Shown here one piece after another: positions 1-64,000 of a stretch of DNA of 64,000 nt. The stretch's first letter is position 1; the number at the start of each line of letters is the position of its first letter. The notes below the pieces were generated by a model that did not search any database, was not told where the DNA came from, and was given only the letters and a program-made list of their open reading frames with translations. A program made the translations under genes and the position numbers. This DNA comes from an uncultured Pseudomonadota bacterium (lineage in GTDB: Bacteria > Pseudomonadota > Alphaproteobacteria > JACZXZ01): assembly GCA_963749075.1 (NCBI GenBank), contig CAVVLJ010000021.1:416001-480000 (forward strand), in the 5' to 3' direction.

Positions 1-296
1 ATGAGGAGCTCGGCCACGATCTCGAGCGCCCGCCGGCCCAAGGGCGGCAGCAGATGGGCGACCACGGTCACGCGCATGTGCAGATTGACGCGGTAGCACG
101 CCGCGGCACCGAAGAAGGTGAGCACGATGGCAAGCAGGATCGCCATCGGCTCGGGCCAGGAGGCGGCGTGGTTGAGCACGTAGCGCGTATAGACGCCCCA
201 GGGGATCACCGCGGAGATGAGCACGAGCGAGAGGCCGGAGATGAGGATGCAGAGCAGATAGAGAGCGTCCATCGCCCTGCGCAATGCGCGCGCCAT
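1..296 (-). CDS. TRAP transporter small permease (DctQ-like), runs off the window start
   Basis: Manual translation MARALRRAMDALYLLCILISGLSLVLISAVIPWGVYTRYVLNHAASWPEPMAILLAIVLTFFGAAACYRVNLHMRV is hydrophobic with the DctQ-like W-P-E and H-M-R-V pattern; GAAAGGAGAA RBS; lies downstream of a dctP gene. Confidence 0.85.
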   Translation of the reverse strand, partial: MARALRRAMDALYLLCILISGLSLVLISAVIPWGVYTRYVLNHAASWPEPMAILLAIVLTFFGAAACYRVNLHMRVTVVAHLLPPLGRRALEIVAELL

Positions 297-332
297 CGCC
301 TTCTCCTTTCGCCGGCCCGACGGCCGAGGGTT

Positions 333-450
333 CCCTCACCCGGCTCGCTTGCGCTCGCCGCCCTCTCCCGCAAGCGGGAGAGGGCTAGTAACTCCCTCTC
401 CCGCTTGCGGGAGAGGGGGACCCGCGGCCAAAGGCCGCGGGGGGTGAGGG
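333..450. repeat. REP-like palindromic doublet, family A (CCCTCACCC..CCCTCTCCCGCAAGCGGGAGAGGG / CCCTCTCCCGCTTGCGGGAGAGGG..GGGTGAGGG)
   Basis: Two inverted GC-rich hairpin units in the dctP-dctQ spacer; same architecture recurs elsewhere in the window. Confidence 0.85.
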
Positions 451-464
451 ATAAGCGCCGCCCC

Positions 465-1472
465 CTACTTCACCGCCTCGATGCGCGTGATGAGTGCCGC
501 GTATTTGGCGCCGTACTTGTCCCACACCGGCTTGACCGCCTTCTGGAACGGCGTCTTGTCCGCGATCTGCTCAACGTCGATGTTGGCCGCCTTCATCTTC
601 GCGAAGGCGTCCTTCTCCTTGGCGTCCCAGAGCGTGCGCTCCTCCATCTGCGCCTCGCGGGCGAGCTTCATGATGAGCGACTGGTCGTCCTTGGAGAGAG
701 CGTCCCAGCTCTTGCGCGAGAAGACGAGTATCTCGGGCACGATGAGGTGCTCGGTCAGCGTGTAGTGCTTGGCGACCTGGTAGTGGTTGTCGAACACGTA
801 GCTCGGCGGGTTGTTCTCGGCACCGTCCACGACGCCCGTCTGCAGCGCGCTGAACACCTGGTCGTAGCCCATGGGCACGCCGTTGGCGCCGAGCGCGTTC
901 ATCATGTCGACGAACATGGGGTTGCCCATGACGCGCACCTTGAGGCCCTTCAGGTCCTCGATGCTCTTGATCGGCCTCTTGGTGTCGTAGAGGCTGCGCG
1001 CGCCGGCGTCCATCCAGCACAGGCCCACGAGGTGCGTGTTCGGGTTGTCGGTGACCTTGGCGAGCAGCTCATTGCCGATCTCGCCGTCGATCACCTTGCG
1101 CATGTGCGCCGTGTCGCGGAAGAGGAACGGCAGGTTGAAGACGTTGAGGTCGTCGACCACGGGCCCCAAGGCACCTACGCTCACGCGCGCGATCTGCAGC
1201 GCCCCTACCTGCGCCTGCTCGATCGCCTCCTTCTCGCCGCCGAGCTGCATGGAGGGGTACATCTGGATGCTGAGGCGGCCGCCCGTGGCCGCGGAGAGCT
1301 TCTTCCCCATGTCCTCGACCGCCACCACGGTCGGGTAGCCGGGCGGATGCACGTCGGAGGCCTTGAGCACCATCTTCGCCTGCGCCTCCGCAGGCCCCGC
1401 CGGCAGCGCGGCCGCGACGCCGAGGGCGAGCGCCGCACCGGCCAGCATGAGCACCTTGCGTCTCTCGGTCAT
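465..1472 (-). CDS. dctP: TRAP transporter substrate-binding protein (DctP family)
   Basis: Signal peptide; motifs YPSMQLGGE, DLKGLKVRV, VFSALQTGVVDGAENN. Confidence 0.93.
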   Translation of the reverse strand: MTERRKVLMLAGAALALGVAAALPAGPAEAQAKMVLKASDVHPPGYPTVVAVEDMGKKLSAATGGRLSIQMYPSMQLGGEKEAIEQAQVGALQIARVSVGALGPVVDDLNVFNLPFLFRDTAHMRKVIDGEIGNELLAKVTDNPNTHLVGLCWMDAGARSLYDTKRPIKSIEDLKGLKVRVMGNPMFVDMMNALGANGVPMGYDQVFSALQTGVVDGAENNPPSYVFDNHYQVAKHYTLTEHLIVPEILVFSRKSWDALSKDDQSLIMKLAREAQMEERTLWDAKEKDAFAKMKAANIDVEQIADKTPFQKAVKPVWDKYGAKYAALITRIEAVK

Positions 1473-1634
1473 GTCGTCCTCCCTGTTCGAGCTCGCCGAC
1501 CGCGGATTCTGCCGCGCCGCACGGGCGGAGCCGGATTGACCGCCGTCCCTGAGCCGTGCTACGGTCGAGTCATATTATCACCATATCACAGGATGACCCT
1601 AGCATTGGCCAGGCGCCTTGACAAGCTCGCGGTG

Positions 1635-2414
1635 ATGCGGCCGGTCGTGCCGCAGCGCAACCTCACGCGCGCGATCGCCGAAAGCCTAGCCGCGGAGATC
1701 AAGGGCGGCAAGCTCGAACCGGGTGCGCGGCTGCCGACCGAGCAGGCGATGGTCGCCGCCATGGGGGTGAGCCGCACCGTGGTGCGCGAGGCCGTGGCGG
1801 CGTTGCGCGCCGAGGGACTGGTGGTGACGCGGCAGGGCGCCGGCGCCTTCGTGGCGACCGACATCTGGCGCCGCCCCTTCCGCCTCGCGGGCGGGGAGCA
1901 GCTCGGCGTCGGCCACGTCCTCAATGTCATGGAGCTGCGCGCGAGCGTCGAGGCGGAGGCGGCGGGGCTTGCCGCCGCGCGCGCCACCCCGGCCGCGCGC
2001 CGCCACGTCGCCCGGGCGTTGGCGGCGATCGACGCCGCGATCCGGCGCGGCGAGAGCGCGGTCGACGAGGACTTCGCCTTCCACCGCGCGATCGCGCTCG
2101 CCACCGGCAATCCGCAGTTCTCGCACTTCCTCGAATATCTCGGCCGCTTCATCATCCCGCGCCAGAGCATCCGCATGGCGGCGCACCAGGGGAGCGGCCA
2201 GCGCGCCTACCTCGAGCTCATCCAGCACGAGCACCGCGCCATCTTCGCCGCCATCGCCGCGGGCGAGGCCAAGGCCGCGCGCGAGGCCATGCGCCGGCAC
2301 CTCGCCAACAGCCAGGCGCGCTACCGGCGCTTCGCCGACGGCATGCCGCCGCCGCGGCCGCGCCCGCCCGCCGCGCGCCGTCCGCCGCCCGGCGGCCGGC
2401 CCGCCCACTCATAA
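1635..2414 (+). CDS. GntR/FadR-family transcriptional regulator
   Basis: LPTEQAM..MGVSRTVVREAV HTH and FCD domain (DFAFHRAIA, EHRAIF); start could alternatively be 1593; the long upstream part of ORF 54..2414 is a dctP shadow. Confidence 0.9.
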   Translation: MRPVVPQRNLTRAIAESLAAEIKGGKLEPGARLPTEQAMVAAMGVSRTVVREAVAALRAEGLVVTRQGAGAFVATDIWRRPFRLAGGEQLGVGHVLNVMELRASVEAEAAGLAAARATPAARRHVARALAAIDAAIRRGESAVDEDFAFHRAIALATGNPQFSHFLEYLGRFIIPRQSIRMAAHQGSGQRAYLELIQHEHRAIFAAIAAGEAKAAREAMRRHLANSQARYRRFADGMPPPRPRPPAARRPPPGGRPAHS

Positions 2415-2437
2415 CAGCGCACAGGGAGGATCAAGCC

Positions 2438-3439
2438 ATGGACCGCAGGACGTTCATCAAGGGCAGCATCGGGCTCGGCGCGCTCGCCGGCGCCCCCTAC
2501 GTGGCGCTGGGGCAGACGCCGGTGACGCTGCGCTTCGCGCACTTCGCGGCGGAGGACCATCCCGCCAACATCGCCGCCAAGCAGTTCGCGGCCAAGGTCG
2601 AGGCGCGCACCGGGGGTGCGATCAAGATCGCCATCTTCCCCAACAACGCGCTCGGCTCGCCCGACGAGCAGGCGGAGCAGACGCGCCTCGGCGCCATCGA
2701 CATCTCGGTGCCGACGCAAGGGCAGCTCGACAAGTACGACAAGGCGTTCTCCACGGTGATGCTGCCCTTCATCTACGACAACCTCGAGCACGTCCACCGC
2801 GTGCTCGACGGCCCCGCCATGGCCTGGTTCGCCCCGCTCGCCGAGAAGCAGGGCTTCGTCATCATGGCCAACTGGGAATACGGCTTCCGCAACCTCACCA
2901 ACAACAAGCGCCCGATCAACGGGCCCGACGACGTGAAGGGGCTCAAGATCCGCACGCCGCCGGAGATCGAGCTGCAGGCGACCATGGAGGCGCTCGGCGC
3001 CGTGGTGACCAAGATCTCCTTCCCCGAGCTCTATCTCGCACTCTCCCAGAAGGTCGTCGACGGCGAGGAGAACCCGGTCGCGGTGATCTTCTTCAACAAG
3101 TACTACGAGGTGCAGAACCACCTGGCGCTCACCCGGCACGTCTACAACAGCATGATCAACTGCATGGGCGTCAAGAGCTGGGCCAAGCTCACGCCTCAGC
3201 AGCAGACCATCTTCCGCGAGGAGAGCAAATCCGCGGGCGATCTCATGCGCCGGCTCATGGCCGAGCAGGAGGCCGAGCAGATCAAGAAGCTCGCGGGCTT
3301 CGGCATGAAGATCACGGAGCCCGATCTGGCGCCCTTCCGCGCCAAGATGGAGCCCGCCTACAAGCGCATCGGAGACTATGCCGGCGCGGACAACGTGAAG
3401 AAGTATCTCGCCCTTGTCGCCGAGGCGCGCAAGGCGTAG
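2438..3439 (+). CDS. dctP: TRAP transporter substrate-binding protein (DctP family), Tat-type signal
   Basis: MDRRTFIK twin-arginine signal; GFRNLTNNKRPI, KGLKIRT, VVDGEENP. Confidence 0.93.
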   Translation: MDRRTFIKGSIGLGALAGAPYVALGQTPVTLRFAHFAAEDHPANIAAKQFAAKVEARTGGAIKIAIFPNNALGSPDEQAEQTRLGAIDISVPTQGQLDKYDKAFSTVMLPFIYDNLEHVHRVLDGPAMAWFAPLAEKQGFVIMANWEYGFRNLTNNKRPINGPDDVKGLKIRTPPEIELQATMEALGAVVTKISFPELYLALSQKVVDGEENPVAVIFFNKYYEVQNHLALTRHVYNSMINCMGVKSWAKLTPQQQTIFREESKSAGDLMRRLMAEQEAEQIKKLAGFGMKITEPDLAPFRAKMEPAYKRIGDYAGADNVKKYLALVAEARKA

Positions 3440-3499
3440 GGCAGTGCGGCGGCGCGCGCCGCCGGACGAGCGAGAGGGCCGCAAGCGGAGTGCCGCCAA

Positions 3500-4786
3500 G
3501 TGATCATCGCGCTCATCTTCGCGGCCCTCGTGCTTCTCATCGTGCTCGGGCTCCCCATCGCGGTCGCCATGGGGATCACGACGATCGCCGCCATGCTGGC
3601 GCTCGGCGACACGCAGCTCCTCGTCGTCGTGCCGCAGCGCATCTATTCCGCCACCACGGCGTTCCCGCTGCTCGCCATCCCGTTCTTCATCTTCGCCGGC
3701 AACCTGATGAACACCGGCGGCATGACCGACCGCATCTTCCGCCTGGCGCGCGCTTGCGTCGGCCACATCAAGGGCGGGCTCGGCCACGTCAACGTGGTGG
3801 CCTCGATGATCTTCTCCGGCATGTCGGGTGCGGCGCTGGCCAACGCCATGGGGGTCGGCGTCGTCACCATCAACGCGATGGAGAAGGGCGGCTACGACCG
3901 CCGCTTCGCCGCGGCGATCAGCGCTGCGTCCGCCACCATCGGACCGGTGATCCCGCCCTCGATCCCCTTGGTGATCTTCGGCGCCATCACCGGCGTCTCG
4001 GTCGGGCGCCTCTTCCTCGGCGGCGTGGTGCCGGGCCTCATCATGGGCCTCGTGCTGATGGCGGTCGTCTACATCGTGGCCCACCGCCGGGGCTATCCCA
4101 GGGAGCCGCGCGCCACGCTCGCCGAATTCTGGCAGGGCCTGGTCGCGGGCGTCCTGGCGCTCGCCATGCCGGTCATGGTGGTGGGCGGCATCCTCTCCGG
4201 CGCCTTCACGCCGACCGAGGCCTCGGTCGTGGCCTCGCTCTACGCCCTCCTCCTCGGCATCTTCGTCTACCGCGAGATCGGCTGGCGCTCGCTCGGCCGC
4301 GTCATCTGGGAATCGGTCGATCAGACCATCCGCGTCATGTTCATCATCGCGACCGCGGGCGTCTTCGGCTGGTACCTCGTCTATCTCGGCGCCCCCGACA
4401 AGATCATCCACGGGCTCCTCGCCTTTTCCCAGGACCCCTGGATGGTGCTGACCATCATCAACCTGGTGCTGCTCGTGCTGGGCTGTTTCATGGAGGGCAC
4501 GGCGATCATGCTGCTCACCGTCCCGGTGCTCATGCCGGTGATCGCCAAGGTCGGCATCGACCCGGTGCATTTCGGCGTCATGATGACGCTCAACCTCATG
4601 ATCGGCATGCTCACCCCGCCCGTCGGCATGGTGCTCTATGCCATCTCGAGCGTCGGCAAGGTGCCGGTCTGGCGCCTCGCGCACGAGCTCATCCCCTATA
4701 TCGCGGCGCTCATGGTGGCGCTCGCCATCGTCAGCTACGTGCCGGAGGTCGTGGTGTGGCTGCCCAACCTGCTGATGGGCCGCTGA
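3500..4786 (+). CDS. dctM: TRAP transporter large permease (DctM)
   Basis: LLAIPFFIFAGNLM, FSGMSG, IPPSIP, FTPTEA, GIDPVHFG, TPPVG. Confidence 0.95.
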   Translation: MIIALIFAALVLLIVLGLPIAVAMGITTIAAMLALGDTQLLVVVPQRIYSATTAFPLLAIPFFIFAGNLMNTGGMTDRIFRLARACVGHIKGGLGHVNVVASMIFSGMSGAALANAMGVGVVTINAMEKGGYDRRFAAAISAASATIGPVIPPSIPLVIFGAITGVSVGRLFLGGVVPGLIMGLVLMAVVYIVAHRRGYPREPRATLAEFWQGLVAGVLALAMPVMVVGGILSGAFTPTEASVVASLYALLLGIFVYREIGWRSLGRVIWESVDQTIRVMFIIATAGVFGWYLVYLGAPDKIIHGLLAFSQDPWMVLTIINLVLLVLGCFMEGTAIMLLTVPVLMPVIAKVGIDPVHFGVMMTLNLMIGMLTPPVGMVLYAISSVGKVPVWRLAHELIPYIAALMVALAIVSYVPEVVVWLPNLLMGR

Positions 4787-5265
4787 TGCTGGCGCGGCTC
4801 GAGCGCGGCTTCGGCATGCTCTTGCGGCTGATCGCCGCCGGGAGCTTCGTGGTGCTGCTCCTCCTCGTCGCCTTCATCGTCGCGGTGCGCGAGTTCCCTT
4901 ACGTGTCGAGCGGCTGGACGGACGAGCTCGTCGAGCTCGCCTTCGCCTGGATGATCTTCGTCGGCAGCGCGGCGCTCGTGCGCGAGCGCCTGCATTTCCG
5001 CGCCGACATGGTCCTCATCGCCCTCAAGGGCACGCGCGCGGGGCGCCTCCTCGACCTCGCCCTCAAGGCGCTCTCGGTCGTCTTCTTCGCCGCCTTCACG
5101 CTGCTCTCGTGGGATCTCGCGGCCTCGGCGACCAACACCTCGCCCGAGCTCGACCTGCCGCGCGTGCTGTGGTACGGCGTCATGCCGGTCTCGGGGGCGA
5201 TCATGCTGGCCTATGGCTTGCGCGATCTCTTCGAGCGGGAGCGAGGACGCCATGACGGAGACTGA
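4786..5265 (+). CDS. dctQ: TRAP transporter small permease (DctQ)
   Basis: C-terminal part of ORF 1924..5265 starting MLARLERGF; WTDEL..WMIFVGSA..HFRAD; TGATG overlap with dctM. Confidence 0.85.
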   Translation: MLARLERGFGMLLRLIAAGSFVVLLLLVAFIVAVREFPYVSSGWTDELVELAFAWMIFVGSAALVRERLHFRADMVLIALKGTRAGRLLDLALKALSVVFFAAFTLLSWDLAASATNTSPELDLPRVLWYGVMPVSGAIMLAYGLRDLFERERGRHDGD

Positions 5266-6100
5266 TGCCACCATCGCGGAGCGCATTGCTGCCTACCGCC
5301 GCCTCTTCGATCTCTCCGGCAAGACGGCGCTCGTGCTGGGTGCTGCCTCCGGCATCGGCAAGGCCTCGGCCGAGGCGCTCGCCGCCCTCGGCGCCACGGT
5401 CATCGCGGCGGACCGGGACAAGGCGGGCCTCGAGGCGACCGCGGCCGAGCTCAGGGGCCGCGGCGGCGGCGAGGCCCATGTGGTCGACGCCGGCAGCGCT
5501 GGCGACATCGCCGCCCTTGCCGCCGCCATCAAGGCCCGCCACGCGCGGCTCGACATCGCCTTCACCACGCCAGCCGTGCACGTCCGCAAGCCCATGCTCG
5601 ACTACGAGGATGCGGAGTACGACCGCGTGGCCGACCTCAACCTGCGCGGCACCTTCTATTTCCTCCGCGCCTTCGGCCGCATGATGTGCGCGCAAGGCGG
5701 CGGCAGCCTGATCGCGAGCTCGTCGGTGCGCGCGACCACCCTCGAGCCCGGCCTCGCCATCTATGGCGCCACCAAGGCCGGCATCATCCAGATGGTGCGC
5801 GGGCTCGCCTCCGAGGTCGGGAGCTTCGGCGTGCGCGTCAACGCCATCGTGCCGAGCATCGTCGAGACGCCGCTCGTGGCGCCGCTCAAGGTGCTGCCCG
5901 GGATCTTCGCCAAGCTCGCCGCCCATACGGTTTTCCAGCGCTGGAGCCGGCCGAGCGAGGTCGCGGCGGCCGTGGCCTTCCTCGCCTCGGACGCCGCGAG
6001 CTACGTCACCGGCAGCGCCCTTCTCGTCGACGGCGGCTGGACCGCCATCGACGGCCCGCCCTCGGGCCTCACCTCGACGCATGCGGCGATGCCTCCATGA
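5252..6100 (+). CDS. SDR-family NAD(P)-dependent oxidoreductase
   Basis: GAASGIG, YGATK, VRVNAIVP, YVTGSALLVDGG. Confidence 0.92.
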   Translation: MTETDATIAERIAAYRRLFDLSGKTALVLGAASGIGKASAEALAALGATVIAADRDKAGLEATAAELRGRGGGEAHVVDAGSAGDIAALAAAIKARHARLDIAFTTPAVHVRKPMLDYEDAEYDRVADLNLRGTFYFLRAFGRMMCAQGGGSLIASSSVRATTLEPGLAIYGATKAGIIQMVRGLASEVGSFGVRVNAIVPSIVETPLVAPLKVLPGIFAKLAAHTVFQRWSRPSEVAAAVAFLASDAASYVTGSALLVDGGWTAIDGPPSGLTSTHAAMPP

Positions 6101-6116
6101 TGAAGGAAGTGCCGGC

Positions 6117-6365
6117 ATGATGAAGGACGTGCCGGTCCGGCTCGAGGACATCTATGTGCCGGCGGCGCTGCGCAAGGCGCTCGACCTCAAGAAGGTCGAG
6201 GCCATCGCCGAAAGCATCATCGAGCACGGCCAGCAGAGCCCGATCCAAGTACGCCGCGACAAGGAGCGCTATGTCCTGGTGACCGGGCTCCACCGCCTCG
6301 AAGCGCTGCGCCTCTTGGGCGAGGAGACGGTTCTGGCGCTCATCGTGAGCGCGCGGCAGCACTGA
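6117..6365 (+). CDS. Small stand-alone ParB/Srx N-terminal domain protein (82 aa)
   Basis: KVEAIAESIIEHGQQSPIQV..YVLVTGLHRLEA matches the ParBc G..R motif. Confidence 0.8.
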   Translation: MMKDVPVRLEDIYVPAALRKALDLKKVEAIAESIIEHGQQSPIQVRRDKERYVLVTGLHRLEALRLLGEETVLALIVSARQH

Positions 6366-6462
6366 GCGGGGGGCCTCGGCCTCCTCGCGGGACGCGGGCG
6401 TCCCACAAGAGGCCGAGAGTGCGCGCCTTGCCCGTCGAAATCGTGCTGGCCCGATGAATGCG

Positions 6463-6867
6463 TCAGGCCAGGTCCGCCTCGCAAGACTGGCAGCGCTCTA
6501 TCTCCAGAAGGCGATCGAACATCTCGGCGTTCGGGCAAAAGTCCTTATATCCGCCGTCCTCCCTGTCCGCGGCGAGCCATTGCCGGCAAGACTGGCGCCG
6601 CGAGCAATCGATGCAATTCAAATAAAGCTCGAGGCGTGCTGCGGCCTTCAGGGGAGCGGCGTCCGAATCGAGGCCGACGCGCGCCAGCATGCCGTCGAAT
6701 TCCTCGACGGCGCTCAGGGACACCTCGGCCAGGCGCGCCATCTGTTCGGGCCTCGCATCGGTATCCCTGGTCAGGGATAGCTTGTCCAGCCGGCTCCCGG
6801 CCGCGTCCATGATTCGGCGCTGACGCCAGTCGTAGAGCACCGCTTTCCACTTCGGGATATTGCCCAT
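6463..6867 (-). CDS. Small Cys-rich protein, DUF6455-like
   Basis: MLARVGLD..CIDC....CRQWL......FCPNA pattern; GGAGG RBS; FNR box upstream. Confidence 0.7.
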   Translation of the reverse strand: MGNIPKWKAVLYDWRQRRIMDAAGSRLDKLSLTRDTDARPEQMARLAEVSLSAVEEFDGMLARVGLDSDAAPLKAAARLELYLNCIDCSRRQSCRQWLAADREDGGYKDFCPNAEMFDRLLEIERCQSCEADLA

Positions 6868-6927
6868 TTTCCTGCCTCCGGCATTCCTCCAGCAGGGACA
6901 GACTGCACGGGAAGGCTCGGCTCGGTT

Positions 6928-6941
6928 TTGATTTGGATCAA
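6928..6941. promoter_or_regulatory. FNR/FixK-type box
   Basis: TTGAT-TTGG-ATCAA, a perfect TTGAT-N4-ATCAA, upstream of the minus-strand gene starting at 6867. Confidence 0.85.
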
Positions 6942-6986
6942 CTCGAAACGGGCCGGCTGCCGCCGGGACGGCCGAGCGTGCCGCTC

Positions 6987-7000
6987 TTGATATGGATCAA
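6987..7000. promoter_or_regulatory. FNR/FixK-type box
   Basis: TTGAT-ATGG-ATCAA, perfect consensus, upstream of the gene starting at 7060. Confidence 0.85.
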
Positions 7001-7059
7001 AGCGCGATCGGCCTCGGACGGTTAACTATCATCGGCCCAATTCCAAGGGAGCGAGTGGC

Positions 7060-7557
7060 ATGCAAGCCTCGTTTGCTGCAAAGGAGCAGGCCGCCGGCGC
7101 TGCGCGGCCGAGGACGCTTGCAGCGCGGCTGGGTGGATTCGTCGCTCATTATGCGCGGGGAGCGCTCGGCTGCGTCGCCGCCTGGCGGGAGCGCCGCACG
7201 CTCGCGCGCGAGCTCGCGAGCCTGGATGACCGGGAGCTTTCGGATGTCGGCCTGATGCGCTATCAAATCCCGCTCTTCGTGAAAGCGCACCCGAGCGCGG
7301 AACGCCTGCTGGCCGAGATGCTCGCGCGGCTCGGGCTAGCTGTCGACGAGCAGCTCGGCAATCGCTTGATGCACGGCGATGTTTACCGCAATTGTGCGCT
7401 GTGCAGGGAGCACGGTCGTTGCCGCCGCTGGCTCAAGGCAGCGGGCGCCGTCGCGGCCGCACCGGCATTTTGTCCGAATGCCTGGACGTTCAGGCAATTG
7501 CTCGAGGCCAGGCGGACAAATAGCCAAGCCGTATCGAGCCCTTCCCAAGGCAATTGA
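7060..7557 (+). CDS. DUF1127-like plus DUF6455-like fusion protein
   Basis: WRERRTLARELASLDDRELSDVGL (DUF1127 signature) followed by MLARLGL..CALC....CRRWL...FCPNA. Confidence 0.75.
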   Translation: MQASFAAKEQAAGAARPRTLAARLGGFVAHYARGALGCVAAWRERRTLARELASLDDRELSDVGLMRYQIPLFVKAHPSAERLLAEMLARLGLAVDEQLGNRLMHGDVYRNCALCREHGRCRRWLKAAGAVAAAPAFCPNAWTFRQLLEARRTNSQAVSSPSQGN

Positions 7558-7596
7558 GCCCGGCCTCGCCATGCCTCGCGCGTCTGTCGCGTGAGC

Positions 7597-8274
7597 TTAC
7601 GCAAGCGCGATCGGCCGCTCCGGGAAGGCGAGTTGCTCGCGGTCGCGCCAATCCGGCCGGACGTAATTGATTTCCATGAGGCGGCGGACGCCGACGATCG
7701 GGCGCGGATCGAAGCCGTGCCAGGTCGCCGGCCCGGGAACGAATATGACGCCGCTGTTGAACTCTCCCGAAGACCGGCCGATCCAGCGGCGCTCCGCGTC
7801 GTAGATGTCGGTGCCCCAGTCCTTGGCGTCGGGGCCGGTGCAGAGATAGACGACCATCGAGAACAGCTTTTCCGGAATGTCGCGGTGCGGCTCGAGCCAG
7901 GCGCCGTCGGTGTCCTGAATGTATTCCATCCTGAGAAAGCCGCCCTCGGCGGGAATCTCGCAGGTCTCCGCCATCAGCCGCGCGACCTCCGGGCGCTGCA
8001 AGGCATCGGAAAGCACCGCGCAGGTCGGGAACTTCGAGCGCAGCAACGGCGTGATGAAAGAGCGCTGTTCGTTGTAGGTGTTGCGCGTCCCATCGGTCTT
8101 GCCAAGCTGGGGCGGAGCGATCGGCAGCGTGAGGACGCCGGTGCAGAGTGTCTCCGGGAGCACGTTGGCCAGTTTCCAATGGCGATAGGGCCGGTCGTCG
8201 CGGCGCGCGCGGCGCACGGCTTGGCTGAAATGGCGGGCCACCTCGGCCTCGTCGGGGATCGGCGGATAGGCCAT
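7597..8274 (-). CDS. 2OG-Fe(II) oxygenase-like protein
   Basis: WLEPHRD (HxD) ...TWHGF (distal His) ...RRLMEINYV; RBS GAAGAGGAG before ATG 8274. Confidence 0.8.
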   Translation of the reverse strand: MAYPPIPDEAEVARHFSQAVRRARRDDRPYRHWKLANVLPETLCTGVLTLPIAPPQLGKTDGTRNTYNEQRSFITPLLRSKFPTCAVLSDALQRPEVARLMAETCEIPAEGGFLRMEYIQDTDGAWLEPHRDIPEKLFSMVVYLCTGPDAKDWGTDIYDAERRWIGRSSGEFNSGVIFVPGPATWHGFDPRPIVGVRRLMEINYVRPDWRDREQLAFPERPIALA

Positions 8275-8358
8275 GGCTCGTCTCCTCTTCCGCGTTGGCT
8301 CTTGGCACGCCCGCCGTGCCCGCTCCATCCACATCCGCCGGAACGCCAAAGGCCGGCA

Positions 8359-8372
8359 TTGATCTGGATCAA
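8359..8372. promoter_or_regulatory. FNR/FixK-type box
   Basis: TTGAT-CTGG-ATCAA, perfect consensus, upstream of the oxygenase gene. Confidence 0.8.
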
Positions 8373-8569
8373 AAACGCCGGCTGGCAGCGCTGCGGCAAA
8401 TGCGCCGACCGGCCGGTCGCCCCGATAGCCGCGCGGTCAGCCGCCCCGAATTGCCGCGCGGGCGATTTGGTCGAATGAGCTGTTCGGGAAACGGCCGCAT
8501 GGCTTCGGGAGGAGCTTTCGCGCAAACCCATACGCGGTAAGATGACCGCTCCAGCGACGGAGTGCCGCG

Positions 8570-9784
8570 ATGGCGAAAGTGAGAGTGGGCCTGGTCGGAT
8601 GCGGTTTTGCCGCCGAATTGCACATGTATGCCTATAAGCGGGTCTATGGACTCGAGGCGGAAGTGATCGCGGTTGCCGCGCGCGGCGGCCATGTCCTCGA
8701 TTTCGCCAAGAGGCACCAGATCCGCGCGACCTGTCGCGATCTCCGCTCCCTGCTCGCCGACAAGAAGATCGACGTCGTCGACATCTGCACGCCGCCCGCC
8801 CTGCACGCGGCGATGATCGTCGAGGCCGTGCAGGCGGGAAAGCATGTCATCTGCGAGAAGCCGTTCACCGGATATTTCGGGCGCAGCGACGACGGGAACC
8901 GGACGCCGATCGGCAAGCACGTGGCGAAATCGCTGATGTACGAGCGCGTCATGGAGGAGATGGACAGGACTTGCGCCGCCGTCGAATCGAGCGGCTGTCT
9001 TTTCATGTACGCGGAGGATTGGATCTATGCCCCGGCGGTGGCCAAAACCGTTGAGATACTGAAGGCCACGAAGGATAAGATCCTGTTCATGAAGGCCGAG
9101 GAGAGCCACAGCGGATCGCACGCCGCCCATGCCGCCCAGTGGTCGATGACGGGCGGCGGGTCGCTCATCCGCATGGGGTGCCACCCGCTCTCGACCGTGC
9201 TCTATCTGAAGCAGGTGGAGGCGCAAGCGCGCGGCGAGCGGATTACGGTGTCGGCCGTGACCGCCGATGTCGGCAATGTCGCGGCTTGCCTGCCGCCGCA
9301 AGAGCGGACCTATATCAAGGCCAATCCCGTCGACGTCGAGGATTGGGGGATGCTCACGCTCACCTTCTCGGACGGCACGAAGAGCACGGTATTCTCCGGC
9401 GACATGATCATGGGCGGGGTGCGCAATGTCGTCGAGACATATACGAGCGGCGGCTCGCTCCTCGCGAACATCACGCCCAACAACCATCTGACGAGCTATT
9501 TGACCGACGAGGAGAAACTCACGGGCGTCTACATCACGGAGAAAGTCGATCGCAAGACGGGCTGGCAGTTCGTCTGCCTCGAAGAGGAGTGGACGAGGGG
9601 CTACTTGCAGGAGATTCAAGATTTCATGGAATGCGTGTCCTTGGGCCGGCAGCCCCGGGCCGATCTTGGCCTGGCCCGCGAAACCACGAAGGTCAACTAC
9701 GCCGGCTACTGGTCGGCCGAGGAAGGGCGGCGGATCGCTTTCAAGAGCGATCCAAGCGCACCAGGAGCAAGCATGACGGGCTGA
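8570..9784 (+). CDS. Gfo/Idh/MocA-family oxidoreductase
   Basis: GLVGCGFAA, GKHVICEKP, GGGSLIRMGCH. Confidence 0.92.
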   Translation: MAKVRVGLVGCGFAAELHMYAYKRVYGLEAEVIAVAARGGHVLDFAKRHQIRATCRDLRSLLADKKIDVVDICTPPALHAAMIVEAVQAGKHVICEKPFTGYFGRSDDGNRTPIGKHVAKSLMYERVMEEMDRTCAAVESSGCLFMYAEDWIYAPAVAKTVEILKATKDKILFMKAEESHSGSHAAHAAQWSMTGGGSLIRMGCHPLSTVLYLKQVEAQARGERITVSAVTADVGNVAACLPPQERTYIKANPVDVEDWGMLTLTFSDGTKSTVFSGDMIMGGVRNVVETYTSGGSLLANITPNNHLTSYLTDEEKLTGVYITEKVDRKTGWQFVCLEEEWTRGYLQEIQDFMECVSLGRQPRADLGLARETTKVNYAGYWSAEEGRRIAFKSDPSAPGASMTG

Positions 9785-9812
9785 AAACGTTCGACCCATG
9801 GAGGATCCAAGC

Positions 9813-10094
9813 ATGAAGGCAATCCTGAAAGGCCACGTGATCGCCGAGAGCGACGACATGGTCGAATGCGGCGGTTACCAATATTTCCCGCGCTCCGCGG
9901 TATGCATGGACTGGCTGGAGAAAGCCGAGAAGACGGAGTCGGACCGCGCCTGCCCGCACGGCGTCCAGTTCTACGACGTGGTGATCGGCGGCGCGCGTCA
10001 CGAGCGCACCGCCTGGTCCTACGAAGCGCCCCGCCCGGCCATGCGGCAAGTCGCCGGCCGCTTCGGCTTCTGGGAAGAGGTCGAGGTGAGCTGA
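9813..10094 (+). CDS. DUF427 domain protein
   Basis: VIAESDD..YQYFPR..ACPHG..YDV..AWSYEAP..VAGRFGFW. Confidence 0.8.
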   Translation: MKAILKGHVIAESDDMVECGGYQYFPRSAVCMDWLEKAEKTESDRACPHGVQFYDVVIGGARHERTAWSYEAPRPAMRQVAGRFGFWEEVEVS

Positions 10095-10198
10095 GCATGA
10101 TCCGGTCAGGTTGAGACGCCCGGCGTCACCCCCGCGAAAGCGCTTGCGGATGCACACATCTTGAGGGGCTTTTGAGGGGCCTTGCAGGTCCGCCGCGG

Positions 10199-10310
10199 GT
10201 CCTTCGAGACGCGCCCCTTCGGGGCGCTCCTCAGGATGAGGAAATTTGGTGGGTGGCAGAAAGACTTAACCTCATCCTGAGGAGCGAGCGCAGCGAGCGT
10301 CTCGAAGGAC
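10199..10310. repeat. REP-like palindromic doublet, family B (TCCTTCGAGACGC..GCTCCTCAGGATGAG / CTCATCCTGAGGAGC..GCGTCTCGAAGGAC)
   Basis: Inverted repeat pair; near-identical copy at 18472-18583 and a modified copy at 21491-21666. Confidence 0.9.
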
Positions 10311-10546
10311 GCATAGCCGCCGGTCCGATAGTGCAACGCCATGATGAGACAGCGATACGCACACTTGCGTGCATCCCGTAGCGCGAAAGCGAGGGGCCAG
10401 GCGCTGCTGGCGTTCCGATTTCGCGGGCTTAACGAGATGAATGTCCGCCTCGATTTGGCCGGATCACGCTCTGAGGTGCGACGAACGGAGCGCCTGATTT
10501 GCCTCGACGGCGCGGCGCGGCGATGGCCGGCCGCGATCGGTGCCGA

Positions 10547-11353
10547 TTATGAGCGCGTGCCCCGAGTGAGTCCCCTCACGAAGATCGCCATCGCCTGGAG
10601 CGTCTCCTCCCGCTGGTCGCGGTGGGGCGCGTGGCCGCAGCGCGGGAAGAGCACGCACTCGATCGGGGACGTGAGCTGGCGCGCGATGCGCTGCATCTGC
10701 GCCGAGGTGCCGTACTCGTCGTCCTCGCCCTGGATGACGAGAGTCGGCACCGTGATGGCGGGGAGGAACGCCTCGAGGTTCCAGTCGCGGAAGGCGGGAT
10801 CGAGCCAGCTGTCGGCCCAGCCGTAGAAGGCGCCGTCGACGTTGGGCCCGTGGTGGCGCAGCAGGCGCTCGCGCAGATCCGTTGTGCGGTAGCTCTCGCG
10901 CGTGCGCGCGATCGAGGCGAGCGAGAGCTCCTCGACGAAGACGTGGGGCGCTTCGAGCACGAGGCCGCGCAAGCGCCGGCCGTCTTCCCCCGCATAGACG
11001 AGGGCGATCGAGGCGCCATCGGAATGGCCGACGAGGACGGCCTCCTCGATGCCCGCGGCGGCGAGGAGTGCTGGAAGGGCGCCGCGTGCCTCGTCGTGCA
11101 TGAAGCTCAAGGGCCGCGGCAGGGAGACGGGATCGGAGCGGCCGTAGCCCTGCCGGCTATAGGCGAGCCCCGGGCAGCCCGTGGCGTCGGCGAGCGCCTG
11201 GGGAAAATCGCGCCACTGGCTGACCGAGCCGAGGCCCTCGTGGAGGAAGACGAGCGTCGGCCTCAGCCGAACGCTGCCGCCGATCGCGCGCTCTTGGCGC
11301 GGCTGGTAGTGCTCCACCTCGAGGCGGACGCCGGCTACGTCGAGGAGCGTCAT
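10547..11353 (-). CDS. Alpha/beta hydrolase of the box cluster
   Basis: FLHEGLG, GHSDGASIA nucleophile elbow, DEYG, GHAPH. Confidence 0.9.
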   Translation of the reverse strand: MTLLDVAGVRLEVEHYQPRQERAIGGSVRLRPTLVFLHEGLGSVSQWRDFPQALADATGCPGLAYSRQGYGRSDPVSLPRPLSFMHDEARGALPALLAAAGIEEAVLVGHSDGASIALVYAGEDGRRLRGLVLEAPHVFVEELSLASIARTRESYRTTDLRERLLRHHGPNVDGAFYGWADSWLDPAFRDWNLEAFLPAITVPTLVIQGEDDEYGTSAQMQRIARQLTSPIECVLFPRCGHAPHRDQREETLQAMAIFVRGLTRGTRS

Positions 11354-11375
11354 GGCGAGCGGGCCCCGCCCATGC

Positions 11376-12953
11376 CTATCTCAGCTTGAAGCGCTGGATC
11401 TTGCCCGTCGCGGTCTTGGGCAGCTCGGGAAGGAATTCGACCCAGCGCGGATATTTGTAAGCGGCGAGCTTCGCGCGCACGTGCGCCTTGAGCGCTTCCG
11501 CTAACGCCTCCGAGGGCTCGATACCCTCCTTGAGCACCACGAAGGCCTTCGGCTTGACGAGCTGGCTCAAGTCCTCGTGGCCGACCACCGCCGCCTCGAG
11601 CACCGCCTCGTGGCTCGCCAGGGCCGCCTCGACCTCGAAGGGCGAGACGAAGATGCCGCCGACCTTGAGCATGTCGTCGGAGCGGCCTTGGTAGCGATAG
11701 AAGCCCTCGCCGTCGACGAGATACTTGTCGCCGGTCTTGGTCCAGCGCCCGTGGAAGGACTCGAGGCTGCGCGCCCGGTCGCTCCAGTACATGATGGCGC
11801 TCGTCGGCCCGCTCACGTAGAGATCGCCGATGGCACCCTCCTTGACGGGCAGCCCGTCGTCGCCGAGGAGCTTGAGCTCGTAGCCCGGCACCGGCTTCCC
11901 CGTGCTGCCGTAGCAGAGCTCGCCGGGGCGGTTCGAGATGAAGATGTGCGCCATCTCGGTCGAGCCGATGCCGTCGAGGATCTCGACGCCGACATGGGCC
12001 TGCCAGCGCTTGGCGATGTCCTCGGGCAGCGCCTCGCCCGCCGAGACGCAGGCGCGCAGCGCATGCTCGCCCTTCTTCGGCAGCCGCGGGTCGGTCAGAA
12101 GGGCGGCATAGAGCGTGGGCACGCCGAAGAAGAGGGTGGGGCGCTCCTCGACGAGGCGCTTGATGACCGACTGGGGCGTCGGCCGCTCGGCCATGAGCAC
12201 GGCCCTGGCCCCCACGCGCAAGGGGAAATACATCGCATTGCCGAGGCCGTAGGCGAAGAAGAGCTTGGCCGCCGAGAACAGCACGTCGTCCTCGCGCAAG
12301 TCCAGGATGGGGAGGGCATAGAGCTCGCTCGCCTGCACCATGTCGCCCTGGAGATGCACGGCCGCCTTGGACCGTCCGGTCGAGCCCGAGGTGTAGAGCC
12401 AGAAGGCGATGTCGTCGGGCAGCGTCGCCGCCGCCTCGAGCGCGGGCGAGGCCGCGGCCATGAGCTCCGAGAGGAGCGGCCGGCCGTGGCCGCTGCCGCC
12501 GTCGACCACCACGCGCTCGAGGAAGGGCTGGGCGGGGAGCACGGGCGCCACCTTCTCGTAGAGTGCCGCCGAGACGACGAGGAGCCGCGCGCGGCTGTGG
12601 CGCAGCATGAAGTCGTAGTCCGCCGCGGTGAGGAGCGTATTGAGCGGCACCGGCACGGCGCCCGTCTTGATCGCCCCGAAGAACACGGCGGGGAAGGCGG
12701 CGCCGTCGAGCATGAGCATGAGGACGCGCTCCTCGGCGCGGAGCCCGAGGGCGCGCATCGCGTTGCCCGCGCGGTTCACGCCTTCCGCGAGCTCGGCGTA
12801 GCTCACGCGGCCGTTGTCGTCGGAGAGGGCCGTCTTGTCCCCGCGGCCCTCGACGAGGTGGCGGTCGATGAAGTCGACGGCCGCGTTGTAGGGCCGCGGC
12901 AGCTCGAGCCGCGGCGGCGAGAACGAGCGGTCGACGCGGGTGAAGGGCGACAC
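11376..12953 (-). CDS. Benzoate-CoA ligase
   Basis: FWLYTSGSTG, KLFFAYGLGN, DGIGSTEM, GRSDDMLKVGG, LPKTATGKIQRF; GTG start inferred just after the DUF4863 stop. Confidence 0.92.
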   Translation of the reverse strand: MSPFTRVDRSFSPPRLELPRPYNAAVDFIDRHLVEGRGDKTALSDDNGRVSYAELAEGVNRAGNAMRALGLRAEERVLMLMLDGAAFPAVFFGAIKTGAVPVPLNTLLTAADYDFMLRHSRARLLVVSAALYEKVAPVLPAQPFLERVVVDGGSGHGRPLLSELMAAASPALEAAATLPDDIAFWLYTSGSTGRSKAAVHLQGDMVQASELYALPILDLREDDVLFSAAKLFFAYGLGNAMYFPLRVGARAVLMAERPTPQSVIKRLVEERPTLFFGVPTLYAALLTDPRLPKKGEHALRACVSAGEALPEDIAKRWQAHVGVEILDGIGSTEMAHIFISNRPGELCYGSTGKPVPGYELKLLGDDGLPVKEGAIGDLYVSGPTSAIMYWSDRARSLESFHGRWTKTGDKYLVDGEGFYRYQGRSDDMLKVGGIFVSPFEVEAALASHEAVLEAAVVGHEDLSQLVKPKAFVVLKEGIEPSEALAEALKAHVRAKLAAYKYPRWVEFLPELPKTATGKIQRFKLR

Positions 12954-12961
12954 CGAGCGCC

Positions 12962-13429
12962 TCAGCCCTTGGTGAACTCGATGGCGCCGCCCGGCAGGAG
13001 ATAAAGGACGAGCGCCCGTCCCTTGCTCACGGTCGGATGATGCGCGGTGCCGGGCCCGTAGACGCACCAGCCGGCGCCATGGCCGTCGAACTCGGCGCCC
13101 GCGTCGAGCGGCATGATCATGTCGATCTCGCCTTGCGGGTGGCGGTGATGGGGGCCCTTCACGTCGGCCATGTCGACCACGTCGATGCTGAAGCCGCCGA
13201 GTGCCTCGGACGGCTTGGCGACGCGGCCGTACTTGATGCCGCCCGCCTCGCGGTTGCACATCCAGCCCTCCGCGATCGCCTCGTGGCAGGCCGCCTGGAT
13301 CTCCTTGAACGCGGCACCCGTGGCGGGGAAGCGGGCGTTGAGCTCGGCCGCCAGCGCCGCGTCGAGCGGCTTCTCGGCGATCGCGCGGGCGATCCCGGAA
13401 AGCAAGGATTCGAAGGCTTCGCGGCTCAT
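12962..13429 (-). CDS. DUF4863-family (PnbB-like) protein typical of box clusters
   Basis: GWMCNREAGGIKYGRV, GPHHRHPQGEIDMIMP, HHPTV, LYLLPGGAIEF. Confidence 0.82.
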   Translation of the reverse strand: MSREAFESLLSGIARAIAEKPLDAALAAELNARFPATGAAFKEIQAACHEAIAEGWMCNREAGGIKYGRVAKPSEALGGFSIDVVDMADVKGPHHRHPQGEIDMIMPLDAGAEFDGHGAGWCVYGPGTAHHPTVSKGRALVLYLLPGGAIEFTKG

Positions 13430-13473
13430 CTTGCAGCGTCTCCCTGTGTGGCCTCTTTGCGGGCCGGTGCGGC

Positions 13474-13944
13474 CTACGCGGCCTCGCTCAAGCGTGCGGC
13501 CAGCGCCTCGATCCAGGCCTCCGCCCAGGCCACGCCCGCCTCCTCGGGCACGGTGCCGGCGCTCGCGTCATGCCGCATCATAGCGCCGATGCGCTCGGCG
13601 TGAAGGCCCGAGAGCAGCTCGTCGAAGCGCTCGCCGCCGTGGCAGAAGGTCTCCTTGTAGGTGCGGTCGCCGAGCGCCAGCACGCCGTAGCGCACGCCCG
13701 CGAGGTCGGGCCGCCGCACCTCGAGATCGCCATAGAGCGCCATGGCGTTGTCGGGCACGTCGCCCTGCCCGTAAGTCGAGGTGCAGATGAGGTAGCAGCG
13801 GCCGGGCTCGAATACGCCGGCGTCGAGCGCGTCCATCGCCCGGATGTCGATGGCATGGCCCTTGGCGGCAAGCGCATCCCGCACCTCCTCGGCAACCAGT
13901 TCGGCGGTGCCGGTCATGGTGCCGACCAATATGGTCACCGACAT
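13474..13944 (-). CDS. Flavodoxin-like protein (MioC/YqcA type)
   Basis: GTMTGTAE, STYGQGDVPDN, LGDRTY..FC.GG. Confidence 0.9.
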   Translation of the reverse strand: MSVTILVGTMTGTAELVAEEVRDALAAKGHAIDIRAMDALDAGVFEPGRCYLICTSTYGQGDVPDNAMALYGDLEVRRPDLAGVRYGVLALGDRTYKETFCHGGERFDELLSGLHAERIGAMMRHDASAGTVPEEAGVAWAEAWIEALAARLSEAA

Positions 13945-14019
13945 GCGCAGCGGCCCCTCCCCAAAGTGCACGTCCCGCCGCGGGACGTGCGACCCTAGTG
14001 CATTTCGCGGCCCGATGAC

Positions 14020-14035
14020 AAGCAATATATTGCAT
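14020..14035. promoter_or_regulatory. Candidate BoxR operator
   Basis: Palindrome AAGCAATATATTGCAT (TGCA-N6-TGCA-like) in the divergent flavodoxin/boxR spacer; related ATGAACTAAAGTGCCG at 15177-15192 before boxC. Confidence 0.55.
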
Positions 14036-14087
14036 GTTAGGGGGCACGCAGTGTAGGCTTGCGCTTATGACATCTGGACGCATGGGG

Positions 14088-14186
14088 CACCCTCCTCCCT
14101 ACCCTCCCCCTCAAGGGGGGAGGGGGTGCGAGGGGGTACAATGACTTCCCCCTCCCCCTTGAAGGGGGAGGGTTGGGGTGGGGGTG
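14088..14186. repeat. REP-like doublet, family A
   Basis: ACCCTCCCCCTCAAGGGGGGAGGG..CCCTCCCCCTTGAAGGGGGAGGGTTGGGGTGGGGGT. Confidence 0.88.
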
Positions 14187-14239
14187 GCGCTCAAATTCGT
14201 GAGATCTGGCTCTACCCTTGTCAGGCGGGACGGCGGGCC

Positions 14240-15157
14240 ATGGCGCGCGCAAGGACGCTCGAGCGGGAGAAGAAAAAGGAGAAGGACGGTGCTGCCGAGA
14301 GCAGTGCCGCCTATCTGAAGCGCCTGGGCGGGCGCGTGCGCCACGCGCGCGCGCGGCGCGGCATCTCGCGCAAGATCCTCGCCCATGATTCCGGCGTCTC
14401 GGAGCGCTACCTCGCCCAGCTCGAGAGCGGCCAGGGCAATGTCTCCATTCTCCTGCTGCGCCAGATCGCCCAGGCCATGGGCCTGCCGCTCGCCGATCTC
14501 GCGCGCGACGGACCGGAGCGCGCCGTCGAGTTCGCGCTCGTGCGCCAGCTCCTCGAGCGCCTCTCGGCGGACGAGCTCGGCCAGGTGCTGAGCCTGCTGC
14601 GCGCGCGTTTTGCCCAGGCGCTCGACGGCCAGCGTGCCGGGCGCATCGCCCTCATCGGCCTGCGCGGCGCCGGCAAAAGCACGCTCGGCCGCCGCCTGGC
14701 CGGCCATCTCGGCGTCCCCTTCCTCGATCTCGGCGTTGAGATCGAGAACCTCTCCGGCATCAGCCTCAGCGAGATCTTCTCGCTCTCGGGCCAGGCCACC
14801 TACCGCCGCCTCGAGCGGCGCGCCCTCGAGCGCCTGGTGGAGAGCCACGAGCGCGCGGTGATCGAGACCGGCGGCAGCCTCGTCTCCGAGCCGGGCACCT
14901 ACGAGCTCTTGCTCGGCAGCTGCTACACCGTTTGGCTGCGCGCCGCCCCCGAGGAGCATATGAGCCGCGTGCTCGCGCAGGGCGATTACCGGCCGGTGGC
15001 AGGCAATGCCGAGGCGATGGACGACCTGCGCAGCATCCTCCTCGAGCGCGAGCCGCTCTACGCCCAGGCGGACGCCGTGGTGGACACGGCCGGCCGCAGC
15101 GCCGCCGAGAGCTTCAAGGAGCTTCTCGCAAGCCTTCCGGGATGGAACGCGAAATAA
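14240..15157 (+). CDS. boxR: BoxR/BzdR-type regulator (XRE HTH plus shikimate-kinase-like domain)
   Basis: SGVSERYLAQLESGQGNVS HTH; IGLRGAGKSTLG P-loop; PEEHMSRVLAQGD; adjacent to boxC. Confidence 0.9.
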   Translation: MARARTLEREKKKEKDGAAESSAAYLKRLGGRVRHARARRGISRKILAHDSGVSERYLAQLESGQGNVSILLLRQIAQAMGLPLADLARDGPERAVEFALVRQLLERLSADELGQVLSLLRARFAQALDGQRAGRIALIGLRGAGKSTLGRRLAGHLGVPFLDLGVEIENLSGISLSEIFSLSGQATYRRLERRALERLVESHERAVIETGGSLVSEPGTYELLLGSCYTVWLRAAPEEHMSRVLAQGDYRPVAGNAEAMDDLRSILLEREPLYAQADAVVDTAGRSAAESFKELLASLPGWNAK

Positions 15158-15220
15158 TTCTTGCGTGAGCTGAAGTATGAACTAAAGTGCCGATCTCGGC
15201 GCGGCTGCCGCGAGGAGGCC

Positions 15221-16870
<1,650 letters not shown>

Positions 16871-16887
16871 GGGAGATGAAGGGTCTT

Positions 16888-16976
16888 AGCGCAGGGGACG
16901 CGGAGGTTTCGCGGAGGACGCGGAGAGTAGCGCTCTTCCTCCGCGCCCCCTGTGCATCCTCCGCGACCTCTGCGCT
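16888..16976. repeat. Palindromic repeat, family C (GCGCAGGGGACGCGGAGG..CCTCCGCGACCTCTGCGC)
   Basis: Imperfect inverted repeat built of CGCGGAG/CGCAGAG units; related copy in reverse orientation at 41892-41969. Confidence 0.75.
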
Positions 16977-17012
16977 GACGATTTCTTCCCGATCGATGAG
17001 GAGTGCGACGCC

Positions 17013-18435
17013 ATGACGATCGACTATGCGGAGCGCATCCCGAACAACGTGCATCTCGCCGACGACCGCCGGCTGCAGCGCGCGCTCGAGGCCTGGCAGC
17101 CGCACTTCCTCGAGTGGTGGAAGGCGCTCGGCCCCGAGGGCTATCAGGCCAAGGACGTTCTATCTGCGCACCGCCACCTCGGTCGACGCCAAGGGCTGGG
17201 CGAGCTACGGCATGGTCAAGATGCCGGAGTACCGCTGGGGCATCTTCTTGGCCGACCCCGAAGCCGAGCGCAAGATCGGCTTCGGCGACTTCATGGGCGC
17301 GCCCGCCTGGCAGGAGGTGCCCGGCGAGTTCCGCGCCACCTTGCGCCGGCTCATCGTGACGCAGGGCGACACCGAGCCCGCCTCGGTCGAGCAGCAGCGC
17401 CGGCTCGGCCAGACCTGCCCCTCGCTCTACGACCTGCGCAACCTCTTCCAGGTCAACGTCGAGGAGGGCCGCCACCTCTGGGCCATGGTCTATCTCCTCC
17501 ACGCCTATTTCGGCCGCGACGGCCGCGAGGAGGCCGAGGCGCTCCTCAAGCGCCATTCGGGCGATCCCGACAATCCGCGCATCCTCAGCACCTTCAACGA
17601 GCCGATCGGCGACTGGATGTCCTTCTTCTGCTTCTGCTACTTCACCGATCGCGACGGCAAGTACCAGCTGAAGTGCCTGGCCGAGAGCGCCTTCGATCCC
17701 TTGGCGCGCACCTGCCGCTTCATGCTGACCGAGGAGGCCCACCACATGTTCGTGGGCGAGACCGGCATCGGCCGCGTCATCCGCCGCGCCCTCGAGGTCA
17801 TGGCCGAGCTCGGCACGGACGAGCCCGAGCGCATCCGCGCGCACGGCGCCATCGACCTCGCGACCGTGCAGCGCTACATCAATTTCTGGTGCTCCTCCTG
17901 CCTCGACCTCTTCGGCTCCGAGGTCTCGACCAACGCTGCGGGCTATTTCGCGAACGGCCTCAAGGGCCGGCCCGACGAGGCGAATTACGAGGACCACCGC
18001 TGCTCGGACAGCGTCTTCGCCATGGAGAAGCCCAAAGGCGAGGGCGCCATCGCAGCGGAAGAGGTGCCGCTCAGGAACGCCATGAACGAGATCGTGCGCC
18101 GCGCCTATCTCAAGGACTGCGACATCGGCGTGCAGCGCTGGAACCGCCTCATCAGGAAGGCGGGCGTGAATGTCGAGCTCAAGCTCCCGAGCGAGCGCTT
18201 CCGCCGCGGGGTCGGCGTCTGGGCCGGCTGGCATTTCGATCCGGCCGGCAACCCGCTCGCGGCCGAGGAATGGCAGAGCCGTCTTCCCGAATGGCTCCCG
18301 GGCGAGGCGGACCGGGCCTTCATCCAGAGCCTCATGCGGCCGGTCAACGAGCCGGGCAAGATGGCGGCGTGGCTTGCCCCGCCCGAGCGCGGCATCAACA
18401 ACCTGTCGGTCGCCTACGAATACGTGCGGCTGTAG
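17013..18435 (+). pseudogene. boxB: Benzoyl-CoA 2,3-epoxidase BoxB with a single-base frameshift near 17158-17160
   Basis: N-terminus MTIDYAERIPNNV..GPEGYQAKDV is in the 17013 frame; YLRTA..QGDTEPASVEQQR..NVEEGRHLW..TEEAHHMFVGE is in the 17026 frame; GACGTTCTAT has one extra base. May be a sequencing error. Confidence 0.9.
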
Positions 18436-18471
18436 TCCCGCCCATCGCGGACGCTTGCAGGGCTGCCGTGG

Positions 18472-18583
18472 GTCCTTCGAGACGCGCCCCTTCGGGGCGC
18501 TCCTCAGGATGAGTTCAATTCGAGTGTGGCAGAAACATTTAAGCTCATCCTGAGGAGCGAGCGCAGCGAGCGTCTCGAAGGAC
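18472..18583. repeat. REP-like doublet, family B
   Basis: Near-identical arms to 10199-10310. Confidence 0.9.
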
Positions 18584-18775
18584 CCCCGCACTCAGTCCGA
18601 GGCGCCCGAGCGCATCGCAGTCCGGTCGAGCGGCATAAGCGCCGGCCACAATTAAATCACGCGCCGCGGGGCTTCAAACGCCCGCCAATGGTGCTATAAC
18701 CCTCGCTTCCCCACGAGACGCCCGTCCCGGCCTGCGGGCGGCGCCTTAGCAATCGCCAGTCGCAGGAGACTCCCC

Positions 18776-21469
<2,694 letters not shown>

Positions 21470-21490
21470 GGGCGACTTCCGGTCGGGCCA

Positions 21491-21666
21491 TCCTTCGAGA
21501 CGCGCCCCCCGGCGCGCCAAGCGCGCCTCTCTTGCATCATGCAAGAGAGCGGGCCTTCGGCCCGCGGGGCGCTCCTCAGGATGAGAAGAATTTGTCTGTG
21601 GCATAAAGACTTAACCCCCGGGACGAAGTGCCCGGGGGAGCGGGCGCAGCGCGCGTCTCGAAGGAC
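21491..21666. repeat. REP-like doublet, family B, with nested extra hairpins
   Basis: Same ends as the other family B copies but with inserted CTCTCTTGCA-TCA-TGCAAGAGAG and CGGGCC-TTC-GGCCCG hairpins and an altered right arm. Confidence 0.8.
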
Positions 21667-21840
21667 GCACCGCGGACAGTCCGAGGCCCTGTGCATCGAA
21701 TGGCCCGATGCTGGCGAGGGTTGGGCGAAGGTTGCGGGTTCGTAATCCGGCATTCTAGGCGTGCTTTGCCAAATCGCTCGTTCCATTGACATCGGACTTC
21801 CGAAGGCTGTATTCCAAAACGGACGCTTTCCGGGGGCATC

Positions 21841-22422
21841 ATGCCGCGGAGCAAGGCTTTCGATCCCGATGTGGCGCTGCGTAAGGCCATGCAGCTCTTC
21901 TGGCGGCAGGGCTACGAGGCGACCTCGGTCGACCAGCTCGTCCGTGCCATGGGCGTGAACCGGGCGAGCCTCTACGCCACCTTCGGCGACAAGCGGAGCC
22001 TCTTCCGCCGTGCGCTCGAGCGCTATTTCGCGTCGGTGCTGGCGCCGCGCCTGGCCCTCGTCGAGCAGGCGCCGTCGCCGCTCGCGGGGTTGCAGGCGCT
22101 CTTGGCCGAGGTCGTCGCCTTTGCCGCGGGCGATCCGCAGCGCCGCGGTTGCCTCGCCGTCAATAGCGCCTGCGAGCTCGCGAACCGCGATGCCGAGCTT
22201 GCGGCCCTCCTCAAGGCGCAGGCGGAGGAGCTCGAGCGCCTGCTCGCGCGCGTGATCGCGCGCGCGCGCGAGAAGGGCGAGATCCCGGCCGCGCGCGATC
22301 CCGTGCCGCTCGCCCGCCTCTTAGCTACGGTGATCGACGGCTTGCGCGTGCGCTCCAAGCTCGATCCCGGCCGTGCCGAGCTCGAGAGCATCGCCGCAGC
22401 AGCACTGGCAGCGCTCGCATGA
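21841..22422 (+). CDS. TetR/AcrR-family regulator
   Basis: MPRSKAFD..FWRQGYEATS..GVNRASLYATFGDK; GCLAVN. Confidence 0.92.
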   Translation: MPRSKAFDPDVALRKAMQLFWRQGYEATSVDQLVRAMGVNRASLYATFGDKRSLFRRALERYFASVLAPRLALVEQAPSPLAGLQALLAEVVAFAAGDPQRRGCLAVNSACELANRDAELAALLKAQAEELERLLARVIARAREKGEIPAARDPVPLARLLATVIDGLRVRSKLDPGRAELESIAAAALAALA

Positions 22423-22512
22423 GCCGCCGGCGCGCGCGGACGCGCCTTACCATCCGCCAACTTCACCATTAATTGACTCGGCCAAGGCACTCCGGGAGCT
22501 TATCGTCGCGTC

Positions 22513-23244
22513 ATGTCCAAAATCGCATTCCTCTCTGCCGCCACGGCCCTGCTCGCCGCCGTCCCGCTTCCCGCCGCCGCGGCGGGCGGCACGCCGGTCG
22601 TGGTCGAGCTCTTCACCTCCGAGGGCTGCTCGAGCTGCCCGCCGGCCGACGCTTATCTCGGCGAGCTCGCGCATCGGGCCGGCGTCGTGGCGCTCGCCTT
22701 CCACGTCGATTACTGGGACTACATCGGCTGGAAGGATCCTTTCGCCTTCCACGAGGCGACCGAGCGCCAGCGCCGCTACACCGCGGCACTCGGCAACCGC
22801 TATCTCTATACGCCCGAGATGGTGGTCGACGGCAGGCGCGACGCGACCGGCTCGGACCGCGAGACCGTTAGCGAGCTCATCGATTCCGAGGAGAAGGCCG
22901 TGCGCAAGCTCCAGCTCGCGGTGAGCGAGACGGGCAGCGACGGCTACACGGTCGGCATCCCGGCCTCGAGCTTCAGCGGCGGCGCCACGGTGTGGCTCGC
23001 CCTCTTCGACCGCGAGCACGAGACGGCGGTCGGCCGCGGCGAGAACGAGGGCCATACGCTCAAGGAGTTCAACGTCGTGCGCGAGCTGCGCAGCATCGGC
23101 CGCTACGACGGCAAGGAGCAGCACATCGCCCTGGCGATGGAGCCCATGCCGGAGCAGGGCTGCGCCGTCCTGGTGCAGTCCGACTACAAGGCGGGCGACG
23201 GACAGGGCGCCATGCTGGGCGCCGCCCTCGTCGAACGCAAGTAG
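22513..23244 (+). CDS. DUF1223 secreted thioredoxin-like protein
   Basis: Signal peptide; VVELFTSEGCSSCPPAD; HVDYWDYIGWKD; YTPEMVVDG. Confidence 0.9.
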   Translation: MSKIAFLSAATALLAAVPLPAAAAGGTPVVVELFTSEGCSSCPPADAYLGELAHRAGVVALAFHVDYWDYIGWKDPFAFHEATERQRRYTAALGNRYLYTPEMVVDGRRDATGSDRETVSELIDSEEKAVRKLQLAVSETGSDGYTVGIPASSFSGGATVWLALFDREHETAVGRGENEGHTLKEFNVVRELRSIGRYDGKEQHIALAMEPMPEQGCAVLVQSDYKAGDGQGAMLGAALVERK

Positions 23245-23254
23245 GGGTGCCGGC

Positions 23255-24118
23255 TCACGTCTCCGCCGCCGCTTCGGCGGCGGCGAGCTCGCGCAAGCCG
23301 TTCAGCGCCACCTGGAAGAACGCCTCCTGCGCCATGGCCTGGGGATAGACCGCATAGGCCGGGCGGCGGAACTCGGGTGCCGCTGCCACGAGATGGAGGC
23401 GCCCCTCGTCGAGATACGGCCGCACCGCGCGGATGGGGAAGTAGGCCGTGCCGCCGTTCTCGAGGATATAGCTCAGGCCGAGCAGGCCGATCGAGACGCT
23501 CACCGCCGGCGTCGCGAAGTCGGGGAAGGCCTGGCTGTGGCCCGAGAGGAAGGCCGGACCCCAATCGACGAAGACGTAGCCTTCGCCGATCGCAGGCGCT
23601 GCGTCCTTCTCGCTCGACACCATGACGAGACGGTCGTCGAAGAGGGGCTCGATGACGAAGCCGGTGCGGCTCTGCGGCGCATACATCGCCGCGATGTCCA
23701 AGAGGCCCTCGCCGAGCTGGCGCACCAGCGTCTCGGGCGTGCCGACCTCGGCGCGCACCGCTACGTCCGGCATGGCGTTGCGGATCCACGGCAGCCACTT
23801 GATGAGGAGCCGGTCCCACAGGCTGTACTGGCCGCCGATGCCGAGCGAGGCGCGGAAGCCGGGCGGCAGCGCCACCTCCTGCCGTGCCTGCTGCCAGGCG
23901 CGCACCAGCGTCGTGGCGTAGCGGCGGAACTGCTGGCCCGCCGCGGTCAGCTGGGCGCCCGCCTTGCTGCGCACGAAGAGCGGCCGGCCCAGGCTGTCCT
24001 CGAGCGCCTTGATGCGCATGCTGGCGGTCGACTGCGTGATGTTGAGGCGCTCGGCCGCCTTGACGAAGGTGCCGGTCTCGGCGATCTCGAGAAATGTGCG
24101 TGCCTGCTCGATGTCCAT
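23255..24118 (-). CDS. LysR-family transcriptional regulator
   Basis: MDIEQARTFLEI..AAERLNITQSTASMRIKALE..LFVR. Confidence 0.93.
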   Translation of the reverse strand: MDIEQARTFLEIAETGTFVKAAERLNITQSTASMRIKALEDSLGRPLFVRSKAGAQLTAAGQQFRRYATTLVRAWQQARQEVALPPGFRASLGIGGQYSLWDRLLIKWLPWIRNAMPDVAVRAEVGTPETLVRQLGEGLLDIAAMYAPQSRTGFVIEPLFDDRLVMVSSEKDAAPAIGEGYVFVDWGPAFLSGHSQAFPDFATPAVSVSIGLLGLSYILENGGTAYFPIRAVRPYLDEGRLHLVAAAPEFRRPAYAVYPQAMAQEAFFQVALNGLRELAAAEAAAET

Positions 24119-24242
24119 CGCGAGCCGTGAAGAGGGCTGCTTGCCGTCCAGGCATTGCACGCCCGGACTTATCGGAAACTATGATTTTATATATCTATAA
24201 AATTCATTTGTCCAATGGAAGGGGCACTTTTAGGTTGGCACT

Positions 24243-24377
24243 GCCGACTGCACTTGGCCGCTCCTCGGAGCGGCGAGGCTGCCAATAGGCGACGCCTAGA
24301 CCTAACCGCAGAGGCGGCACCGTCCCTACCGGTGCCGAGTAGCGGCCGCCCCACCCTGGAGGCGGCCGCATTTTTTG
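24243..24377 (+). ncRNA. Candidate small RNA divergent from lysR
   Basis: TTGTCC-17nt-TAGGTT promoter-like spacing at 24208-24236, four hairpins, last one GCGGCCGCC/GGCGGCCGC followed by a T-run; no credible ORF. Confidence 0.45.
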
Positions 24378-24566
24378 CCCCCGGCTGCGGAAGCACTCTC
24401 ACGCGGCGACGCGCGCGTTGTATGATTGCTCGCCGGAGATGCACCGGCCGCGGGCGCCGGCACCGTCAGGCGGGGGCCGCGAGGGCGGTCGTTCCGCCTG
24501 CTCCGGCGATCGAACCGGACGAGGAGGGGCGATCCTTGAACGAGGAGCACGGCAGGTGCTGACTGG

Positions 24567-25364
24567 ATGACCGAGGCGGAGCGGCTGGCGCGGCAGCAGG
24601 AGGCGGCGGATTCCTATCACAGGTTGGCGCTCGAGCTCGAGGCCGCCGGCCTCACGGAGGCCGCGCTGATCGGCTTCCAGGCGGCGGCGTCGCTCGATCT
24701 GCTCAACCCGGTCCTTCAGCAGAGCTTTGGCGGCCCATTCAACGGCCAGGAGCGGCGCCGCGAGATATTCAAGGGAATATTGGCGCACCTGCTGCCCGGC
24801 GCGGTTGTCGAGACCGGCACCTATCGCGGCACCACGACCGAATACATCGCCGGGATCTTCTCCGGTCCCATCTTTAGCTGCGAGGTCGATACGCGCTGCT
24901 TCCTGGCGTCGCGCCGCAAGCTCGCGCGCTTTGCGCATGTCGAGATCGCGCAGTGCGATTCCCGGCGCTTCCTCAGGGAGGCGCTGGACAAGCTGCCGCC
25001 GGGCGCGCCGATCCTGATCTATCTCGACGCCCATTGGGGCGCCGATCTGCCGCTGCGCGAGGAGATCGAAATCGTGCTGACGTTCGGCCGCGATGCCGCG
25101 ATCATGATCGACGATTTCGAGGTGCCTTTCGATCAAGGCTATGGCTTCGACGATTACGGCGCCGGCGGCCGGCTCTCGCTCGCCCTGCTCGAATTCGTCA
25201 AGGACCGGTCGATTCGGCTGTTCTTTCCCAGCACCGCCTCGGAGCGCGAAACCGGTGCGCGGCGCGGCTCGGTCGTGCTCGCGACCAGCCCGCGGGTCGC
25301 TGCCGCGCTTGCCGAGGTCGGCGGTCTCGTCGGCGGAGATTGGCACGATTGGCACACCGGTTAG
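24567..25364 (+). CDS. Class I SAM-dependent methyltransferase-like protein
   Basis: VVETGTYRGTTT, IYLDAHW, PLREEI, IMIDDF. Confidence 0.7.
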   Translation: MTEAERLARQQEAADSYHRLALELEAAGLTEAALIGFQAAASLDLLNPVLQQSFGGPFNGQERRREIFKGILAHLLPGAVVETGTYRGTTTEYIAGIFSGPIFSCEVDTRCFLASRRKLARFAHVEIAQCDSRRFLREALDKLPPGAPILIYLDAHWGADLPLREEIEIVLTFGRDAAIMIDDFEVPFDQGYGFDDYGAGGRLSLALLEFVKDRSIRLFFPSTASERETGARRGSVVLATSPRVAAALAEVGGLVGGDWHDWHTG

Positions 25365-25383
25365 GCGCCGCCAGCTCCTCCCT

Positions 25384-26184
25384 CTACTCGTCGCTCTCGG
25401 GCTCCGCCTCCGCGTCATAGAGCACCTCGAGGACCACGAACCACGGGTAGCGGCTGTCGAGCGCCGTTCCGTCCGCGCCCGCCAAGGTGCCGCCTTCCGC
25501 GAGCGGCACATGGGTCAGGCTCACGGCGTCGTCCACATTGCCGCCGATGACGCTCAGCACCCCCGGCTGCACCTCGACCGCGATCGCGCAATGGCCGGGC
25601 CATATTGTGGCGGTGGGCAGATCGGCGAAGCGCAAGTGGCGGGCGCGGCCGCGCCCGAGGCAGATGAGGTCGCCCGGCTTGGGCGCATAGCTCTCGGGCG
25701 GCTCGGCGCGCAGGATGGGCGACTTCCCTGCCGCCGCGGCATTGACGTAGGCGGCGTGGTCGGCGGCATAGGGGAAGCGCTTCGCAGCACCCGCGATGCG
25801 CATGACGTAGGAGATGAAGGCGGCCGACCAGGCGTATTGGCCGTCGACGCTGGCGGGAAAGACGGCGCCGTTCGCGTCGTGCTTGCCCGTCCAGGCGACC
25901 TCGGGAGCATCGGCCTCGAGCCCGATCCACCAATATTCGCCGACGCGCTGCCAGAGGCCCGCCTGACGCTCCGGCTTCTCCGCGGGCGTCGGCTGCTGTC
26001 GCGTGCCCGGCGCCTCGTTGGCCACGGGCGAGCCGAAGAGACGCCACTCGCGGAGCGCCACCGCCACCGCGTCCGCGCGGTTGAACGGCTCGTAGGGCTT
26101 GTCGGCGAAGCGCGGCGCATGATCGGCGGGCGCGCAGGCGGCGAGTGCCGCAAAGAGGAGCGCCGCGGCGACGCTGCGGAACAT
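25384..26184 (-). CDS. DUF2272-domain (CHAP/amidase-like) lipoprotein
   Basis: Lipobox LAAC; AWSAAFISYVM, PKPGDLIC, HCAI, IGGNVDDAV. Confidence 0.78.
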   Translation of the reverse strand: MFRSVAAALLFAALAACAPADHAPRFADKPYEPFNRADAVAVALREWRLFGSPVANEAPGTRQQPTPAEKPERQAGLWQRVGEYWWIGLEADAPEVAWTGKHDANGAVFPASVDGQYAWSAAFISYVMRIAGAAKRFPYAADHAAYVNAAAAGKSPILRAEPPESYAPKPGDLICLGRGRARHLRFADLPTATIWPGHCAIAVEVQPGVLSVIGGNVDDAVSLTHVPLAEGGTLAGADGTALDSRYPWFVVLEVLYDAEAEPESDE

Positions 26185-26253
26185 CGTCGCACGAAGCGAT
26201 GCGGCTGCTCTTCTCACGCCTTTCTCCACCGAATGCCCCTCCAAGCTCAGAGT

Positions 26254-26305
26254 GCCCCTCCCCCCTTGAGGGGGAGGTTGGCCGCGCAGCGGCCGGGAGG
26301 GGGGT
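26254..26305. repeat. Family A repeat, left arm flanking DUF559
   Basis: GCCCCTCCCCCCTTGAGGGGGAGG-hairpin-GGGAGGGGGGT, inverted relative to 26699-26755. Confidence 0.9.
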
Positions 26306-26369
26306 ATCGAGGGTGCGGTATAGCAATTGGGTGTTGGCGAAGCGACCCCATTGGAATCAGAATTAGCCG

Positions 26370-26720
26370 ATGGTCTCGCCGATCGCCCGTCGCCTGCGCC
26401 AGACGCCGACGGAGGCGGAAATCCGCCTATGGTCGCGCCTCCGCCGAAAACAGCTCGACGGCTTTCGCTTCCGTCGTCAGCAGCCCATCGGCCCCTATGT
26501 GGTCGACTTCTTTTGTCCTGAAGCCGCGCTCATCGTCGAGGTCGATGGCGGCCAACATGCTTGGAGCGAAACAGAGGATTCGGCTCGCACTCGCTGGCTC
26601 GAGGCACGCGGCTATCGAGTCGTCCGCTTCTGGAACAATGACGTGCTCGGCAACACGGACGGAGTGCTTCTCTCGATTCGCGACGCACTGCACGGCCAAC
26701 CCCCCTCCCGGCAACGCTGA
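26370..26720 (+). CDS. DUF559 (Vsr-like PD-(D/E)xK) endonuclease
   Basis: ARRLRQTPTEAEIRLWSRLR, FRRQQPIGPYVVDFFC, VEVDGGQH, RTRWLEARGYRVVRFWN. Confidence 0.92.
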   Translation: MVSPIARRLRQTPTEAEIRLWSRLRRKQLDGFRFRRQQPIGPYVVDFFCPEAALIVEVDGGQHAWSETEDSARTRWLEARGYRVVRFWNNDVLGNTDGVLLSIRDALHGQPPSRQR

Positions 26721-26755
26721 CGCGTTGCCGACCTCCCCCTCAAGGGGGGAGGGGC
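26699..26755. repeat. Family A repeat, right arm flanking DUF559 (overlaps its 3' end)
   Basis: ACCCCCCTCCCGGC-hairpin-CCTCCCCCTCAAGGGGGGAGGGGC. Confidence 0.9.
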
Positions 26756-26780
26756 AACATCTGTCCGAGTCCTTAAGCCT

Positions 26781-28676
26781 TCACGCCGCGAGGCCGCGCT
26801 CGAGCACGTTGGCGAGGCGGCGGGAGAAGGCGGCGGGGTCGGGCGGCGTCTCGCCTTCGACGATGCGCGCCTGGTCGAGGAGGAGATAGGCGTAGTCGGC
26901 GAGCCGCTCGTCCGAGCCCTTGGCCGAGAGGTGGCGCACCAGCTCCTTGATGAGCGGATGGCGCGGGTTGAGCTCGAGGATGCGCTTCGACTGGCCGCCG
27001 AGCTGCTTGTGCTGGCGGAGGATGCGCTCGAGGTGCATGTCCATGTCGCCCTCGTCCGCGACCAGGCAGACCGCGCTGTCGGTCAGGCGCTCGGAAGCGC
27101 GCACGTCCTTGACCGCGTCCTTGAGCGTGAGCTTGAAGAGGGCGACGAGCCCGCTCACCGCACCCGCCTCGCTGTCCTTCTCGGGTGCTAAGGCCTTGGC
27201 CTCGGCACCCCCCTTGATCTTGGCGAGATCGGCGCCGCCGCGCGTCACCGACTTGAAGGGCTTCTCCTTGTAGCCCTCCACCGACGAGAGCCAGAAGCCG
27301 TCGACCGGGTCGGTCATCAGCAGCACCTCGATGCCCTTGGCGCGGAAGCCCTCGAGCTGCGGGCTCTTGGCCAGTGCGTCCAACTCCTCGCCGGTGATAT
27401 AGTAGATGGCCTCCTGGCCCTCCTTCATGCGGCCAACATAGCTCTCGAGCCCGACGAGGCCGCTCTCCGCCGTCGAGCGGAAGCGGGCCAGGCCCAAGAT
27501 GCGCTCGCGCTCGCCCGCCTCCTCGTAGATGCCCTCCTTCACCACGGCGCCGAAGTTGCCCCAGAACTTGGCGTAATCCTCGGCGTCCTCCTTGGCGCGC
27601 TTCTCGAGGGTGTCGAGCACGCGCTTCAAGAGGCCCGAGCGGATGCGCGCCAGAAGCGGGTTCTTCTGCAGCATCTCGCGGCTCACGTTGAGCGGCAGGT
27701 CCTCGCTGTCGACGATGCCGCGGAGGAAGCGCAGCCACGAGGGCAGCAGCTCCGGGCAATCGTCGGTGATGAAGACGCGCTTCACGTAGAGGCGGAGATG
27801 GCCCTTGCGCTCGGGATGGAAGAGATCGAAGGGCGGCGTCCCCGGCACGTAGAGGAGGGCCGAATAGTCGAGCTTGCCCTCGGCGCGGTAATGCAAGGTG
27901 AGCCACGGATCGTCGAAGCTGTGCGCCACGTGGCGGTAGAACTCCTTGTACTGGAGCTCGCTGATCTCGCTCTTGGGCCGCGTCCACAGGGCCGAGGCCT
28001 GGTTGAGCGTCTCCGCCTTGCCGGCACCCTCGAGCTCGATGGGGATAGCGATGTGGTCCGAGTAGCGCTTGACGATGCCGCGGAGGCGCGCGGGATCGAG
28101 GAATTCCTTGCCCGCTTCGCTCAGGTGGAGGGTGATGCGCGTGCCGCGCGCCGCGAGCTCGGCCTCGGCGATGGTGAAGCTGCCCTTGCCGTCCGAGCTC
28201 CAGCGCCAGGCCTCCGCCTCGCCCGCCTTCCGCGAGACGACCTCGACGCGGTCGGCCACCATGAAGGCGGAATAGAAGCCGACGCCGAACTGGCCGATGA
28301 GGCTCGGCGCCTCCTTGCCCCCCTCGCCTTCCTTGGCAGCATCGCCGCCCGCCGCCGCGGCGACGAAGGCCGCGGTGCCCGAGCGCGCGATGGTGCCGAG
28401 GTTCTCGACGAGCTCCGCGCGGTTCATGCCGATGCCGTTGTCGGCGATCGTGAGGGTGCCGGCCTCCTTGTCGAGGGAGAGGAGGATGCGGAAGCTGCCG
28501 TCGCCCTCGAGGAGCTCGGGCCTGGTGAGCGCCTCGTAGCGCAGCCGGTCGCAGGCGTCCGACGCGTTCGAGATGAGCTCGCGGAGGAAGACCTCCTTCT
28601 CGCTGTAGAGCGAGTGGGCCACGATATCCAGGAGCTTGGCGACCTCGGCCTGGAAGCTGAGCTTTTCCTCGGACAT
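26781..28676 (-). CDS. htpG: Chaperone HtpG (Hsp90)
   Basis: FQAEV..HSLYSEKEVFLRELISNASDA, IGQFGVGFYSAF, DLPLNVSREMLQ. Confidence 0.97.
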   Translation of the reverse strand: MSEEKLSFQAEVAKLLDIVAHSLYSEKEVFLRELISNASDACDRLRYEALTRPELLEGDGSFRILLSLDKEAGTLTIADNGIGMNRAELVENLGTIARSGTAAFVAAAAGGDAAKEGEGGKEAPSLIGQFGVGFYSAFMVADRVEVVSRKAGEAEAWRWSSDGKGSFTIAEAELAARGTRITLHLSEAGKEFLDPARLRGIVKRYSDHIAIPIELEGAGKAETLNQASALWTRPKSEISELQYKEFYRHVAHSFDDPWLTLHYRAEGKLDYSALLYVPGTPPFDLFHPERKGHLRLYVKRVFITDDCPELLPSWLRFLRGIVDSEDLPLNVSREMLQKNPLLARIRSGLLKRVLDTLEKRAKEDAEDYAKFWGNFGAVVKEGIYEEAGERERILGLARFRSTAESGLVGLESYVGRMKEGQEAIYYITGEELDALAKSPQLEGFRAKGIEVLLMTDPVDGFWLSSVEGYKEKPFKSVTRGGADLAKIKGGAEAKALAPEKDSEAGAVSGLVALFKLTLKDAVKDVRASERLTDSAVCLVADEGDMDMHLERILRQHKQLGGQSKRILELNPRHPLIKELVRHLSAKGSDERLADYAYLLLDQARIVEGETPPDPAAFSRRLANVLERGLAA

Positions 28677-28779
28677 GATCCCCTCGACTGTGCGTTTCCG
28701 TCCCCCGGCCGTGATATGAGGAAGAGGAGAGCCGGGTGCAAGACCCCCGGCGCCACAAGCGGCGGGGCGGGGAAGAGCC

Positions 28780-30135
28780 ATGATCGACGAGACGCACGAC
28801 GCAAGGCGGCGGAGCTGGGTGCCGGGCGCCGACGGACATAGGGACTTCCCGATCCAGAACCTGCCGTTCGGCGTCTTCCGGCCCGCGGGCGGCGCCCCGC
28901 GCGGCGGCGTTGCCGTCGGTGAGTGCATCCTCGAGCTCGCGGCCGTGCTGGCGGCTGGGCTGCTCGACGGCGAGGCGGCAGCGGCGGCCAAGGCGGCGGC
29001 CGGGCCCCGCCTCAATCCTCTCCTGGCTCTGGGCGCGGCACCGCGCACGGCATTGCGCCGGCGCCTCTCGGCCCTCCTCGCCGCCGACGGCCCGGATGGT
29101 GAGCGTGCCGCGGCGTTGGCGGAGAAGCTTCTCCACAAGGCCGCGGACTGCACGCTCGAGCTCCCCGCCGCCATCGGCGGCTACACCGACTTCTACGCCG
29201 GCATCCACCACGCGACCAATGCCGGGCGCCTCTTGCGCCCCGACAATCCGCTCCTCCCCAATTACAAGCACCTGCCGGTCGCCTATCACGGCCGCACCTC
29301 GTCGATCTCTGCCTCGGGTGCGCCGGTCAAGCGGCCGAACGGCCAGCGCAAGCCCGCCTCCGAGGCGTTGCCTAGCTTCGGGCCGAGCCGCAACCTCGAC
29401 TACGAGATCGAGCTCGGCCTGTGGATCGGTCCGGGCAACCGCCAGGGCGAGCCCATCGCGATCACAGAGGCGGGCGGGCACGTGGCCGGCTTCTGCCTCT
29501 TGAACGACTGGTCCGCGCGCGACATCCAGGGCTGGGAGTACCAGCCCCTCGGCCCCTTCCTCGGCAAGAACTTCGCGACCACGATCTCGCCCTGGCTGGT
29601 GACGGCCGAGGCGCTCGCTCCCTTCCGCGTGCCCCAGGCACAGCACCCCGCAGGTGACCCGGCACCGCTCCCCTATCTCATGGATGTGCGCGATCAGGCG
29701 GCGGGCGCCCTCGACGCGACCCTCGAGGTGCTGCTCTCGACGCCTGGGATGCGCGAGCGCTCGCTGCCGCCCGAGCGGCTCTCGCAAGCCTCCGCCCGCG
29801 ACCTCTATTGGACGCCCGCCCAGATGGTGGCGCACCACACGAGTGGGGGCTGCAACCTCGAGCCCGGCGACCTCTTCGGCAGCGGCACCGTGAGCGGGCC
29901 GGAGCGCGCAAGCTTCGGCAGCCTCCTCGAGCTCAGCGAAGCCGGCCGGCGGCCCCTCGCCCTCGCCTCGGGCGAGACGCGGCGCTTCCTCGAGGACGGC
30001 GACGAGGTCATCTTCCGCGCCTCATGCCGCCGCGAGGGCTTCGCCTCGATCGGCTTCGGGGAATGCCGCGGCACGATCGCCCCGGCCCTGTCCCCCCTCC
30101 CTACCCTCCCCCTCAAGGGGGGAGGGGATCCGTGA
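28780..30135 (+). CDS. fahA: Fumarylacetoacetase
   Basis: DFPIQNLPFG, YTDFYAGIHHA, YHGRTSS, LNDWSARDIQGWEYQPLGPF; C-terminus runs into a family A repeat. Confidence 0.95.
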   Translation: MIDETHDARRRSWVPGADGHRDFPIQNLPFGVFRPAGGAPRGGVAVGECILELAAVLAAGLLDGEAAAAAKAAAGPRLNPLLALGAAPRTALRRRLSALLAADGPDGERAAALAEKLLHKAADCTLELPAAIGGYTDFYAGIHHATNAGRLLRPDNPLLPNYKHLPVAYHGRTSSISASGAPVKRPNGQRKPASEALPSFGPSRNLDYEIELGLWIGPGNRQGEPIAITEAGGHVAGFCLLNDWSARDIQGWEYQPLGPFLGKNFATTISPWLVTAEALAPFRVPQAQHPAGDPAPLPYLMDVRDQAAGALDATLEVLLSTPGMRERSLPPERLSQASARDLYWTPAQMVAHHTSGGCNLEPGDLFGSGTVSGPERASFGSLLELSEAGRRPLALASGETRRFLEDGDEVIFRASCRREGFASIGFGECRGTIAPALSPLPTLPLKGGGDP

Positions 30136-30190
30136 GCGGGCTTGATAACTTCCCCCTCCCCCTTGAAGGGGGAGGGTTGGGGTGGGGGTG
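30092..30190. repeat. REP-like doublet, family A
   Basis: CCCTACCCTCCCCCTCAAGGGGGGAGGGG..CCCTCCCCCTTGAAGGGGGAGGGTTGGGGTGGGGGT. Confidence 0.88.
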
Positions 30191-30215
30191 ACGCTCAAAT
30201 TCGCGAGAGTTGGCG

Positions 30216-31364
30216 CTACCCGTGCAGCACCAGCTTCTGCACGCGCCAGTTTAGGAGCTCGCCGACGTAGAGCACGTTCGGCGCCGGACAGGCCATCTCG
30301 TGGATCCAGCCGAACTGCTTCAGCTGCTTGCCCGATTGGCCGAGCACGCCGAGGAGCTTGCCCTCGAGCGAGAGCCTGTAGATGCGGCCGGGAAAGGCGT
30401 CGGCGCTGTAGAGCACCGGGTGCGGCCCGGGCGAAATGCAGATCGCCCAGGGCGAGCCGGGTGCGAAGGTGCCGGCGGCGATCGTGGCCTCGTCCGGTAC
30501 GTTGCCGATCGCCGGGCGTGCGTCGGGCGGCACCGGCACGTCGATGGTGAACTGGCGCTGGAAATTGCCCTCGCCGTCGAACACCTGGATGCGGCGGTTG
30601 CTGCGGTCGGCGACATAGACGCTGCCCTTGGCGTCGACCGCGATGCTGTGCGGCGTGTGGAACTGGCCGGGACCGGTGCCGCGGTCGCCCCACGACTTGA
30701 GCCAGTTGCCGTCCTTGTCGACCTTGGCCACGCGCGAATTGATGTAGCCGTCGCTGATGTAGGTGTTGTCGGCGGCGTCCCAGGCCACGTCGGTCACCTG
30801 GCGGAAGCGGCCCGGCTCGGACGGCAGCGGCGGGTTGGGATGCTTGAGCGGGCCGGTCTCCTCGTCGGAGGCCTCCTGCTTGCGCCCGAACACCATGGCG
30901 ACGCGGCCCTCGGGCGTGAACTTGATCACCATGTCCGAGCCCTTGTCCGTCACCCAGATGTTGTCGTGGCGGTCGACCTTGACGGTGTGCGCGAACGACC
31001 AGGCATAGAGATTGTGGCCGATCTCGCGGATGAACTGGCCGCCCGGCGCGAACTCGAGGAGCTGGGTCGCCGCCGCGGCATAGGCGGGGCCGGTCGAGTT
31101 GCCGCGCGAGAGCACGAAGACGTGGCCCTTGGAATTGAGCGCCACGCCCGAGCATTCGCCGAAATAGATGTCGCGCGGCAGGCGCAGCGGATTGGGCACG
31201 GAATCGTAGGCGATGGCCGGCACCGTCTCGGCCAAGGCAAAGCGCGGCAGCAGTGCGAGCGCCGCAGCGCTTGCGCCTGCGGCCTGCAGGAAGCGGCGGC
31301 GGGCGAAGCTGCCGCGTCGCGGATCGCCGCAACATGGGCAGGATTCGGCATGATGCAGGCTCAT
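30216..31364 (-). CDS. NHL-repeat beta-propeller, PAL (peptidyl-alpha-hydroxyglycine lyase)-like, Tat signal
   Basis: RRRFLQ signal; AHTVKVD, GPGQFHTPHSIAVD, VADRSNRRIQVFD repeats. Confidence 0.85.
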   Translation of the reverse strand: MSLHHAESCPCCGDPRRGSFARRRFLQAAGASAAALALLPRFALAETVPAIAYDSVPNPLRLPRDIYFGECSGVALNSKGHVFVLSRGNSTGPAYAAAATQLLEFAPGGQFIREIGHNLYAWSFAHTVKVDRHDNIWVTDKGSDMVIKFTPEGRVAMVFGRKQEASDEETGPLKHPNPPLPSEPGRFRQVTDVAWDAADNTYISDGYINSRVAKVDKDGNWLKSWGDRGTGPGQFHTPHSIAVDAKGSVYVADRSNRRIQVFDGEGNFQRQFTIDVPVPPDARPAIGNVPDEATIAAGTFAPGSPWAICISPGPHPVLYSADAFPGRIYRLSLEGKLLGVLGQSGKQLKQFGWIHEMACPAPNVLYVGELLNWRVQKLVLHG

Positions 31365-31461
31365 CGGATGACCTCCCTATCGGATGCGGGGCTTTTACCC
31401 CTTTTGCAATCATAGCGCGCGCCGCTCGGCGCGTAACCCCTCATCCGCCACGGCCGGGAGC

Positions 31462-31929
31462 TCAGGCGCGCTCCGCCCGCGCCGCGTAGCAGCCGAACTT
31501 CGCATAGTGAATATGGACATAGGCGGCGGCCGGATCGGAGAGCAGCCTCTCGAGCGCCGGTCCAAGGTCCTTGCCGTCGACGAGCTCGGCCGCGACGATC
31601 ATCGCCCGGCCGTCGAAAGCGCGCAGCGACAGCATCCTCGAGCGGAAAAGCTCGGGCACCTCGCCCTTTGCCGGACGGGCCTGCTCGACTCCTTTGCGCA
31701 CGAAGATCGCATGGGCGGCGCGATAGGGAGAGACACTCTCCTGATGCTCGTAGTTCACCAGGATGAGCTCGTCGCCCACTTCGGCGTCGGCCAGGCTCAC
31801 CCGGCAGGGAAAGCCCGGCTTCGTCGTAGCGGTCATGCGAACCGCCAGATGGCCGGCAAGCTCCTCGTCCGACATGGCGAAGAGCTTCGCGAAACGCCGA
31901 TGCTCGAGCGCCGTGATCTGAAAGCTCAT
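31462..31929 (-). CDS. DUF1203 domain protein
   Basis: PGFPCRVSL.DA..G..LIL.NY, SPY....IFV, LSLRAFD, YVHIHYAKFGCY. Confidence 0.85.
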   Translation of the reverse strand: MSFQITALEHRRFAKLFAMSDEELAGHLAVRMTATTKPGFPCRVSLADAEVGDELILVNYEHQESVSPYRAAHAIFVRKGVEQARPAKGEVPELFRSRMLSLRAFDGRAMIVAAELVDGKDLGPALERLLSDPAAAYVHIHYAKFGCYAARAERA

Positions 31930-32058
31930 GGGGTCCTCCTTTTCGACCCGAGCTGGATAGTCCGTCCGCTCTTCGAGAACACTCCGATTCTTGCTTTCAA
32001 TATGTCCGCCCTCTCCCTTACCCTCGCACCGCAGCGGCCGCCTGGAATGGAGGATGAC

Positions 32059-32616
32059 ATGAACGCAACGCCCATTCGGCGCATCGTGACGGGCCATGAC
32101 GGAGAGGGCAAAGCCGTCGTGATCTCCGACGGGCCGGTCGCGCACGTGCGCACCTCTGAAGCGCGCCCGGGCGTCGCCTTCACGAACGTCTGGACGACCG
32201 CCCGCATGCCGGCCGAGGTTCACGGCTCGGTCGATCCCGTGACTCCGGCCATGACGTTGGAGCCGCCGCCGCACGGCACCAATTTCCGCATCGTCGAGTT
32301 CGGGCCGGAAAAAGGCTACATCGGATCGGTCGACGCCGCTGCGGCCCGCGCGGCGTTTGCCGGCATGGGCGGTGCCGCGCACGCGCTCGCCCACGGCGGC
32401 ACTGCGCGCCACCCCTTCATGCACCGGACGAAGACGGTCGACTACGGCATCGTGCTCGCGGGCGAGATCACCCTCGTCCTCGACGACAGCGAGGTCCTCA
32501 TGCGCGCCGGCGACATCTGCATCCAGCGCGGCACCAGCCATGCCTGGAGCAACCGCTCCGACGCCGCTTGCGTCATGGCCTTCGTGCTCATCGACGGCGA
32601 CCGCCTCGATCCGTGA
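32059..32616 (+). CDS. Cupin domain protein
   Basis: RRIVTGHD..GKAV, MHRTKTVDYGIV, IQRGTSHAWSN. Confidence 0.88.
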   Translation: MNATPIRRIVTGHDGEGKAVVISDGPVAHVRTSEARPGVAFTNVWTTARMPAEVHGSVDPVTPAMTLEPPPHGTNFRIVEFGPEKGYIGSVDAAAARAAFAGMGGAAHALAHGGTARHPFMHRTKTVDYGIVLAGEITLVLDDSEVLMRAGDICIQRGTSHAWSNRSDAACVMAFVLIDGDRLDP

Positions 32617-32656
32617 CGGGATTGGCGCGCCGGACGGGAGATGCGCTCGACCGCAA

Positions 32657-32745
32657 TCCCCCCTCGCCCCCTGAAAGGGGGAGAGGGTTGCGCAGGCTTT
32701 CCCCCGGGCTTGACCCGGGGGTTAGCCGGAGCTGGGTGAGGGGGA
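32657..32745. repeat. Family A single arm with a nested CCCCCGGGCTTGACCCGGGGG hairpin
   Basis: CCCCCTCGCCCCCTGAAAGGGGGAGAGGG...GGGTGAGGGGG; the internal hairpin at 32701-32721 is a different palindrome. Confidence 0.7.
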
Positions 32746-33078
32746 ATTGACTTCGTGCGCACCAACTTGGTCGCGACCAAGTGAAGGCGCCACTAAGCTA
32801 CTATTTTACTGAAGGAACTCAGTGAGACGGACGAATTTTCAGTGGCTGGGTGGAATTAGATCGTGGCGCGATCATCGACGCGTTGCCCCCGCGTCGATGG
32901 GTGAGGGGGACGAGTCTGCGGCGCCTGGGTGCGGCGAAGACGATTTGATCTGCGCTCTCAACTAGGGCGACTTTCGACATCGGCAATTGACCCCTAGCGG
33001 CCTCTCGAGCGTCATCCAGGCGCACACCCCCGGCCCTCTTCACATCGCTAGAAACAGCTCGGCGGCAGAGGTGGCAAC

Positions 33079-33535
33079 GTGCTCATGGATTGCTCTACGA
33101 TCGACGCCCTCGGTATTAGCCGGGGCGGGCGCAGCACGAAGATCCATGCGGTCGTCGACGGCAAAGGCCGCCCGCTGAACTTCATCGTCACGGGCGCACA
33201 GGTCCATGACAGCCAAGTCGTCGAAGCGGTGCTGGACACGCCCAAGCCGCCCCTCGCCGTCGCGGCCGACAAGGCTTATGACAGCCAAAAGGTCCGCCAG
33301 CAGATCAGGGACGAAGGTGCCTTGCCCGTCATCCCCAGCCGCAGCAATGCCACCAAGAAAGCCTATTGTCCCAAGCGCATCTATCGCAGGCGCCACAAGA
33401 TCGAAAATTACTTCTGCCGCATCAAGGATTGGCGGCGCATCGCAACCCGATACAACAAGCTGGCCAGAAACTTCCTTGCCGCCGCAGCCCTCGTCGGCGC
33501 ACTCTACTGGATCAAATTGTGAGTCCAGACCCTAG
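33079..33535 (+). mobile_element. Decayed IS5-family element: transposase C-terminal part plus right end
   Basis: GISRGGRSTKIHAVVD..G..HD..ADKAYDS..YRRRHKIENYF..KDWRRIATRY; ends TGAGTCCAGACC-CTAG; N-terminal part and matching left end not found. Confidence 0.85.
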
Positions 33536-34080
33536 TCAGGAACTATGGGGTATTTTGGAGTGCGGAGAATGTGTACTGGGGCAAGGGCGGTCTCGGAAAT
33601 GAAGGCGCCATCTGGGGTGTTCCCGAAAATCGGACAACCAGCCCGCCGACCAATTTCCGCGAACAGATAGCCGTATACGCCCTGTACAGCGACTATCGGG
33701 TTGTTTACGTAGGCCAGACTGGATCTGGCGATCAAAGGCTATTCCGTAGACTACGGGCTCATAGAAAGGACCATCTCAAAGATCGATGGAATTCATTTTC
33801 GTGGTTCGGTCTGGTCCCGGTTAACGAAAAGTGGAGAGACCTCCGCCTAAATTTCCGAATTAAGCCCGACGTAAACGACACACTCGACCACATCGAGGCT
33901 ATTCTGACCGCGGTTTGTGAGCCGCCGTTGAACCTACAAAGAGGTCGCTTCGGCGGTGCCGAACAGTATATCCAGCATCCTGACAATCGCTTGTCGCCCA
34001 AGTCAACGGAGCGCGCAGCGCAAGTGGTGGAGCGGCTCAACAGCATCGACGCTAGACTGGCGAAGTTGGTCAAGGCGTAA
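33532..34080 (+). CDS. GIY-YIG nuclease-like protein, 5' end abutting or clipped by the IS5 end
   Basis: AVYALY..VVYVGQ..RL..RL..H..D..FSWFG..E..L..P.LN; frame stays open upstream of GTG 33571 (LVRNYGVFW) to the IS CTAG. Confidence 0.72.
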   Translation, partial: LVRNYGVFWSAENVYWGKGGLGNEGAIWGVPENRTTSPPTNFREQIAVYALYSDYRVVYVGQTGSGDQRLFRRLRAHRKDHLKDRWNSFSWFGLVPVNEKWRDLRLNFRIKPDVNDTLDHIEAILTAVCEPPLNLQRGRFGGAEQYIQHPDNRLSPKSTERAAQVVERLNSIDARLAKLVKA

Positions 34081-34237
34081 TTACTCGTCAGGCGTTGAGC
34101 GATTAAACTTCGGGATTCATCACCATAACGACGAAGTGCCGAAATGGTGACTCGCCGCCACGCGCTGGCGTGGCATGTTCAGGCACATACCAAATCCGCG
34201 TACATAATCCCTTTGGTTTCGCTGTAACGGTGTGGTT

Positions 34238-34897
34238 TCAGGCTAGGTCGTCCAGAGTCATAGCGTCCAACCGTGCCAGCCTATTCAAGCGTTCAAGGGC
34301 CGACCCGATTCCGTAGTTCGTGCCTCCGCCCATGGCGGGATGCGGGACGAGATAGCCTGTTCGAGTCAACGCTGCGGCCGCGGCACTGAAGTCGTCAGCC
34401 GTAGGGAACAAATTTGGGATCAATTCCGGCCCAGCCGATATAAATGTCTTTCCGTATCTCTTTTCTTCGTCAGGTACATCGGGTTTGGTCAGGTTTCGAC
34501 ATACGGTGGCAAGTAGAATGACTTCTTCCCTGCGCAAGGAAGCAAGAGTGTCGGCGTGTCGCAAGAATTCATCCGCTACTAACGCCCCGAATTCCATCTG
34601 TCCAGCAATAACTCGGGCCATGAGGCGCAGATTGCGGCGAGCGGTCCCCTCCCGGGCTGCCCGAATATAGCGATAGGCGATGGATACGGCTTCCTCGATC
34701 TCCGGATCCGTAATATCTCGGCTGCCACGACGGACCTCGGCGATCAGAATGGCATGGGCCGCTTCCAGCCTGTCCTTCAAAAAATGTCGAAGCAAAGCTT
34801 CAGCGGTCATGCCAGCCAAATTCCCACCCGGAAGTTGGCAGGCTGCCAAGATGTCGCCCAATACAGCACCGAACACCGCTGGCAATCGGTTGGTCAT
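34238..34897 (-). CDS. Hypothetical protein (AT-richer islet)
   Basis: 219-aa ORF with GAGGG RBS and codon usage unlike the flanking genes; no motif recognised. Confidence 0.6.
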   Translation of the reverse strand: MTNRLPAVFGAVLGDILAACQLPGGNLAGMTAEALLRHFLKDRLEAAHAILIAEVRRGSRDITDPEIEEAVSIAYRYIRAAREGTARRNLRLMARVIAGQMEFGALVADEFLRHADTLASLRREEVILLATVCRNLTKPDVPDEEKRYGKTFISAGPELIPNLFPTADDFSAAAAALTRTGYLVPHPAMGGGTNYGIGSALERLNRLARLDAMTLDDLA

Positions 34898-35071
34898 CGT
34901 TTTTCCCTCACTTGGAGGTCCGATAGTATATCAGCCCGAAAAGCGATTCGAGTACAGAGGTCGGTGCCCTGTCGGACCGATAAGTCGACGGTGATTGAAT
35001 GGTTTGTCGGCCTTTGGAACGTCTTCTCCTCCCCTATTGCCCCACCCCCACCCCCTGCTACACTTCCCCCC

Positions 35072-35773
35072 GTGGCCCCCTTCCCCCCGCGCCGCGGCAC
35101 CCGACCGGACTCGCCTTACGGCGAGCTCCGCCGCCGTCTCCTGGCCGAGATCGCCGAGGAGGTGCGCGAGACCGAGGCTTATCTCGGCAAGTCAGCACTC
35201 TCGCCGCGCGTGATGGCGGCATTGGCCAAGGTGCCGCGCGAGGCCTTCGTGCCCGACGAGCTCGCGCTCCGCGCCTACGACAATGCGCCGCTCCCCATCG
35301 GCCATGGCCAGACCATCTCGCAGCCCTATATCGTCGCGGTGATGAGCGACATGCTGGAGCCGCTGCCGGGCGACGTGGTGCTCGAGGTCGGCACCGGCTG
35401 CGGCTACCAGGCGGCGGTGCTCGCCGAGCTCGCGGCCCGCGTCTACTCGATCGAGGTGGTGGCCGAGCTCGGCGCCAGTGCTGCGCGGCGCCTCGCACGG
35501 CTCGGCTACGGCAACGTCGAGGTGCGCGTGGGCGACGGGGCGCTCGGCTGGCCCGAGCATGCGCCCTTCGACGGCATCATCGTGACCGCGGCGGCGCCTG
35601 CGGTGCCCGAGGCCCTGGTAGCGCAGCTCAAGCCGGGGCGGCGGCTCGTCCTCCCGCTCGGCGAGGCGGGCGGGCGGCAGGAGCTCGTGGTGGTGGAGAA
35701 GGATGCTGACGGCGGGGTGAGCGAGCGGGTGACCTTGCCGGTCGCCTTCGTGCCGATGACGGGGGGCGGGTAG
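35072..35773 (+). CDS. pcm: Protein-L-isoaspartate O-methyltransferase
   Basis: VPREAFVP, AYDNAPLPIGHGQTISQPY, VLEVGTGCGYQAAVL, APFDGIIVTAA; start uncertain (GTG 35072 follows a TTGCCC..TGcTACACT promoter-like element). Confidence 0.93.
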   Translation: MAPFPPRRGTRPDSPYGELRRRLLAEIAEEVRETEAYLGKSALSPRVMAALAKVPREAFVPDELALRAYDNAPLPIGHGQTISQPYIVAVMSDMLEPLPGDVVLEVGTGCGYQAAVLAELAARVYSIEVVAELGASAARRLARLGYGNVEVRVGDGALGWPEHAPFDGIIVTAAAPAVPEALVAQLKPGRRLVLPLGEAGGRQELVVVEKDADGGVSERVTLPVAFVPMTGGG

Positions 35774-35817
35774 GGCTCGCAATCCGGAGGCTGCTGGCTA
35801 CATACTGGCGGGGTGGT

Positions 35818-35876
35818 CCCTCACCCTCCCATTGCTTCGCAATGGGCCCCTCCCTCTCCCGCTTGCGGGAGAGGGG
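35818..35876. repeat. Family A single arm
   Basis: CCCTCACCCT-CCCATTGCTTCGCAATGGG-CCCTCTCCCGCTTGCGGGAGAGGGG. Confidence 0.8.
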
Positions 35877-35898
35877 TAGAGCGAGCGGTAGTCTGGCG

Positions 35899-38397
35899 AT
35901 GACGCGCAATCTGCGGCCACCGATCGCGGTCTTGGGCCCGACCAATACGGGGAAGACCCATCTCGCTATCGAGCGCATGCTGGCGCATCGCTCGGGCATG
36001 ATCGGCTTTCCCTTGCGCCTGCTTGCGCGCGAGAACTACGACCGCATCGTGCGGCTGAGGGGTGCGGCTGCTGTGGCGCTCGTCACCGGCGAGGAGAAGA
36101 TCGTGCCGGCGCACCCGAGCTACTGGGTCGCCACGGTCGAGGCCATGCCGCTCGACCGCCCGGTCGAGTTCCTCGCCATCGACGAGATCCAGCTCGCCGC
36201 CGACGCCGAGCGCGGGCACGTCTTCACCCACCGCATGCTCCACGCCCGCGGCCTCGCCGAGACCATGCTCTTGGGCGCCGACACCATCCGCCCGCACTTG
36301 AAGAAGCTCGTGCCCGGCGTCGCTTTCGTCTCGCGCCCGCGCTTCTCGAAACTGGTCTACACGGGGGCGCGCAAGATCACGCGCCTGCCGCCGCGGAGCG
36401 CCGTCGTCGCCTTCTCGGTGCAGGAGGTCTACGCACACGCCGAGGCGCTGCGCCGCCAGCGCGGCGGCACGGCGGTGGTGCTGGGGGCGCTCAGCCCACG
36501 CACGCGCAACGCCCAGGTCGCCATGTACCAGGCGGGCGAGGTCGATTACCTGGTGGCGACCGACGCCATCGGCATGGGCCTGAACATGGACGTGAACCAC
36601 GTCGCCTTCACCAGCCTCGTGAAGTTCGACGGCCGCGCGCCGCGCCGCTTGAGCCCCGCCGAGCTCGCCCAGATCGCCGGCCGCGCCGGGCGATACATGA
36701 CGGACGGCACCTTCGGCACCACGGGCGAGCTTGCAACCCTCGAGCCCGAGCTCGTGGAGGCCATCGAGGAGCACCGCTTCGAGACGCTCAAGCTCATCTA
36801 CTGGCGCAACGCCGAGCTCGACTTCCGCTCGCTCGAGGCACTCCTCAAGAGCCTCGACGAGCCGCCGCGCGCCGCCTTCCTCAAACGCGCGCGCGAGCTC
36901 GACGATGTGGAGGCGCTCGCAGCATTGGCGCGCGACCCCGACGTCGTGCCCCTCGCGCAAGGCCCGGCAGCACTGCGCCTCCTCTGGGAGGTCTGCCAGA
37001 TACCCGACTTCCGCAAGATCATGCACGACGCGCACGTGCGGCTCTTGAAGCGCATCTTCCTCCACTTGATCGGGCCCGAAGCGAGGCTGCCCGAGGATTG
37101 GGTGGCGGGCCAGCTGGCAAGCCTCGACCGCCCGGACGGCGACATCGACACGCTCGTGCAGCGCATCGCCTTCGTGCGCACCTGGACCTACGTCTCCCAC
37201 CGCGGCGAGTGGCTCGCCAACGCGGGCGCTTGGCAGGAGCGCGCGCGGGCGATCGAGGACCGGCTCTCCGAGGCGCTGCACGAGCGGCTCACCCAGCGCT
37301 TCGTCGACCGCCGCGCCGCCACGCTCCAGCGCCGCCTGCGCGACGGCCGAGAGCTTATCGGCGCCGTCACGCGCGAGGGCAGCGTGCTGGTCGAGGGCGA
37401 GCCCGTGGGCCGCCTCGAGGGCTTCCGCTTCCTGGCCGACGAGACCGCGTCGCGGGACGAGGCTCGGGCGCTCGCCAACGCCGCACTCGGCGCGCTCAAG
37501 CGCGAGATCCCGGCGCGCATCGCGCGCTTGATGGCGGACGCCCAGGAGGCCTTCGCGCTCACGCCCGACGGCAAGCTCCTGTGGCGGGAGGCGCCGGTCG
37601 CCTATCTCGAGCCCGGCGAGCATCCCTTGAGCCCGCGCCTCAGGCTGCTGCCGAGCGACCTCATCGAGCCCAAGGAGTGCCAAGTGCTGCGCCGCCATCT
37701 CGAGGGCCGCCTCGAGGCCATTCTCGGAGCCGGATTGGCGCCGCTCTTCGCCCTCGCGAGTGCCGAGCTCGAGGGGGCCGCGCGCGGCATCGCCTTCCAG
37801 CTCCGCGAGGCGCTCGGCATCCTGCCGCGGCGCCAGGTGGCGAGCCTGGTCGCCGCCCTCGACGAGCCCGCGCGCAAGGCCCTAAGACGCCTCGGCGTGC
37901 GCCTCGGCCGCATCGCACTCTATATGCCCACCCTCCTCAAGCCGGCGGCGATCGCGCTCAAGACGCTGCTGTGGGCCGCCCATCACGACATGGTGGATCT
38001 CGTGGCACCGCCGCCTGCGGGACGCGTCTCGCTCACGCTCGATGCAGCACTGCCGGCGGCGTTCTACGAAGCGATCGGCTACCACGCGATCGGCGGTATC
38101 GCGGTGCGCATCGACCGCCTGGAGCGCCTGGCGGAGGAGGCGGCGCTCCTCGCGCGCCAGGGCGCCTTCGCGGCGACGCCCCGGCTTTTCTCTCTCGCCG
38201 CCTGCCCCAAGGGTGGCCTCGCGGCGGTGCTGGCAGCCCTCGGCTACAGTGCCGAGGGCAGCAACGGAGACGTGCGCTTCCTGCGCAAGAGCCGCGGCAA
38301 GACGCCCGGGCGGCGCCGGGCGAGGGAGGCCGCCGCCGAGGCCAAGGCGGCGCAGTCGCCCTTCGCGGTGCTCAAGGAGCTGCGGCTTGTGCGCTGA
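35899..38397 (+). CDS. SUV3/MgpS-like SF2 helicase
   Basis: GPTNTGKT, DEIQL, ATDAIGMGLN, QIAGRAGR; usual alphaproteobacterial synteny with S4-fdxA-carD. Confidence 0.9.
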   Translation: MTRNLRPPIAVLGPTNTGKTHLAIERMLAHRSGMIGFPLRLLARENYDRIVRLRGAAAVALVTGEEKIVPAHPSYWVATVEAMPLDRPVEFLAIDEIQLAADAERGHVFTHRMLHARGLAETMLLGADTIRPHLKKLVPGVAFVSRPRFSKLVYTGARKITRLPPRSAVVAFSVQEVYAHAEALRRQRGGTAVVLGALSPRTRNAQVAMYQAGEVDYLVATDAIGMGLNMDVNHVAFTSLVKFDGRAPRRLSPAELAQIAGRAGRYMTDGTFGTTGELATLEPELVEAIEEHRFETLKLIYWRNAELDFRSLEALLKSLDEPPRAAFLKRARELDDVEALAALARDPDVVPLAQGPAALRLLWEVCQIPDFRKIMHDAHVRLLKRIFLHLIGPEARLPEDWVAGQLASLDRPDGDIDTLVQRIAFVRTWTYVSHRGEWLANAGAWQERARAIEDRLSEALHERLTQRFVDRRAATLQRRLRDGRELIGAVTREGSVLVEGEPVGRLEGFRFLADETASRDEARALANAALGALKREIPARIARLMADAQEAFALTPDGKLLWREAPVAYLEPGEHPLSPRLRLLPSDLIEPKECQVLRRHLEGRLEAILGAGLAPLFALASAELEGAARGIAFQLREALGILPRRQVASLVAALDEPARKALRRLGVRLGRIALYMPTLLKPAAIALKTLLWAAHHDMVDLVAPPPAGRVSLTLDAALPAAFYEAIGYHAIGGIAVRIDRLERLAEEAALLARQGAFAATPRLFSLAACPKGGLAAVLAALGYSAEGSNGDVRFLRKSRGKTPGRRRAREAAAEAKAAQSPFAVLKELRLVR

Positions 38398-38443
38398 CGA
38401 GAGGGCGGCGCCCGACGAGGAGGAGAAGGCGGCGCCGGGCGCC

Positions 38444-38809
38444 ATGCGCCTCGACAAATGGCTGTTGTACGCGCGCTTCTTCAGGAGCCGCTCGCTCGCC
38501 GCCCGGCTCTGCGCCGAGGGCAAGCTGCGGCTCGACCGCGCCCGCGTGAGCAAGGCGCACCAGCAAGTGCGGCCGGGCGACGTCTTGACCTTTCCCCAGG
38601 GCCGGCAGATCCGCGTCGTGCGGGTGGCGGCACTCGCCGAGCGGCGCGGGCCCGCCGCAGAAGCGCGCCTCCTCTACGAGGACCTGGCACCGCCCGCGGC
38701 TGCGGGCGCCGCTCGGCCGGAAGTGGCAGCGGGCGAGCGGGAGCCGGGCAGCGGCCGGCCCACCAAGCGCGAGCGCCGCGCGCTCGATCGCCTCAAGGAG
38801 GCGCCCTGA
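38444..38809 (+). CDS. S4 RNA-binding domain protein (Hsp15-like)
   Basis: MRLDKWL..ARFFRSRS.A, VRPGDVLTF, RGPAAEA..LYEDL, GRPTKRERR. Confidence 0.9.
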   Translation: MRLDKWLLYARFFRSRSLAARLCAEGKLRLDRARVSKAHQQVRPGDVLTFPQGRQIRVVRVAALAERRGPAAEARLLYEDLAPPAAAGAARPEVAAGEREPGSGRPTKRERRALDRLKEAP

Positions 38810-38943
38810 CGATCGCGGCTGACGATTGCGGCTGCGGAGCGCAATGGCGCTTGCCCCGGCCGGCGCCTTGAGCTTATTTAGCACTCTCGGCGGCGGCGGC
38901 CGGCCCTCGACAATCGCCCTCGGCAAGCGAGTGGGAGACGACG

Positions 38944-39279
38944 ATGACCTACGTGGTGACGGAAGCCTGCATCAAATGCAAATACATGGATTGCGTCGAG
39001 GTCTGCCCGGTCGACTGCTTCTACGAGGGCGAGAACATGCTCGTCATCCACCCAGACGAGTGCATCGACTGCGGCGTCTGCGAGCCGGAATGCCCGGTCG
39101 AGGCCATCAAGCCCGATACGGACGGCGGTCTCGAGAAGTGGGTCGAGGTCAACCGCGAATACGCCCAGTCGTGGCCCAACATCACGCGCCGCGGCGAGGC
39201 GCCGCCGGACGCCGACCAGTTCAAGAGCGTCGAGGGCAAGTTCGAGAAGTTCTTCACGGCGAACCCCGGCAAGCGCTGA
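38944..39279 (+). CDS. fdxA: 7Fe ferredoxin
   Basis: [30 protein letters not shown]. Confidence 0.97.
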
Positions 39280-39545
39280 GGGGCTTCCGCGGCCTAACCG
39301 GCAAAACGATAGTTACCGGGAAGATAGCACCCGCGGCGGCTTGCCGCAGCGCGGGTGGGGCTACACATTCAGCATAAATTATGCTATATATACGGCTTCC
39401 GGCCTTACGGCCTCCGGGCCGGGCCGTCCGTCCGGTGGGTCGGTTCATACCCACAACGGCCTGACAAAACAAGCAATTCGTGCCGCGGGGCGCCCGCGAG
39501 AGTGCGCCCGCGCCAACGGTTCGATGTCGATCACAAGAGGCGCCG

Positions 39546-40064
39546 ATGAGCACCCTGAAACAAAGAATGGCCAGCGAGCACGGCTTTACCAAAGGCGACT
39601 TCGTCGTCTACCCCACCCATGGGGTGGGGCGCATCTCCGGCGTCGAGACGCAGGAGATCGCGGGCTCGGCCTTGCAGCTCTTCGTCATCCAGTTCGACAA
39701 GGAGAAGATGACGCTGCGCATCCCGACCCAGAAGGTGCGCCAGGCCGGCCTGCGCCGCCTCTCGACGCGCAAGGTGATGGAGTCGGCGCTCAAGACGCTC
39801 AAGGGCCGGCGCCGTGCCAAGCGCACCATGTGGAGCCGGCGCGCCCAGGAATACGAGGCCAAGATCAACTCCGGCGACCCGGTGTCGATCGCCGAGGTGG
39901 TGCGCGACCTCCACCGCGGCTCGGACCAGCCGGACCAGTCCTACAGCGAGCGGCAGATCTACCAGGCCGCCCTCGACCGCCTCGCGCGCGAGCTCGCCGC
40001 GGTCGAGAAGCTCGACGAGAAGCAGGCCATCAAGCGGCTCGAGCATATCCTCAAGGCGGCCTGA
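39546..40064 (+). CDS. carD: CarD-family transcription factor
   Basis: VVYPTHGVG, MWSRRAQEYEAKINSGD, QSYSERQIY. Confidence 0.95.
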   Translation: MSTLKQRMASEHGFTKGDFVVYPTHGVGRISGVETQEIAGSALQLFVIQFDKEKMTLRIPTQKVRQAGLRRLSTRKVMESALKTLKGRRRAKRTMWSRRAQEYEAKINSGDPVSIAEVVRDLHRGSDQPDQSYSERQIYQAALDRLARELAAVEKLDEKQAIKRLEHILKAA

Positions 40065-40088
40065 GCTCCCGAAGCCGTCGTCCGCTTT

Positions 40089-40190
40089 ACCCCCACCCCA
40101 ACCCTCCCCCTCAAGGGGGGAGTGGGCGTGTCATCTGAGCCCACTCATAAATTTTCCCTCCCCCCTTGAGGGGGAGGGTAGGGTGGGGGG
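40089..40190. repeat. REP-like doublet, family A
   Basis: ACCCCCACCCCAACCCTCCCCCTCAAGGGGGGAG..CCCTCCCCCCTTGAGGGGGAGGGTAGGGTGGGGGG. Confidence 0.88.
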
Positions 40191-40213
40191 CCATCCTGCG
40201 CGAGGACGCCCCA

Positions 40214-41872
40214 ATGAGCGAGCGCATCTACGGCACCCACGAGGTGCTCAACCAGCCGCCGCCCTTCGAGAACGTGAACCTCTACCGCAGCGACATCGCA
40301 CTCCGCGAGGCGGTGGCGCGCGAGGGCGGCGGCTTTGCCGAGGCCGAGCTCGCAGCGCTCGGCGCCGTGGTCGGCAGCGCCAAGGTCATCGAGCTCGCGG
40401 ACCTTGCCAACCGCTTCCCGCCCGAGCTTAAGACCCACGACCGCTTCGGCAACCGCCTCGACGAGGTCGACTTCCATCCCGCCTACCACGAGCTCATGGC
40501 GCTCGCCATTGGCCATCGCGTGCCGAGCCTCGCCTGGGTCGACCGGCGTGCGGGCGCCCATGTGGCGCGCGCGGCGCTCGCCTTCCTCTGGACCCAGGGC
40601 GAGGCGGGGGTGAGCTGTCCCATGGCCATGACCTTCGCCGCCGTGCCCGTCCTGCGCCGCGACACGGCACTCGCCGCCGAGTGGGAGCCGCGTCTTACGA
40701 GCGCCGTCTACGACCGCCGCTTCATGCCCGCGGCAGGGAAGACGGGTGCCACCTGCGGCATGGCGATGACGGAGAAGCAGGGCGGCTCCGACGTGCGCGC
40801 CAACACCACGCGGGCGCGGCCGGCGGGGAAGCGCGGGCCGGGCGAGGCCTATCTCCTGACCGGCCACAAGTGGTTCTGCTCGGCGCCCATGTCCGACGCC
40901 TTCTTAGCACTCGCCTATGCCGAGGGCGGGCTCTCCTGCTTCCTCGTGCCGCGCTTTCTCCCCGGCGGCGCCAAGAACCGCATCTTCATCCAGCGCCTCA
41001 AGCAGAAGCTCGGCGACCGCGCCAACGCCTCATCCGAGATCGAGTACGACGAGACCTGGGCGCGCCTCATCGGCGAGGAGGGGCGCGGCGTCGCCACCAT
41101 CATCGGCATGGTGCAGGGCACCCGCCTCGAGTGCGCGCTCGGCTCGGCCGGGCTCATGCGCCAAGCACTCGTGCAGGCGCTGCACCACGCGAGCCACAGG
41201 ACCGCCTTCCAGCGCCTGCTCATCGACCAGGCGCTCATGCAGAACGTGCTCGCCGATCTCGCCCTCGAGAGCGAGGCGGCGACGGCGCTCGCCCTGCGCG
41301 TGGCGCGCGCCTTCGACGAGGCGGTGCGCGAGCCGGCCCGGCGCAGCTTCGCGCGCATCGCGACGGCCATCGCCAAATACTGGATCTGCAAGCGAGCACC
41401 GGCACTCGTCGGCGAGGCGCTCGAGTGCCTCGGCGGCAGCGGCTACGTCGAGGAGTGCATGATGCCGCGCCTCTACCGCGAGGCGCCGCTCAACGGCATC
41501 TGGGAAGGCTCGGGCAACGTCATCTGCCTCGACGTGCTGCGTGCCCTCGAACGCGAGCCCGACTCGCGCGAGGCGCTCATGGCCGAGCTCGCGGCCGCGC
41601 GTGGCGCCGACCGCCGCTACGATGCCCTCCTCGGCCGCATCGACGCCGAGCTCGCCGCGCGCGGCGGCTGGGAGACGCGGGCGCGGCGCCTCGTCGAGGA
41701 TCTGGCCCTGGCGCTCCAGGCCGCCCTCCTCCTCAAAAGCGCCCCTCCGGCCGTGGCCGATGCATTCTGCGCCTCGCGCCTCGAGGGTGCCCACGGCCTT
41801 GCCTTCGGCACGCTCCCGGCCGGCGTCGATTTCACCACCATCATCGAGCGCGCGCTTCCCGTGGAGAGATAA
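40214..41872 (+). CDS. AidB-like acyl-CoA dehydrogenase
   Basis: THEVLNQPP, GMAMTEKQGGSDVRAN, GHKWFCSAPMSD, EAPLNGIWEGSGN. Confidence 0.92.
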   Translation: MSERIYGTHEVLNQPPPFENVNLYRSDIALREAVAREGGGFAEAELAALGAVVGSAKVIELADLANRFPPELKTHDRFGNRLDEVDFHPAYHELMALAIGHRVPSLAWVDRRAGAHVARAALAFLWTQGEAGVSCPMAMTFAAVPVLRRDTALAAEWEPRLTSAVYDRRFMPAAGKTGATCGMAMTEKQGGSDVRANTTRARPAGKRGPGEAYLLTGHKWFCSAPMSDAFLALAYAEGGLSCFLVPRFLPGGAKNRIFIQRLKQKLGDRANASSEIEYDETWARLIGEEGRGVATIIGMVQGTRLECALGSAGLMRQALVQALHHASHRTAFQRLLIDQALMQNVLADLALESEAATALALRVARAFDEAVREPARRSFARIATAIAKYWICKRAPALVGEALECLGGSGYVEECMMPRLYREAPLNGIWEGSGNVICLDVLRALEREPDSREALMAELAAARGADRRYDALLGRIDAELAARGGWETRARRLVEDLALALQAALLLKSAPPAVADAFCASRLEGAHGLAFGTLPAGVDFTTIIERALPVER

Positions 41873-41891
41873 CGTAGGCAGTATCAGGGAT

Positions 41892-41969
41892 AGCGCAGGG
41901 GCTGCGCGGAGGGCGCGGGGTATGGTTTCTCCTCTGCGGCCCCCGCGAATCCTCAGCGTCCCCCGCGCT
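41892..41969. repeat. Palindromic repeat, family C (reverse orientation)
   Basis: Reverse complement begins AGCGCGGGGGACGCTGAGGATTCGCGGGGGCCGCAGAG, matching the start of 16888-16976. Confidence 0.7.
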
Positions 41970-42058
41970 TGATCTTGCTGCTGCTCCGCCATTGCCGAGC
42001 CCTTGACCCTAAGCACCCGTCCCCATACCGTCCGAGCGTGAGCGTCGGGGAGAGAGCC

Positions 42059-43300
42059 ATGGAGAAGAACCTCAAGGTCAACGGCGAGCGGCTGTGGCAG
42101 AGCCTCATGGAGATGGCCGAGATCGGCGCCACGCCCAAGGGCGGGGTGTGCCGGCTGGCCTTGACCGAGCTCGACCGCCAGTCGCGCGACCTCTTCATCC
42201 GCTGGTGCGAGGCGGCGGGCTGCAGCATCGCGGTCGATGCCATGGGGAACATCTTCGCGCGCCGTGCCGGCAGCGACGACACGCTTCCCCCGATCATGAC
42301 CGGCAGCCACCTCGACAGCCAGCCGACCGGCGGCAAGTTCGACGGCGCCTACGGCGTCATGGCCGGGCTCGAGGTGATGCGCACGCTGAACGACCTCGGC
42401 ATCGCCACCAGGGCGCCCGTCGAGGCGGTGGTGTGGACCAACGAGGAAGGCTCGCGCTTCGCACCCGCCATGACCGCCTCGGGCGTTTTCGCAGGCAAGT
42501 TCAACCTGGATTTCGCGCACGCCATCAAGGACGCGGACGGCGTCACCATGGGCGAGGCGTTGGACGCGATCGGCTACAAGGGCAAGGCAGCGGTGGGCGG
42601 ACGCCCGGTCGGCGCCTTCTTCGAGGTGCATATCGAGCAGGGGCCGATTCTTGAGGCTGAGGCGAAGACGATCGGCGTGGTGACGGGCGCCCAGGGCCAG
42701 CGCTGGTTCGACGTGACCGTGACGGGGCAGGACTCCCACGCCGGTACTACGCCCATGCCCAACCGGCGCGACGCCATGGTGGGTGCGGCGCGCATGGTCG
42801 CCTGCCTCGAGAGGATCGCCAAGGCCAACGCGCCCCACGCGGTCACCACCGTGGGCATGCTCAAGGTGCATCCCAATTCGCGCAACGTGATCCCCGGCCG
42901 GGTCTCGTTCTCCGTCGACATGCGCCATCCCGAGGAGTCGGCGCTCGCCGCGATGGACGCGGAGATGCGCCTGCGCTTCGCCGCGGTCGCGGTCGAGCAG
43001 CGCCTCGAGATCGGGATCGAGCGCATCGTCAACACCGACGTCGTCAAATTCGATGCCGATTGCGTGGCCGCGGTGCGCGCTGCCGCCGAGCGCCTCGGCT
43101 ATGCCCACCGCGACATCGTCTCGGGCGCCGGCCACGACGCCTGCTACCTCTCGCGCGTGGCCCCCACGGGCATGATCTTCGTGCCCTGCGAGAATGGGCT
43201 CAGCCACAACGAGATCGAGAACGCCACCGCGGCGGACCTTGCCGCCGGCTGCGAAGTCCTCCTCCACGCCATCCTCGAGCGCGCCGGCATCGCGGGCTAG
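42059..43300 (+). CDS. M20 Zn-dependent hydrolase (N-carbamoyl-amino acid / beta-ureidopropionase-like)
   Basis: GSHLDSQPTGGKFDG, NEEGSRF, EVHIEQGP, GAGHDA, SHNE. Confidence 0.92.
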   Translation: MEKNLKVNGERLWQSLMEMAEIGATPKGGVCRLALTELDRQSRDLFIRWCEAAGCSIAVDAMGNIFARRAGSDDTLPPIMTGSHLDSQPTGGKFDGAYGVMAGLEVMRTLNDLGIATRAPVEAVVWTNEEGSRFAPAMTASGVFAGKFNLDFAHAIKDADGVTMGEALDAIGYKGKAAVGGRPVGAFFEVHIEQGPILEAEAKTIGVVTGAQGQRWFDVTVTGQDSHAGTTPMPNRRDAMVGAARMVACLERIAKANAPHAVTTVGMLKVHPNSRNVIPGRVSFSVDMRHPEESALAAMDAEMRLRFAAVAVEQRLEIGIERIVNTDVVKFDADCVAAVRAAAERLGYAHRDIVSGAGHDACYLSRVAPTGMIFVPCENGLSHNEIENATAADLAAGCEVLLHAILERAGIAG

Positions 43301-43325
43301 GGGCGCGATCTATCGTCGTGCGGTG

Positions 43326-43426
43326 ACCCCCCACCCCAGCCCTCCCCCTCAAGGGGGGAGGGGGCAGGCCGAGACGGCGGCACTAGCTTTCCCTCCCCCC
43401 TTGAGGGGGAGGGTAGGGAGGGGGGT
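43326..43426. repeat. REP-like doublet, family A
   Basis: ACCCCCCACCCCAGCCCTCCCCCTCAAGGGGGGAGGG..CCCTCCCCCCTTGAGGGGGAGGGTAGGGAGGGGGGT between convergent genes. Confidence 0.88.
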
Positions 43427-43454
43427 GCGCGCGGGGCGTCAACGATTCTGAGCG

Positions 43455-44924
43455 TTACTCCCCGATCACCTTGACGAGCGTGCCGGGCGCGAGCGGAGCA
43501 CCGGGGGCGAGGGCGTTCAAGGTCTCGAAGCGCTCGAGGCGGTGGTCGAGGTAGGGGAGGGTAGCGGCGATGCTGGCCGCCGTCTCGCCGCGCGCCACCC
43601 GATGCACGTGGAGCCTGAGCGCCCGGATACCCGCAGCCTCGCGCGGTGCCAACAGGCGCAAGCTCGCGGTCATGCGGCGGAACTCGGGTCTCAGCGCCGC
43701 GGTCTCCTCCGGCGGCGTCAGCATGATGAAGCGGTAGATCTCGCTTCCGCTCTTGCGGAAGGCGGCGAGCGCCAGATCGCGCGGCCCCTCCTTGAGCGTG
43801 GTGTGCCCCGTGGCCGCGGCACCGGCGAGCCCGTGGGCGCTCGCCGCCTCGATGTCGTCGAGCGCGAGATCGGGCGCCCAGGAGTTGCGGATGTAGTCGC
43901 GCATGTCGCCCGCGAAGGGCAGCTTCCCCATGTCGAAGAAGATGACCGCACCCCCCGGCTGGCGCAGGATCAGGCGCCCCTGGCCGCGGAAGAGGGCGAA
44001 GCCAGGCGGCACCTCGAAGCCGTAGAGCAGGCGCTTCTGCATGAAGCTGCGGCCGCTGAGGATGCCGTCCTCGGGATCGTCGCCGTAGACGAGGCGCTCG
44101 AGCATCTCGAGGTATTCGGCGGCACCCACGACCGGCGTCGCCACGAGGGCGGCTTCGCTGCCGGCGAGTGCCAGGGCGTGCTCGACCCGCTCGGGCGTCG
44201 AGGGGTGGGTTGCGAGGAAGCCCGTCGGCGGCAACGGTGCGCCGGCGAGCGTCGCTTGCAGCTTCTCGTAGCCGTCGAGCGCCTCGAGCATGCGCGCCAT
44301 CGCCATGGTATCGTAGCCGGCGCGGCGCAGGTAGCGGATGCCGAGCTCGTCGGCCTGGCGCTCCTCGTCCCGGCTGTGGGCGGCGAGGAAGGGCTCGATG
44401 CCTTCCCCCGCGGCCTCCGAAACGTCCTGGCTCGAGGTGAGGAGGCCGATCGCCGCGGCGCCGACGTTGCCCATCTTGGCCTCGCTGTAGCGCTGCGCCG
44501 CGTGCCGCGCATTGATATGGCCGAGCTCGTGGCCGAGCACGGCGGCGAGCTCGGCCTCGCTGTTGGCGAGTGCCAGGAGGCCGCGCGTCACGAAGACGTA
44601 GCCGCCGGGCAGCGAGAAGGCGTTGACCGTCGGGCTGTTGAGCACGGTGAAGCTGTAGCGCACGTCCGTGCGCTCGGTGTGTGCTGCGAGCCGCTCGCCG
44701 ATGCGCCGCACGTAGCCCGCGAGGCGCTGATCGGGATAGGCGCCGCCGAAGGCGGCCAGCACCTTGGGCTCCTCCTCGGCGCCGACGCGCACCTCGTCGG
44801 CGGGCGACATGAAGGCGGTGAAGCTCGGCTGGCCGGTCGCCGGGTTCCTGGTGCAGCCGGCAAGCATGCTCACGAGTGCGAGGGCGCCCAGGACGAGCGA
44901 GGCTGTGCGGCGGCAGTGCCTCAT
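43455..44924 (-). CDS. M48-family metalloprotease lipoprotein with C-terminal LysM-like region
   Basis: LAGC lipobox, NAFSLPGG, HELGH, ERQAD, THP. Confidence 0.9.
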   Translation of the reverse strand: MRHCRRTASLVLGALALVSMLAGCTRNPATGQPSFTAFMSPADEVRVGAEEEPKVLAAFGGAYPDQRLAGYVRRIGERLAAHTERTDVRYSFTVLNSPTVNAFSLPGGYVFVTRGLLALANSEAELAAVLGHELGHINARHAAQRYSEAKMGNVGAAAIGLLTSSQDVSEAAGEGIEPFLAAHSRDEERQADELGIRYLRRAGYDTMAMARMLEALDGYEKLQATLAGAPLPPTGFLATHPSTPERVEHALALAGSEAALVATPVVGAAEYLEMLERLVYGDDPEDGILSGRSFMQKRLLYGFEVPPGFALFRGQGRLILRQPGGAVIFFDMGKLPFAGDMRDYIRNSWAPDLALDDIEAASAHGLAGAAATGHTTLKEGPRDLALAAFRKSGSEIYRFIMLTPPEETAALRPEFRRMTASLRLLAPREAAGIRALRLHVHRVARGETAASIAATLPYLDHRLERFETLNALAPGAPLAPGTLVKVIGE

Positions 44925-45739
44925 GGCTGAAGCAGCTCGATCTGCTCGGGATGGTCGACCTCGATGATCGGCCCGTTCCACCAGCGCAGGAAGCCGCGTA
45001 CGCGCAGGCGCTTGCCGGCAAAGGCGTCGGGTGCCAGGCCCGCCGCCGCGAAGAGGTGCCGGCTCTCAGGCAGGAGCACCGCCGTGAAGCCGTCCCTTCC
45101 GTCGGCTCCCATGTGGAGGAACGTCCGGCTGCCCGCGTGCGAGACGCGCCCAACGCTGCCCTCGACGAGCTCGAAGCTCTCGAGGTGGCGGCGCGCCTCC
45201 TGAGGCGCCAGCACGGCGAAGCTGCGCACGGCCCAGAGGCCGCGGCGCGCCGCGCGCGCCTCCTCTTCGCGCGCCAGCATCTCGGGCACGAGGGTGCGAT
45301 CGTCCTTGTGGGAGAGCACGCGGGCCATCCCGCGCGCGAGCAACTCGCCCTCGAGCCAGAGCCCGTCGTCGCGGTGGAGCTGGGCCACGAGGCGGCCGTA
45401 GCGGTCGCTCTTGTGCACGCCATAGGCGAGGCGCACCGTGCGGCCGAGCGCCAGCTCCGCAAGGGCCGCCGTGGCGCGCTCGGCGAGCGGCCAATGGCGG
45501 CCGGGCGCCGCATCGAGCGGCGGCTTGGGTGCGAGGATGCCGGCCAAGCGCACCTCGCGCCCGTCCGCGAGCTTGAGCGTGTCGCCGTCGATGACGGCCT
45601 TGACCCGCCCGTCCTCCTCGGCCGCCTCGCCGGCCGCAGCAGGGGGGCCGCCGCGTGCGAGAATGAATGCCGCGAGGAGGGCGGCGCTCAGCAGCGGACG
45701 ATGGCGAAATCGCCCGCGTTCCCGGCTTTGCAGCACCAT
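44921..45739 (-). CDS. Thermonuclease (SNase)-family protein
   Basis: VIDGDTL, VRLAGI.AP, DRYGRL, GMARV, ARAARRGLW. Confidence 0.88.
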   Translation of the reverse strand: MVLQSRERGRFRHRPLLSAALLAAFILARGGPPAAAGEAAEEDGRVKAVIDGDTLKLADGREVRLAGILAPKPPLDAAPGRHWPLAERATAALAELALGRTVRLAYGVHKSDRYGRLVAQLHRDDGLWLEGELLARGMARVLSHKDDRTLVPEMLAREEEARAARRGLWAVRSFAVLAPQEARRHLESFELVEGSVGRVSHAGSRTFLHMGADGRDGFTAVLLPESRHLFAAAGLAPDAFAGKRLRVRGFLRWWNGPIIEVDHPEQIELLQP

Positions 45740-45814
45740 GGCCGCATCGTACACTCGCGCACGCCGTGTGCCCAGAAGACGGTGACGGCGGCGGGGATGA
45801 AGGCGGAGAGGCTG

Positions 45815-46768
45815 ATGGCGAACTTGCGCGAACTCTACCCCGAGGTGCAGCCGCACGAGAGCGGCATGCTCGGGCTCGACGACATCCACACCATGTATTG
45901 GGAGGTCTCGGGCAATCCGCGGGGCGCATCCGTGATCTTCCTCCACGGCGGCCCGGGGGCCGGCACCACGGCGACCCACCGCCGCTTCTTCGACCCCGCG
46001 CATTACCGCATCGTGCTGTTCGACCAGCGCGGCGCCGGGCGCTCGCTGCCGCTCGGCGACATCCGCGAGAACACGACGCCTCACCTCATCCGCGACATCG
46101 AGCGCCTGCGCGCCCATCTCGGCATCGAGCGCTGGCTCGTCTTCGGCGGCTCGTGGGGCTCGACCCTGGCGCTCGCCTATGCCGAGGCCCATGCCGAGCG
46201 CTGCACCGGCCTCGTGCTGCGCGGCATCTTCCTCTGCCGCCGCAGCGAGATCGACTGGTTCCTCTACGACATCCGCAACGTCTTTCCCGAGGCCTGGCGC
46301 GCCTTCGCCGAGTACCTGCCGCGCGACGAGCGCGACGACATCCTCGTCAACTATCACAAGCGGCTCATGCACCCGGATCCGGCCGTGCACATGCCGGCGG
46401 CGCGGCGCTGGAGCGTCTTCGAGGGCTCCTGCTCCACCCTCTTGCCGAGCCCGGAGACGGTCGCCGCCTTCGGCGACGACCGCATGGCGCTCGGCCTCGC
46501 GCGCATGGAGGCCCATTACTTCATCAACAACATCTTCCTGCCCGATAATGCGCTGCTCGACAACCTCGACCGCATCCGCCACCTGCCGGCGGCCATCGTG
46601 CAGGGGCGCTACGACGTGGTCTGCCCGATCGTCACCGCGGACGAGCTGCACCGCGCCTGGCCGGAGGCGAGCTTTGCCGTGGTCCCCGACGCCGGCCATT
46701 CCGCCATGGAGCCCGGCATCCGCTCGGCCCTCGTGGAGGCGACCGACCGTTTCCGCGCGCTGGGCTAG
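45815..46768 (+). CDS. pip: Proline iminopeptidase
   Basis: LHGGPG, FDQRGAGRS, FGGSWGSTL, GRYDVVCP, AGHS. Confidence 0.94.
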   Translation: MANLRELYPEVQPHESGMLGLDDIHTMYWEVSGNPRGASVIFLHGGPGAGTTATHRRFFDPAHYRIVLFDQRGAGRSLPLGDIRENTTPHLIRDIERLRAHLGIERWLVFGGSWGSTLALAYAEAHAERCTGLVLRGIFLCRRSEIDWFLYDIRNVFPEAWRAFAEYLPRDERDDILVNYHKRLMHPDPAVHMPAARRWSVFEGSCSTLLPSPETVAAFGDDRMALGLARMEAHYFINNIFLPDNALLDNLDRIRHLPAAIVQGRYDVVCPIVTADELHRAWPEASFAVVPDAGHSAMEPGIRSALVEATDRFRALG

Positions 46769-46850
46769 CCCCGCTCCAGCCCTGCCTTGCCAAGTGCTGT
46801 GAAACCCGTATCATGGCGCGTCGCTGGCGAGGCCTTGCAAGGAGGATTTC

Positions 46851-47357
46851 GTGCGCCGATTCGCTCTGCCGCTCAGCCTGCTGGCGCTTTGTCTCTTGGC
46901 CCGCCCCGCGCTCGCCGACGATCCGGCTTTCCTCGACCTGCAGCTCGGCACCTTCGACGTCCGCCACGCCCACACCCCTATCGCGGACCTCGAATACCGC
47001 TCCGACTACAAGCTGTGGGTCTTGAAGCCGATGGGCGGTTTCTTCGTGACCAGCCGCGGCGCCACCTACGTCTACGGCGGCTTCGCCGTCGACCTCTTCT
47101 TCGGCAACCGCATCGTGGTGACGCCGAGCGAGGCGGTCGGCGCCTACAACCACGGCAACGACGCGAACCTGGGGGCGATCCCCGAGTTCCGCTCCTCCAT
47201 CGCCGTCGCCTACCGCTTCGACGACCGCTCGCGCCTCGGCGTCATGTTCCACCACATCTCGAATGCCGGCCTCGGCAAGTCGAACCCCGGCTCGGAGACC
47301 GCCCTCGTCAGCTACTCCTACCCGCTCGACAAGCTGGGCTCGCTGTTCGGGAATTAG
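46851..47357 (+). CDS. Acyloxyacyl hydrolase / lipid A 3-O-deacylase (PagL-like)
   Basis: Signal peptide; EFRS..HISNAGL...NPG.E. Confidence 0.82.
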   Translation: MRRFALPLSLLALCLLARPALADDPAFLDLQLGTFDVRHAHTPIADLEYRSDYKLWVLKPMGGFFVTSRGATYVYGGFAVDLFFGNRIVVTPSEAVGAYNHGNDANLGAIPEFRSSIAVAYRFDDRSRLGVMFHHISNAGLGKSNPGSETALVSYSYPLDKLGSLFGN

Positions 47358-47370
47358 GCCGGCTGCCGCC

Positions 47371-48699
47371 TCAGTCGGCGAGGAGCGAGCGGTAGCTCTC
47401 GAGGAAGTCGGCGAAGGCCTCTGAGAAGCCGTCGAACTCCTTCTCCCCGTGCATGATCGAGAGGCTCATGAAGCCGCGGCGCGCGAGGTAATAGCCGCGC
47501 GCCAGCATCTCGAGATGGAAGAGCGCGCGCATCGCGGCCGGCGTCGCCTCGGCGTCCTCGGGCCGCGCGATGGGGGTGCGCTGGAAATGCACGGCGAGGA
47601 TCGAGCCGACCCCCGTCACCAGGACCGGAAGGCCCGCGGCACGGCCGATCCCGTTGAGCCGCTCGCGCAAGGCATCGCCCGCGGCATTGAGGCGCTCCGC
47701 CTCGGCCGGCGTATAGACGCTGGAGAGGCCGGCGACGCCGGCCGCCATGGTCAGCACGTTGTTGTTGAAGGTGCCGGCATGGCCAACGTAGCCGGGCTTG
47801 TGGGGATCGTAGATCGCCATGAGCTCAGCCTTGCCGCCGAAGGCGCCGAAGCTGAGCCCGCCGCCCACGTATTTTCCGAAGGAGGTGAGGTCAGGCGTGA
47901 TGGCGAGCTTCTGCTGCAGGCCGCCCGAGGAGAGGCGCGAGGTCATCACCTCGTCGAAGATGAGCACGATGCCGTGGCGCGTCGCCGCCTCGCGCAGGTC
48001 GGCGAGAAAGCGGCGGCTGGCGGCGATGGCACCGCCCGAGCCCATCATGGGCTCGACGATGATGGCGGCGAGCTCGTGCGCATGGCGCTCGATGAGCGCC
48101 AGCGTGGTGGCACTGTCGTTGTAGCGCCCGTAGATCACCGGGAAGGGGACGTTGACCGGCGAGCCGCCGTGGCTGAAGGTGAGCACGCCGCCGTGATAGG
48201 CGCCCTCGAAGACGAGGATGTGGCTGCGCTTTGTCACGGCGCGGGCGGTCGCCAGCGCCATCAGGTTGCCCTCGGTGCCCGAGTTGGTGAAGCGCACGCG
48301 CTCGCAGGAGGGGAAGCGCGCGCAGACGAGCCGCGCGAGCTCGGCCTCGTAGCGGTTGGGGCCGCCGAGCCCGATGCCGTCCGCGAGCGCCGCCCGCACG
48401 GCGGCGAGGATCGCCGGATGGGAATGGCCGTAGAGCCCGGCCGTGAATTCGCCCAGGTAGTCGACGTAAACGTGGCCGTCGAGGTCCTCGACGCGGCAGC
48501 CCTCGCCCTTGACGAGGGTCACGGGGAAGGGCGTGTAGAAGAGCACCGTGCGCGTGTTGCCGCCGGGCATGACGGCCTCCGCCTCGCTCTGGCGGCCGGC
48601 ACTCTCGGGGTTGGCCGCGACGAAACTCTCCTCCGCCTCGGCGAGTGCGGCCTCGAGGCTGAGATTGGCGCGGGCTTTGGCGGGTGCCAGGTCGCTCAC
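47371..48699 (-). CDS. Class III aminotransferase (GSA-aminomutase-like)
   Basis: MPGGNTR, FTNSGTE, LIFDEVMTSR, FGKYVGGG, HAGTFNNN. Confidence 0.9.
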   Translation of the reverse strand: MSDLAPAKARANLSLEAALAEAEESFVAANPESAGRQSEAEAVMPGGNTRTVLFYTPFPVTLVKGEGCRVEDLDGHVYVDYLGEFTAGLYGHSHPAILAAVRAALADGIGLGGPNRYEAELARLVCARFPSCERVRFTNSGTEGNLMALATARAVTKRSHILVFEGAYHGGVLTFSHGGSPVNVPFPVIYGRYNDSATTLALIERHAHELAAIIVEPMMGSGGAIAASRRFLADLREAATRHGIVLIFDEVMTSRLSSGGLQQKLAITPDLTSFGKYVGGGLSFGAFGGKAELMAIYDPHKPGYVGHAGTFNNNVLTMAAGVAGLSSVYTPAEAERLNAAGDALRERLNGIGRAAGLPVLVTGVGSILAVHFQRTPIARPEDAEATPAAMRALFHLEMLARGYYLARRGFMSLSIMHGEKEFDGFSEAFADFLESYRSLLAD

Positions 48700-48816
48700 G
48701 GCGCTCCTCCCTGCATGGCGGCCTTATCTACCATGCTTCCGGCCGCTTCGCGACAGGGCCGTGTTTCGTGAATTCCCGCAAACAGAGAAGAGGTTTCTTG
48801 CTCTCCTCCATCGGCA

Positions 48817-48990
48817 TTCCCCCTCTCCTCCTTCAGGAGGAGAGGGTCGGGGTGAGGAGGTGCCAGCACCGCGCACAGTTTCGGCGCAAAGCGCGCGCAT
48901 CATGGGTACGATGGTGATGACAGGTCACGCCGCGCTTCGACCGCAGACCTCCTCACCCTAACCCTCTCCTCCTGAAGGAGGAGAGGGGAA
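48817..48990. repeat. Family A arms in the same orientation as around DUF559, enclosing about 85 bp
   Basis: CCCTCTCCTCCTTCAGGAGGAGAGGGTCGGGGTGAGGAGGT..ACCTCCTCACCCTAACCCTCTCCTCCTGAAGGAGGAGAGGG. Confidence 0.85.
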
Positions 48991-49008
48991 AGGCGGAGAG
49001 GGAGGGGC

Positions 49009-49708
<700 letters not shown>

Positions 49709-49716
<8 letters not shown>

Positions 49717-51730
49717 GGACCACCTTGCGGCCGAGATAGGCCTCGAGCACCTCCGGCCGCGCGTGGACCTGTGCCGCGGTGCCCTCGGCGATCTTCTCGC
49801 CGTGGTCGAGCACGACGATCTTGTCCGCGAGGTCGTTCACCACGTTGAGCTTGTGCTCGATGAGGAAGACGGTGAGCCCCATCTTGCGCAGGTTCTTGAT
49901 CTGCTGGGCGAGCTCGATCGTCTCAACCGGGTTCATGCCGGCGGTCGGCTCGTCGAGCAGCAGGATCCTGGGCCGCGAGGCAAGCGCGCGGGCGATCTCG
50001 AGCCGGCGCCGGTTGGCGTAGGAGAGCTCCTTCGCCACCTGATTGAGGCGCGGGAGCAGGCGGTTGCCGAAGATGCTCAGTATCTCGATCGCGTACTCGC
50101 GCGTCTCGCGCTCCTCGGCGAGCATGCCGCGGGTGCGCAGCACGGCGCCGACCGCACCCGTCATCGAGCGCGAATGCTGGCCGACGAGGATGTTCTCCAT
50201 CACCGTCATGTTGTTGAAGAGACGGAGGTTCTGGAAGGTGCGCGCGATGCCGCGCTCGACGATGGCATGGGACGGCAGCCCGGTGATGTCCTCGCCCAGG
50301 AGGAGGACCTTGCCGGCATCGGGCGGGTTCATGCCGGTGATGACGTTGAAGAGCGTGGTCTTGCCGGAGCCGTTCGGGCCGATGAGGGCGACGATGCTGT
50401 TGGGCTCGACGCGCAGGTCCACCTCCTTGACCGCGGTGATGCCGCCGAAGGTCTTGAGCAGCTTCTGCGCCTCGAGCATGGCGACGCCTGGCTTGGGCTC
50501 GGAGGCGGCGACCGTGCGCAGCTGCACGTCGATGGTGCCGCGGGTGGGCAGCGCCGTCTGCTGCTCGAGCGTCAAGGCCTCGGTCGACCGCGTCGCCGGG
50601 ATCAGCCCCTGGCGCCGGAACAGCATCATGAGGACGAGGACGACCCCGAAGATGAGCTCGATCGACTGCACGAAGTCGACATGCTGCAGCCACTCGACAT
50701 CGACCGCGCGGCCGAGCACGTGGGTCCATACCGTGAGGTCCTGGAGGAACCACGACTGCAGGAGCTGGAGGAGCACCGCCGCGAGCACCACGCCGTAGAC
50801 GCTCCCCATGCCGCCCAGCACGACCATCACCAGCACCATGACCGAGACGGGGAACATGAACATGTCGGGCGTCGCGGTCTGCAGCTTGGCCACGTAGAAG
50901 GCGCCGGTGGCGCCCGCGAAGCCGGCGCCGGTGGCGAAGGCGAGGAGCTTGAGCTTGACCCGGTTGACCCCCATGGCGCCCGCCGCGATCTCGTCCTCGC
51001 GGATGGCCATCCAGGCGCGCCCGACGCGCGAGTCCTTGAGCCTCAGGCTCACGAAGATGAGAAAGGCGATGAGGGCGACCCCGAGATAGTAGTAGGGCAC
51101 CGATTGCACGCCGAAGGAATAGCCGAAGAGCATCGGCGGCTGCACGCCGTTCAGCCCCATGGCGCCGTTGGTGAGCGTCGGCCAGTTGCGCACCACGATC
51201 GGCACGATCTCGCCGAAGCCGAGCGTCACGATGGCGAGATAGTCGCCGCGCAGGCGCAGCGTGGGCGTCCCGAAGAGCACGCCGAAGAAGGCAGCGACGA
51301 AGGCGGCGAGCGGCATGGCGATCCAGAACGAGAGGGCGAAATGGACGACGTTCTCGCCGTTCGCTTGGTAATGCACGACCATGCCGAGCCACTGGAAGGG
51401 CTCCCAGAAGCTCGACCACTCGGGTTGCAGCTGCCACGACGAGGTGATGCCGTAGAAATAGGCGCCGATCGCGAAGAAGGCGGCGTAGCCGAGGTCGAGC
51501 AGGCCGGCCAGGCCGACGACGATGTTGAGGCCGAGCGCCAGCACGGCAAAGGCGGTGGCGTTGGCCGCCGCGTCGATGTCGCCATCATTGCGGTCGATGA
51601 GGGGAAAGACGAGCACCAGCAGCGTCACCGCGGCGAGAATGGCACGGCGCCGCTGATCGGCGGAGAGGCGCCGCAGCGGCGCCGCGAGGGCTTCGCCAAG
51701 ACCCCAGGTCCGCGGTGAGGGTATTGCCAT
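49709..51730 (-). CDS. Fused LivM permease / LivG ATPase
   Basis: GLNIVVGLAGLLDLGYAAFF and LRGDYLAIVTLGFGE, then GPNGSGKTT and LLDEPTAG in one frame. Confidence 0.9.
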
Positions 51731-51738
51731 CCGGAGCC

Positions 51739-52668
<930 letters not shown>

Positions 52669-52712
52669 CCGACGCTACCAGCCGTCTGGTCCGCTCTCGC
52701 CGCCGCCACCCG

Positions 52713-53975
52713 TCAGCTCGCGGGGGCCTGCGGTGCTACGCCGATGTACTTGTACTGGTGGATGATGTCGTCGTCCTTATACTTCGGATCGTGCCTGATC
52801 TGGAAGACGCTGACCACCCGGCTGTTGATGTCGCCGTTCTGGTCGAACGAGATCTCGCCTTGGAGGGTCTTGACCTTGGAGGCCTGGATCGCGTCGCGGA
52901 CGTTGGCGTGGGTCATCGGCTTGCCGCTTTCCGCCACGTGCTTGATGGCGTCGAGCACCACGGTCGCGGCGTCATAGGCCGTGATCGCGTAGTCGTCGGG
53001 CTGCGTGCCGTACTTCTTGGCGAAGCGCTCCACCCAGCTCTGGACCGCGGGATCCTCGGTCACGTGCGGCGAGGCTTGCGTCGCGTAGAGACCCTCCGCC
53101 GCCGGGAAGCCGACGGCCTTGAGATACTCGGGACCGAAGACCCCGTCACCGCCGGCCCGGATCATCTTCGGCATCACGTCGTAGGACTGCTTGACGAACT
53201 TGACCCCGGCACCCGCGACGCCGCCGTAGTAGATGGCGTCCGGGTTCAGCGCCTTGATCTTGGTCAGCACCGTCGTGTAGTCCGCCTCCTTCGGGTTGAG
53301 CTGGTCGTGGCCCAGCACCTTGATGCCGATCTTCTTCGCCTGCCCCTCGAAGGCGTTGGCGATGCCGACCCCGTAGGCGCCCGAATCGTCCAGGATGTAG
53401 ATCGTCTTCACATGCAGCGCGTCGCGCATGTAGTTGGCCATGTTGGGGCCCTGGAAGGCGTCCGTCGTCACCGTGCGGAAATAGACCGCCTTGCCGGCCG
53501 GCCGGAACTGACCGGCGAACTTCGGGTCGGTGATGTCCGGGTTGGTCGAGGACGGCGTCACCGTCGCCAGGTCGGCGGCGGAGAGGATCGGCGACATCGC
53601 CTTGCCCGAGCCGCTCATCTCCGGCCCCACGATCGCCACGACCTTCGGATCGGAGGCGAACTTCTTGGCATTCGTCGCGGCCTGGGCCGGATCGTACTGC
53701 CCCGCCGTCGCCGTGCCGTTGTCGAGCGTCATCATGTCGATCTTGTAGCCCGCCACGCCGCCCTTGGCATTGGCCTCGTCGATCGCCATCTCGGCGCCGT
53801 ACTTGATGCGCGTCGCACCCTCCGCGTCGGCACCCGTGAGCGGCAGTGCGATGCCGATGGTGAGGCTCTTCTCCGCCGCTTGCGAGGGAACCGACCCCCC
53901 AAGCGCCGCCATGGCCGCAAACAGGCCGGCACTGACTGCACTCGTCACGAGTGCGCGACGTCGAATGTTTATCAT
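52713..53975 (-). CDS. Branched-chain amino acid ABC substrate-binding protein
   Basis: Signal with RRR; LPLTG..G, TNPDIT, FRTVTTDAFQG, YGVGIA, AYDA. Confidence 0.9.
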   Translation of the reverse strand: MINIRRRALVTSAVSAGLFAAMAALGGSVPSQAAEKSLTIGIALPLTGADAEGATRIKYGAEMAIDEANAKGGVAGYKIDMMTLDNGTATAGQYDPAQAATNAKKFASDPKVVAIVGPEMSGSGKAMSPILSAADLATVTPSSTNPDITDPKFAGQFRPAGKAVYFRTVTTDAFQGPNMANYMRDALHVKTIYILDDSGAYGVGIANAFEGQAKKIGIKVLGHDQLNPKEADYTTVLTKIKALNPDAIYYGGVAGAGVKFVKQSYDVMPKMIRAGGDGVFGPEYLKAVGFPAAEGLYATQASPHVTEDPAVQSWVERFAKKYGTQPDDYAITAYDAATVVLDAIKHVAESGKPMTHANVRDAIQASKVKTLQGEISFDQNGDINSRVVSVFQIRHDPKYKDDDIIHQYKYIGVAPQAPAS

Positions 53976-54439
53976 GATGCTACCTCCCAGGACTGAGAAA
54001 CGCCCCCTCCCGTTATGCACGCATTTTCTACGCCACACATTGGGGCAATGCGGTGGGCACGATATTGACCGGGAGTCCGAAGAGAGTCCAGACGGCATTT
54101 CCCGCCCCCGCAGCGGAAGAACGCCGCCCCCGGCCGCCGCCGCCGCGGCGCCGGCCTTGCGCGCCATGCCATCCCGCTTGCCTCCTCGTGCCGCTCGCCT
54201 GTTGTGCCCGCCAGCCTCAGGGCAAATCCCATGCCATTCCCGTTCTGCCCTCTAAGCTCTTATCATGGCTGGCGAATCGAGCGTAGGCGGCAGGCGGGCC
54301 GCGGGGTCCTGTGCCGCCATTATTTGGGCATCTTCGCTGTGGCTCTGCCCATAAAGCGTCCCGCCGGCGCCGCCGGAGGCTTCCTGCCGCCGCCGCCGCC
54401 ATGCTAGAAATCCCGGTATTGACGCGAGGGCCGCGGCAC

Positions 54440-54478
54440 GTCCCCGTAGCTCAGCAGGATAGAGCGACAAATTCCTAA
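54440..54478 (+). tRNA. 5' half only of tRNA-Arg(CCT), broken in the anticodon loop; probable att junction
   Basis: GTCCCCG-TA-GCTC-AGCAGGATA-GAGC-G-ACAAA-TT-CCT-AA; the expected TTTGT, T-arm and acceptor 3' strand are absent; integrase gene begins about 145 bp downstream. Confidence 0.85.
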
Positions 54479-54599
54479 ACTTTTTTAAGCCATTTTCATG
54501 GCTGAACATAGTGTCGCAAAAATCTGTTTTCTCCTTGTTTTTTATGACGTTAATGTGATCATATGAGCGCATAGCAAATCACCTCTACGCGCCCTGCGT

Positions 54600-54632
54600 G
54601 AGAGCCTATAGAGAGCCTAAAGAGTGCCTCAG
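54600..54632 (+). repeat. Three 11-bp-period direct repeats, candidate integrase arm sites
   Basis: GAGAGCCTATA / GAGAGCCTAAA / GAGTGCCTCAG overlapping the integrase start. Confidence 0.55.
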
Positions 54633-55742
54633 ACGCATCTCACCGACCTGACGCTCAAGACACTCGGAGCGCCGGAGCACGGCCAAATTACCTATTGGGA
54701 TGATACGCTCTCCGGCTTCGGATTGCGGGTGTCGCAGGGAGGAGCAAGAACCTTCGTCCTGATCCACGGGAGACGCCGCCAACGGACAACGATCGGCCGC
54801 TATCCGATCATCACCCTTTCCCAAGCGCGCACGAAGGCCAAGGAGCTCTTGGCCGAGCGGACCCTCCGCAAGCACACGCTCCCCGCTATCACCTTTGGAG
54901 AAGCGATCGACTTGTTCCTGTCCACCCATTGCGAGCAAAAGAACAAGGCATCGACGGCTCGGGAAACGAAGAGGCTCTTGCAGAAGCACTTTTCCAGCCT
55001 CCGGCCTGAGAAGCTCGAGGACCTCGCCCCGGACGTGGTTTCGCGGATCATCGACCGGATGCTTCCTACACCCTCGGAGGCCAACCACGCCTTCACGGCT
55101 GTTCGCACCTTCTTCCGTTGGACCGTTCGTCGCCGCTACCTTCTCCATTCCCCCCTTGAAGGGATGAGCCTTCCCACACGTCCGAAATCCAAAGACAGGG
55201 TGCTTACGGACAAGGAGCTGGGCCAGCTGTGGCGGGCCTGCGAGGGACAGTTTGGGACACTCGTTAAGCTCCTCATGCTTACCGGCCAACGAGTCGGAGA
55301 AATTTCCGCACTCCGCTCCGAGTACCTCAATCAGAATACCAAGACGATTACCCTCCCGGCAGGACTTACGAAGAACGGCCGTGAGCACGCCTTCCCTTAC
55401 GGTCCCGCGGCCTCACGTCTCCTGCCGAAGGACAGGCACGGGTACCTCTTCCCGGCCCGCGGGAAGGACAAGCCGATGAATGGCTTCTCGAAGTGCCGGC
55501 TGGCCCTGGACGCGAGGGCCAAGATTGCTCACTGGACGCTTCATGACCTCCGCCGGACGTTCGCGACGAACCTCGCCGCCCTCGGCGTTCCCGTGCACGT
55601 TACCGAAAAACTCCTCAACCATGTCTCCGGTACCATCTCCGGCGTGGCCGCGATCTACAACCGGCACACCTACATGGACGAGATGCGCGCGGCGATGAAG
55701 GCCTGGGAAAAGCATTTGCAATCTCTGGTGGAGCAGGCATAG
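54624..55742 (+). CDS. Tyrosine recombinase/integrase with N-terminal arm-binding domain
   Basis: WDDTLSGFGLRVS..TIGRYP..LSQAR; catalytic TGQRVGE, TKNG, HDLRRT, LNH, IYNR. Confidence 0.95.
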   Translation: MPQTHLTDLTLKTLGAPEHGQITYWDDTLSGFGLRVSQGGARTFVLIHGRRRQRTTIGRYPIITLSQARTKAKELLAERTLRKHTLPAITFGEAIDLFLSTHCEQKNKASTARETKRLLQKHFSSLRPEKLEDLAPDVVSRIIDRMLPTPSEANHAFTAVRTFFRWTVRRRYLLHSPLEGMSLPTRPKSKDRVLTDKELGQLWRACEGQFGTLVKLLMLTGQRVGEISALRSEYLNQNTKTITLPAGLTKNGREHAFPYGPAASRLLPKDRHGYLFPARGKDKPMNGFSKCRLALDARAKIAHWTLHDLRRTFATNLAALGVPVHVTEKLLNHVSGTISGVAAIYNRHTYMDEMRAAMKAWEKHLQSLVEQA

Positions 55743-55806
55743 CATTTCCTGCCCGCTAGCTGGTTCCTGGCGGCATCGCGATGCCCCTCTCACAAAGGGG
55801 TGTCCG

Positions 55807-56013
55807 ATGACACAGAAACTGGTCAGCAAGAAAGAGCTGAAATCGCTCTATGGAGTTCCGTATAGCTTCGCGCACATCGCGCGCCTTGAAGCGGCAGGCC
55901 AATTCCCGAAACGGATAAAGCTTGGTGCTTGCAGGGTGGCGTGGTTGGCCGAGGAAGTGCAGAGCTGGATAGACGAGCGCGTTGCTAACCGCGACACGAC
56001 ATCTCCTTCTTGA
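55807..56013 (+). CDS. AlpA-family excisionase/regulator
   Basis: SFAHIARLEAAGQFPKRIKLGACRVAWLAEEVQSWI. Confidence 0.9.
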   Translation: MTQKLVSKKELKSLYGVPYSFAHIARLEAAGQFPKRIKLGACRVAWLAEEVQSWIDERVANRDTTSPS

Positions 56014-56019
56014 AGGGCG

Positions 56020-56049
56020 GGGGTCTGGCTTCCAAACCAGACCCCTTTT
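56020..56049 (+). terminator. Intrinsic terminator after alpA
   Basis: GGGGTCTGG-loop-CCAGACCCC-TTTT. Confidence 0.65.
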
Positions 56050-56094
56050 CACATTTCCTATTGGGGCCAGCTACAAGGTCGTTCTCGGCGGAAC

Positions 56095-57744
56095 CTAACG
56101 GACCCTTGTCAACTTGATAAAATTTACCTGGACGTTGAAATCCATCGCCTCAATCTTCCGAGCCTCGTCACGAAGCGTTAGCTTGCTAAAGAAGGGTATA
56201 TTATGTGTCCCGTCGCGTCTCGGAAAATCTGCGATCTGGAAATCGACAGTCCAGCGGTCCTTCAGCGCCGATTTGAATTCTTGCGCTTTTTTCGTCCCAT
56301 AATGCTCCCTCACCTTTTCAATCATTCCAACCTTGAACGGATCATATTGCCGTATCAGCTGCGCAGAGTGCCCTCCTTGCTTAAAAAAGTGGCTGAGCAG
56401 GCTCGATTGACGGGAGCTCTTCTTAATATGGATAAAGCGACGCCTCTCGACATCGAGTAAGTCGCACACTTCCATACCTTGGCCTGGTACTTCGTCGATT
56501 TTAACCAACCTCCTATCCATTAGCAGGTAGCCAGCCTCCGTTTCCATTTCCTTATTGTAGGACTCCTCCGATTGGTAGGTAACTCTCGCCCTTTTTGCCT
56601 TTGGACCGGATCGATCAATTTTCCTCAGCGGTCGCAATTTTTTATCCGGCTTACCACGCAGCTTCACGAACTTTTCGTCTGCCGCATCCTTGAATAACTG
56701 ATCTATGCGATACCAATTTCCCTCGTTTAGCGCGTATCGAGCACCATTCAAAATCAACGAGCCGACAAGCGAATCATGCACTGACCAATGGTCACACGGT
56801 CGCTTATCATCCTCGATATAGGCTGCCACGCTATGCTTGTTCAAATCCTCCAAGCTCAATTTTGCTAGATTGCTTCCCAGTGCCTCCCGATACAGGTCGA
56901 GCGACAGATCAGGATAAAACTTCCCAATTCGTGCGTGCTCAAATCGAAAAGACCCGACGCTCTCCGATACAATTTTTGGAATTGCAATTTCAAACTCGTC
57001 ACTCCCTCCGCGAATGGCCGCAACGAGGGCCTCGTCAAGAAGCGATTGAACAGTGTTGTCTAAGACGGGCGAAAGAAAGTCGATGATTTGAAAACTAGTA
57101 TTCTTATATGCCTCAGATTTAAAGAAATTAACAGCTTCTACGGCAGCATCCGGTACATCGGCTATCTCGATCCTCTTCGAGAACCTCAGCGCACGAGAGC
57201 CCGTCACTAAATCTGCAAACTCGTGATCCGCCGTGTAACCGCTTACCTTTCGAATCAGGTCCAACGCGTCATCAAAACCAAATGATCGGAGATCGCGCTG
57301 TCCGGCGGCCTGTGCAAAATCTCGAATCGCTGCGCCAATATTAGAGCGCTCTACACTTCGCAGCTTATCGTCGCTAACGGCGTTGATTGCTACCTTCAGA
57401 CCGAAATCAGCCTCCGTTTTTGAGTGATCCAAATAGACGTGCCCATATGAAAACGTCAGGGCGAAAATAGATTTCTCCTTTTTGAACACCAGAACGGCGC
57501 ACGGTGACTTCGAAAAGAGGTTCTCGGGAAGCGAAAATGAAGCCTTCAGCAATTCGACCCAATTTGGAATACCTTCATGACCAGGAAAAGTGTATAGGCC
57601 GCTACCGTCGCCAAATTCGGCGGAGGGGGTCTTCGTCGCCAGTTTCCGCTTTACCAAATCTCGAGCATTTTCAGTCAACAGGTCGTCAAAGCCGGTTACT
57701 TCAGCCTTTGCAAGATACAGCGAGAACGTGTTCAGTCTTGGCAC
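56095..57744 (-). CDS. TIGR04141/DUF6119-like protein with C-terminal PD-(D/E)xK-like nuclease motif
   Basis: SLYLAK..FSYGH..DFGLKVAIN; LNEGNWY; ESYN; EVCDLL..FIHIKK....LSHFFKQG; IPFFSKLTL; GTG start inferred. Confidence 0.78.
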   Translation of the reverse strand: MPRLNTFSLYLAKAEVTGFDDLLTENARDLVKRKLATKTPSAEFGDGSGLYTFPGHEGIPNWVELLKASFSLPENLFSKSPCAVLVFKKEKSIFALTFSYGHVYLDHSKTEADFGLKVAINAVSDDKLRSVERSNIGAAIRDFAQAAGQRDLRSFGFDDALDLIRKVSGYTADHEFADLVTGSRALRFSKRIEIADVPDAAVEAVNFFKSEAYKNTSFQIIDFLSPVLDNTVQSLLDEALVAAIRGGSDEFEIAIPKIVSESVGSFRFEHARIGKFYPDLSLDLYREALGSNLAKLSLEDLNKHSVAAYIEDDKRPCDHWSVHDSLVGSLILNGARYALNEGNWYRIDQLFKDAADEKFVKLRGKPDKKLRPLRKIDRSGPKAKRARVTYQSEESYNKEMETEAGYLLMDRRLVKIDEVPGQGMEVCDLLDVERRRFIHIKKSSRQSSLLSHFFKQGGHSAQLIRQYDPFKVGMIEKVREHYGTKKAQEFKSALKDRWTVDFQIADFPRRDGTHNIPFFSKLTLRDEARKIEAMDFNVQVNFIKLTRVR

Positions 57745-57776
57745 GCCTGCACCGACCGTTAAGCCATCGACCGTAA

Positions 57777-58385
<609 letters not shown>

Positions 58386-58536
58386 ACCAACATTCTCGTC
58401 GGCCAGCTACAAAAAATGCTGACCCCGCTCCTCGAGCGACCGACAGACCGGCACGCCGAGCAGCACGCACCGGACGACACCTCACAAAGGGGATAACCGG
58501 CAGGGCCATCCTTCGATCGGGATATAATGGATCGAT

Positions 58537-58893
58537 ATGGAAGTCCGGCAGGAGCGCCACATCGCCGACATTCTCAAAGAGCGCAACATCATCCTCAGGG
58601 GCGCCGACGCCGCGACCGCCCAGGGCTTTACCCAAGTCCCGAATTTTCTCCTGAAATCAAAGAAGCTTAGCGCGGGCGACAAGATGGCGTTCGCCATGCT
58701 CCTCAGCTACGCATGGCAGAATGACTACTGCTTTCCGGGCCAACGGCGCCTCGCAGTCGATATGGGGCTAGACGAGCGCAGCGTCCGGAGGCACCTCAAA
58801 TCGCTCGAAGCCAACGGCCTCTTGGCTATCCAGCAGCGAGGGCTGGGGAAGACCAATATCTACGAATTGAACCTCAAGCCGCAGCGGTCGTAA
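58537..58893 (+). CDS. Helix-turn-helix replication-initiator-like protein
   Basis: FTQVPN..LS...K..AMLLSYAW..CFPGQ..LA.DMG..RSVRRHL..L...L....RG..KTNIY. Confidence 0.75.
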   Translation: MEVRQERHIADILKERNIILRGADAATAQGFTQVPNFLLKSKKLSAGDKMAFAMLLSYAWQNDYCFPGQRRLAVDMGLDERSVRRHLKSLEANGLLAIQQRGLGKTNIYELNLKPQRS

Positions 58894-58896
58894 GCC

Positions 58897-58973
58897 GATC
58901 CAGACCGGACAAAAATGTCCGGTCCAGACCGGACAAAAACGCTCGGTCCAGACCGGACAAAAACGCTCGGTCC
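58897..58973 (+). repeat. Iteron-like tandem repeats, 3 x 24 bp plus a partial copy, followed by an AT-rich tract
   Basis: GATCCAGACCGGACAAAAATGTCC / GGTCCAGACCGGACAAAAACGCTC / GGTCCAGACCGGACAAAAACGCTC / GGTCC. Confidence 0.85.
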
Positions 58974-59120
58974 TCTATTAATGATACGCATCTAATGAGA
59001 CCCATTTAAAAATACCCAGTATGCAAAATGCCTTTCATAGAAAGGAAACCCGGAACCCAAAAGGCGCCGCCTGGAGGCGGCCAAGGCGGGGTTATCACCC
59101 CCCCTTACGCCCCGCCTTTA

Positions 59121-61080
59121 GGCCGAGCTTTTCATTGTCCGAAGCGATAAGGCGTTGAGATAGAATCGGAATTCGCCGTTTCGGGCGCTCGAATGTAGCC
59201 ATGCAGTCGTGCCATTTATAGCTTGACGGCGCGAGGTGGGGCTGATTCGATGTGTCATGCACATCGAGTCCGTGCCCAACCGCAAATCGCACCCGACCAT
59301 CCTGCTGCGCGAGAGCTACCGCGCGGAGGGCAAGGTGCGCAAGCGCACCATCGCCAATCTGACGCATTGGCCGGAGCAGCTGGTGGAGGGCTTGCGTACG
59401 CTGCTGCGTGGCGGCGTGGCGGTGGGCGGGGCGGAGGAGGCGCTGAGCATCAGCCGCTCGTTGCCCCATGGGCATGTCGCGGCGGTGCTGGGCACGGCGG
59501 AGCGGCTCGGCTTGGCGAAGCTCTTGAACGAGCGCCGCGGCGGGCCTGACGGGCGGCGCTATCGCGACTTGGTGCTGGCCCTCATCGTCAACCGCGTGAT
59601 CGCGCCGTCGTCCAAGCTGGCGGCGGTGCGGGCGCTGAATGCGGAGACGGCGGCGTCGAGCCTGGGCGAGCGGCTGGGTTTGGGCGCGGTGGGGGAACGC
59701 GAGATATACGCGGCCCTGGACTGGCTCCTCGCGCAGCAGGAGCGGATCGAGAAGGGGCTGGCCAGGCGCCATCTGGCCGGCGGCACGCTCGTCCTCTACG
59801 ACGTGAGCTCCTCGTATCTCGAGGGCCGCTGCTGCGAACTGGCGCAGCACGGCTATAGCCGCGATCATCGTCCCGACCGGCCGCAGCTCGTCTATGGCCT
59901 GCTGTGCAACCGGGAGGGCTGTCCGGTGGCGATCGAGGTGTTCGCAGGCAACACTGCCGATCCAATGACGCTCGCAGCCCAGCTGAGCAAGCTCAAGGGA
60001 CGCTTCGGCCTGGAGCGGGTGGTTCTGGTCGGCGACCGCGGCATGATCACCAGCGCCCGCATCCGCGAGGCGCTCGAGCCGGCGGGGCTGGATTGGATCA
60101 CCGCCTTGCGCGCGCCGAAGATCCAGGAGCTCGCCCAGGGCGGCCCGCTGCAACTGTCGCTGTTCGACGAGCGCGACCTGGCCGAGATCAGCGCCCCGGA
60201 TTATCCGGGCGAGCGCCTGATCGTCTGTCGCAATCCGCTGCTGGCGGCCGAGCGCCGACGCAAGCGCGAAGCCTTGTTGGCCGCGACCGAGCGGGACTTG
60301 AGCCGCGTCAAGCTGGCGGTAGAGCGCAAGCGCGTCCCCCTGCGCGGCAAGGCCGAGATCGGCCTGGACGTCGGCGCCGTGCTCGACAAGCACAAGATGG
60401 GCAAGCACTATGAGCTCTCGATCGGCGATGCCAGCTTCACGTACCGCCGCAAGGAAAGCGCCATCGCCGACGAAGCCCGCCTCGACGGCATCTATGTGAT
60501 CCGCACCAGCGTCCCGGCCGCCGCCCTCACGGCGGAGCAGGCTGTCGGCGCCTATAAATCCCTCGCCCAGGTCGAGCGCGCCTTCCGCTGCCTCAAGACC
60601 GCCGATCTCGAAATCCGCCCGGTCTTCCATTGGACCGCGCCGCGGGTGCGCGCCCATGTGCTGTTGTGCATGCTGGCCTACTACGTCGAATTCCACATGC
60701 GAGGCCATCTGGCGCCGCTGCTCTTCCACGACCACGATCGCGCCGCTGCCGCCGCCGAGCGCAAATCCATCGTCGCCCCGGCACAACGCTCCCCCGCGGC
60801 CAAGCGCAAGGCCACCGCGCGCCGCACCGATGACGGCTTGCCCGTCCATAGCTTCCGCAGCCTCCTCGATGACCTCGCCACCCTCTGCCTCAACAAGGTC
60901 AGCCTGCCCAGCAATCAGACGTACCGCTTCGATCTGCCGACCAAGCCGACGCCCCTCCAAGCCCGCGCCCTCGAACTGCTCGGCGTCGGCCTCGGGCTGT
61001 AGTCAGTACGCGACCATCACAAGCCCGATTTATCGAGTCGGCTCAGTGACTTGCTCATGTTCAAAGTAAAAAGTTCAGGC
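59121..61080 (+). mobile_element. IS1634-family insertion sequence
   Basis: Imperfect terminal inverted repeats GGCCGAGCTTTT and AAAAGTTCAGGC, each flanked by TA; GC-rich relative to the island; exact ends approximate. Confidence 0.8.
59257..61002 (+). CDS. IS1634-family DDE transposase
   Basis: LLRESYR..KVRKRTIANL, LYDVSSSYLEG, GYSRD, VGDRGM, YKSL..VERAFR..K, RPVFHW..RVRAH. Confidence 0.93.
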   Translation: MHIESVPNRKSHPTILLRESYRAEGKVRKRTIANLTHWPEQLVEGLRTLLRGGVAVGGAEEALSISRSLPHGHVAAVLGTAERLGLAKLLNERRGGPDGRRYRDLVLALIVNRVIAPSSKLAAVRALNAETAASSLGERLGLGAVGEREIYAALDWLLAQQERIEKGLARRHLAGGTLVLYDVSSSYLEGRCCELAQHGYSRDHRPDRPQLVYGLLCNREGCPVAIEVFAGNTADPMTLAAQLSKLKGRFGLERVVLVGDRGMITSARIREALEPAGLDWITALRAPKIQELAQGGPLQLSLFDERDLAEISAPDYPGERLIVCRNPLLAAERRRKREALLAATERDLSRVKLAVERKRVPLRGKAEIGLDVGAVLDKHKMGKHYELSIGDASFTYRRKESAIADEARLDGIYVIRTSVPAAALTAEQAVGAYKSLAQVERAFRCLKTADLEIRPVFHWTAPRVRAHVLLCMLAYYVEFHMRGHLAPLLFHDHDRAAAAAERKSIVAPAQRSPAAKRKATARRTDDGLPVHSFRSLLDDLATLCLNKVSLPSNQTYRFDLPTKPTPLQARALELLGVGLGL

Positions 61081-61198
61081 TAGAATAACGGTGGTACCGA
61101 ACGGACCGCAAAGACCCGACTAGGCCGGGCGAGCGAACTACGCAGAGTGATCAGGATTGCTCTTTTAAAACAGCGCCGAGACATAATTGGGGGACGAG

Positions 61199-62179
61199 AT
61201 GAACTCATCGCAGCAGATGGGAGTATCCGGATGCCGGTTGAGTGACGGGAGATTGCACTTAGGCCATTATCTTGGTTGTCTCCATCCGGAGAAGACCAAA
61301 CAAATCGGGGAGCTCTTCTTTGTCATTCAAGACGGTAAAACCAACTACTTAGCAGGTAAACCGCCGTCCGTGGAGCCGTTAGCCCTACTTCTCGCGCAAC
61401 TATACGCCTTTTGCACTGAAGATTGCACTATTGTTCCGTGCCTCCAAAGCAAAATCTTTCCTGCCTATGCGCCACTTTTTGATTTTGCCAGAGCCGTGAT
61501 TACGTTACGGGGCCTGGAGAGGGTCCATCCGAAGAAGGATGACTTGAAGGCTGCATTCGGTATTCCTCTTAGGGATTATCTTTTTCCAGTCGATCAAGCC
61601 GTTCAGTTCCTAGCGTTCGGGGCTGATTTTATTCTCATGAATGACGACAACATTCGCTTTGCGAGATTGGCAAATAACCTTCACAAGAAGCTTACCACAG
61701 CGGAGCACCGATCTATGCCGGCACCACGAATGGCACTTGATCCGGTCCCGAGATTGCTTGGAAGCAATGGGCAAAAAATGTCGAAGGCCAACGGCAACTG
61801 CATATTCCTTACGGACGACGACCGGACTGTAACCGAGCAGATTAGGAATTACGCTCGACGAATAGGCTGGAGGTGGACAAGAGATTGCCGATGGGAGTAC
61901 GAAGGAGAAGTCGCCCTGTCAGAAGAAATAGGCTCTGGCTCTGCCCTAGCTTCGATCTGTTTTACCTTTCAACTCGATTTTCCAGATTTGCGTTTGGCCG
62001 TCGAGTCAGTGCCCGACCTTATTGAACATCTTATAAAGCGTATCGTTCCATTAATTTCTGACGTTAGAGCGCGTACGCATGAAGCCATGAAATCAAAAGG
62101 GCTATTGTTTGACCGCTTAGCGGCTGACTCCACGCGTGCAACTCACCGAATTGCGAATACGATCGGGGCACTGATATGA
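61199..62179 (+). CDS. Divergent tryptophanyl-tRNA-synthetase-like class I nucleotidyltransferase
   Basis: HIGH-like HLGH (SGCRLSDGRLHLGHYLGCL), QS, YLFPVDQA, KMSKS-like KMSKANGNCIFL; amino-acid pocket motifs altered. Confidence 0.75.
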   Translation: MNSSQQMGVSGCRLSDGRLHLGHYLGCLHPEKTKQIGELFFVIQDGKTNYLAGKPPSVEPLALLLAQLYAFCTEDCTIVPCLQSKIFPAYAPLFDFARAVITLRGLERVHPKKDDLKAAFGIPLRDYLFPVDQAVQFLAFGADFILMNDDNIRFARLANNLHKKLTTAEHRSMPAPRMALDPVPRLLGSNGQKMSKANGNCIFLTDDDRTVTEQIRNYARRIGWRWTRDCRWEYEGEVALSEEIGSGSALASICFTFQLDFPDLRLAVESVPDLIEHLIKRIVPLISDVRARTHEAMKSKGLLFDRLAADSTRATHRIANTIGALI

Positions 62180-62895
62180 CGGATCGTCGATTCGTGTTAC
62201 TCATCCGGCACGCGGACTCAGAAAAAAATGCACTCGGTCAGTTTGCTGGCGATGCGTCTTCCGACCGACTTACTATGGCTGGGAAGCTTCAGCTAGAGCG
62301 CGTAAGGAGTGAAATTAACTCAATCATTAGCGCACTTGGGATCAAGTCGATCAGAATTGCACATGCTGATTCAGAACGCGCTAAGACGACCGCAGTCGCT
62401 CTTGCGGGTCCACTCGGCGCCGCGCTAAAGGCAGTTCCAGAATTTCGCTCAATTCGGTCTGGCATTGCAGCTGGCATGACAGAAAGTGAGATCGCAATTC
62501 AGTATCCCGAGTTCTACAATTCATTGACATTATATCGTGCGGGCGTTCTGTCCTCTTACGATATACCGTATCCGCTCGGCGCCGAGCGCGTTCAGGACTT
62601 TGAACGCATAGTCGAGGGCGCGCTGAGGAATCTGCTCTCCGATGCAGTCAACCAGTTCTTCATCGTTATTGGACATAGATCATCAATCACTGCAATTCTA
62701 CTGTATTACGCACGCCTCGTTCACGAATATCCATCAAATTTCTTCGGATATATACCGTTGGACCCGTGCGTCACGTCCTGTATTGACATACGGCTAGGCG
62801 CCGAGCAGATACTTTGGGTAAACCGAACGATTGACCGATCGTTTCTCGTTGGGGTCGTTAATAGGGTCGGGAGCACAGCGTCACGAAATGGCTAA
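62176..62895 (+). CDS. Histidine phosphatase (PGM/CobC-like)
   Basis: LIRHADS..N, LT..G..Q, RA..TA, GAE, IGHRSSI; ATGA overlap with the upstream gene. Confidence 0.8.
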   Translation: MTDRRFVLLIRHADSEKNALGQFAGDASSDRLTMAGKLQLERVRSEINSIISALGIKSIRIAHADSERAKTTAVALAGPLGAALKAVPEFRSIRSGIAAGMTESEIAIQYPEFYNSLTLYRAGVLSSYDIPYPLGAERVQDFERIVEGALRNLLSDAVNQFFIVIGHRSSITAILLYYARLVHEYPSNFFGYIPLDPCVTSCIDIRLGAEQILWVNRTIDRSFLVGVVNRVGSTASRNG

Positions 62896-63528
62896 GGGTC
62901 GCCTACCTTCCAGCACCCTCTCGGCCATTATCAAAGCCGTTAGGTAATAATTTTGAATCCGCGGTAGAAACCGGTTCTTCGTAATTTCTTCTACGCAAGA
63001 AATCCAAACGTGAGCTTTCGCATCATATCGGATTCCATTCACACGTATGATCTCTAACTTTTCTTCAAACAGCTTCATGCCTGCGCTGACTGGAAGCGCC
63101 AAGAGGCCGTGCACCTCGTTTGGATCGGGGCGGTAGCTCTCAAGTGGTCTGTCATCTCTGAGCATAAAGACTCCCTGATATTCTCTATTTAGCTGACCGT
63201 TCTCCTGATCTGCCACTTCCACACGGTACCCGAGCCATTTTAAATCGCTCGAGCGCACGGTAATACCAAGCTCCTCTGATACTTCACGGATACCATCACT
63301 AAGTTCCTCACCTGTACGGAGATGCCCGGCTGCGGTTATATCCAGAAGATTCGGGTAATTCTTTGCCACAGGCGAGCGAAGCTGAAAAAGCAGGCTTCCT
63401 TTGTACTCTCCAGTTACTACCCAAAGATGAAAAGTCCGGTGCCATGCTCCCTGCATGTGTGCCGACAGTCGATCAGCAACACCGGTCTTTTTGAGATTCG
63501 CGTCGAATATGTCGATCTGTTCGGACAT
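62881..63528 (-). CDS. Nudix hydrolase (IDI-like subfamily)
   Basis: AH..G.WHRTFHLW, LFQLRS..K.YP..LD.TAAGH..GE....IREVSEELG. Confidence 0.88.
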   Translation of the reverse strand: MSEQIDIFDANLKKTGVADRLSAHMQGAWHRTFHLWVVTGEYKGSLLFQLRSPVAKNYPNLLDITAAGHLRTGEELSDGIREVSEELGITVRSSDLKWLGYRVEVADQENGQLNREYQGVFMLRDDRPLESYRPDPNEVHGLLALPVSAGMKLFEEKLEIIRVNGIRYDAKAHVWISCVEEITKNRFLPRIQNYYLTALIMAERVLEGRRPLAIS

Positions 63529-63538
63529 GGAGAGACTT

Positions 63539-64000
63539 CTACTGGTTGCGAACTGATAGGGTTCTGGCCACCTTCTGCCTCTTGGCATGAATCTCGAGTG
63601 CGGCGGTTCGACGTCCTAGAGCCGTTAGGAGGCGCTCTTCGAGAACAAGGCCTTTGTTTAATCGCTCGTAGTCGGCGATTGATTCAAACGAAGTGGTAGC
63701 AGCGCTAACGAGCGCTAGGGCGTCCATCGCCTTTTTTGTCGATTCCCTATCTTTCGGTAAGTCGCTCCCGTGGTTGAGAACACCTAAGCTCCGGGCGAGA
63801 ATCGTTGCTCGGGCGTGGTCGATCTGCGCCTTGTCGCGAACCAAGGCATCTTTAAAGTGTTCGACATTCTCGTTAAGGCCTCTCAGGGACGTAATCACCT
63901 CCTCCGCTCGGTCCAAGAACCTATGGCCATCCTCCTCCCGCTGAGTCATCATTGCCATATGCCTATAACCCTTGGCTGCTGTGAGTCGCATTTCAACTAT
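63539..64000 (-). CDS. Hypothetical helical protein upstream of the Nudix gene, probably the C-terminal part of a gene starting beyond the window
   Basis: Frame of ORF 63539..63991 stays open to the window edge; stop lies 10 bp before the Nudix start. Confidence 0.5.
   Translation of the reverse strand: MVEMRLTAAKGYRHMAMMTQREEDGHRFLDRAEEVITSLRGLNENVEHFKDALVRDKAQIDHARATILARSLGVLNHGSDLPKDRESTKKAMDALALVSAATTSFESIADYERLNKGLVLEERLLTALGRRTAALEIHAKRQKVARTLSVRNQ

Follow-up and report, generated by a model that had tools for sequence, protein, structure and literature searches.

A TrpRS-derived ligase paralog conserved with histidine phosphatase, Nudix and TPR-like genes on mobile or variable DNA

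Several class I aminoacyl-tRNA synthetase paralogs are known that use adenylate or aminoacyl-transfer chemistry on targets other than the 3' end of a tRNA. According to the account given in a 2022 review, the CysRS-like MshC couples Cys with a small molecule, Ile is transferred to altemicidin in the case of the IleRS-like SbzA, and Glu-Q-RS (YadB) modifies tRNA-Asp (PMC9437257). The same source describes the cyclodipeptide synthases (CDPSs) as relatives of the class Ic (TyrRS/TrpRS-like) catalytic domain in natural-product synthesis, with AlbC having no tRNA-binding domain at its C-terminus, and its Table 1 gives no paralog function for TrpRS (PMC9437257). Each of these repurposed paralogs, MshC, Glu-Q-RS, SbzA, and the CDPSs, opened new biochemistry. 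A route is outlined for the puromycin-type clusters, in which the Nudix hydrolase Pur7 (NTP to NMP), the monophosphatase Pur3, the amino-acid-attaching Pur6, and methyltransferases lead to an aminoacyl-nucleoside (PMC11641026). ADG is described as the product of a small low-GC island-like operon (PMC9239236).

The window analyzed here is a whole stretch of 64,000 nt from an uncultured Pseudomonadota bacterium (Alphaproteobacteria; JACZXZ01; assembly GCA_963749075.1, contig CAVVLJ010000021.1, positions 416,001-480,000). It encodes a TrpRS-derived class I ligase paralog of 326 aa (61199..62179, + strand, from the ATG at 61199), which would have 330 aa if an in-frame TTG at 61187 were used. The initial annotation had described an ORF of about 326 aa with HLGH and KMSKA motifs and a TrpRS-like layout, and translation, AlphaFold2 (AF2) modeling, and Foldseek all agree with this. 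The translation contains the motifs RLHLGHYLGC, FPVDQAVQFL, ILMNDDN, and QKMSKAN, so that the HIGH-type and KMSKS-type ATP motifs of trpS are present as HLGH and KMSKA. The AF2 model (pLDDT 88.3, full length) comprises both the Rossmann domain and the C-terminal helical domain of the full-length TrpRS fold, and the best Foldseek matches are bacterial TrpRS with TM scores of 0.73-0.76 over about 340 columns. The best profile matches (1e-31 to 7.5e-34) are TrpRS II, an auxiliary enzyme of the HLGH type from Deinococcus radiodurans (2a4m, 1yi8), and the TrpRS of Chlamydia (6ncr). With these the ligase shares the full-length fold and the G-x-R...HLGHY, D-x, P, D-N/Q, and K-M-S-K-x...N motifs. However, it matches Pfam tRNA-synt_1b at 1e-8 and scores 52.2 bits against TIGR00233 (trpS), far below the cut-off of 176.75, while a canonical trpS elsewhere in the same genome reaches 306.4 bits. 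Because this canonical gene is present, the ligase is an extra TrpRS-fold paralog distinct from the housekeeping TrpRS, as the initial annotation had held. A second, weaker TrpRS-level match was also found in three other host genomes. The ligase was also considered as a cyclodipeptide synthase (a domain of about 230 aa), and this was ruled out by its 326 aa, its HxGH and K-M-S-K-like motifs, and its C-terminal helical domain. CDPSs are not known to have ATP-binding motifs.

The ligase differs from TrpRS in its pocket and in its gene context, since it is always an extra copy and always part of a cassette. It has Phe for the Tyr of the YP motif, Gln136 aligns with the Asp that canonical TrpRS have in the AADI(L) helix and that we take to be the residue binding the indole of Trp, and Asn148 aligns with the Gly of GxDQ (profile alignment to solved TrpRS and 126-row alignment). 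The 126 rows, from which the tree was also built, include 35 canonical rows used for comparison and 78 of a non-canonical clade, a family of roughly 78 clusters (50% identity) as far as rows could be placed. The Trp-Asp column has D in 34 of the 35 canonical rows and in none of the 78 non-canonical rows, where it varies between T (19), Y (17), Q (9), F (7), S (5), and others. The earlier proposal that FPVDQAVQFL replaces the TrpRS motif with loss of the indole-binding Asp is thus supported across the clade. The Gly of GxDQ is invariant in the canonical rows (35/35) and replaced by Asn in 73 of the 78 others. The companion proposal, that ILMNDDN stands in for VPVGxDQ, therefore holds for the Gly and has to be narrowed for the rest, because the Asp of the motif is retained (D150, 73/78) and part of the motif is kept. 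The family thus has neither the Trp-recognizing Asp nor the intact GxDQ of trpS, nor does it conserve the His found in the canonical D-x-H motif. The residues of the ATP site are retained (H20, H23, and N200 in 78/78, K or R at 193 in 78/78, K196 in 57/78). Judged by the alignment, this is a family with conserved ATP-binding residues and an amino-acid pocket that is rewritten and varies between its members. Two members do not match any Pfam family.

The ligase gene is coupled by an ATGA stop/start overlap, which can be read directly and had been noted before, to a gene for a branch 1 histidine phosphatase of the PhoE/CobC/phosphoserine-phosphatase-like type (62176..62895, + strand). The protein belongs to the PF00300 superfamily (2.5e-16, 60.4 bits; cut-off 21.7). 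Its catalytic positions R11, H12, R68, and E137 are invariant in eight rows, and the second catalytic His, H167, is found in seven of the eight, with Gln in L010. The best PDB matches of its profile are PhoE, phosphoserine phosphatase, and CobC, so that by its nearest relatives, which are metabolic, it is predicted to be a phosphatase of the small-molecule kind. The 3' end of its gene overlaps by 15 bp with a convergent gene for a Nudix hydrolase of the IPP-isomerase (IDI)/YfcD-like branch (62881..63528, - strand, about 215 aa from Met21), in agreement with the earlier annotation. The frame is open up to 63588 (62881-63588), and the start is probably Met21 at 63528, since homologs begin there, residues 1-20 have a pLDDT below 50, and the base at 63537 is missing from run X1. 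PF00293 scores 22.5 bits (cut-off 21.1), which places the protein in the Nudix superfamily. The Nudix box (REVxEELG; G88, E94, R101, E102, E105, E106, G108) is invariant in seven rows, with a spacing between E94 and R101 that is one residue shorter than in the textbook box. The AF2 model (pLDDT 86.8) confirms the Nudix fold, with YfcD and IDI as best Foldseek matches, and the cassette Nudix proteins have a conserved C-terminal extension. From their residues, all three enzymes retain their catalytic positions and look active.

A TPR-like partner protein is encoded upstream of the Nudix gene (63539..64000, - strand, continuing to window-equivalent position 64830; 3539-4830 of L001) and was recognized by homology across loci. 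In this assembly it is split into a 210-aa and a 217-aa ORF, but the contigs of run X1 lack bases at L001 4187 and 4203, so that the partner reads there as one open frame of 440 codons. Homologs are encoded upstream of the Nudix gene in L004, L008, L011, L013, L016, and G092. The L004 partner has TPR_12 matches, and the nearest Atlas clusters of the partner are TPR families. The initial annotation had listed merely an unknown gene here; the gene is indeed present, but it is a conserved, TPR-like fourth component found in 8 of 14 loci.

The 14 loci compared belong to Chloroflexota, Chlorobi/Bacteroidota, and Alphaproteobacteria. In 13 of them the histidine phosphatase adjoins the ligase, and 12 contain the IDI/YfcD-like Nudix gene; wherever one of these genes or the TPR-like partner is missing, the gap is at a contig end. 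The initial annotation had named two results that would speak against it, a place of the ligase within the canonical TrpRS clades with charging of tRNA-Trp, and homologs without conserved linkage to the phosphatase and Nudix genes. In the tree the ligase falls outside the canonical clade (separating branch support 100), and the linkage is found in the 13 and 12 of 14 loci just given. The recurrence of this gene set in 14 loci of at least three phyla argues for an association beyond chance. A SAM methyltransferase is inserted in two of the 14 loci, and the cassette genes are joined by stop/start overlaps. The convergent arrangement noted earlier is true of the own locus and is shared by L013 only, while L011 inverts the phosphatase gene alone; the more common layout is a same-strand operon in the order Nudix, TrpRS-like, phosphatase. 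The ligase and the partner diverge fast, whereas the Nudix protein is conserved. As the initial annotation had supposed, this is not a recognizable described system, because no system model of PADLOC-DB v2.0.0 matches the ligase, phosphatase, Nudix, or partner, and the literature searched gave no description of the module or the family. The only PADLOC match among the cassette genes is that of the optional L008 methyltransferase to the generic mad2 model. No riboswitch or leader RNA pointing to a metabolite was found, and the gene content of the 14 loci includes neither an exporter nor a resistance gene within the cassette, both points against the pathway proposed below.

At the own locus the cassette rides on an integrative element of 18.1 kb at tRNA-Arg, with a 30-bp direct repeat marking its ends. 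The left copy of the repeat is the 5' part of tRNA-Arg(CCT) (54440..54469, + strand), and the right copy (window-equivalent 72600-72629) lies within the tRNA gene 72600-72676. The left copy is followed by the tyrosine integrase of the island (54624..55742, + strand), which has a P4-like N-terminus by eye and was named by resemblance to the profile-scanned L013 integrase, and by a small AlpA-like ORF (55807-56013). Immediately upstream of the ligase gene, the low-GC island is interrupted by a high-GC IS transposase (DDE_Tnp_1; 59236..61002, + strand). The GC content is 0.50-0.52 in the cassette region versus 0.66-0.73 in the flanks, which together with the repeats and the integrase agrees with the earlier description of AT-richer cargo on an integrative element. 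Transposases are also found in the contexts of L005 and G092, and L016 is a T4SS plasmid. Thus, the cassette is a four-gene set with an optional methyltransferase, conserved across phyla on mobile or variable DNA.

Most likely, the cassette makes or processes a small molecule, and the partner genes constrain its chemistry because two of the three remove phosphates. From the gene contexts, it may plausibly take part in microbial conflict. Taken together, and only as a tentative preference, we would regard it as a mobile, non-translational pathway in which Nudix, phosphatase, and TrpRS-derived ligase together yield a small molecule acting in microbial conflict. In an assumed order of steps, the Nudix hydrolase would take pyrophosphate or phosphate off a nucleotide-like or other diphosphate precursor, and the PhoE/CobC-like phosphatase would remove the remaining phosphate to expose a hydroxyl. 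The ligase would activate a non-tryptophan carboxylate as acyl-adenylate and transfer the acyl group to a small acceptor replacing A76 of the tRNA, giving an ester of the aminoacyl-nucleoside type. The product would be methylated in some cassettes and might be an antibiotic-like or abortive-infection molecule, with the TPR-like protein as regulator or sensor. Because the Nudix protein is nearest to IDI and YfcD and not to nucleotide pyrophosphatases, the precursor may be other than a nucleotide. Given the same-strand operon order, the small-molecule-type phosphatase, and the optional methyltransferase, such a sequential pathway is no worse a fit than a writer/eraser pair. The latter is the module that the initial annotation had suggested, with anti-phage signaling, toxin/immunity, or small-molecule tailoring as possible roles. 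MshC, SbzA, and Glu-Q-RS, which were compared by description beyond the class I core, would be analogs in chemistry, but none of them is TrpRS-derived and their partner genes differ.

An anti-phage system based on nucleotide chemistry is an unlikely alternative. Here, the TPR-like protein would sense infection, the ligase would make an adenylate or dinucleoside-polyphosphate signal or sense tRNA or an amino acid, and Nudix and phosphatase would be erasers or effectors draining a nucleotide/NAD-type pool. Synthetase-derived nucleotides have precedents in LysU, which makes Ap4A, and in a LeuRS copy that makes leucyl-adenylates, as summarized in the review (PMC9437257). The sporadic spread across phyla on islands and plasmids and the fast divergence of ligase and partner relative to the Nudix protein would fit, as would recognized defense genes within a few kb. 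These are restriction-modification-like cargo on the own element (MTase_II and a PbeA-like helicase), AbiEi/AbiEii in L010, a type III REase fragment in L013, which also has an integrase, and, as a weak defense match, DUF3800 in L003. The link to defense rests on neighbor genes at a handful of loci. However, the contexts of L004, L011, and L016 contain no defense genes, none of the four proteins matches a PADLOC model, and no family members were found on the viral contigs searched. In addition, the phosphatase is nearest to metabolic small-molecule phosphatases, and the methyltransferase found in two of the 14 cassettes is better explained by product tailoring.

A more specific conflict module, in which a signal through the TPR-like protein leads Nudix and phosphatase to free a nucleoside that the ligase aminoacylates to a short-lived puromycin-like translation poison (abortive infection or antibiotic), is rather unlikely; the variable pocket would then stand for different amino acids. 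The puromycin, cystocin, A201A, and ADG clusters likewise combine a Nudix hydrolase, a monophosphatase, an amino-acid-attaching enzyme, and one or more methyltransferases, as far as they are outlined in PMC11641026. However, the phosphatase and ligase of the cassette come from other superfamilies; the likeness is one of logic only. By gene content, the cassettes of the 14 loci consist of only the four or five genes described, and with the Pur proteins compared by description, a Pur10 dehydrogenase, a Pur4 aminotransferase, a Pur6-type synthetase, and an acetyltransferase are all absent.

It is quite unlikely that the cassette serves prenyl metabolism, with the Nudix protein acting on an IPP/DMAPP-like diphosphate, the phosphatase giving the alcohol, and the ligase esterifying or otherwise joining it with an activated acid. 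Type 1 IPP isomerases and YfcD are the best sequence and fold matches of the Nudix protein, and the IDI-type metal-ligand positions H44, H50, H89, and E136 are kept, with N134 at the fifth, all invariant in seven rows. Positions presumably matching the diphosphate-binding Arg/Lys of IDI are conserved, too; the roles of the IDI Cys/Glu pair and of the metal ligands are likewise presumed. Yet the position of the catalytic Cys is Ala in all seven rows (alignment to 1ow2, which itself has Ala there, and other IDI chains), the complete REVxEELG box speaks for hydrolysis, and the protein scores below the cut-offs of both the YfcD and IDI families (IDI, NF002995/TIGR02150: 57.2 bits, cut-off 127). 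In G488, the neighbors of a stand-alone relative are RpiA and a fusion of guanylate kinase and Nudix, a nucleotide/ribose context, and we know of no precedent for prenyl esters of amino acids.

Similarly improbable is a paralog still acting on tRNA, which would charge it with a non-standard amino acid prepared by the neighboring enzymes or modify or repair it. The ligase retains the full C-terminal helical domain of the TrpRS fold and thus may bind tRNA, its catalytic domain is more basic than the canonical one (mean net charge +5.6 versus -0.9), and Glu-Q-RS is described as a precedent (PMC9437257). However, conservation is lowest in the C-terminal domain (column entropy 3.14; canonical rows, 2.35), whose terminal helices have lost the positive charge of canonical TrpRS (-0.3 versus +2.4), the profile match of many relatives is limited to positions 4-220, and the pocket differs between members. 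The scan of 13 loci revealed neither tRNA genes nor RNA elements within or next to the cassette, the only tRNA found being the distant att-site tRNA-Arg of L001. Resistant spare TrpRS copies of the indolmycin/chuangxinmycin type are known from the accounts in PMC9437257 and PMC5388404, and auxiliary TrpRS II is among the closest solved relatives, but a copy of this kind with helper hydrolases destroying an aminoacyl-adenylate mimic is very improbable given the Trp-binding Asp missing in every family row, the unconserved D-x-H His, the low trpS score, and the two members without Pfam match.

The ligases form a coherent family that combines an intact ATP site and a diversified pocket with three constant partner genes, which makes the small-molecule pathway favored here open to a direct test with four small proteins, soluble or membrane-anchored. 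If the aminoacylated-nucleoside reading were true, the ligase would be the first repurposed TrpRS paralog and would define a new aminoacyl-nucleoside route. A product of this type, or another translation-directed molecule, would be relevant to antibiotic discovery, phage defense, and tools for genetic-code engineering. Even a plain salvage or detoxification operon would provide a function for the IDI-like Nudix family, which is widespread and unannotated, and for proteins labeled "hypothetical" in RefSeq. Against the small-molecule pathway, the Nudix family is much larger than the ligase family and can occur without the cassette. In favor of it, the pairing of phosphatase and Nudix genes is found again, with distant Nudix relatives, in two of four annotated Bacillales contexts.

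The TrpRS-derived class I paralogue encoded at 61199-62179 (+ strand, 326 aa; motifs RLHLGHYLGC, FPVDQAVQFL, ILMNDDN, and QKMSKAN), here called the ligase, is not the housekeeping TrpRS of its genome, as the initial annotation had already claimed. It reaches 52.2 bits against the trpS equivalog (cut-off 176.75) compared to 306 bits for the normal trpS of the same genome (C21:67482-68465), matches the Pfam model tRNA-synt_1b weakly (1e-8), and falls into a separate clade. The profile of its family covers solved bacterial TrpRS over their full length, with Chlamydia TrpRS (6ncr, 7.5e-34) and Deinococcus TrpRS II (1.7e-31) at the top, and the Foldseek neighbours of the AlphaFold model (pLDDT 88.3, pTM 0.88) are bacterial TrpRS as well (TM 0.73-0.76). 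In a FastTree phylogeny of 126 of the 161 proteins, limited to those of 300-380 aa, the ligase is one of 78 non-canonical rows set apart by a branch with a support of 100 and a length of 0.79 from a group of 48 rows, which contains all 35 rows with the GxDQ motif. Residues and C-terminal domains were compared between the 78 non-canonical and these 35 canonical rows, omitting the 13 rows that group with the canonical ones in the tree but do not have the GxDQ pattern. Both His of HxGH, Asn200, and the first Lys/Arg of the KMSKS-like loop are present in all 78 non-canonical rows; 73 of these keep the Asp of GxDQ and 57 the second Lys of the loop. At the Asp column of the AADI(L) helix, which we take to bind the indole of Trp, 34 of the 35 canonical rows but none of the 78 family rows have Asp. 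There, the family has T (19), Y (17), Q (9), F (7), S (5), and others. The Tyr of the YP motif is replaced by Phe in 73/78 rows and the Gly of GxDQ by Asn, also in 73/78; because motif pattern and tree were used to define the groups, there is some circularity in the Gly/Asn count for position 148 but none in the Asp136 count. Judged from these alignments, we read the ligase as a putative adenylate-forming enzyme, whose ATP site would be under constraint and whose acid-binding pocket would have been rebuilt and diversified.

A word-based search of 5.8 billion clusters (range searched 179-571 aa) retrieved 18 relatives, the longest of at most 346 aa, and searching 1.84 billion representatives exhaustively with the family profile yielded 2448 proteins at E <= 0.001, of which 88 were found at E <= 1e-30. 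Profile scores fall from 420 bits to about 125 bits, where the canonical TrpRS (PVGEDQ, KMSKS) start. Three further host genomes encode a family member (355-421 bits) plus a separate match of 109-118 bits. The latter is the score of solved TrpRS against the family profile and, thus, the ligase is an extra copy in those hosts, too. The Thalassospira marina ligase is named "hypothetical protein" in RefSeq, and neither it nor the ligase of G092, a genome of the window's own class, has a Pfam match. Fused forms were not found among the longer proteins, although this is weak evidence; the longer TrpRS relatives (fusions with GNAT, chorismate mutase, editing, and tRNA_bind domains) belong to other families. 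Independently of the ligase family, the representative library contains unusual TrpRS architectures (P0122, P0124, P0137, P0109, P0105, and P0112), among them a GNAT acetyltransferase joined to a TrpRS without the GxDQ pattern, a chorismate mutase-TrpRS, a TrpRS with a tRNA_edit editing domain, and a TrpRS-tRNA_bind protein. A phage origin of the ligase was considered and dropped, because the family was not found in the viral contigs collection and matches in the phages collection reach only 22-28% identity, the annotated ones being trpS. The ESM Atlas clusters nearest to the ligase by language-model features are tRNA-synt_1b proteins of 233-251 aa that are 92-95% viral, and phrog_37857 (function not assigned) is a weak match (1.7e-5). 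Such short phage-borne W/Y-synthetase-like proteins may merit separate attention.

The genomic neighbourhood was compared at 14 loci encoding a family member, comprising this genome, three species genomes (an Anaerolineaceae, a Chlorobiaceae, and a Bacteroidetes MAG), eight metagenome contigs, the annotated megaplasmid of T. marina, and G092. A histidine phosphatase adjoins the ligase gene at 13 of the 14 loci (10/11 in the tblastn subset), and the only miss in either count is contig L007, whose sequence stops within the ligase gene. A Nudix homologue is found at 12/14 loci, the two misses, L006 (1.8 kb) and L007 (1.2 kb), ending too early, and a TPR-like partner protein at 8/14, the six other contigs being too short or reaching no further than the Nudix gene. 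The linkage of the ligase to phosphatase and Nudix, on which the earlier interpretation depended, is therefore conserved. A class I SAM methyltransferase is placed between Nudix and ligase at two of the 14 loci (contig L008 and T. marina). The usual order on one strand is partner, Nudix, (methyltransferase), ligase, and phosphatase, with frequent overlaps of 4-8 bp; in this genome and in L013 Nudix and partner are convergent to ligase and phosphatase, and in L011 the phosphatase alone is inverted. Within the ligase tree, these loci represent four or more sub-clades. No riboswitch or leader RNA was detected in the 13 loci scanned, and the clade-b plasmid contexts gave no match. The genes are tightly coupled, the repeat-protein partner belongs to the cassette, and the cassette resides on mobile or variable DNA. 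We are confident that it is a conserved cassette serving a non-translational role.

At the locus in this genome, the phosphatase gene (62176-62895, +, 239 aa) starts within the ligase stop in ATGA, and its 3' end overlaps the convergent Nudix ORF (62881-63588, -) by 15 bp. The partner, the "unknown gene" of the initial annotation, follows behind the Nudix gene on the same strand and extends past the window end. Translation from an in-frame TTG at 61187 would make the ligase four residues longer. The cassette region has a GC content of 0.50-0.52 compared to 0.66-0.73 in the surroundings, and this low-GC stretch is an 18.1-kb integrative element between two copies of a 30-bp direct repeat. One copy is at 54440-54469 and the other at 72600 in numbering continued past 64000, where it forms the first 30 bases of a tRNA-Arg(CCT) gene (72600-72676; 12600-12676 of L001, this genome's own locus). 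On re-reading, the motifs, the ATGA coupling, the 15-bp overlap, and the AT-richer element described before were all correct. The tyrosine integrase (54624-55742) is located at the element end distant from the intact tRNA gene, and the cargo includes an HTH_36 gene and a 574-aa DUF6119/TIGR04141 "sporadically distributed" protein (56095-57819, -, 5.5e-129), for which there is no PADLOC model. An IS of high GC content (0.66-0.69) with a DDE_Tnp_1 transposase (59236-61002, +) has inserted into the low-GC island. From its end to the start codon of the ligase gene downstream are about 130-200 bp, and the insertion may have separated this gene from its native promoter. A 621-aa antisense ORF within the IS region was rejected as a high-GC artefact. 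Past the cassette, the island encodes a bPH_2 protein, a small tyrosine recombinase, IS3, and an RM-like trio (67001-70771 in continued numbering, L001 7001-10771) of a type II N6/N4 DNA methyltransferase, a 529-aa GHKL (HATPase_c_3) ATPase, and a PbeA-like ResIII helicase, the genes of the latter two overlapping each other.

The ligase is probably an active, extra, non-canonical class I enzyme, and the two accompanying phosphate-removing enzymes are of the small-molecule kind and probably active as well, as judged from their conserved residues. In the phosphatase R11, H12, R68, and E137 are kept, the second His in 7/8 rows, and in profile comparison PhoE, phosphoserine phosphatase, and CobC come closest to it, all of them small-phosphomonoester enzymes. 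The Nudix box (G88, E94, R101, E102, E105, E106, and G108) is kept in 7/7 aligned rows. A prediction of a ligase-phosphatase complex gave a score of 0.08 (mark 0.32), which counts neither for nor against such a complex. A Nudix enzyme followed by a monophosphatase is the standard route from a nucleoside polyphosphate or another diphosphate to the free alcohol. In puromycin-type clusters, this is the pair (Pur7, Pur3) by which the nucleoside is prepared, before Pur6 attaches the amino acid and methyltransferases modify the product further (PMC11641026, PMC9239236), and MshC and SbzA are described as class I synthetase paralogues that hand an amino acid to a small molecule (PMC9437257). Given this logic and these precedents, we propose small-molecule transfer by the ligase. 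The Nudix enzyme would first act on a nucleoside polyphosphate or another diphosphate, the monophosphatase would then leave the free alcohol, and the TrpRS-derived ligase would adenylate a non-Trp acid and move it onto the dephosphorylated product in place of A76 of a tRNA. By analogy, such a short pathway of dephosphorylation and subsequent non-Trp acyl transfer is possible, and we put it forward tentatively, as something short of probable. In its proposed working the cassette is most like the repurposed synthetase paralogues, and we rate it as an aaRS-derived ligase within a small pathway. In membership tests the cassette and its proteins fall outside trpS, IDI, CDPS, every PADLOC system, and the pur-type clusters. 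Family and cassette are undescribed in the literature searched, which excluded supplements and most subscription journals (paralogues of this type may appear in the supplementary tables of PMC5388404), and Table 1 of a 2022 review of aaRS duplicates gives TrpRS without any paralogue function (PMC9437257). Thus, the interpretation in the initial annotation is partly supported: the non-housekeeping enzyme, the conserved linkage, and the undescribed system stand, and its write/erase mechanism is a candidate.

The cassette could also be a defence system with the hydrolases as effectors or erasers, which we consider somewhat unlikely. Its context leans to conflict: RM-like genes are present on the island of this genome and AbiEi/AbiEii in L010, L013 has an integrase, DUF6998, and a type III REase fragment as neighbours, IS110 is found in L005, transposases and a recombinase in G092, and the T. 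marina cassette sits on a T4SS plasmid. No conflict or mobility genes of these kinds were seen around L004 and L011, and no PADLOC model is matched by any cassette protein. The boldest reading, a conflict module of a new type with a puromycin-like aminoacyl-nucleoside as its product, is improbable in our judgement.

Concerning the Nudix substrate in the proposed dephosphorylation and acyl-transfer pathway, an isoprenoid diphosphate would be the alternative to a nucleotide. Both its sequence and its fold place the enzyme closest to E. coli YfcD and the type-1 IPP isomerases, and the positions aligned with the IDI metal ligands are invariant (H44, H50, H89, N134, and E136). The position of the catalytic Cys of IDI is Ala in the cassette Nudix, and we regard an isoprenoid substrate as quite improbable. 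The Nudix gene is the most conserved of the cassette (mean column identity 57%) and its family is much larger, with 2396 matches, the best 120 of which all have E <= 1.1e-79; named carriers among the matches are Streptomyces, Micromonospora, Nonomuraea, and a Ruminococcaceae MAG. It occurs in 2 of 401 sampled genomes of the window's phylum, both times inside the cassette, and in 5 of 401 sampled genomes around the genome G403. One of these five, G488, has a full-length relative without the cassette (L036, G488:C8 2500-5580, -), with the genes of RpiA, a membrane protein, and a guanylate-kinase-Nudix fusion upstream of it. Distant relatives are encoded on four Bacillales plasmids next to a histidine phosphatase, a HAD hydrolase, or transporters. 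In Radiobacillus kanasensis (NZ_CP088021.1, L022 5410-6612) the Nudix gene is directly behind the phosphatase gene, and in Cytobacillus spongiae (NZ_CP089998.1, L020 5325-8713) a HAD hydrolase, the Nudix, a metal-dependent hydrolase, and a canonical trpS follow each other. The Cytobacillus proximity is possibly a coincidence, as the trpS is canonical and set apart by one gene and 369 bp. The pair of phosphatase and Nudix may predate the cassette.

A role of the ligase directed at tRNA is very doubtful to us. The C-terminal domain is the least conserved part of the family (mean column entropy 3.14 vs 2.35 in canonical TrpRS), and the net charge of the last C-terminal helices is -0.3 compared to +2.4, whereas the catalytic domain is more basic in the family (+5.6 vs -0.9). 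That the ligase is an antibiotic-resistant TrpRS is extremely unlikely.

The N-terminal part of the TPR-like partner differs between loci: L004, L008, L011, and L013 show one or two hydrophobic segments there, and this genome, T. marina, and G092 a soluble region of about 170-190 aa. The remainder is a conserved helical-repeat body with weak TPR_12 matches. In the Atlas it neighbours TPR sensor modules, and the cluster closest to it (score 0.95) has 112 members, mostly of Actinomycetota, a phylum in which the Nudix, too, seems to be common. An HTH seen by eye in the N-terminus was rejected, since Pfam finds nothing there even at E 10. In this assembly the partner is split into two ORFs of 217 and 210 aa. 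Contigs of the soil-metagenome run X1, which are at least 99% alike, do not have single bases at L001 3537, 4187, and 4203 (63537, 64187, and 64203 in continued numbering); the comparison was used for these three differences only, uncovered parts being uninformative, and the omission at 4203 was read from the clipped end of one contig, which fits from 4204 on. With the bases at 4187 and 4203 out, the partner forms one open frame of 440 codons that can be aligned unbroken with the L013 partner (46%, 4e-70). Hence, the split results either from an error in the assembly or from a difference between strains. As X1 could be the sample from which the assembly comes, its agreement is not independent proof. 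The omission at 3537 falls within the first 20 codons of the Nudix ORF, an N-terminal extension that is doubtful. On the T. marina plasmid (L016 4345-5069, -), Rfam finds a 5S rRNA and a 3' fragment of an LSU rRNA about 1.1-1.8 kb upstream of the partner gene.
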